Assembly (NCBI RefSeq): GCF_900167395.1
Contig: NZ_FUWK01000005.1
Location: 30,001-62,000 of the forward strand
DNA from: Nitrosomonas europaea
GTDB taxonomy: Bacteria > Pseudomonadota > Gammaproteobacteria > Burkholderiales > Nitrosomonadaceae
Reading direction: 5' to 3'
Length of the DNA: 32,000 nt
The notes below the pieces were generated by a model that made no database searches, had not been told where the DNA came from, and was given only the letters and a program-made list of their open reading frames with translations. Positions 1-32,000 of this stretch are shown here, piece after piece (position 1 is the first letter of the stretch; every line of letters begins with the position of its first letter). The position numbers and the translations under genes are program-made.

Positions 1-775
1 CCAGTTCAGCCAGTGCTTCTGCCAGCTTGCCCTGCCGATACTGTTCGATTACATGATGCACCGCAGGTGATTGCTGATTTTCATGACCTGATCGGGAGTA
101 CAAATCAATCAGCATTGGATAGTGCAACGCCCACTGCACTGCATCGAGCGGGTGCACCATGACGGTCTTTCGGGCAGGCTGATTTTCCTGAAAAACCGCA
201 GCCTCCTGATTTGCCAGAATCAGATTATCCTGATCACTACCAGCCTTAACCCGGCCTTCATAAACCGCGATCGTTACGCTGGGAGACGAGTCATCCTCGC
301 CGCCTGCATCCACCAGAAATTCGGTTCCATCGACACTGGCATTGACCACAGGTGTTCTGATTTTGAAGGGTTTAGGCGTGCGGGTGATGATGTGCATCAC
401 GCCATTCATTAAATCCAGCAGAGTATTCTGCTCGACATCAGGGCCTGAGATAGTAATTGCCGTTCGCTGATTCAGCCGAAGCATGCTTTCGTTACTGAGC
501 CGGAGCGCTGCACGACTGTTGGCGCGCACCCTCACTCTGTCACCGGCACAGAATGTGCTGTTGGAAGCAGCCATGTGCCAGCCCGAATCTCCCGGCCGGT
601 GATATTCCACCACACCCTGCAATGAAACCATCCGTGCTACCGGTGCGTTGCATACCTCCTCCGCAAAGGCAATCGAAACAGCACCAGTCGTCATGAAAAA
701 GCACAATCCCGGCAGAGCTCTGTAAAGTAATTTCAGTGTTGCAGGAATCCACCCGGTACATTGCGCATTTTTCAT
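1..775 (-). CDS. FecR-domain protein, N-terminal part (C-terminus runs off the left edge of the window)
   Basis: My own minus-strand translation from ATG at 775-773 (MKNAQCTGWIPATLKLLYRALPGLCFFMTTGAVSIAFA...) stays open to position 1. It is absent from the ORF track because it is edge-truncated. Signal-like N-terminus, then FecR-type motifs (...RAALRLSNESMLRLNQRTAITI...FKIRTPVVNASVDGTEFLV...). Confidence 0.75.
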   Translation of the reverse strand, partial: MKNAQCTGWIPATLKLLYRALPGLCFFMTTGAVSIAFAEEVCNAPVARMVSLQGVVEYHRPGDSGWHMAASNSTFCAGDRVRVRANSRAALRLSNESMLRLNQRTAITISGPDVEQNTLLDLMNGVMHIITRTPKPFKIRTPVVNASVDGTEFLVDAGGEDDSSPSVTIAVYEGRVKAGSDQDNLILANQEAAVFQENQPARKTVMVHPLDAVQWALHYPMLIDLYSRSGHENQQSPAVHHVIEQYRQGKLAEALAEL

Positions 776-925
776 AAATTTATCATTTCGCCGTTGATAA
801 CAGACAATCATAACAAATTGCCGGAATATGGTTTCAATACATCAGCATAACATCGCTACAGATTAACCGGTAAGGTGCTGTATCGACGTGATTTTTGACA
901 CAGTTGCCAACAGGAAATCTGCGGG

Positions 926-948
926 CCGGATGTGCTGTCTGCATCCGG
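926..948 (-). terminator. Stem-loop just 3' of the cyclase gene (CCGGATG-N9-CATCCGG); weak or partial terminator between cyclase and FecR genes
   Basis: A 7-bp perfect inverted repeat lies 4 nt downstream of the stop at 952. No strong U-run follows, so read-through into the FecR gene is likely. Confidence 0.35.
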
Positions 949-951
949 ACA

Positions 952-3231
952 TCATTTCGATTGTATGGATATGATCAGCTCACCCGCTTCCCGGACTGGA
1001 AACAATCGGGGTTCACGGCAATAGGTAAGCATGAATCGGGTGGGGCCATCTTCGGGGAAACGTTCATGGATCATTTCGAATCGATGCAATGCATCCACCC
1101 GGTTGCCGGTTTGACAAACGTGCAGTGCTTGCTCATACGCGGCACACAGCTGTCTCTGCGCTGCATTGCTGCCACTCTGACGAGCGACCAGTTCAAACAG
1201 GTTGACCGGTTGTGACTTTCCCGGCAGCAGAAACCGCCCGAGCGGACGCAGCAGCAGATCATTCAACCCATTTACTACTTCTTCCGATACCAGCAACCGG
1301 GTACCCAGATGCTTATTGACTCCCTGGATACGGTTGGCTGTATTGACGATATCGCCCACCGCACGGTACTCATAATGCTGTCGTGCACCAATGTTGCCTA
1401 GTACCATTTCACCAAAATGTAACCCTAGCCGGGTTGGAAGGGGCGGACGGCCGTATCCGCCCTGGTGATTGAAGCGCTCTATCGCGCTGATGATATCCAG
1501 GCAAGCCAGGCACGCCCGTTCGCGCACAAGCGGATCAGCAGAACCAGCCGCCCAGATGGCCAGCATGGCATCGCCGATCACATCGGACACTTTGCCCTGA
1601 TAACGCTCAACCGGTTCAAACAGGCACTCATAATATGCATGCATGAGTGCGGCAAGCTGGCGAGGATCCATAGCTTCAGCAAGCGCAGTATATTTTTCCG
1701 CATCTGTCGCCAGGCAGGCTCCATAGACCAGTTGCCCTTCCGTATGGATCGGGCCTGCACCACGAACCATATCCCGCACCACTGGCTCTGGCCGATGTCC
1801 ACCAAACAGCGCCTCGATCCGCCTGCGTTCCCGGTCAGCTTCAAAATACAGCAGGGTGACGATCCCGATCACACCCACCGGTAACTGCACCATCAGCGGA
1901 ATAGCCAGAGGAATCCACAATTGCCATTGTCCGAACAGCCATACACTCGCACTGCCATAAGCACAAAACGACAGGATTCCTGCCAGTGCCATTCCCAGCG
2001 TATGCACCATGGTATTCCTTGCGGGAATGACAAAGCAGAGCAGACAAACACCCGTTCCCAGCAGCAACAGAATGAGGGCACCATTTACCGGTGCTGCCGG
2101 ATGGATCGATTCGCCCTCCAGCAAATTGGCAAAGGCAGTCGCGGCAATTTCCACCCCGCTGAGCGTCAACCCGTCCGGCAAAGAGAAAACGGTCTGGTAA
2201 TCATCTCTGACTTTGTCCTGCCCCGAAACGGTTTCTGCTGAAAAGCCGACAAAGATCGTTTTTCCTGCCAGATCCAGCTCACCGGCCGTTTCCGGTTGAC
2301 CACCGCCTTCATCCAGCAGCAGATGATAAGGAATAGTCCTGATCGTGCGCGGTGGGCCGTAGAAATTCAAGTAACGCACTTCACTGCCGCCATAAAGATC
2401 AATCAGTGCTCGGAGAATACGCTGCTGCGCGGTATCGAGGTTTTCCCCTTCAGCCGATTTCTGCAACAGCTTTTCTGCCAGCACTGGTTTTTGCATGAAT
2501 AGATTGCGCAAATCGAGAACCAGATTCTCGACATCGGCTTCATTCACACTTGCAGGAAGCTGTCGGATCAAAGCAGGATCGATACCGGCAAGCAAAGTGA
2601 GAAAATGCTCGTATACTTCAGCAGATGACAGCTGCAGCAAAAGTGATGGCAACGTAGGCATATCACTGCCACCGGGTCTGAACGTCCAGTAATAACTCAC
2701 CCAGGAGGATTTTTGCAGCGGAAAAGGCGCATGGGCACGTGCGGCATCCGCAATGATCGGCAGAATCTTTCCGGTATATTCCCGCAGAATATGAGTGTAT
2801 GACCCATCCGCAGCCATTCCCGGGAACCGGGTTTCCTCGAAATCCAGCCTTTCCACCAGCACCACATTACCCGCATGCTTAAGCGCCGCAGCAAACTGCT
2901 TATCATGGCGAGCATCGCTGCCGGGCCTGTCGAATACCAGATCGAACACCACTACTCTTGCCCCCGCCTCCACCAATCTGTCGATCAGACGGGCATGCAG
3001 TGCGCGCGACCAGAGGGAAGGTTTGAGCGGCAGCTCCAGATGAGTGGCAGAAGCCTGGTCAACAGCAATGACAACGACATCAGCGGGAGCGGTTCTTTCC
3101 CCGCGCAGATGAAATAGCCAGTAAAGGCCGAATTGTTCCTCGATGGCTGTACCCTGCGGTGACAGATATACAGCAGCCCCCAGCAGGCCAATAAACACGG
3201 CGAGAGCAAACCGCCAGCGCCACAATTTCAT
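952..3231 (-). CDS. CHASE2 sensor-domain adenylate/guanylate cyclase (class III)
   Basis: 759-aa ORF. N-terminal signal/TM, long periplasmic CHASE2-like region (VVIAVDQAS..., VVVFDLVFDRP), a TM cluster, then a class III cyclase catalytic domain (ATDAEKYTALAE...SDVIGDAMLAIW...RLGLHFGEMVLGNIG...EYRAVGDIVNTANRIQ). ATG confirmed at 3231-3229. Confidence 0.9.
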   Translation of the reverse strand: MKLWRWRFALAVFIGLLGAAVYLSPQGTAIEEQFGLYWLFHLRGERTAPADVVVIAVDQASATHLELPLKPSLWSRALHARLIDRLVEAGARVVVFDLVFDRPGSDARHDKQFAAALKHAGNVVLVERLDFEETRFPGMAADGSYTHILREYTGKILPIIADAARAHAPFPLQKSSWVSYYWTFRPGGSDMPTLPSLLLQLSSAEVYEHFLTLLAGIDPALIRQLPASVNEADVENLVLDLRNLFMQKPVLAEKLLQKSAEGENLDTAQQRILRALIDLYGGSEVRYLNFYGPPRTIRTIPYHLLLDEGGGQPETAGELDLAGKTIFVGFSAETVSGQDKVRDDYQTVFSLPDGLTLSGVEIAATAFANLLEGESIHPAAPVNGALILLLLGTGVCLLCFVIPARNTMVHTLGMALAGILSFCAYGSASVWLFGQWQLWIPLAIPLMVQLPVGVIGIVTLLYFEADRERRRIEALFGGHRPEPVVRDMVRGAGPIHTEGQLVYGACLATDAEKYTALAEAMDPRQLAALMHAYYECLFEPVERYQGKVSDVIGDAMLAIWAAGSADPLVRERACLACLDIISAIERFNHQGGYGRPPLPTRLGLHFGEMVLGNIGARQHYEYRAVGDIVNTANRIQGVNKHLGTRLLVSEEVVNGLNDLLLRPLGRFLLPGKSQPVNLFELVARQSGSNAAQRQLCAAYEQALHVCQTGNRVDALHRFEMIHERFPEDGPTRFMLTYCREPRLFPVREAGELIISIQSK

Positions 3232-3510
3232 TTAACCCGGATTATCCATTGACTCGCGAGGCAGGAATATAGCAGGTATCCAACAGGTAACCGGACTGGT
3301 GATGGTGGCAGTGGAATGTGTAACCGTGATACAAAACAGCCCTCTTTGCAAGGTGAAACGCCAAAGCAATCAGCCAACGTTGAAAAACTGTTTTCTACTA
3401 CTCAGAAATCTACCGTGATCTCCTGCCAAACAGCCGATAGGAATACTGAGACCTCTTCTCCGCAATACAGTATTGCGTGGTTGAAGAGTGATTCTTCAAA
3501 AACTGCAGTC

Positions 3511-3545
3511 CAAAAAGAAAAGGCCTGTTCAACAGGCCTTTTCAA
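3511..3545 (-). terminator. Rho-independent terminator of the 3560-3841 gene
   Basis: AGGCCTGT-TCA-ACAGGCCT stem (3521-3539). On the minus strand it is followed by TTTTCTTTTT. It lies 20 nt past the stop codon. Confidence 0.7.
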
Positions 3546-3559
3546 TGGAAAAACCAGGA

Positions 3560-3841
3560 TTAATAACCGCCCTGCCAGGCGTCACCCGATTGTTCTCTGG
3601 CCTTCTGAACAAGCGCAACGATATCGCCACATTTTACTCTGACGATTTTCCCGTTCTCGACTTCAGTATGGCTTTTTACGACATCGGTCGGTTTTTTATC
3701 TTTGCAGGCCAGATAATCCAGCATATCTTTGGCACTGATCGGCGCCAAAGAAGACTCCAGATTTCCACTGGCAAACGTTGCTGTGGAACCCAGTACAAAA
3801 GCAGAAACAAAAGCTGCGACGATCACCTTGTTCATTTGCAC
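3560..3841 (-). CDS. Small secreted hypothetical protein (93 aa)
   Basis: N-terminal signal peptide (MQMNKVIVAAFVSAFVLGSTATFASG), two Cys, own terminator. I recognise no family. Confidence 0.6.
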   Translation of the reverse strand: MQMNKVIVAAFVSAFVLGSTATFASGNLESSLAPISAKDMLDYLACKDKKPTDVVKSHTEVENGKIVRVKCGDIVALVQKAREQSGDAWQGGY

Positions 3842-4147
3842 TCCTCTTCAAATTTCCCAAAACAAATCCACTACCTGACAATCTTTCAGGCTCCCTCTAA
3901 CCTGTCCCCTGATCGGCTTCCCGGCCTCTCATCTCAAAAACCGGCTCTGATCACAGATACAGATTACCGGCCGGCACCTTAACCCTCCCGCCGACCTTGG
4001 TTAATACAAACCGGCTACATTCTATCAAGTAATTCATTACCTTTGCATCTAAAAACAAGCGATTTTCCGTTTTTACCCCTGCCTTCCGTTTCAAATATTT
4101 TTCCATATCCGGTATGCTGCCTCGTCACAGAAAATTTATGGAACATC

Positions 4148-4618
4148 ATGGATCACAACCTGCACCGCCCACGCACCTTGATTCTTCCGCCTGCCCCCTA
4201 TGCTGCGGCTCTGTTTGCCGGCTGGTGGATCGACCGCAACCTCCAGTCACTCTCCTGGGATTGGGGTACAGTGACACAGTCACTCGGCTGGCTGGGAGTA
4301 ATCACAGGACTGGCACTGCTGGCATGGACAGCCATTACGCTTTGGCGCCACCGAACCACCGTCAACCCCTACAAAGCGGCCTCCAGTCTGTGCACTACCG
4401 GACCGTTCCGCTACAGCCGCAATCCGATCTATCTCGGTGACTGGCTGATTTTCATCGGGATCTCGATGCTGCTGTCGACCTGGTGGCCACTATTCTTCGC
4501 ACCGCTGATCTGGGCAATGCTGCGCTATGGCGTCATCCGTCATGAAGAAGCCCACCTCGAAGCCAGATTCGGGGAATCCTATCGGGACTACCAAACCAGA
4601 GTAAGACGCTGGCTCTGA
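4148..4618 (+). CDS. Isoprenylcysteine carboxyl methyltransferase (ICMT)/phospholipid methyltransferase family membrane protein
   Basis: C-terminal motif TTGPFRYSRNPIYLGDWLIFIGI...RHEEAHLEARFGESYRDYQTRVRRWL is typical of the ICMT/PEMT family, with multiple TM segments. The track ORF starts at a TTG at 4043; the first ATG (4148, MDHNLHRPRT) gives a typical ~156-aa size. Confidence 0.8.
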   Translation: MDHNLHRPRTLILPPAPYAAALFAGWWIDRNLQSLSWDWGTVTQSLGWLGVITGLALLAWTAITLWRHRTTVNPYKAASSLCTTGPFRYSRNPIYLGDWLIFIGISMLLSTWWPLFFAPLIWAMLRYGVIRHEEAHLEARFGESYRDYQTRVRRWL

Positions 4619-4769
4619 AACCATACACCCGCTGTATCAAAGCCTTGCCGTGACAAACCCGCACAACTCTTCATCATTCCTGCCATTCACTCGGCACGCA
4701 ACTATGCTCTCGTTCCATCTTCGCAAAGCTGCAGGCCGGTAGCCCATTGTTTTTTTGTTGAAATCTTGA

Positions 4770-5867
4770 TCAATCTCCGAACACAGCTTCAATCGTCTGA
4801 GCAGTCAGGATTCGTTTTCCCCAAACCAGCAATGTTTGCGTATCCGCCGATCCAATCCGCGCGCGTACAGCATCGCTCACCGGGCCAAAACGCTGTTCCA
4901 GTAAATACAACAGAAATTCGGATTCTCCTTCCAATCGTCCTTCCTGCCGTCCTTCCAATCGCCCTTCCTGTCGTCCTTCCTGCCGTCCTTCCAATCGTCC
5001 TTCCTGGATTCCTATTTGCTTGCCTTCCTCGATGCCTATCTGTTTGCCTTCTTCGATTCCCTGCTGTCTCCAGTCTTTAGTCCATTCCTTGACACGTTCT
5101 GAGAGCATGCTTTGTACCTCCTGTAAATCATGAATTTCACTGAAGCTGGTCCCCGGCATTCTGCCCGGCAGGAACACCCGTTTCAACCAGACGGTAAATG
5201 ATCGCCGCAGTCCGCTTTGTTCGGGAGATTGCAGCCAGGCGATCAGGGCTTGCAGTACCTGCTCGACATCCTGCGGGGTGCGGCTGTTTTCCAGCCGAAA
5301 CAATGCCGCCGTCAGGTTACGCAAGGTGGCCAGTTCGTGATCACTGTAGCTGCCTTCATCCAGCAGCAGGTAGTTGAGTTGCGGCCGGTAGCGATCCAGC
5401 CCGCCGGGTGCCGGGAAGATCAGTCCTTCCATGTTCACCGGTGCCTGCCAGCGGGTATCCCCATTGTACAGAACCACCGGTAGCACCGGCGGCAGCCGTT
5501 CACCCGTTCTGATGGATTCGCTGCGGATGAGATCCTGATACAGCAAACCGACATAAGTCATGATCCGTACCGCCATGAACCAGTCCACAGTAGACTGGAA
5601 TTCGAGCAGCAGATAGACATACAGCCATTCACCCGTTTCGCCTTTCCCCCGGCGCAGGCGCCAGATGATGTCATCCTGCCGTTCTCTCAGGTCATCGCTG
5701 ATGTAGCTGCCGTTGATTTTCTCCAGCGTGGAAAAATCCAGCTCGTACACCCACTCTTCCCTGACGAAACCACGCAGCAAGTCAGCCACCATTTCAGCGT
5801 GGGAAAACAGCAGTTTGTAGCCATGATCATGCTCCATTGGACAAGTGTAACACCATGGCGTTTTCAT
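4770..5867 (-). CDS. Rpn family recombination-promoting nuclease / putative transposase (YhgA-like PD-(D/E)XK, C-terminal DUF4351-like domain)
   Basis: N-terminus HDHGYKLLFSHAEMVADLLRGFV, catalytic-core-like ...DDIIWRLR...YLLLEFQS..., repeat linker, C-terminal ...FLLYLLEQRFG... tail. The start could instead be the ATG at 5837 (MEHDHGYKLLF). Confidence 0.85.
   Translation of the reverse strand: MKTPWCYTCPMEHDHGYKLLFSHAEMVADLLRGFVREEWVYELDFSTLEKINGSYISDDLRERQDDIIWRLRRGKGETGEWLYVYLLLEFQSTVDWFMAVRIMTYVGLLYQDLIRSESIRTGERLPPVLPVVLYNGDTRWQAPVNMEGLIFPAPGGLDRYRPQLNYLLLDEGSYSDHELATLRNLTAALFRLENSRTPQDVEQVLQALIAWLQSPEQSGLRRSFTVWLKRVFLPGRMPGTSFSEIHDLQEVQSMLSERVKEWTKDWRQQGIEEGKQIGIEEGKQIGIQEGRLEGRQEGRQEGRLEGRQEGRLEGESEFLLYLLEQRFGPVSDAVRARIGSADTQTLLVWGKRILTAQTIEAVFGD
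4927..5058 (-). repeat. In-frame coding tandem repeat, 12-bp period (11 units) inside the Rpn gene
   Basis: Plus strand reads CCTTCCAATCGT CCTTCCTGCCGT CCTTCCAATCGC CCTTCCTGTCGT CCTTCCTGCCGT CCTTCCAATCGT CCTTCCTGGATT, then two 24-bp units. It encodes IEEGKQIG x2 followed by (Q/L)EGR x7. Confidence 0.9.
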
Positions 5868-5996
5868 GAGTCAAACCACACTCACCCTGGCTTGCTTCGG
5901 CGTACACTGTTCGAGTCATGAGTGAGGCGGTATGGTTGCAGCTGCTTGCTTCGCCAAGGCGCTCTGGTAATACAATCACGAAAAGGGAGATCAATC

Positions 5997-6488
5997 ATGT
6001 GGCAGACAATTTGTCGAGGTGCAATCGCGGGTGGGGTATTGTTGCTTACGGTTCAGCCGGTATCGGCGGCTGAACCGGACCCGGCGCAAGTGGAAAAAAC
6101 GGTGCAGGCTTATATCGGCAAAGCCAATCAGGAGGCTGCTCAAAACCGTGAATCGGTGGAAGAAAGCCAGGTCGTCACTGCTGATTTGAATGGCGATGGC
6201 CGCGCGGAAATCATTTTGTGGTCAACCCGCTATGGCGGCACCTATTCTTTCAATGACGTAACGATATTTACCGATAGCGGCCGGGGTTATCAGGTAGCTG
6301 CCGGAACAGAGGATGTGCTGGGCATGGTGGAATCGATCGAAGTCAAAAACGGCCTGATTCATATCCACGCCCTGTGGCCCGGCCCGAACGACCCACGCTG
6401 CTGCCCGACAGTCAAGAAAACCGCCGTTTATCAATGGCAGGGCAAAGCACTGGCCGATGTAACCAGCCGGGTTTCCGGCAAAAAGTAA
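5997..6488 (+). CDS. Secreted hypothetical protein (163 aa)
   Basis: ATG at 5997 is preceded by AAAAGGGAGA (5981-5990). Signal peptide MWQTICRGAIAGGVLLLTVQPVSAAEP; FG-GAP-like DLNGDGRAEIILW motif. The longer track ORF (5922) starts at a non-ATG codon without an RBS. Confidence 0.65.
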   Translation: MWQTICRGAIAGGVLLLTVQPVSAAEPDPAQVEKTVQAYIGKANQEAAQNRESVEESQVVTADLNGDGRAEIILWSTRYGGTYSFNDVTIFTDSGRGYQVAAGTEDVLGMVESIEVKNGLIHIHALWPGPNDPRCCPTVKKTAVYQWQGKALADVTSRVSGKK

Positions 6489-6504
6489 GCTTTGGCGATA
6501 ACAC

Positions 6505-6545
6505 CGACATGCCGGCGCCGGAATCGGCATGTCGCGCCTGCTTTT
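6505..6545 (+). terminator. Stem-loop terminator after the 5997-6488 gene
   Basis: CGACATGCCG-N10-CGGCATGTCG (10-bp perfect stem) followed by ...CTGCTTTT on the plus strand. Confidence 0.55.
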
Positions 6546-6551
6546 GAAATA

Positions 6552-6854
6552 TCAGATTTGTTCGCGATTTATATGGCGAACCACCACTTTTGCACAGCCG
6601 CGCTGCTCAGCCTGCCATAAATCATACGCAAGCTGACCTTTCAGCCAGCTTTCCGCGCTCGGCCCATCAAGCCATGCTTCCAGACGCAGAGCGAGATCGA
6701 CGCTGATACCGGCCTTGCCGTTCAACACGCGCGAGAGGGTAACACGGTTGATTCCCAGCTCTTTTGCCGCTTGGGTTACGGTTAACCCAAGCGCAGGTAG
6801 TACATCCTCGCGCAGGGTTTCACCGGGATAAGGGGGGTTGTGCATTCTGGCCAT
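6552..6854 (-). CDS. higA: HigA-family antitoxin (XRE-type HTH)
   Basis: MHNPPYPGETLREDVL...LTVTQAAKELGINRVTLSRVLNGKAGISVDLALRLE is the classic HigA/VapI pattern. It lies 12 nt downstream of the toxin gene, with AGGAG before the ATG. Confidence 0.9.
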   Translation of the reverse strand: MARMHNPPYPGETLREDVLPALGLTVTQAAKELGINRVTLSRVLNGKAGISVDLALRLEAWLDGPSAESWLKGQLAYDLWQAEQRGCAKVVVRHINREQI

Positions 6855-6866
6855 ATTGACTCCTGT

Positions 6867-7145
6867 TCAGTGGTCATCCCGGTAATCAACCAAGATGACA
6901 TCTTCTCCATCAAATACAAAAATCATCCGCCAGTTACCATTGACCATTACCGACCAATATCCTGACAGATCGCCAGAAAGTGGGTGCAACTTCCAGCCGG
7001 GTATATTCATTTCACGCGGATTGACTGCATCATTCAGCTGCCGCAGCTGACGTGCAAGACGTGAGGCATGATCCGGCCGGATACCTGATTTATCTCCTGT
7101 TTCAAAGAATAATTGCAACCCTTTATGCTTGAAATGGCGGATCAT
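6867..7145 (-). CDS. higB: HigB-type toxin (RelE/ParE superfamily, plasmid maintenance system killer)
   Basis: 92 aa: MIRHFKHKGLQLFFETGDKSGIRPDHASRL...LHPLSGDLSGYWSVMVNGNWRMIFVFDG. The toxin-first gene order is typical of higBA. Confidence 0.9.
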   Translation of the reverse strand: MIRHFKHKGLQLFFETGDKSGIRPDHASRLARQLRQLNDAVNPREMNIPGWKLHPLSGDLSGYWSVMVNGNWRMIFVFDGEDVILVDYRDDH

Positions 7146-7152
7146 TTAGAGA

Positions 7153-7173
7153 TTGTAGCGTTATACGCTACAA
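7153..7173. promoter_or_regulatory. Putative HigBA operator: perfect palindrome TTGTAGCGT-TAT-ACGCTACAA between a TATAAT box and the higB start
   Basis: 9-bp perfect inverted repeat, 8 nt upstream of the higB ATG (7145). Minus-strand TATAAT at 7185-7180. Confidence 0.6.
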
Positions 7174-7191
7174 GAAGCAATTATAAAAAAA

Positions 7192-7227
7192 TACTGGATT
7201 GCTTCACTCTTGCAAATCCGCAATGAC
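7192..7227 (+). repeat. Intercassette repeat, copy 1 (TACTGGATTGCTTCACTCTTGCAAATCCGCAATGAC)
   Basis: 31/36 identical to 8109-8144. Lies between the mazF-like stop and the higB promoter. Confidence 0.8.
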
Positions 7228-7272
7228 GGGTAATGAGCTGTTCTTCAAACAATCAGAAAAACGGTAGATCAA

Positions 7273-7599
7273 TCATTTCGCTATTCCAAGGAACACAGCC
7301 AGGCAACGCTCAATCTCTACCATAGTATCCGGGTCGATACATCCGAGAACCGGCCCTACTTTGTCGCGTTTCACCGTTATGATCTTGTCCACCATTACCT
7401 GCGAAGGTTTTTGCAAACCGTTCTCGGCACCAGGCTGTACAGTGATACGTAGCAATGGCGCAGCAACCAGCATGCTGGTGACAGGTAATACCGTTACGCT
7501 GGTATGTTCACTGAACAGGTTAGCCTGAATCACCAGAGCGAATCCGGGTTTACCAAAATCGCCCGGTACAGCGATGGTCACGAGATCGCCGCGTATCAT
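7273..7599 (-). CDS. PemK/MazF-family type II toxin (endoribonuclease fold)
   Basis: 108 aa: MIRGDLVTIAVPGDFGKPGFALVIQANLF...VLPVTS...VMVDKIITVKRDKV, the PemK/MazF pattern. Its start overlaps the antitoxin stop by 4 nt (ATGA). Confidence 0.85.
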   Translation of the reverse strand: MIRGDLVTIAVPGDFGKPGFALVIQANLFSEHTSVTVLPVTSMLVAAPLLRITVQPGAENGLQKPSQVMVDKIITVKRDKVGPVLGCIDPDTMVEIERCLAVFLGIAK

Positions 7600-7820
7600 T
7601 CCGTCCAGCCATCACTATCGGCCAAAGCTTCATCCATGAACTGTTGCATGGATGTATCCGCTTTGTCCGCCTGAGCTATGAGAAGGCACTGGCGGCGGCA
7701 TTCTTCTGCAAAATCCGGACGGCGGGTGTCCGGTACCCAGATTTGTACCGGACGTAATCCGGCCATGCGTAGTGTGTCACGGTGCTTTTTAACACGAGCA
7801 TTAACATGCGTGGTTCCCAT
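7596..7820 (-). CDS. Cognate antitoxin, DUF3018-like (74 aa)
   Basis: ATG at 7820 is preceded by AGGAGGA at 6-nt spacing. MGTTHVNARVKKHRDTLRMAGLRPVQIWVPDTRRPDFAEECRRQ... matches my recollection of DUF3018 antitoxins paired with PemK toxins. The track's longer ORF (to 7964) reads through the promoter region. Confidence 0.8.
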   Translation of the reverse strand: MGTTHVNARVKKHRDTLRMAGLRPVQIWVPDTRRPDFAEECRRQCLLIAQADKADTSMQQFMDEALADSDGWTE

Positions 7821-7838
7821 GTGGAGTCCTCCTGATGC

Positions 7839-7894
7839 GTTACATGCAACATTATGCCTAAATACACATGTTACATGCAACAAAGCTGTTGCAT
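7839..7894 (-). promoter_or_regulatory. Promoter/operator of the antitoxin-toxin pair: GTTGCATGTAAC x2 plus palindrome ATGCAAC-N6-GTTGCAT
   Basis: The 12-bp direct repeat sits at 7839-7850 and 7870-7881, 31 bp apart. On the minus strand, TTGCAT (-35, 7880-7875), an 18-nt spacer and CATAAT (-10, 7856-7851). One repeat overlaps -35 and the other lies just downstream of -10. Confidence 0.6.
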
Positions 7895-8108
7895 CCTTGC
7901 TCATCATCTGCCCCCGGTGCGAGTTCAAATCTCTGCACTGCAGTAAATAGCGCGATTGAAGCAAGGTTCGCCATCCATAATTTCATGGATCAACCGGTAC
8001 CTGACATCAAAGCAGTTTTGCATGATCCTGAGTCTGGCAATCGGATACGCGCGATCGAAGGTTGCGAACAAAGTGTGGCGGGGCGGGGTCGGCGCTTCTA
8101 TTACCAGC

Positions 8109-8144
8109 TACTGGATTGCTTCACCCTTGCAGATTCGAAAAGAC
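8109..8144 (+). repeat. Intercassette repeat, copy 2 (TACTGGATTGCTTCACCCTTGCAGATTCGAAAAGAC)
   Basis: 31/36 identical to 7192-7227. Lies between the pilin terminator and the mazEF-like promoter. Confidence 0.8.
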
Positions 8145-8193
8145 AAATTACCAATGCATAAGTAAATGTTAGTTATCAAAAACTATAGAGAAT

Positions 8194-8227
8194 AAAAAAA
8201 CCGCCCAGGGTTTCCTAAGGGCGGTCA
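8194..8227 (-). terminator. Rho-independent terminator of the pilin gene
   Basis: Minus strand reads ACCGCCC-TTAGGAAACCCT-GGGCGGT followed by TTTTTTT, 21 nt after the stop. Confidence 0.8.
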
Positions 8228-8247
8228 TAATTAATACGAAGCTCTCT

Positions 8248-8658
8248 TTAAGGAGTAGGAGTAACGCCAGGACAGCTCTTTGGAGCATATTTATTATCCG
8301 CATCAGTAGCACATGACCAAGTTCCATCAGTACGCGTCAAGGTAATTTTTTTACCACTCACTTGAGATGGAGCGTTCGTAAGCGTACATTCAATGGTAGT
8401 TCCAGAAGTAACAATAGTACAGTTACTAGTCGGTGTTTTAAGACCAATAACCGTAGGATCCGTGCCAACTGTATCACCGTTATTGACACGTTCCTCAAAT
8501 GCGGTCTTTCCTGCTGAAATTTCAGCAAGACCAGCAGTCACTTTCGATTTAGCCTGATAATCTGAATAAGCCGGAATCGCCACGGCCGCCAAAATACCGA
8601 TGATCGCAACGACGATCATCAATTCAATCAAAGTAAAACCTTTTTGGGTATGTTGCAT
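8248..8658 (-). CDS. pilA: Type IV pilin (PilA-like major pilin)
   Basis: Class III signal and N-methylation site [39 protein letters not shown]; two C-terminal Cys pairs (disulfide loops); 136 aa. Confidence 0.9.
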
Positions 8659-9030
8659 GGTTCAGTTCTCCATCGGGTTGAAAAAGAAAACAGGATTCTC
8701 AGAGTATTGCCTGCTTCATGAATACTGCTGGGGAGTATAACGACTGCTGCCATTCTGGCTTTAGAAAAATTTTGAGGCACCCTCGTTTTTGACGGCTCTC
8801 TACCTATCCATGCCGATACGAACTGATCAGGTTGCTACTGGCGTATATTCGGGCACAGCGCGATCATTCCCGCGCCCACGCCGGATTTGCACTGACAAGC
8901 TGTAGAAACGTTACAAACCCTCATCAGCGCAAGCAATGTATCCATCATCACCGTCATCGAAGGTAAACAAAGCGGCTCGGCTGATTATTCTCTGCAAAAT
9001 GTTCTGGATGCGCTGGAAAAGAAGACTAGA

Positions 9031-9065
9031 TGGGATTGTCCACCCTTATATGGAAGGCCAGGGAC
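9031..9065 (+). repeat. Intercassette repeat, degenerate copy 3 (TGGGATTGTCCACCCTTATATGGAAGGCCAGGGAC)
   Basis: Shares GGATTG..CACCCTT (one indel) and the terminal GAC with copy 2. Occupies the analogous position between the DUF2335 remnant and the pilin gene. Confidence 0.45.
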
Positions 9066-9138
9066 GAATTACTTGCCATTGGATGTTATACAAGTAAAAA
9101 ACGAGGGAAACTTAACAAGTACACTACCGACTCAATAA

Positions 9139-9600
9139 CTATATTTCCCCGTTTTTGACCATTCTTCTGACAACAAAAGCCACAACAAGTGATACAACAG
9201 TCGTTCCTCCCAGTATCCTGCCAAAACAGGGTACCCTATAAACGCGGAGAATACAGATGCGCTGATTGCGGAGAGCCCTCTATTAAAAAACCAGGAATCT
9301 GACCTCGTGCTGCCTGTTTTTTGATGCCTCAAGCAGTGCATTATCATACTGCTGCTGATGTTTCATACTCGACTCTGCCATGATTAATATCCTTTCAGCA
9401 GCACCAGGTACTATTTTTTCATACCCTTCCAAGATAGCCGGGTGCGGTATCGGACCTAAAAACGTAGCTGACTGAATTTCGGCAGAAACTCTAGTAGAGA
9501 CATTATTTTCGTTTCTATTATTGCTGGAGTGAGCAGATGTACTTCTATTATTTTTGGATGGATGAGACTTGGGCATCATTCTCGAATTTGTTGCAGGCAT
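9139..9600 (-). pseudogene. DUF2335-family membrane protein gene disrupted by two frameshifts
   Basis: Frame 1 (9600-9283) gives ...FLGPIPHPAILEGYEKIVPGAAERILIMAESSMKHQQQYDNALLEASK, then stops at a T6 run. TM1 continues in a second frame (RGLSAISASVFSAFIGYPVLAG) and TM2 in a third (ILGGTTVVSLVVAFVVRRMVKNGEI*, stop 9141-9139). Confidence 0.7.
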
Positions 9601-9748
9601 CCTTCAATGCCATTCCCACGCGAACGAAATGTGAAGCAACGTCATTTGCTGCATGCTGACGTGCGGCTGATTTTCGGAACGTATCTGATGGCATGATATC
9701 CACCAGACTCCCGACCCCGTATAAGATATTTCTTGTCACTCTTTTCAT
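9548..9748 (-). CDS. Small hypothetical protein (66 aa) overlapping the start of the DUF2335 remnant
   Basis: ORF MKRVTRNILYGVGSLVDIMPSDTFRKSAARQHAANDVASHFVRVGMALKDACNKF. I recognise no family and it has a weak RBS. Confidence 0.4.
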   Translation of the reverse strand: MKRVTRNILYGVGSLVDIMPSDTFRKSAARQHAANDVASHFVRVGMALKDACNKFENDAQVSSIQK

Positions 9749-9775
9749 GTTTCAACTCTAACATATCAACAACGG

Positions 9776-9919
9776 TTAGGGAACCTCTGAAAACCGTCAG
9801 CGAGGTAGTCAGTTCAAGGCAAAAATCAGCGAAGAAACGGAGTTTATACATAGAGCATTTTGATGCCGACTTTTAACGCAGAAATAGCAACGCAGGTAGT
9901 TTTTCAGAGGTTCCTTAGG
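9776..9919. repeat. ~145-bp element bounded by imperfect terminal inverted repeats (MITE-like or long structured RNA)
   Basis: Left arm TTAGGGAACCTCTGAAAACC (9776-9795) pairs with right arm GTTTTTCAGAGGTTCCTTAGG (9899-9919). The perfect core is GGAACCTCTGAAAA. Confidence 0.5.
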
Positions 9920-10017
9920 CTAATAACTCTATCAAGAGTCCTGATCCGAGAAGGTAAGAACATCGTTATTATTCAGGTTTTAAACCAATTTTGTGCCTAA
10001 GCTCTCGTGGCCAGTTG

Positions 10018-11307
10018 CTATAAGACAGTCTCATCCTCCATGTCAGCAGCGGGCGCACTGAGCCTTCGTACTGTCAGGGCACAGCGTTGCTCGATCAAGA
10101 TCACAATTTGCTCAACCACGGCATGGCCAGCAAAGCCATGCTCACGGCTGGACTGAAGCTCACGCGCCGTCGGCGGCATCGACTTTGCCAAGGCCAGAAT
10201 CCGCTTTCTGGCCTGCGCCTTGCCAAGGCCAACAGCTTCAGAAAATTGGTCCCAGTGCCGTGTCTGTACTTCGCTGAATTTGTACTTGCTGCCGATTTTC
10301 ATCGCCATCTTGGGCGTCAGAGTCGGATAGATCGCCGTCGACAGCACGTCGTAGAACGGCGCCAGGATGGCAGACTTACCCGCATACAGCAGTGAGAAAT
10401 TCTTGGCATGCGCGTCATGATTGCCGATCAGCGCGTTGAAGATCACATAGTCGAACAAGCGCAGGATCTGTGGTGCGCTGGGCCGCGTGATGCGCCGAAC
10501 CAGATCGAAACATTGCACCAGATCCGGGCCGCCTTCGTTCTGGTACTTCATTTCCGGCACCACGCCCAGCGCCTGGCAAAAGTCCTCTTGGTGCAGGCGC
10601 TGCCGCTGGCCTTGTGCATCGACCACCCGGTCGTAGCGCTCGATCAGCAGGAACTGTCGCCCCAACACGGAATGCACCTGTGACTTCGCTGGCTTGAGCT
10701 GCATGGCTTCAGCCAACGCCAGACAGAAGCCTTCGTTGGTGACCGTGTCCATCAGGGTACGGATGGCGGGCTTCAAGATATGTGAGCTGGGCGATCCATT
10801 TCTCGGCAGACCGATCCGGGCGCCATCGGACACCACCGGCAGTTTGTCTTGAGTGCCCGCTAGTGAGAGCCGCACGCCATCCTTGCCGGCTAACATCGGC
10901 CGATGTGGCAGTTCATCGAGAATGGCAACAATCTCTTCCTCGCTCAGCCACTGAACGTCGTCGCCTTGCCCAGGACTGGACAACGACTGCCCTGGCTCCA
11001 GCAAGGTAACAGCCCCGGCACACTCCCCACCGATGTGATCGAGCAACGCAAAATCATTCTGGCTCGACACCTGAAATTGCTGTGCAATGAGGCGCCGGAG
11101 TTGCCCCTCTGGCAAAAGTCCCCCAAAGAAGGGCCGCGTGTGGTGATCGTCGAATGATTCTGCTTGCAGATGCAGTGAGCTGGAGAGGGTCGCTGCATCT
11201 GGGCGTGAGAGCCAATCCGGGCTGTAACGGAAATTCAACCTGTCCTCGATCAGGGCCAGGGTTCCAATCCGTTCGGCGAACAGCCAGACTTCCAGCTCAC
11301 GCGCCAT
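10018..11307 (-). CDS. hipA: HipA-family serine/threonine kinase toxin
   Basis: MARELEVWLFAERIGTL...FFGGLLPEG...LSLAGTQDKLPV...IGNHDAHAKNFSLLY (HipA N-terminal and catalytic motifs). The ATG at 11307 is chosen over the track start because it gives the usual short overlap with hipB. Confidence 0.9.
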   Translation of the reverse strand: MARELEVWLFAERIGTLALIEDRLNFRYSPDWLSRPDAATLSSSLHLQAESFDDHHTRPFFGGLLPEGQLRRLIAQQFQVSSQNDFALLDHIGGECAGAVTLLEPGQSLSSPGQGDDVQWLSEEEIVAILDELPHRPMLAGKDGVRLSLAGTQDKLPVVSDGARIGLPRNGSPSSHILKPAIRTLMDTVTNEGFCLALAEAMQLKPAKSQVHSVLGRQFLLIERYDRVVDAQGQRQRLHQEDFCQALGVVPEMKYQNEGGPDLVQCFDLVRRITRPSAPQILRLFDYVIFNALIGNHDAHAKNFSLLYAGKSAILAPFYDVLSTAIYPTLTPKMAMKIGSKYKFSEVQTRHWDQFSEAVGLGKAQARKRILALAKSMPPTARELQSSREHGFAGHAVVEQIVILIEQRCALTVRRLSAPAADMEDETVL

Positions 11308-11557
11308 GCTGGTTGCCCTCAGGGTGATTTTCGGAGTCTGAGGATGACAAGCCGGTGATTTGGAGCGCTCCACCCAACGCGTCGATCACGCGCAGCACGT
11401 TTTCCAGACGCAGAGTGGGCTTGCCTGCTTCAAGGTCGACGATGAAGCGCACACCAACCCCTGCCGCCAAAGCCAACTGGGGCTGTGTTAAGCCCAGCTG
11501 TTTGCGTGCAGCACGCAGTGCGTCACCGAGTTGTTCTGTGGTTCGTATGGAACTCAT
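11297..11557 (-). CDS. hipB: HipB-type antitoxin (XRE HTH)
   Basis: MSSIRTTEQLGDALRAARKQLGLTQPQLALAAGVGVRFIVDLEAGKPTLRLENVLRVIDALG. Overlaps hipA by 11 nt. The track start at 11560 is a GTG; the ATG is at 11557. Confidence 0.85.
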   Translation of the reverse strand: MSSIRTTEQLGDALRAARKQLGLTQPQLALAAGVGVRFIVDLEAGKPTLRLENVLRVIDALGGALQITGLSSSDSENHPEGNQHGA

Positions 11558-11569
11558 CACTGGCCTTGT

Positions 11570-11681
11570 TTCCCGTTCGGGAAATTATCGATCAGTTTGA
11601 AGAAGGAGGCAAGTAATATTTCCCGATCGGGAATTTTCAAGCAATCGTGCGCTTAGAAACCAAAAACTTCCCGATCGGGAA
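11570..11681. promoter_or_regulatory. Three palindromic putative HipB operators, TTCCCG-NN-CGGGAA
   Basis: TTCCCGTTCGGGAA at 11570-11583, TTCCCGATCGGGAA at 11620-11633 and TTCCCGATCGGGAA at 11668-11681, spaced 50 and 48 bp. The middle site fills the 16-nt spacer between minus-strand TTGAAA (11640-11635) and TATTAC (11618-11613). Confidence 0.7.
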
Positions 11682-11771
11682 GTTCCAGTGACTGCGAGGA
11701 GCAATGAGGACAAATGCGGAAGGATGCATACAGGTTGGGACTATTGCGGAAATATTTTTTCGATGAGTTTT

Positions 11772-11809
11772 GAAAAAGAAAACCCCTGCCACTAGGGGAA
11801 CAGCAGGGG
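11772..11809 (-). terminator. Orphan rho-independent terminator (no annotated gene upstream of it)
   Basis: Minus strand reads CCCCTGC-N13-GCAGGGG followed by TTTTCTTTTTC. Confidence 0.5.
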
Positions 11810-12188
11810 TCAATGACTACTAATTCCATTTCTAAATCAAAACTAACTTTGTCGGCTTCGCCTAGCCGTATTATTTATACTGTCTGCGGCTCGCCTTCGT
11901 GTCATTTTTGATTTGGGAATAGAATAACTAAAGAGAGATCGTGAGTCGCCTCACACGAATATATTACCCACTATCAGAATTGTTATCATTAACAATGAAG
12001 GGTTTTTACCGCCTTTATCTACGTTATGAAATACATACTTTTATGGCAGAGGAAATCATAACGGCCGTTTGGGAGATTTTGACAAATCTTGAGAAGCTAC
12101 TGGTTACGGGGTGGATTGAAGTAGAGGAAACCCTGAGTTGCATCTACCCAAGACAGGAATGGGAAGGTTGGTAATGCAGGGTGAACAG

Positions 12189-12222
12189 CAAAAAAGCCCA
12201 GCTTTTTAAGGGCTGGGCTTTT
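12189..12222 (-). terminator. Terminator of the cold-shock gene (bidirectional-looking)
   Basis: AGCCCAGC-N10-GCTGGGCT, flanked by an A-run and a T-run, 18 nt after the csp stop. Confidence 0.8.
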
Positions 12223-12239
12223 ATCAAATCAAGCCTTAA

Positions 12240-12443
12240 TCAAGGAGCTTGAATATTGGATGCCTGCTTGCCCTTTTGACCTTGTGTTACATCAAAAGAA
12301 ACTTTCTGACCTTCTCTAAGCGTCTTAAACCCATTCATATTGATTGCAGAAAAATGCGCGAATAGATCTTCACTACCATCGTCAGGAGTAATAAACCCAA
12401 AACCTTTTGCATCATTAAACCATTTAACTGTACCTGTCGTCAT
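12240..12443 (-). CDS. cspA: Cold-shock protein, CspA family
   Basis: [34 protein letters not shown] (RNP-1/RNP-2 motifs), 67 aa. Confidence 0.95.
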
Positions 12444-12923
12444 GCGAATACTCCTGTGTCAATAAACGGAAAAGCTTCCGTAGAGCTATTTGAATCTAAG
12501 ATTGCACATGGAATACCAACAGGAACGCCAATGACTGCAAAAGCTTTGAAACAAATTCGTTGTGATGATTACTTATACTCTGAGTAGAACTGAAAGTCGA
12601 GGAAGTAAAAATCTTGGTTATCTCAAATCACCATTCACAACCATCCGGTAATTTCGGATAATTGCCTGCCCCCTGATCTGCTCGTTCACCTTGTCCAGGC
12701 CACCGCCTAATCGGATAATTTCTGCTGCAGCACCTGATTTGTATGAGGCTCTCCATGAAATCATTAGTCCACTCGCCCAAAATGATGAAGAGGGATTGAT
12801 CGAGCATACGGAAACGATGGTGAAAGCAAGAGAAGCACTTGCGAAAGCGACTGGAAGAATAATGAAATCAGAGTTTGCGGAAAAACCACTTACCCGATTT
12901 ATCGAATAAGTGGCTGATTTAAA

Positions 12924-12999
<76 letters not shown>

Positions 13000-13060
13000 T
13001 TTAAGTAAACAATGACTTATCAGATTGATATCGTTTTGAAATACACAATATCCGTTCTTC

Positions 13061-13137
13061 TGGCGCGCCCGGCAGGATTCGAACCCACGACCCCTTGGTT
13101 CGTAGCCAAGTACTCTATCCAACTGAGCTACGGGCGC
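13061..13137 (-). tRNA. tRNA-Arg (ACG)
   Basis: The reverse complement is GCGCCCGTAGCTCAGTTGGATAGAGTACTTGGCTACGAACCAAGGGGTCGTGGGTTCGAATCCTGCCGGGCGCGCCA. Acceptor GCGCCCG/CGGGCGC, anticodon loop CTACGAA, T-loop TTCGAAT, encoded CCA. Confidence 0.93.
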
Positions 13138-13349
13138 ATCTCATCTTCTTCATACGGGAAATCATCCATCTCCCGGTTCATTACTTTATTCCACAACCAT
13201 TCCAGGAAATGGCGCCCGGTGTATCCGGGGAGCTGTGCATGATGTTACATTCAGGTGTTTTTGTCAAGAATCCGGCGGTTTCTCCGGGATCAGCGGCCTT
13301 CTGCAGGGTACTTAATGGCTGCATTGAACAACAAAATACCCGAAATCAG

Positions 13350-13901
13350 TTACAACTGTGCCGGCTTCTTCGAAAGTTTGCGCTGCAACGTTCTGCGGTG
13401 CATATTCAATACCTTGGCCGTAACAGAGACGTTATTGTCGTTTTCCATGAGGATACGGTGAATGTATTCCCACTCCAGCCGTTCCACTGAAAGCGGATGA
13501 GGGCTGATAGGGGTTTCGGTATCTCCACTCGTGCGCTCGAATGCCGCCATGATGTCATCCGCATCCACCGGTTTTGCCAGGTAGTGGGTGGCCCCCAGCT
13601 TGATGGCTTCAACTGCCGTTGCAATGCTGGCATAACCGGTCAGCACGATGATACGGGTTCCGGGATCCAGTTCCCTTATTTTCTCGACCAGTAATAAACC
13701 GGATTCATTTCCCAGCTTGAGGTCGATGATGGCGTATTCGGGCATCAGTACTTCCGCCTGCTCGAGCGCAGTTTTGATGTCATGCATGCAGGTGGTGTCA
13801 AACCCGCGCTTTACCATCGCTCTTGCCAGCACTTCACAGAAAGTTTCATCATCATCTACAATCAGCAGACTGGGGCGATCCATGGAATTATTCACAGGCA
13901 T
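13350..13901 (-). CDS. regA: Response regulator, RegA/PrrA/ActR family (receiver plus Fis-type HTH)
   Basis: LLIVDDDETF...IIDLKLGNESGL...LTGYASIATAVEAIKLGATHYLAKP... and C-terminal LEWEYIHRILMENDNNVSVTAKVLNMHRRTLQRKL. A GTG at 13895 has better spacing to the AGGAG than the ATG at 13901. Confidence 0.88.
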   Translation of the reverse strand: MPVNNSMDRPSLLIVDDDETFCEVLARAMVKRGFDTTCMHDIKTALEQAEVLMPEYAIIDLKLGNESGLLLVEKIRELDPGTRIIVLTGYASIATAVEAIKLGATHYLAKPVDADDIMAAFERTSGDTETPISPHPLSVERLEWEYIHRILMENDNNVSVTAKVLNMHRRTLQRKLSKKPAQL

Positions 13902-13907
13902 TCTCCT

Positions 13908-15296
13908 TTATAGTGAAGTACTGGTCGTTCCGTGCAAAACCGGCAGGGTGACATGAGTGCATGCCCCGCCTTCCGGACGATTGAATAAGCGCACACTTCC
14001 GCCGAAACGCTCGATATTGGTGTTGGCAAGAAATAATCCGATACCAAAGCCCTGCCCCGGCCCTTTGCTGGTAAAAAATGGCTCTCCCGCGTGTTCAGCG
14101 GCTTCCGCATCCAGTCCCGGCCCGTCGTCGAGTATTTCGAGATGCAATTGTTTTTCATCCCAGCGGCTGATGACGGTCACTTGCCGGGTCGAGGCATCAG
14201 CTGCATTATTCAGCAGATTCAGGATGGATTGGCTCAGCAAACGGGTATTCATGATGATTGGCACCGGCTGCACTCCTTCACTCTGACTGGTAAATCTGAT
14301 CGAGGGGCGGATCAGTTGCCATTTGTCGATCACCTGCTGCAGAAAAATATCGACAGGCTGACTGTTTCCCTCTTCTACTCTGGCCTGCCCGGCATCGGCC
14401 AGCAGATGGGTCAGCGTCTGTTTGCACAGGGAAATCTGGTTACGCAAAATGCGGATATTGTTCTGAAATTCGGTATTCCCGGGCAGTTCCTGCTGCAGCT
14501 CACCGGTGATGATGGCCATGGTCGATAGCGGCGTACCCAGTTCATGCGCCGCACCAGCAGCCAACGTTCCCAAGGCAATGATCTGTTCGTTCTGCAATGC
14601 CTGCTCACGCGATCTGGACAGTTCCTTGTCACGATCCCGGATCGAGGCATTCATTTTGACGACGAATGAGGTGATGAGTAAGGTACTCAGCACAAATGTC
14701 AGCCACATTCCCGAGATATGCAGGTTAAATTCGAACATGTGGCGGCTGTGGTCATCGAGATGATCATGCGGAAGCGGAATGAACTTGAACAACAGAAAGG
14801 TGTAGCAGGAAATGGTAATGGCCGCCATGGTCCAGGTGTAATGCCAGGGCAGCACAGTCGCTGCAATGGTAAGCGGAAGCAGATAAAGTGAGATGAAAGG
14901 ATTGGTTGAACCGCCGCTGAAATACAGTAATGCGGTCAATCCGGCGACATCGATCAGCAACTGGGTAAAAAATTCAGGATTGGTCACCGGCCAGGAATAG
15001 CGCAGACGAATCCAGGTAAGAAAGTTCAGAACCGCGAGCAGGGAAATCGTCACGATAATCGCTGTCCAGGGCAGTTCGAGTTCGATGATGCTGTAAACTG
15101 TCCAGAAAATGATGATCTGGGAAATGATAGCGATGATTCTGAGCAGGAACAGGCGCTGCAAATTCTTAGCGGAAGGAGACTGGTTCAGGATATTGAGAAT
15201 GCCCATCGATCCGTTTTTTACTCCATTCGTCTGTTTTGTCTCCGTGTCACGAAGATCAGATACGGCCCGGAATACGAAGTTACCTGTTTCAGCCAT
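13908..15296 (-). CDS. regB: Sensor histidine kinase, RegB/PrrB/ActS family
   Basis: Multi-TM N-terminus, H-box LGTLAAGAAHELGTPLSTMAI, a conserved Cys shortly after (QISLCKQTL), N/G boxes LLNNAADAS...DDGPGL...GFGIGLFL. Lies 6 nt upstream of regA. Confidence 0.88.
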   Translation of the reverse strand: MAETGNFVFRAVSDLRDTETKQTNGVKNGSMGILNILNQSPSAKNLQRLFLLRIIAIISQIIIFWTVYSIIELELPWTAIIVTISLLAVLNFLTWIRLRYSWPVTNPEFFTQLLIDVAGLTALLYFSGGSTNPFISLYLLPLTIAATVLPWHYTWTMAAITISCYTFLLFKFIPLPHDHLDDHSRHMFEFNLHISGMWLTFVLSTLLITSFVVKMNASIRDRDKELSRSREQALQNEQIIALGTLAAGAAHELGTPLSTMAIITGELQQELPGNTEFQNNIRILRNQISLCKQTLTHLLADAGQARVEEGNSQPVDIFLQQVIDKWQLIRPSIRFTSQSEGVQPVPIIMNTRLLSQSILNLLNNAADASTRQVTVISRWDEKQLHLEILDDGPGLDAEAAEHAGEPFFTSKGPGQGFGIGLFLANTNIERFGGSVRLFNRPEGGACTHVTLPVLHGTTSTSL

Positions 15297-15343
15297 GCCG
15301 GCCTCTGTAAACCTCTGGTACGCCGTCTTTACATCATGCAGGC

Positions 15344-15377
15344 ATCCGGCCGCTCCTCCATGATGGAGCGCGGCCGG
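15344..15377 (-). terminator. GC-rich stem-loop downstream of ccp (terminator or RNA-stabilising hairpin; no clear U-run)
   Basis: TCCGGCCGC..CTCCAT / ATGGAG.GCGGCCGGA imperfect ~15-bp stem, 46 nt after the ccp stop. Confidence 0.4.
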
Positions 15378-15422
15378 ACATTTCAGGAAAACCTGCCAGA
15401 AACAGGAATTCTCCTGGCAACA

Positions 15423-16427
15423 TCACTCATACGGCTGAGAACGTGGTGTATCGTTATTGGAAGGTGGCAGAATCGGCAACTTGAAGTCAGGCTGATCGCC
15501 GGTCAGGGTTTTCAGGAAAGCAACGATTTTGGAAACTTCATCCTTGTTGAACTCACGGTTCAATTGGATTCTTCCCATGGTCTCCACTGCCTGTTCCAGC
15601 GTTGCGGCCCCTCCATCATGAAAATAGGGGTAGGTCAGCTCGATATTTCTCAACGTTGGCACTTTGAATACATTACGATCAGCTTCATTGCCGGTCACAT
15701 CCATCCGCCCCGCGGCCGGGTTTTTGGTCTCATAGGGTTTAAAAACACCCATTTTCTGATAAGAACTTCCACCCACGGCTGGTCCATTATGACATTGCAC
15801 GCAACCGCTGCCCTTGAACAGGTTGTAGCCTTCCAGCTCATCCTGATTCAGTGCGTTTTTATCGCCTTCCAGCCATTTGTCGAATTTTGAACCCGGTGTC
15901 ACCAGCGTTTCTTCAAATTGGGCAATTGCGGTGGTGATGCGATCGATCGTCACTTCATCGGAACCAAAGACTTTCTTGAATCGCTCACGATATTGAGGCA
16001 TGGAAGCGACCACTTTTTCTGCTATCTCATGGGTAGAGGCCATTTCCTTCGGGTTGGCAATCGGGCCGGCAGCCTGTTCTTTCAGGTCTTTGGCTCTGCC
16101 ATCCCAGAATTGCGCCAGATTCATGCTGGAATTCAGGACAGTCGGAGCATTGATCGGGCCTTGCTGCCATTTGTGCCCGATCGAGGTGGTAATATTATCG
16201 GTTCCGCCCATGCTCAGGTTATGACAGGAATTGCAGGAAATGAACCCCGATTTGGAAAGTCTGGGGTCAAAAAACAGCATTTTCCCCAGCTCTGCCATAT
16301 CGGCATTCTCCGGAGTCACCGCCTTAATCGGTTGTATCGGTTCATTGGCAGCCATTACACCGGCAGACGCAAACATCGCCCCCAGACTTAATGACAGCAG
16401 CGAAACAGTCAGTGTACGCTTGATCAT
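15423..16427 (-). CDS. ccp: Di-haem cytochrome c peroxidase
   Basis: Signal peptide; two CXXCH sites (CNSCHN, CVQCHN); conserved ...FWDGRA...PFHDGG...; 334 aa; good RBS (AAGGAGAG). Confidence 0.95.
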   Translation of the reverse strand: MIKRTLTVSLLSLSLGAMFASAGVMAANEPIQPIKAVTPENADMAELGKMLFFDPRLSKSGFISCNSCHNLSMGGTDNITTSIGHKWQQGPINAPTVLNSSMNLAQFWDGRAKDLKEQAAGPIANPKEMASTHEIAEKVVASMPQYRERFKKVFGSDEVTIDRITTAIAQFEETLVTPGSKFDKWLEGDKNALNQDELEGYNLFKGSGCVQCHNGPAVGGSSYQKMGVFKPYETKNPAAGRMDVTGNEADRNVFKVPTLRNIELTYPYFHDGGAATLEQAVETMGRIQLNREFNKDEVSKIVAFLKTLTGDQPDFKLPILPPSNNDTPRSQPYE

Positions 16428-16530
16428 TGCACTCTCCTTGTGATTTGAATAATTGTAACGGCTGACATGGCGCAGCCGCTTACGCCTTGAATTCCTCCAT
16501 CTGACTCAAAACTTCGGGCAAAAACCAGAA

Positions 16531-17094
16531 TCAGCTCTGCCTGGTATCAGAAGATTTCTTTCTATTTTTTTCAACCGGCTCCAGTGGTTCCCGATAAGCC
16601 CGGTCATTACCCAGGCCGGCTTCATGATCCAGCAGTCGCGAAAGCTCTGTCAGCGCCTGGCGATAAACCTGCCGCTTGAACTCAACTACGGATTCCAGCT
16701 CGACCCAGTACTGATTCCAGCGCCAGGCATCGAATTCGGGATGTGCGCAGGTTTCGAGTGATACATCACTGTCTCTCCCCAACAGACGCAGCAAAAACCA
16801 GATCTGTTTCTGTCCCCGGTAGTTTTTGCGCCAGTCCCGGCGAGTCCAGCAGGCGGGTACGTCGTAACGCAGCCACTCCCTCGTCCGCCCCAGAATTTCC
16901 ACGTGTACGGGTTGCAGACCTGTTTCTTCCGCCAACTCCCGATACATCGCCTCAGTGGGTGTTTCTCCCGACTTTATCCCACCCTGCGGAAACTGCCATG
17001 AATCTTGCCGGGCACGCTTTCCCCAGAAAACCTGGTTTTGTGAATTCAGGAGAATAATACCGACATTTGCTCTATATCCATTACGGTCTATCAT
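16531..17094 (-). CDS. rppH: RNA pyrophosphohydrolase RppH (NudH, Nudix family)
   Basis: [17 protein letters not shown]...[28 protein letters not shown] (Nudix box) followed by the RppH-typical C-terminal region. Confidence 0.92.
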
Positions 17095-17332
17095 CCGATT
17101 CGCCCATCAATTTAACTTAATCTGCTTGAACTGCCGATAATTCTTCCATATTTCGATAACGATTTATAGTGCAGAACCTGGCGGCACCACAAATCACCGC
17201 AATTTTCACGATTACCCTGCTTTGACTCCCGGAACAGCGGCCAATTCCTGTCGAAATACGCTGAAGCACGCCGGATTACGACGATTTCAAGGTAAAATTC
17301 CTGATTACCTACAATGATAATGGAATCCCATC

Positions 17333-19039
17333 ATGCGCGTTTCTCAATTCTTCCTTGCGACACTCAAAGAAGCTCCTGCTGAAGCCGAGCTGATCAGTCA
17401 CCGGCTGATGCTGCGAGCCGGGCTGATCAAGCGTCTGGGCAGCGGATTGTATACCTGGATGCCGCTGGGTCTGAGAATTCTACACAAGATCGAGCATATC
17501 ATCCGCGAGGAAATGAATAACAGTGGCGCACTGGAGCTTCTAATGCCTGCCGTTCATCCGGCTGAGCTCTGGCAGGAAACAGGTCGGTGGGATGTATTCG
17601 GCCCGCAAATGCTGAAAATTCAGGATCGACACAAACACGACTTCTGCTTTGGCCCGACGCATGAAGAAGTCATCGTCGATATCGCACGCCGTGAAATCAA
17701 AAGCTACCGGCAGCTACCCATCAATTTCTACCAGATTCAGACTAAGTTTCGTGATGAAATCCGTCCGCGATTTGGCGTGATGCGCGCGCGGGAATTCATC
17801 ATGAAGGATGCTTATTCCTTTCATGCCGATGTGGATAGTCTGGAGCAGACCTATCGTCTCATGCAGGAAACGTACAGCAGAATTTTTACCCGGATCGGCC
17901 TGAAGTTCCGTGCAGTCGCTGCTGATACCGGCGCAATAGGCGGCAGCGGATCGCATGAATTTCACGTTCTGGCCGATTCCGGTGAAGATGCCATCGCCTT
18001 CTGCCCTGCTTCCGATTATGCCGCCAATATCGAACTTGCCGAAGCCGTGCCTCATGGTATTCCACGCAAGGAGCCGGCAGGAATCATGGCGAAAATCGCC
18101 ACCCCCGATCGCAAATCCTGCCAGGATGTGGCTGACTTTCTGGGTATTCCGGTTGAACAGACACTCAAAGCGCTGGCTGTAACCGCAGGAGGTAAGTTTT
18201 ACTTACTATTGCTGCGGGGCGATCATCAGCTCAACGAAACCAAAGTCAGAAAAATCCCGTTTCTGGGTGATTTCGAGTTTGCTGAAGAAAGCAGGATCAT
18301 TGCCGAGATGAGTTGCCCACCGGGATACCTCGGACCGGTGGGTGTAAAAGCAGAAATCATCGCTGACCGGGCCGTTCTGGAAATGAGCGATTTCACCTGT
18401 GGTGCAAACGAGGAAGGCTTTCATCTGAGTCATGTCAATTTCGGGCGTGATCTGCCGTTGCCGGACCAGGTATTCGATATTCGCAACATAGTGGCAGGCG
18501 ATCCTTCACCCGATGGCAAGGGCGTACTTGAAATCTGCCGAGGTATCGAAGTCGGTCATGTTTTTCAGTTGCGCACCAAATATTCGGAAAAAATGAAGGC
18601 TACCTATCTGGATGAGTCCGGACAAACCCGAATTATGGAAATGGGCTGCTATGGCATTGGTGTTTCACGTATCGTCGCTGCAGCCATTGAGCAAAACTAT
18701 GATGAACGAGGCATTATATTTCCACAAACGATCGCCCCGTTCCAGTTGTCGATCATTCCGGTCGGTTATCATAAAAGTCAGCAAGTCCGGACTGAAGCCG
18801 AAAAACTTTATCAGGCCTGTCGTTCAGCAGGTATCGAGGTATTGCTGGACGACCGCGAGGAGAGACCCGGCGTCATGTTCGCAGATCAGGAACTAATTGG
18901 AATCCCGCATCGTATCGTGATCGGTGAACGGAATCTGCGGGAGGGTATGGTGGAATATCAGGGGCGACTGGACAAAACACCTCAAATGCTCTCACTGTCG
19001 GAGGCAGCTTCCATCATCAGTAAAATATGTGGCGATTGA
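17333..19039 (+). CDS. proS: Prolyl-tRNA synthetase
   Basis: 568 aa: [46 protein letters not shown]... Class II motifs and the bacterial-type editing insertion. Confidence 0.97.
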
Positions 19040-19620
19040 TATATTCTCTGTTATTTCTGATACCCGGTGCAGCGATGGCCGGAGCACAGGTATATGAGCC
19101 CTTATCGGCCAGTACCCGTACCGTATTGCATCGCACCATCAGCGACCAGGCAGTGCCCATGCTCGTCACCCTCCCCGGGCCTGAAGCAAAAGACTGGTTA
19201 GACAGCATGACGAAACGCCTGGAAAAACGGATATCTGACATCGAGGAACGCAGGGCATTTCTGATCACCGTTCACTATGAAGCTACTCGCGCCGGGCTCG
19301 ATCCCGAACTGGTGCTCAGCATCATCCAGGTCGAAAGTAATTTCAGAAAATACGCGGTCTCTTCTGCCGGAGCACGCGGGTATATGCAGGTCATGCCGTT
19401 CTGGGTAGATACGATCGGCAATCCGGAACACAATCTGTTTCATCTGCGCGTCAACCTGCGTTACGGTTGCACCATCCTTCGCCACTATCTCGATCTGGAA
19501 CAGGGGGATTATTTCAGGGCACTGGGAAGATATAACGGCAGTCTGGGCAAGGCCGGCTACCCCAATCTGGTATTCAACGCCTGGCACCGCCACTGGACTT
19601 ACTCCACGGCTTCACAATAG
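19027..19620 (+). CDS. Lytic transglycosylase (SLT domain) with signal peptide
   Basis: [30 protein letters not shown] is the SLT catalytic Glu motif. N-terminal signal [18 protein letters not shown]. Overlaps the proS end by 13 nt. Confidence 0.85.
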
Positions 19621-19637
19621 CCAGATTCATATATCGT

Positions 19638-20099
19638 CTAGTGAGTGTTGATGAAAGCTTCGATTTCAGCGCGGGTAATCAGCCCGATTTTACGTGCTGC
19701 GGGCTTTCCATCAGGATCGAACAGATACGTACTTGGCAACATCGAAAGCTCATCTCCGAGTTGTGCTGCTGCAGTTCTGTCACCCAGCACGATCGGATAG
19801 GGAATCGTCATCTTCTCCACAAATTTCATGACATCTCGAGCATCGTCATACTCCATCGCAATCCCGATGATGACGATGTCGTTTCTTTCCCGGGACAACT
19901 CGGACAAATCAGGAATTTCTCTCAGGCAGGGTGGACACCACGTTGCCCAGAAATTGACCAATACCCATTTCCCCTTATAACCCGACAAAGTATGCGTTTT
20001 GCCTGAACTGTCCTCGAAGCGGAAACCATAGGCTCCCGCCTCGAAAACAGGCAGATACCCGATCAGCACAAGCAGGAAAATTGTAAACCACCGTTTCAT
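19638..20099 (-). CDS. TlpA/ResA-like periplasmic thiol:disulfide oxidoreductase (thioredoxin fold)
   Basis: Signal/anchor, then KWVLVNFWATWCPPCLREIPDL (WCPPC active site). Confidence 0.88.
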   Translation of the reverse strand: MKRWFTIFLLVLIGYLPVFEAGAYGFRFEDSSGKTHTLSGYKGKWVLVNFWATWCPPCLREIPDLSELSRERNDIVIIGIAMEYDDARDVMKFVEKMTIPYPIVLGDRTAAAQLGDELSMLPSTYLFDPDGKPAARKIGLITRAEIEAFINTH

Positions 20100-20272
20100 C
20101 GACTATTCCGACAGAATTGACCGGAGCAGTTCATCCTGCAAGACCGGTTGTGATCTTTTCCGGGAAACCGCGCTACAAGAACCATATCTGTACCGCAAAT
20201 CATGATCTGCTCTGGTTATTTTCATGCAATCAATTCTGGCAGTCAGCAATTTTCAGTGGCTCCTATCCTCAA

Positions 20273-21805
20273 CTAAATCTGGGGATGGGTTCGTTCCAGA
20301 CTGGAGTGCAATTTATTGCAGGCACTCAGATAGGCTTTGGCAGAAGCCGCAATGATATCGGTATCTGCTCCATGACCATTGACGATCCGCCCGGCTTTCT
20401 GCAGGCGAACAGTTACTTCACCCTGTGCATCCGTCCCGCTGGTGATATTGTTCACGGAGAACAATTGCAGCTCTACTTTACTGTCCAGTATTTTCTCGAT
20501 CGCGCGAAATGTTGCATCTACCGGGCCACTCCCTTCGGATACGGCCTGTTTTTCACTGCCTCCCACGGCAATGACGACCTGGGCCGAGGGTATTTCTCCG
20601 GTTTCACTGACTGCATGCAGTGAAAGCAGGCGATAGTGCTCCTCGGGAATCTGTGCCTCATCCGAGACCAGCGCATGCAGATCCTCATCGAAGATTTCAT
20701 GCTTCTTGTCTGCAAGATCCTTGAAGCGCAAGAATATGGCATTCAGTTTCTCTTCTGATTCCAACCCGATTCCCAGTTCTTTCAAACGACTGCGAAACGC
20801 ATTCCGGCCAGAATGTTTACCCAGCAGCAATTTGTTTGCTCCCCAGCCCACATCTTCTGCACGCATGATTTCATAGGTTTCACGGTGCTTGAGTACTCCA
20901 TCCTGATGAATACCTGATTCATGGGCAAAGGCATTGGCACCGACAATTGCCTTGTTGGGCTGCACCGGAAACCCGGTAATCCCTGAAACCAGCTTGCTGG
21001 CGGGTACGATCTGCGTTGTATCGATACGTGTATCGCATGGAAAATAATCCTGCCGTGTACGCACGGCCATCACGATTTCTTCAAGTGCAGCATTACCGGC
21101 CCGCTCACCCAGACCATTGATGGTACATTCCACCTGGCGTGCACCATTCATGACCGCGGACAGTGAGTTAGCCACTGCCAAACCGAGATCGTTATGGCAG
21201 TGAACCGAGAATATAGCCTTGTCAGAATTCGGAATGCGCTCTCGCAGCGTACGGATCAGACCACCAAACTGATCCGGCATGGTATATCCCACCGTATCCG
21301 GAATATTCAGTGTCCGTGCACCTGCATCGATCACTGCTTCCAGCACTCGGCACAGAAAATCGATCTCGGATCGCCCGGCATCTTCAGGGGAAAATTCGAC
21401 GTTATCAGTGTACTGACGTGCCCACTTTACTGCCTTGATCGCCTGATCGATGACCTGATCGGGCGACATGCGCAGCTTGTTCTTCATATGGATCGGAGAT
21501 GTCGCGATGAAGGTATGAATACGCACATTCTGATTGACCTGCAAAGCTTCCCCGGTACGATCGATGTCGGCCTCCATCGCACGGGCAAGACCACACACCG
21601 TACTGTTGCTTACTGCCTCTGCCACTGCCCGGACCGCTTCAAAATCACCTCTCGAAGCAGCCGGGAAACCCGCTTCTATCACATCCACACCCATACGCTC
21701 CAACTGCCTGGCGATGCGTACCTTTTCTTCCATGGTCATGGATGCGCCGGGACTCTGTTCCCCGTCACGCAAAGTCGTATCAAAAATAACCAAATGCTCT
21801 TTCAT
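20273..21805 (-). CDS. leuA: 2-isopropylmalate synthase
   Basis: [24 protein letters not shown]...[14 protein letters not shown]..., 510 aa with the C-terminal LeuA regulatory domain. Confidence 0.97.
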
Positions 21806-22043
21806 TGTTCCACTCCACTATTATTCTGGCTAAAACGGACAACCGGCTGGCGGTGTACCAGCCCACATGCTTCAAAACAGATTAAGAAATGATTGAAATA
21901 ATTAGCGCGCAAGGCGCAGCAGTCGGCCAGTCAGATACAGCCAGGCTGTCAGACGGAAAGGATGAAAGGCGGGAGTAATTTCAGTAAATTGCATCATGCC
22001 GGCAAATATAAAACGTTTACCTTCATTTCGCAACAGCAGATGT

Positions 22044-22823
22044 TCAAGTTTCTTTACGGATTTCGTTACGTTTTCTGTTCTTGTACAGCCGCCAGATCTT
22101 CATGCCATATCCGGATAACGCATAAGTCAGAAATACCCCGAACAACACCAGCGGTGGATGACTCGGAATCAGAACGAAAAAGAACAGAAGCAGCAGCAAA
22201 ACCACAAAAAATGAAACTTTCTTGTGCAGATTGAATTCTTTACCGCTGTAGTAAGGGATATTGGTCACCATGGTCAAGCCGGCAAACAGTGTCATGGCCC
22301 ACGCCAGCCATGTGATATCGGCAGCATCTACCTGGAAACCCAGTACTACCCAGATCATTCCGGCGATCAGAGCAGCCGCAGCCGGACTGGGCAAGCCTTG
22401 AAAATATTTCTTGTCGACGACTTCGACCGTTACATTGAAACGGGCAAGGCGCAACGCTGCACAAGCACAATAGATGAATGCAGCGATCCAGCCCAGTTTC
22501 CCCAGATCTCTCAACGCCCATTCGTACACAATCAATGCAGGAGCCACACCAAACGAAACCATATCAGACAGGCTATCGTACTCTGCACCGAATTCACTTT
22601 GCGTATGCGTCAGGCGTGCCACCCGGCCATCCAGGCCATCAAATACCATGGCCACAAAAATGGCAATGGCAGAATGCTCATAATGACCATTCATCGCCTG
22701 GACAATCGCATAGAAACCGGCAAACAGCGCCGCAGTCGTGAAGAGATTGGGCAGCAGATAGATACCCCGTCTCCTCCACCGCGGGCCTGTGACGGGCAGT
22801 TGCTCTGGATCAGATTCCTGCAT
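22044..22823 (-). CDS. pssA: CDP-diacylglycerol--serine O-phosphatidyltransferase
   Basis: CDP-alcohol phosphatidyltransferase motif DGLDGRVARLTHTQSEFGAEYDSLSD; multi-TM; adjacent to psd. Confidence 0.92.
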   Translation of the reverse strand: MQESDPEQLPVTGPRWRRRGIYLLPNLFTTAALFAGFYAIVQAMNGHYEHSAIAIFVAMVFDGLDGRVARLTHTQSEFGAEYDSLSDMVSFGVAPALIVYEWALRDLGKLGWIAAFIYCACAALRLARFNVTVEVVDKKYFQGLPSPAAAALIAGMIWVVLGFQVDAADITWLAWAMTLFAGLTMVTNIPYYSGKEFNLHKKVSFFVVLLLLLFFFVLIPSHPPLVLFGVFLTYALSGYGMKIWRLYKNRKRNEIRKET

Positions 22824-22852
22824 AAACTGACATAGGCATAGATCGGAGATAA

Positions 22853-23503
22853 TCAGTGAAATTCAGCCAATACCGTTTGAGTGGCATAAACCTTGTCACC
22901 AATTGCGACATTGACTTTCGTTCCCAACGGAAGATAGACATCGACACGTGAACCGAAACGGATGAAACCGAAACGCTGTCCGCGAGCAAGATGTTCCCCC
23001 GGGTGGACATGGCAGACGATCCGCTTTGCGATGAGGCCAGCTATCTGCACACATGTCACATCCTGCCCTCCGTCGGTTCTGATCCACAAAGCATTGCGTT
23101 CATTCTCCAGCGAAGCTTTGGGCAGGCTTGCGTTCAGAAAATTTCCGGGAAAGTACCATCGATTGCGTATTTCACCATCCACCGGACTGCGGTTCGAGTG
23201 CACGTTGAAAACATTCATGAAAACACTGACTTTCAGCGCTTCACGCGGCAGATAAGGATCCTGCACCTTATCCACAGCAACGATACGCCCATCTGCCGGG
23301 GCAAGTACAGCCCCGGCAAGAGCCGGCACCACCCGTGGAGGATCGCGAAAGAACTGCAGAACGAACAGCGCAATCAGCCAGAATGGCAGTGCCCATAACC
23401 AGCCTGCCATAAACTGCACCAGTAACGCCACAGCAAATGCACCGGCGATGAAGGGCCATCCTTCACGTGCAATGATCGGATGAGGGTAGTAAGGAGTCGA
23501 CAT
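22853..23503 (-). CDS. psd: Phosphatidylserine decarboxylase proenzyme (short type)
   Basis: ...[13 protein letters not shown]...[18 protein letters not shown] (the G-S self-cleavage motif near the C-terminus), 216 aa. Confidence 0.92.
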
Positions 23504-23507
23504 ACGC

Positions 23508-24611
<1,104 letters not shown>

Positions 24612-24619
24612 CTAAAAAA

Positions 24620-25111
24620 TTACAGCTTTAAAACCCGTTCTCCACGGCTGAGACCCGAAACACCTGTTCTGGCTATTTCCAGAATCAGATTGCAATCTAC
24701 TGCCTGCAAAAAACCATCCAGTTTCGACCGGGTTCCCGTAAGCTCGATTGTGTAGAGCTCGTTGGTAACGTCGATGATATTGCCTCGAAATATATCAGCA
24801 AGCCGCTTCATCTCCTCACGATCCTTACCCACCGCCCTTACTTTTACCAGCATGAGTTCCCGCTCGACATAACCTTCACTGCTCAAATCAATCAGTTTGA
24901 CGACTTCAATCAGTTTATTGAGCTGTTTGGTGATCTGTTCGACGATTTCATCCGGCCCATTGGTGACCAGCGTCATACGGGACAATGTCGGATCTTCAGT
25001 AGGCGCGACAGACAGAGACTCAATATTGTAACCACGAGCAGAAAACAGGCCTGCCACCCGCGACAGGGCACCGGCCTCGTTTTCCATTAACAAAGAAATA
25101 ATATGTCGCAT
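24620..25111 (-). CDS. ilvH: Acetolactate synthase small (regulatory) subunit
   Basis: MRHIISLLMENEAGALSRVAGLFSARGYNIESLSVAPTEDPTLSRMT (ACT domain), 163 aa, 4 nt after ilvI. Confidence 0.96.
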   Translation of the reverse strand: MRHIISLLMENEAGALSRVAGLFSARGYNIESLSVAPTEDPTLSRMTLVTNGPDEIVEQITKQLNKLIEVVKLIDLSSEGYVERELMLVKVRAVGKDREEMKRLADIFRGNIIDVTNELYTIELTGTRSKLDGFLQAVDCNLILEIARTGVSGLSRGERVLKL

Positions 25112-25115
25112 ACTG

Positions 25116-26819
25116 TTATACCAGAATCATTTCGGACAAACCTTTGCCACCAGGTACCATAGGAAAAACATTCTCGGTCTGATCCGTAATGAAATCCATG
25201 AATACCAGTTGTTCTTCCAGTTTGAAGGCTTCTCTCAACGCACCATCGATATCTTCCGGTTTATCGATCCGCATGCCGACATGCCCGTAACTTTCTGCCA
25301 GTTTGACAAAATCGGGTAATGCATCCATATAGGATTCAGCGTAACGGTTGCCATGGAAAAACTCCTGCCATTGACGCACCATCCCCATGTAACGGTTGTT
25401 CAAATTGATGATCTTGATGGGCAGACGATACTGTTTACAGGTGGATAACTCCTGAATGCACATCTGGATACTTGCCTCTCCGGTAATACAGGCCACCGTA
25501 CTGCCCGGGTTGGCCATCTGTACCCCCATCGCAGAAGGCAGACCGAATCCCATCGTACCCAAGCCACCGGAATTAACCCAGCGGCGCGGTTTATCAAATT
25601 TGTAAAACTGGGCTGCCCACATCTGATGCTGCCCGACGTCAGAAGTAATGAAGGCGTCTCCGCCGGTTATTTCATACAGTTTTTCCACCACCAGCTGCGG
25701 CTTGATAACGCTGGCCGACCGGTCATATTTCAGGCAATCACGTGCCCGCCACAACTCGACCTGCTCCCACCATTTGTTCAAAGCATGGACATCAGTCGTC
25801 TCCCTGCCGGCTCTCAGCAGCATGATCAACTCTTTCAGTACCGCAGATACACTGCCGACGATAGGAACATCCACCTTGACCCGCTTGGAAATCGATGATG
25901 GATCGATGTCGATATGGATGATTTTCCGTTCTTCGCTGTAGAAATGCTTGGGATTTCCGATGACGCGATCATCAAAACGAGCACCGACTGCGATCAGCAC
26001 ATCGCAGTATTGCATGGCCATATTGGCTTCGTAGGTACCATGCATGCCCAGCATCCCGACAAATTGCCGGTCAGTCGCCGGATATCCTCCCAACCCCATG
26101 AGGGTACTGGTACAGGGAAAATTCAGCATCTGCACGAGTTCTGTCAATTCTGCCGCAGCATCATCCAGAATCACCCCGCCACCGGTATAGACCATGGGAC
26201 GCTTGGCTTCCAGGATCATCTGGACGGCTTTCCTGAGCTGTTGGGCATCCCCGTTGATTACCGGTGAGTAGGAACGCAATGAGATACTGGCAGGATAATG
26301 AAATTCCGCCTTCTGCTGGGTGACGTCCTTGGGAATATCCACCAATACCGGTCCTGGACGACCGGTTGAAGCAATATAAAAAGCTTTTTTGATTGTGACC
26401 GCCAGCTCCGATACATCCTTCACCAGAAAGTTGTGTTTGACACAAGGCCGTGTAATTCCCACGGTATCCACTTCCTGGAAGGCATCCTGACCAATGGCAG
26501 CCGTGGGAACCTGCCCACTGATAATCACCATTGGGATGGAATCCATGTAAGCGGTAGCAATACCCGTTACGGCATTGGTCACCCCCGGGCCAGATGTCAC
26601 CAGTGCTACACCGACCTTGTTACTGGAACGCGCATAACCATCCGCTGCATGGAGGGCAGCCTGTTCATGGCGAACCAGAATATGCTTGACTTTATCCTGC
26701 TTGAACAATTCATCATACAGGAACAATACGGCACCGCCGGGATAGCCAAAAATATGACTTACCCCCTCCTCCTGCAGACAACGTATCGTAATCTCGGCAC
26801 CTGTCAGTTCAGTACTCAT
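25116..26819 (-). CDS. ilvI: Acetolactate synthase large (catalytic) subunit
   Basis: 567 aa. ThDP-enzyme motifs: GYPGGAVL..., ...GTMGFGLPSAMG..., GEASIQMCIQEL. Confidence 0.97.
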   Translation of the reverse strand: MSTELTGAEITIRCLQEEGVSHIFGYPGGAVLFLYDELFKQDKVKHILVRHEQAALHAADGYARSSNKVGVALVTSGPGVTNAVTGIATAYMDSIPMVIISGQVPTAAIGQDAFQEVDTVGITRPCVKHNFLVKDVSELAVTIKKAFYIASTGRPGPVLVDIPKDVTQQKAEFHYPASISLRSYSPVINGDAQQLRKAVQMILEAKRPMVYTGGGVILDDAAAELTELVQMLNFPCTSTLMGLGGYPATDRQFVGMLGMHGTYEANMAMQYCDVLIAVGARFDDRVIGNPKHFYSEERKIIHIDIDPSSISKRVKVDVPIVGSVSAVLKELIMLLRAGRETTDVHALNKWWEQVELWRARDCLKYDRSASVIKPQLVVEKLYEITGGDAFITSDVGQHQMWAAQFYKFDKPRRWVNSGGLGTMGFGLPSAMGVQMANPGSTVACITGEASIQMCIQELSTCKQYRLPIKIINLNNRYMGMVRQWQEFFHGNRYAESYMDALPDFVKLAESYGHVGMRIDKPEDIDGALREAFKLEEQLVFMDFITDQTENVFPMVPGGKGLSEMILV

Positions 26820-26944
26820 ACCAGGGAATCCCCAGACTCAAAATAATTTTTCTTCATCTCATCATTAAAACCAATATTTGCTTTGTATCGATTCCGATTA
26901 CAAAACCATAAAACGCTTTGGAGCACCCTGCATTCGGTGCGCAC

Positions 26945-26995
26945 AAATAAAAAATGCGAGACCCCTGTCCAAACGATCGGAGGACAGTGTATCTC
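26945..26995 (-). terminator. Terminator-like hairpin inside the ~315-nt ilvI leader (possible attenuator)
   Basis: Minus strand reads GAGA-uaca-CUGUCC-N11-GGACAG-ggg-UCUC-gca-UUUUUUAUUU, about 125 nt upstream of the ilvI ATG. Confidence 0.35.
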
Positions 26996-27134
26996 CCGGA
27001 TTTTTCCTGACCGACAGCAAAGGGAGCAAGATACGAAACAAATAACCCTTGTCTCTGTTACCAGGATTATATATTGACTTCCGGCAAATATCTCGGTAAT
27101 ACCACAACTATATTAATGGTTTCAGCATGCGGAA

Positions 27135-28589
27135 CTATCCGTTCGTCCCCCCGACCGTCAACCCATCTATCCGCAAAGTCGGTTGTCCGACACCTACCGG
27201 CACACTTTGTCCTTCCTTGCCGCAGGTACCAACACCCGGGTCCAGCGCCAGATCATTTCCAATCATGGAAACGCGGGTAAGTACATCCGGGCCATTACCA
27301 ATCAAAGTAGCCCCTTTCACCGGATAGGTAATTTTACCATTTTCGATCATATAGGCTTCCGCAGCCGAGAATACGAATTTACCACTGGTGATATCAACCT
27401 GCCCTCCACCGAAATTGGCGGCATACAAACCCTGCTTGACAGAAGCAATGATTTCTTCCGGTTCTTTATTACCATTCAACATACAGGTATTGGTCATGCG
27501 CGGCATGGGGATATGGGCAAATGATTCACGCCGGCCATTACCGGTAACACGCTGATTCATCAGCCGGGCATTCAGATTATCCTGCAGATACCCCTTGAGG
27601 ATGCCATCCTCGATCAACGTAGTACATTGTGTCGGATTGCCCTCATCATCGATGTTCAACGATCCGCGACGATCGCGTATCGTACCATCATCGACCACTG
27701 TCACCCCCGGTGCCGCCACCCGTTCACCAATCCTGCCAGAAAAGGCCGAGCTCCCTTTCCGGTTGAAATCTGCCTCAAGACCATGACCGATTGCTTCGTG
27801 CAACAAAATACCCGGCCACCCGCTACCCAGCACGACAGTCATGCTTCCTGCCGGAGCCGGTTGCGACGCAAGATTCGTCAATGCCTGATGGACTGCCTTA
27901 CGGGCATAATCCTGCAATATTGCATCGGTAAAATAAGCATAATCAAAACGTCCGCCTCCTCCGGCAACGCCTTGCTCCCGCCGGCCGTTTTCTTCGACGA
28001 TGACTTGTAACGACACGCGCACCAATGGCCGCACATCGGCAGCAAGTAATCCATCGCTGCGCGCAACCATGACCACCTCATATTCTCCAGCCAGCGATGC
28101 CATGACCTGGATGACCCGCTTATCCAGCGTGCGCGCAAATCCTTCCAGCCGTTCGAGCGTGCCGATCTTGTCAGCATCTTTACAAAGCGCGATAGGATCC
28201 AGAGAAGAGTAATACAGTGCCTGCTGCCGGGCATCGTTTCCTGATAATCCCGTAATAGAGGCATGTGTTCCACCGCCCTGGGCAGCAATTGCGCGCGTTG
28301 CCCGGGCAGCAGAAATCAGTGCCTGGCTGCTGATATCATCCGAATAGGCAAAAGCGGTCTTTTCACCGCTGATCGCCCGTACTCCGACTCCCTGATCGAT
28401 ATTGAAGCTGCCTGATTTGACGATACCCTCTTCCAGCACCCAGCCTTCCGATCGGCTATACTGAAAATAAATATCCGCATAATCAATCTGATGGGTAAGG
28501 ATGTGCCCGAATACATCCTGCAGCCTGCCTGTGTTCAGCTCATAAGGGGCCAGCAGGTATTGATCGGCAATCGTAAATGAATCCATCAT
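27135..28589 (-). CDS. tldD: Metalloprotease TldD
   Basis: 484 aa: ...LLHEAIGHGLEADFNRKGSSAF... (HExxxH-type site of TldD) with the conserved C-terminal ...GTCGKEGQSVPVGVGQPTLRI. Confidence 0.95.
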   Translation of the reverse strand: MMDSFTIADQYLLAPYELNTGRLQDVFGHILTHQIDYADIYFQYSRSEGWVLEEGIVKSGSFNIDQGVGVRAISGEKTAFAYSDDISSQALISAARATRAIAAQGGGTHASITGLSGNDARQQALYYSSLDPIALCKDADKIGTLERLEGFARTLDKRVIQVMASLAGEYEVVMVARSDGLLAADVRPLVRVSLQVIVEENGRREQGVAGGGGRFDYAYFTDAILQDYARKAVHQALTNLASQPAPAGSMTVVLGSGWPGILLHEAIGHGLEADFNRKGSSAFSGRIGERVAAPGVTVVDDGTIRDRRGSLNIDDEGNPTQCTTLIEDGILKGYLQDNLNARLMNQRVTGNGRRESFAHIPMPRMTNTCMLNGNKEPEEIIASVKQGLYAANFGGGQVDITSGKFVFSAAEAYMIENGKITYPVKGATLIGNGPDVLTRVSMIGNDLALDPGVGTCGKEGQSVPVGVGQPTLRIDGLTVGGTNG

Positions 28590-28606
28590 TCCAGAAATAA
28601 GTTCAT

Positions 28607-28654
28607 AAAAAAATCACAACGGACGAGCTGCTGTTCCCCGCAGCAGTTCGTCCG
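28607..28654 (-). terminator. Terminator after the C-N hydrolase gene
   Basis: 14-bp stem CGGACGA(A/G)CTGCTG / CAGCAGCTCGTCCG with one G-U. On the minus strand it is followed by TTGTGATTTTTTT. Confidence 0.65.
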
Positions 28655-28695
28655 CAAAAAATAGAAATATAACGTAAAAGCCGAATCAGGTTTTC

Positions 28696-29559
28696 TCAAC
28701 AGGCAAGCAGGCAGCGGTGCTCCAGCGCAGGCAGACTCGCCCGCACACTTGACTGATATGCTCGGTCGATTTCCGCCACCACTACCCCCGGTCCACGCGG
28801 AAGACGGTCGATAATCACACCCCATGGATCGACGATCATGCTGTCACCATTGGTTTCACGCCCGTTCACATGGAATCCCCCTTGCGCCGGAGCGATCAGA
28901 TAAGCCTGATTCTCGATCGCACGCGCACGAATCAGCGTCTCCCAGTGGGCCTTGCCGGTAATGGCAGTGAACGCCGCCGGTGCCAGAATGACATCCACCT
29001 TGCCCATCATACGGTAAAGTTCGGGGAAACGCAGATCATAGCAGATGGACAACCCCATCCGCCCAAACGGGGAATCGAGCGCAACCACCCGATTACCCGC
29101 GTCGATCGTTCTCTCTTCAGCGAAATTCTCGTTACCCAGCGACAACCCGAACAGGTGAATCTTATCGTAACGCGCCACCTGCTGGCCATGTTCATCGTAT
29201 ACCAGGCAACTGTTGTATACCTTGTCCGATACCGGTGAAATCAGTGGTACCGACCCTCCCGCCAGCCAGATGCCAAACCGCTTTGCGGTTTCGCTCAGAA
29301 AATTCTGAATTTCCCCTTCACCAGGATTTTCACGCACTGCCAGCTTATCCGTATCCTTCATTCCCATGATACAGAAATATTCCGGCAACACTACCAGCTT
29401 GGCCTGTTTTGCGGCGGCCTCTTCAATCAGGCGGAAAGCCTCTTCAAGATTAGCAGCTACACTGGGACCGGAAGCCATCTGAACGGCTGCCACCCTTACT
29501 CTGGTATTATCACCCGCTTTAGAGCGGGCGGCCTGATCGATACCAACGTCAGTAGACAT
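28696..29559 (-). CDS. Carbon-nitrogen hydrolase family protein (nitrilase/amidase superfamily)
   Basis: VRVAAVQM...LVVLPEYF...(E)...YDKIHLF...(K)...GLSICYDLRFPELY (the catalytic Glu-Lys-Cys triad contexts). Confidence 0.88.
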   Translation of the reverse strand: MSTDVGIDQAARSKAGDNTRVRVAAVQMASGPSVAANLEEAFRLIEEAAAKQAKLVVLPEYFCIMGMKDTDKLAVRENPGEGEIQNFLSETAKRFGIWLAGGSVPLISPVSDKVYNSCLVYDEHGQQVARYDKIHLFGLSLGNENFAEERTIDAGNRVVALDSPFGRMGLSICYDLRFPELYRMMGKVDVILAPAAFTAITGKAHWETLIRARAIENQAYLIAPAQGGFHVNGRETNGDSMIVDPWGVIIDRLPRGPGVVVAEIDRAYQSSVRASLPALEHRCLLAC

Positions 29560-29786
29560 GATTCCCGCCCTCCCTGTATCCGATTCCTGCCTGCGACAAT
29601 ATCAAGCAGTTCATACTCAGCCCCCCTTCCTCTTGATTGATTTTAACGCGGGGTACCACCTCGATTCCCCCGTTATCGTTATTATATGTGGCCCCTGTTT
29701 CGGGCCGGTACCTCTGTTGAAACACAAACTTACTGCGCAGCGGATCGTTGCAGCTCATGGAGGACCTGATCAGAGGTTCCCTAAGG

Positions 29787-32000
29787 TTACTCAACCTTGT
29801 CTCGCTCTTCATCCAGCCTGACGACAACCGGGTCACTCCAACTCCCGGTTATAGCATATTCATTGAGCAGCACGCGATCAAAAGGATCCTGCAAAGCCCT
29901 CTTGGCAATCATGGCCGCAATTCCGGCGATGGGAGTTGCCAGCCCGAACGAGGGAAACACTTTCAGATTCAAGGTCTGTGTCTCGTTTACCAAATCCCAT
30001 TCCCCTTTCAGGATAAGCTCTGCCGCACTGCCCGCTATATACAGATCATCGACCGAAGCAACACCACTCTTGATACTGATGTGGCCGTTCAGTTCATCAA
30101 ATCCGAATCCTTTACCGAATACATCATAAAAGTTCAATGTCAGCCTGCGAGGCAAGGATTTCAGGTCAAAAACCCCCAGTAATCTACCAATCCCAGGTTT
30201 CAGTTCTGTGAATTGCCCATGCTGCGCATCAAGCTGCAGACTGCCGTACAACGTTGCAAAATCCACTGAAAACGGTTTGCCCGCCCAATCCAGATTTCCT
30301 TCCAGCACCCCTTTACCGCGAGCAATACGTCCCGGATAACCATGGCGCTTGAACAGTTTTCCGATATTACTCGATTGCAGTCGGATGTGACTGTACATCC
30401 GGTAAGGCGGTTTATGATTCTCCCATAATCCATTGGCCTGCAGCCTGCTGTTCGGGTGTCTGATATCCAGATTCTCGACCAGCCAGCCATCCTGCCTTTG
30501 CACGGCACTGAGTTTCATCTGGCCCAGCAGCCCGCCTTTTACGAACAGCTCATCGGCTTCGATATCTACAGCCGGCCAATCTCCAGGAGGATCATGTTTA
30601 TAGGGTGTCAGAATGTTCTCTGGCGCATCCTCCGGTATTTTCAACCGGCTCAGACGTGCCACAACTTTCTGTGGAGATGCTGCCTGCCAGTCTATCCTGC
30701 CGTCGACCTCCTGGCTGGAAACATCCACTCGCCAGCTTTCACCCTGCCTGTCGATGGAAAAATGAGTGTCATTGAAATAGCTGGACAGAAACTCAAACTG
30801 ACCGATATGCAAATCGAACTGTACCGACCGGGTCAGAATATTATCCAACCCGCGCGCAGTATGGTCGAGCGAAGCATCCATCCCGGCATGCCTCTTGAAC
30901 AACTCACGTAACTGATCCCATTCCAGCCTGGACACCGAACCTTCCACCCGGGTCACCCGATCCTGCGGCAATGTACCATGCCCGCCAAAACTGATTATCC
31001 CGCGTACCGGATGATAATAATGTGCCTTTTCGCGTATACGCTGAAATTCCGCTGTCAGGATATCGCCATAATGAAAATGCACATGATCATCACGCGGCAG
31101 GGTAAAAACTTTTTCCAGGCGCACGGGAATCACTTCCGCAGCAGTCTTGGAAAAAGGTGCCGGGAACATCAGCTCCACGCCTTCCAGCGAGGATTCGACC
31201 ACGATACCGACTTTGCCCGATTCAACCTCCACTGCAGCCTGCCAGGCTGAACCGCCGCGTATGAATTGTGTCCACAGCTGCGATAAATCAACTCGTTTGA
31301 CGAGATTCGCATCCGGCCGAAAGTGGTCGAAATCAGCCCGACCTCGAGCAGTGATACGTACCCCTCCCTCAGGCAGGGAAGCAGAGGAAAACTCGACTGC
31401 CCCCCCCATTACCTGAGCACGAATCCCTTCCAGTACTACACCGGACTCAGTAAAGATCAGTGAGCCGTTGACCTGGTGAAAATCGGGAATATAGCGATCA
31501 AGATCGATCCGGTTATCGACGAACTGGTAACGCCCCTGCATTCTGGTAACGGAAAATTTTTCCTGACCGACCGACAACTCCACCTCTGCCTGCAGTCTCC
31601 CCTTCCCGGAAAATTCAGCCTGACCCAATAATTCTCCGACATGCGGACCCACATCTACCCTGCGTAACAGAGTGGCCATCTCTCCGCTCTCTCCTTCCGC
31701 CATGCCTTTTATCCTGATTTCAGGGCGATCTGCATACACGTCATCCGACTGCAGCATGAACTTTTGCAATCGGATACCCGCAACACTGGCGGAAGAAAGA
31801 GACAGATCGAGCGCACCGTCCTGTATCGAAACACGCCCCGCCATATCGGAAACCTCCGGCCAGTCATCGGAAATCTTAATACCGGCATTGCTGATAGCGG
31901 TTTCTGCATGAATGGAGAATGCACCTTTTTTATCAGCAGAGCGGCCGTTCAATACTCCCCTGAGATGAAATTTTGCATCGCTCAATTTCCCTGAGAGGGT
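29787..32000 (-). CDS. yhdP: YhdP-like / AsmA2-family large envelope protein, C-terminal part (N-terminus beyond the right edge)
   Basis: The frame stays open through 32000; the track's M at 31985 is a TTG inside the ORF. The C-terminal ...FDRVLLNEYAITGSWSDPVVVRL tail and the position next to C-N hydrolase and tldD fit the YhdP (DUF3971/AsmA_2) family as I recall it. Confidence 0.75.
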   Translation of the reverse strand, partial: TLSGKLSDAKFHLRGVLNGRSADKKGAFSIHAETAISNAGIKISDDWPEVSDMAGRVSIQDGALDLSLSSASVAGIRLQKFMLQSDDVYADRPEIRIKGMAEGESGEMATLLRRVDVGPHVGELLGQAEFSGKGRLQAEVELSVGQEKFSVTRMQGRYQFVDNRIDLDRYIPDFHQVNGSLIFTESGVVLEGIRAQVMGGAVEFSSASLPEGGVRITARGRADFDHFRPDANLVKRVDLSQLWTQFIRGGSAWQAAVEVESGKVGIVVESSLEGVELMFPAPFSKTAAEVIPVRLEKVFTLPRDDHVHFHYGDILTAEFQRIREKAHYYHPVRGIISFGGHGTLPQDRVTRVEGSVSRLEWDQLRELFKRHAGMDASLDHTARGLDNILTRSVQFDLHIGQFEFLSSYFNDTHFSIDRQGESWRVDVSSQEVDGRIDWQAASPQKVVARLSRLKIPEDAPENILTPYKHDPPGDWPAVDIEADELFVKGGLLGQMKLSAVQRQDGWLVENLDIRHPNSRLQANGLWENHKPPYRMYSHIRLQSSNIGKLFKRHGYPGRIARGKGVLEGNLDWAGKPFSVDFATLYGSLQLDAQHGQFTELKPGIGRLLGVFDLKSLPRRLTLNFYDVFGKGFGFDELNGHISIKSGVASVDDLYIAGSAAELILKGEWDLVNETQTLNLKVFPSFGLATPIAGIAAMIAKRALQDPFDRVLLNEYAITGSWSDPVVVRLDEERDKVE

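Follow-up and report, generated by a model that had tools for sequence, protein, structure and literature searches.

Does a strong Shine–Dalgarno (SD) sequence inside a predicted nuclease gene of Nitrosomonas europaea mark the start of a second, smaller protein, and could that protein be the antitoxin of a one-gene toxin–antitoxin (TA) module? Pairs of this kind, RpnL and RpnS, are known as intragenic TA and antiphage systems from E. coli RpnA–E and the plasmid-borne RpnP2 (Zhong et al., PNAS 2023, PMC10400941). A preliminary description of a 32,000-nucleotide stretch of N. europaea DNA (hereafter the window) had proposed such a module for an open reading frame (ORF) on the minus strand. The motif on which it built is present as described: C5123-AGGAGG-T5116 is followed by the spacer ACAAAGC (5115–5109) and by an ATG at 5108–5106, a distance of 7 nt, or of 8 nt counting from the last G of AGGAGG. 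The hexamer occurs once in the gene, at this internal SD, with an anti-SD duplex of −11.6 kcal/mol (Table 1). The accompanying claim, that a full AGGAGG at this position is unlikely by chance, did not hold. The window contains AGGAGG-N5–10-ATG twice, where shuffling predicts 1.58 instances, and at least two are present in 44 of 100 shuffles of the 32-kb sequence; besides the one studied here, the motif marks the real start of a MazE-like gene. We therefore rejected single-sequence improbability of the motif as evidence; it is cross-species conservation that makes the motif remarkable.

Table 1 Features of the rpnL/rpnS locus, in coordinates of the window
Feature	Position	Strand	Detail or basis
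rpnL coding sequence (355 aa + stop)	4770..5837	(−)	Full-length Rpn/YhgA-like nuclease; start is M11 of the 365-aa ORF (almost certain)
N-terminal PD-(D/E)XK nuclease domain, Pfam Transposase_31/YhgA-like	5220..5834	(−)	Residues 12–216 of the 365-aa ORF
Extended −10-like element TGtTACACT	5844..5852	(−)	Ending 6 nt ahead of the main ATG; rpnL arrangement of the leaderless type
Candidate internal sigma-70-like promoter TTGAAA-17-CAGAAT	5158..5186	(−)	Upstream of the iTIS; 9/12 consensus matches
Internal Shine–Dalgarno cAGGAGGt	5116..5123	(−)	Codons Q249-E250-V251; anti-SD duplex strongest in gene
Internal initiation codon (iTIS) ATG, M254 of the ORF	5106..5108	(−)	In frame with ORF 4770..5867(−)
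rpnS, nested 112-aa C-terminal product + stop, predicted antitoxin	4770..5108	(−)	Translation, AF2 model, hhalign
Hypervariable tract, 12 four-aa repeats (GIEE/GKQI/GIQE/GRLE/GRQE...)	4917..5060	(−)	RpnS residues 17–64
DUF4351-type helical tail (EFLLYLLEQRFGP...TIEAVFGD)	4773..4925	(−)	PF14261 scores; pLDDT >90 in AF2 model

The full-length gene and its starts

By sequence comparison, RpnL is an Rpn/YhgA-like PD-(D/E)XK nuclease whose catalytic residues are intact. Its product matches Pfam PF04754 with an E value of 4.2e-29 (102 bits against a cut-off of 21), the YhgA-like/Transposase_31 PD-(D/E)XK domain that is also listed as COG5464. BLASTP of the window protein against E. coli RpnA gives an E value of 4e-15, and the alignment pairs RpnA D11, D63, E82, Q84 and R94 with D14, D66, E89, Q91 and R101, residues that are invariant or at least 90% conserved across 49 homologs; the RpnA residues were assigned as catalytic by mutation (PMC5350276). 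Close homologs carry the database name 'Rpn family recombination-promoting nuclease'. The NCBIfam model TIGR01784 ('Rpn family') gives the window protein 37.1 bits and thus falls short of its curated cut-off of 52.1. Because near-identical proteins from N. europaea are named Rpn family by NCBI and Pfam membership is clear, this score reflects a divergent subfamily rather than exclusion from the Rpn family. Sequence searches of the PDB with the full protein and with an RpnS-like profile returned no meaningful match, neither product matched PADLOC-DB v2.0.0, and tblastn found no paralog of the gene in the window and no second, downstream copy of the small protein.

The enclosing ORF, 4770..5867(−), encodes 365 aa and has its first ATG at 5867. 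The true start of rpnL is almost certainly M11 (ATG 5837), since M[DE]HDH opens the homologs as well as P0241, a database entry of 355 aa. No SD precedes this main start (−2.8 kcal/mol). Orthologs show TAnnnT at exactly the spacing of the upstream −10-like element in 17 of 57 cases, against a mean of 0.8 at other offsets. Much of the Rpn clade studied appears to have a leaderless long form.

The candidate promoter upstream of the internal start weakly suggests separate transcription of rpnS. Shuffles yield 1.0 promoter-like sites with nine of twelve matches by chance; the −10-like CAGAAT is kept in 7 of 10 Nitrosomonas-clade sequences and the −35-like hexamer in 3 of 10. We rejected the idea of a more widely conserved internal promoter, since beyond the Nitrosomonas clade a codon-level scan shows no synonymous constraint 5′ of the SD.

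Selection on the internal start

Orthologs with 47–77% protein identity, from Proteobacteria, Planctomycetota, Acidobacteriota, Chloroflexota and others, allowed the comparison to which the preliminary description had pointed, and it came out in favour of a start: the SD and ATG are conserved beyond what the encoded amino acids need. The internal ATG is present at 79 of 79 orthologous loci, an invariance that by itself cannot separate protein constraint from start-codon constraint, methionine having a single codon. Within the SD, 74 of 74 orthologs encode E250 by GAG, compared with 38–58% GAG at five other conserved glutamate columns, and this codon ranks first among 249 columns by codon-choice log-likelihood. 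Codon choice around it is also skewed: Q249 is CAG in 39 of 46 orthologs, E257 is GAA in 66 of 71, and TTA and GTA codons are enriched at L248, L255 and V251. Synonymous sites 3′ of the internal ATG are AT-rich, with third-position GC dropping from 0.68 to 0.47 just past the ATG, and the mean 50-nt folding energy weakens at the internal start from about −14 to −7.6 kcal/mol. Of 57 orthologs, 52 have a stronger SD at the internal start than at the main start (medians −11.0 versus −2.2 kcal/mol; Wilcoxon p = 2e-10). We conclude from these ortholog comparisons that the internal start is clearly under nucleotide-level selection. The clade with this signature includes beta- and gammaproteobacteria, Planctomycetota, Acidobacteriota and others.

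The nested product

Initiation at the internal ATG would give a 112-aa product of 12.8 kDa (MLSERVKEWTKDW...VFGD). Its composition agrees with the preliminary description: tetrapeptide repeats, twelve in number, followed by a DUF4351-like tail whose own Pfam score lies below cut-off. PF14261 (DUF4351) scores 19.2–21.3 bits on the window protein against a gathering threshold of 25 and 25–35 bits on homologs at 48–71% identity, and many homologs carry a precomputed PF14261 match. In the DNA, TRF reports periods of 12, 24 and 36 at 4926–5067. The tract is hypervariable. Repeat number ranges from about 1 to about 16 across orthologs, and near-identical strains within the same 90% cluster share identical nuclease domains while their RpnS measures 92, 104, 112 or 116 aa, the difference lying only in the repeats; some repeat-length variants come from metagenome assemblies, where an occasional assembly error is possible. 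Matches of this xEGx tract to FliH and Yae1_N were dismissed as reflecting repeat composition. A plus-strand ORF of 104 aa (4766–5080) was dismissed as the antisense reading of the repeats.

An alignment-based AF2 model of RpnS (pLDDT 81) places all repeats in one helix spanning residues 3–74, with short helices besides; a single-sequence model, at pLDDT 54, was too poor and was discarded. Foldseek of the AF2 model against the PDB gave no match at E < 1. By hhalign, the RpnS-like alignment (A3) matches E. coli YpaA (RpnE_Ss), an RpnS that experiment has detected, with 95% probability and E = 4e-8 over 34 columns, in part through low-complexity repeats, and has no similarity to RpnA_S (probability 1.4%). 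A search of 50,697 phage records (E ≤ 1e-3) found no phage-encoded mimic of RpnS.

A predicted one-gene module and its relatives

We put at roughly three in four the probability that the gene at 4770–5837(−) is a one-gene, two-protein TA module of the Rpn type, an estimate in which the anatomy is read from sequence and the function is argued by analogy. The internal start very probably yields a small, tail-only protein that would restrain the full-length enzyme. The proposal of the preliminary description is in this respect strengthened, as every published feature of RpnL/RpnS systems that sequence can test appears to be present. The TA-rich patch that it had noted nearby is real, with HigBA, MazEF and HipA within ~6 kb, surroundings that are compatible with the location of a putative Rpn module in a defence or TA island.

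In the mechanism that we propose, RpnL (355 aa) would act as a toxic PD-(D/E)XK DNA endonuclease made from an SD-less start, probably at the 5′ end of a leaderless mRNA, and poor translation is to be expected because the start codon has no SD and the mRNA is probably leaderless. AGGAGG-guided initiation at ATG 5108, whether on that mRNA, on a shorter one or on both, would express RpnS in N. europaea as a 112-aa protein with the very sequence of RpnL's C-terminal tail. If E. coli RpnA, RpnB, RpnC and RpnP2 are a guide, the long first helix of RpnS, with its repeats, may pair with the RpnL tail and neutralise the toxin by keeping the nuclease inactive. Phage infection or stress would release RpnL, and the ensuing DNA damage would abort the infection, a form of phage defence. 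Repeat number, which changes fast between strains, may decide whether RpnS and RpnL match. We think it improbable, though it offers a concrete idea of how the ratio is set, that the module exploits two initiation modes: with RpnL made from an SD-less, apparently leaderless start and RpnS from a near-perfect SD, the toxin:antitoxin ratio would follow the cell's balance of leaderless and SD-led initiation, and a shift of that balance by phage or stress could be the release trigger.

Clear as the selection on the internal start is, RpnS might be made mainly for a role other than neutralising a toxin, as an HTH-like autoregulator of the locus or as an assembly or targeting subunit of a non-toxic nuclease. 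We consider this unlikely. E. coli RpnE, though annotated as a nuclease-like protein that is inactive, has kept its RpnS. Against such a role, all the residues at which mutations abolish the toxicity of RpnA are conserved in the N. europaea protein. RpnA_S is related to HTH motifs by HHpred and 'housekeeping roles' are allowed for, but in all Rpn pairs examined by experiment RpnS prevented RpnL from being toxic, from inducing SOS or from cleaving DNA (PMC10400941). Hypervariable repeats at strain level are also more what one would expect of an arms-race interface than of a housekeeping regulator.

It is very unlikely that only the full-length protein is made and that the SD-like sequence and the methionine are conserved for reasons other than initiation, such as an elongation pause at a domain boundary or structural needs for Glu and Met. 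The site does lie at the boundary between nuclease domain and tail, and the conservation is partly at the protein level, E250 and M254 being invariant as amino acids too. Protein constraint, however, leaves the exclusive use of GAG unexplained when other conserved glutamate codons split roughly 50:50, nor does it account for the AT-rich choice of synonymous codons or for RNA structure being lost 3′ of the ATG. Copies that stand free or are disrupted upstream also retain the SD or an SD-like sequence, the ATG and the small ORF. We restricted this evidence to cases on long contigs and excluded short proteins on short contigs, since contig ends can create them. One (L082), from a Ca. Electrothrix genome, is a 92-aa gene that stands free, with no nuclease domain within 3 kb; it begins at the equivalent methionine and keeps an SD-like GAGGT. 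In a second (L084), an IS is inserted just upstream of CAGGAGGTGAGGATGATG. In a third (L085) the Q249 codon is TAG, yet the 94-aa ORF is intact and both AGGAGG and the ATG are still there. At the corresponding positions of rpn genes from E. coli and C. difficile, initiation has been proven by experiment (PMC10400941).

Barely credible is a chance SD and ATG, or a relic of a nuclease–DUF4351 gene fusion, without present function. Free-standing DUF4351 genes exist and the motif is about as frequent in the window as expected, but the comparative data contradict this reading: across 74–79 orthologs of many phyla, at 47–77% protein identity, neither the ATG nor the GAG codon varies. A relic would have decayed, because synonymous sites elsewhere in the orthologous genes vary freely. 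That control columns are split ~50:50 between GAA and GAG speaks against the orthologs being recent horizontal copies whose synonymous sites are not yet saturated.

A TA design in which one gene lies within another has already been shown in E. coli, and it is well supported that the N. europaea locus is a new example of the RpnL/RpnS family rather than a novel type of system; specialists will have expected the core result and will not be surprised by it. It would extend RpnL/RpnS systems to an ammonia oxidiser of the N. europaea type and to a large, phylogenetically broad, DUF4351-tailed clade. Conservation of the internal start was inferred from two organisms in the original paper (PMC10400941), and for the DUF4351-tailed clade there is now quantitative, cross-phylum evidence of nucleotide-level selection on it. 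Annotation of such genes misses the predicted second product, and translation almost certainly does not begin at the ORF's first ATG.

Like E. coli RpnA–E and RpnP2, the locus encodes a YhgA-like PD-(D/E)XK domain with the same catalytic residues, followed by an in-frame SD and ATG where the variable tail begins (AAGGAG-6 nt-ATG and MTIAERL in E. coli rpnA/rpnE; AGGAGG-8 nt-ATG and MLSERV here). It also shares with them an internal SD stronger than that of the main start, a repeat number that varies between strains, and free-standing copies of the small gene. Published RpnS proteins have four-aa repeats, of one hydrophobic residue with charged residues or Gly, 8–20 residues past the initiating Met, and fold as a helical bundle with the repeats on a long first helix (RpnA_S crystal structure 7TH0; PMC10400941); in the N. 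europaea protein the repeats (xQEG, xQIG, xLEG) begin at residue 17, within that range, in what is predicted to be a long first helix as well. Identity to RpnA, by contrast, is ~30% and covers the first ~125 residues only. The tail after the repeats is DUF4351-type, with no detectable similarity to RpnA_S and with 7TH0 not recovered by Foldseek; the small product is longer (112 aa against 49–61 aa), and its 12 repeats exceed the number in K-12 proteins. The leaderless-type promoter arrangement at the main start is absent from E. coli rpnA/rpnE, and an internal promoter is present in each of E. coli's five rpn genes (PMC10400941).

E. coli YpaA, the profile match named above, differs in its setting, as do free-standing DUF4351 proteins: the small protein of N. 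europaea is nested inside the nuclease gene. Clostridioides difficile Rpn, the RpnS of which was expressed heterologously and which we know from its description in PMC10400941, shows that the L/S design works outside Enterobacteria. As in classical type II TA systems such as HigBA and MazEF, a protein antitoxin would bind and block a protein toxin, and an excess of antitoxin is expected from its stronger translation signal. Unlike in those systems, a single reading frame and a single sequence serve for both toxin and antitoxin, with no separate antitoxin gene or operon, and in Rpn modules their co-evolution is therefore obligatory.

The rpn gene and its predicted internal start

The long protein of the rpn gene (RpnL, 355 residues; its residue numbers below follow the 365-residue ORF) matches the Pfam Transposase_31/YhgA-like family over residues 12-216 (E 4e-29) and shares 30% identity with E. 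coli RpnA across the nuclease core in BLASTP (E 4e-15). Mutation of D11, D63, E82 or Q84 abolishes the activities of RpnA, and mutation of R94 changes them (PMC5350276). These residues align to D14, D66, E89, Q91 and R101, which show little or no variation among 49 homologs. Near-identical N. europaea proteins carry the database name 'Rpn family recombination-promoting nuclease'. The TIGR01784 score (37 bits) is under the curated cut-off of 52, and the DUF4351 score (19-21 bits) is under its cut-off of 25, which close homologs exceed. M(E/D)HDH opens the homologs and one 355-residue database entry, placing the RpnL start at M11 (ATG 5837). No second rpn copy was found within the window; plasmids carry Rpn homologs at 40-52% identity.

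Around the internal start the minus strand reads ...GAT TTA CAG GAG GTA CAA AGC ATG CTC TCA GAA CGT..., with a seven-base spacer, ACAAAGC, between SD and ATG (eight from the last G of AGGAGG). Initiation at this ATG would yield RpnS, a product of 112 residues and 12.8 kDa, MLSERVKEWTKDWRQQG-(12 four-residue units)-EFLLYLLEQRFGP...VFGD; coordinates and product agree with the preliminary description, which had proposed the start from sequence alone. The internal SD is the only AGGAGG in the rpn gene, and no other site of the gene is predicted to pair as strongly with the 16S tail (-11.6 kcal/mol). The earlier view that such a motif is unlikely by chance did not hold: AGGAGG-N5-10-ATG occurs twice in the window versus 1.58 expected from shuffles and is therefore not improbable by single-sequence statistics. 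The other occurrence (AGGAGGACTCCACATG, 7833-7818, minus) is the start of a MazE-like antitoxin gene. A plus-strand, TTG-initiated ORF of 104 residues (4766-5080; …LPIVLPAVLPIALPVVLP…) lies opposite the repeat tract; it reads like the GRQE/GRLE repeats in mirror image and was rejected as a gene.

We compared codon choice by threading codons onto a protein alignment of orthologous loci, using 80 loci (47-77% protein identity) from Nitrosomonas, methanotrophs, Thioalkalivibrio, Planctomycetota, Acidobacteriota, Chloroflexota and others. The internal ATG is kept in 79 of 79 loci, and the Glu codon within the SD (E250) is GAG in 74 of 74. In the same genes, GAG usage is 49% overall and 38-58% at five other conserved Glu columns, a control that leaves the phylogeny intact. 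Among 249 columns, E250 deviates most from background codon choice. Q249 is encoded by CAG in 39 of 46 loci, and E257, just 3' of the ATG, by GAA in 66 of 71. Synonymous choices just 3' of the ATG are AT-rich, with TTA and GTA several-fold enriched, and third-position GC drops from 0.68 to 0.47 just downstream. Mean folding energy (50-nt windows) goes from about -14 up to -7.6 kcal/mol at the internal start, part of which Lys/Glu-rich composition may explain. Taken together, these signals bear the hallmarks of a functional translation start, and they lie beyond the reach of amino-acid constraints alone.

Persistence of the small frame and alternative readings

Searches with the 112-residue fragment returned many small proteins starting exactly at MLAERV or MLSERV; those on short contigs were discounted and long-contig cases were inspected. 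In Ca. Electrothrix (locus L082, 2888-3279), a solitary gene encodes a 92-residue RpnS-like protein. Upstream, only ~60 nt of former rpn coding sequence remain (NELGEVRVM, including GAGGT). No nuclease domain is encoded within 3 kb, and ~700 bp downstream there is an IS-type transposase gene. In a second locus (L084, 355-3270), a DDE_Tnp_1 insertion sequence separates the nuclease domain (residues 2-238) of an rpn homolog from the SD/ATG; it sits immediately upstream of CAGGAGGTGAGGATGATG and leaves an 89-residue DUF4351 gene intact. In three more (L085, 634-3285; L086; L087), a group II intron reverse transcriptase (RVT_1 + GIIM) breaks up a Nitrosomonas-type rpn homolog. TAG stands at the Q249-equivalent codon, and the AGGAGG, ATG and 94-residue RpnS-like ORF are all intact; the same protein occurs on eight contigs. 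Thus, where the long frame is lost, the unit beginning at the internal Met survives as an ORF.

Elsewhere, the best match to the internal-start segment falls 1.8-2.4 kb past the reported rpn match (L012, ~4798; L073, ~5390), which implies a putative second adjacent copy, in a tandem array of the sort reported in other species (PMC10400941). The rpn matches of L013 (3001-4342) and L069 (3001-4633) span 1.3-1.6 kb versus the usual ~1.0 kb, which may reflect an insertion, or a repeat or linker that has expanded greatly.

In the mechanism that we propose, RpnL would be a DNA endonuclease synthesized at a low level, and the strong internal SD would direct RpnS synthesis at a higher level. The RpnS repeat helix would pair with the tail of RpnL, which has the same sequence, and keep the nuclease inactive until infection or stress released it, with DNA damage as the outcome. 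Of 57 orthologs, 52 have a stronger SD at the internal than at the main start (median -11.0 versus -2.2 kcal/mol), and the same is true of E. coli rpnA/rpnE. RpnS expression, RpnL binding, toxicity and defence are all inferred by homology, and RpnS may be genuinely expressed in a role other than antitoxin. A pause site or a purely protein-level constraint, as an explanation of SD and Met conservation, fails; it is contradicted by the synonymous-site data and by the free-standing copies. That the SD and ATG are a relic of gene fusion is contradicted by their invariance across phyla.

The reading of the window rpn as an RpnL/RpnS gene-within-a-gene module in Nitrosomonas, which the preliminary description had put forward, is well supported at the sequence level by selection on the internal start, repeat anatomy, small-ORF copies and a profile match to E. 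coli YpaA/RpnE_Ss. The clade that the window gene represents is broad and DUF4351-tailed, and selection at the nucleotide level acts strongly on its internal start.

The main start and the neighbourhood of rpn

No SD precedes the main ATG, and a -10-like element lies 6 nt before it, a leaderless-mRNA arrangement which suggests that rpnL is translated from leaderless mRNA. In 17 of 57 orthologs TAnnnT stops exactly 6 nt short of the main ATG, and in 4 of them the gap is 7 nt instead (other offsets: mean 0.8); the 6-nt spacing occurs in distant phyla too. The first ATG of the ORF (5867), inside the putative promoter, is probably unused. This arrangement also suggests that a shift in the balance between leaderless and SD-led initiation might alter the L:S ratio. 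A promoter-like TTGAAA-17-CAGAAT (5186-5158, minus), partly kept in the Nitrosomonas clade, weakly suggests an internal promoter upstream of the internal start.

The toxin–antitoxin-rich patch noted earlier is borne out: HigB/HigA, MazF/MazE-like and HipA genes adjoin rpn, with the HigBA-type module (6552-7145) about 700 bp away. The HipA segment has a GC content of 0.59 and AT-rich flanks (0.42-0.45), a contrast which suggests a mosaic or acquired patch. PADLOC returned no match for RpnL or RpnS.

Features of the rpn gene and its surroundings (window positions)
Feature	Position	Strand	Remarks
Internal SD CAGGAGGT	5123-5116	minus	sequence reading
Internal start ATG	5108-5106	minus	in frame with ORF 4770..5867(-)
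Extended -10-like TGtTACACT	5852-5844	minus	6-nt spacer to main ATG 5837
-35-like TTGACT	5874-5869	minus	19-nt spacer to -10-like element
Small protein	3560-3841	minus	Pfam HAO_bd ('Hypothetical protein NE1300'), E 3e-35
HTH_3 antitoxin-like gene	6552-6854	minus	downstream of HigB-like gene
HigB-like toxin	6867-7145	minus	PF05015, E 2.5e-20
PemK/MazF-like toxin	7273-7599	minus	overlaps MazE-like antitoxin gene
MazE-like antitoxin	to ~7820 (start ATG within 7833-7818)	minus	PF11455, E 3e-35
Type IV pilin gene	8248-8658		between HipA and MazEF module
DUF2335 gene	9283-9600		between HipA and MazEF module
HipA-family kinase toxin	10018-11373	minus	HipA_C, E 3e-52; HipA N-terminal domain

Comparison with published RpnL/RpnS systems

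Zhong et al. described direct binding of RpnS, in an L2S2 complex, that blocks RpnL toxicity, SOS induction and DNA cleavage (PMC10400941). In their system, four-residue repeats start 8-20 residues past the RpnS Met inside a long first helix. Strains differ in repeat number, which has to be the same in L and S; free-standing RpnS copies exist (in some species annotated DUF4351), and phage defence is reported for one plasmid Rpn system (PMC10400941). Each sequence-level feature recurs in the present data. The RpnS repeats of the window gene begin at residue 17, and an alignment-based AlphaFold model (pLDDT 81) places all of them in helix 3-74, followed by short helices. Among orthologs the small product has 64-139 residues, its conserved head and tail enclosing ~1 to ~16 repeats; in the N. 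europaea 90% cluster, proteins whose nuclease domains are identical have RpnS of 92, 104, 112 and 116 residues, the repeats being the sole difference. No RpnS-like gene was found in the phage collection searched.

E. coli rpnA/rpnE share the layout of the window gene, the E. coli version being AAGGAG, 6 nt, ATG, MTIAERLRQEG-HQIG-WQEG.... The RpnS-like profile matches YpaA/RpnE_Ss with 95% probability (E 4e-8), partly in the repeats; it showed no similarity to RpnA_S, and Foldseek with the RpnS model did not match the RpnA_S structure 7TH0. Unlike the window gene, E. coli rpnA/rpnE are without the -10-like leaderless arrangement, and the main text of PMC10400941 makes no mention of leaderless transcripts. 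The kind of system is already known, and the leaderless-toxin idea is the sole part that goes past published knowledge.
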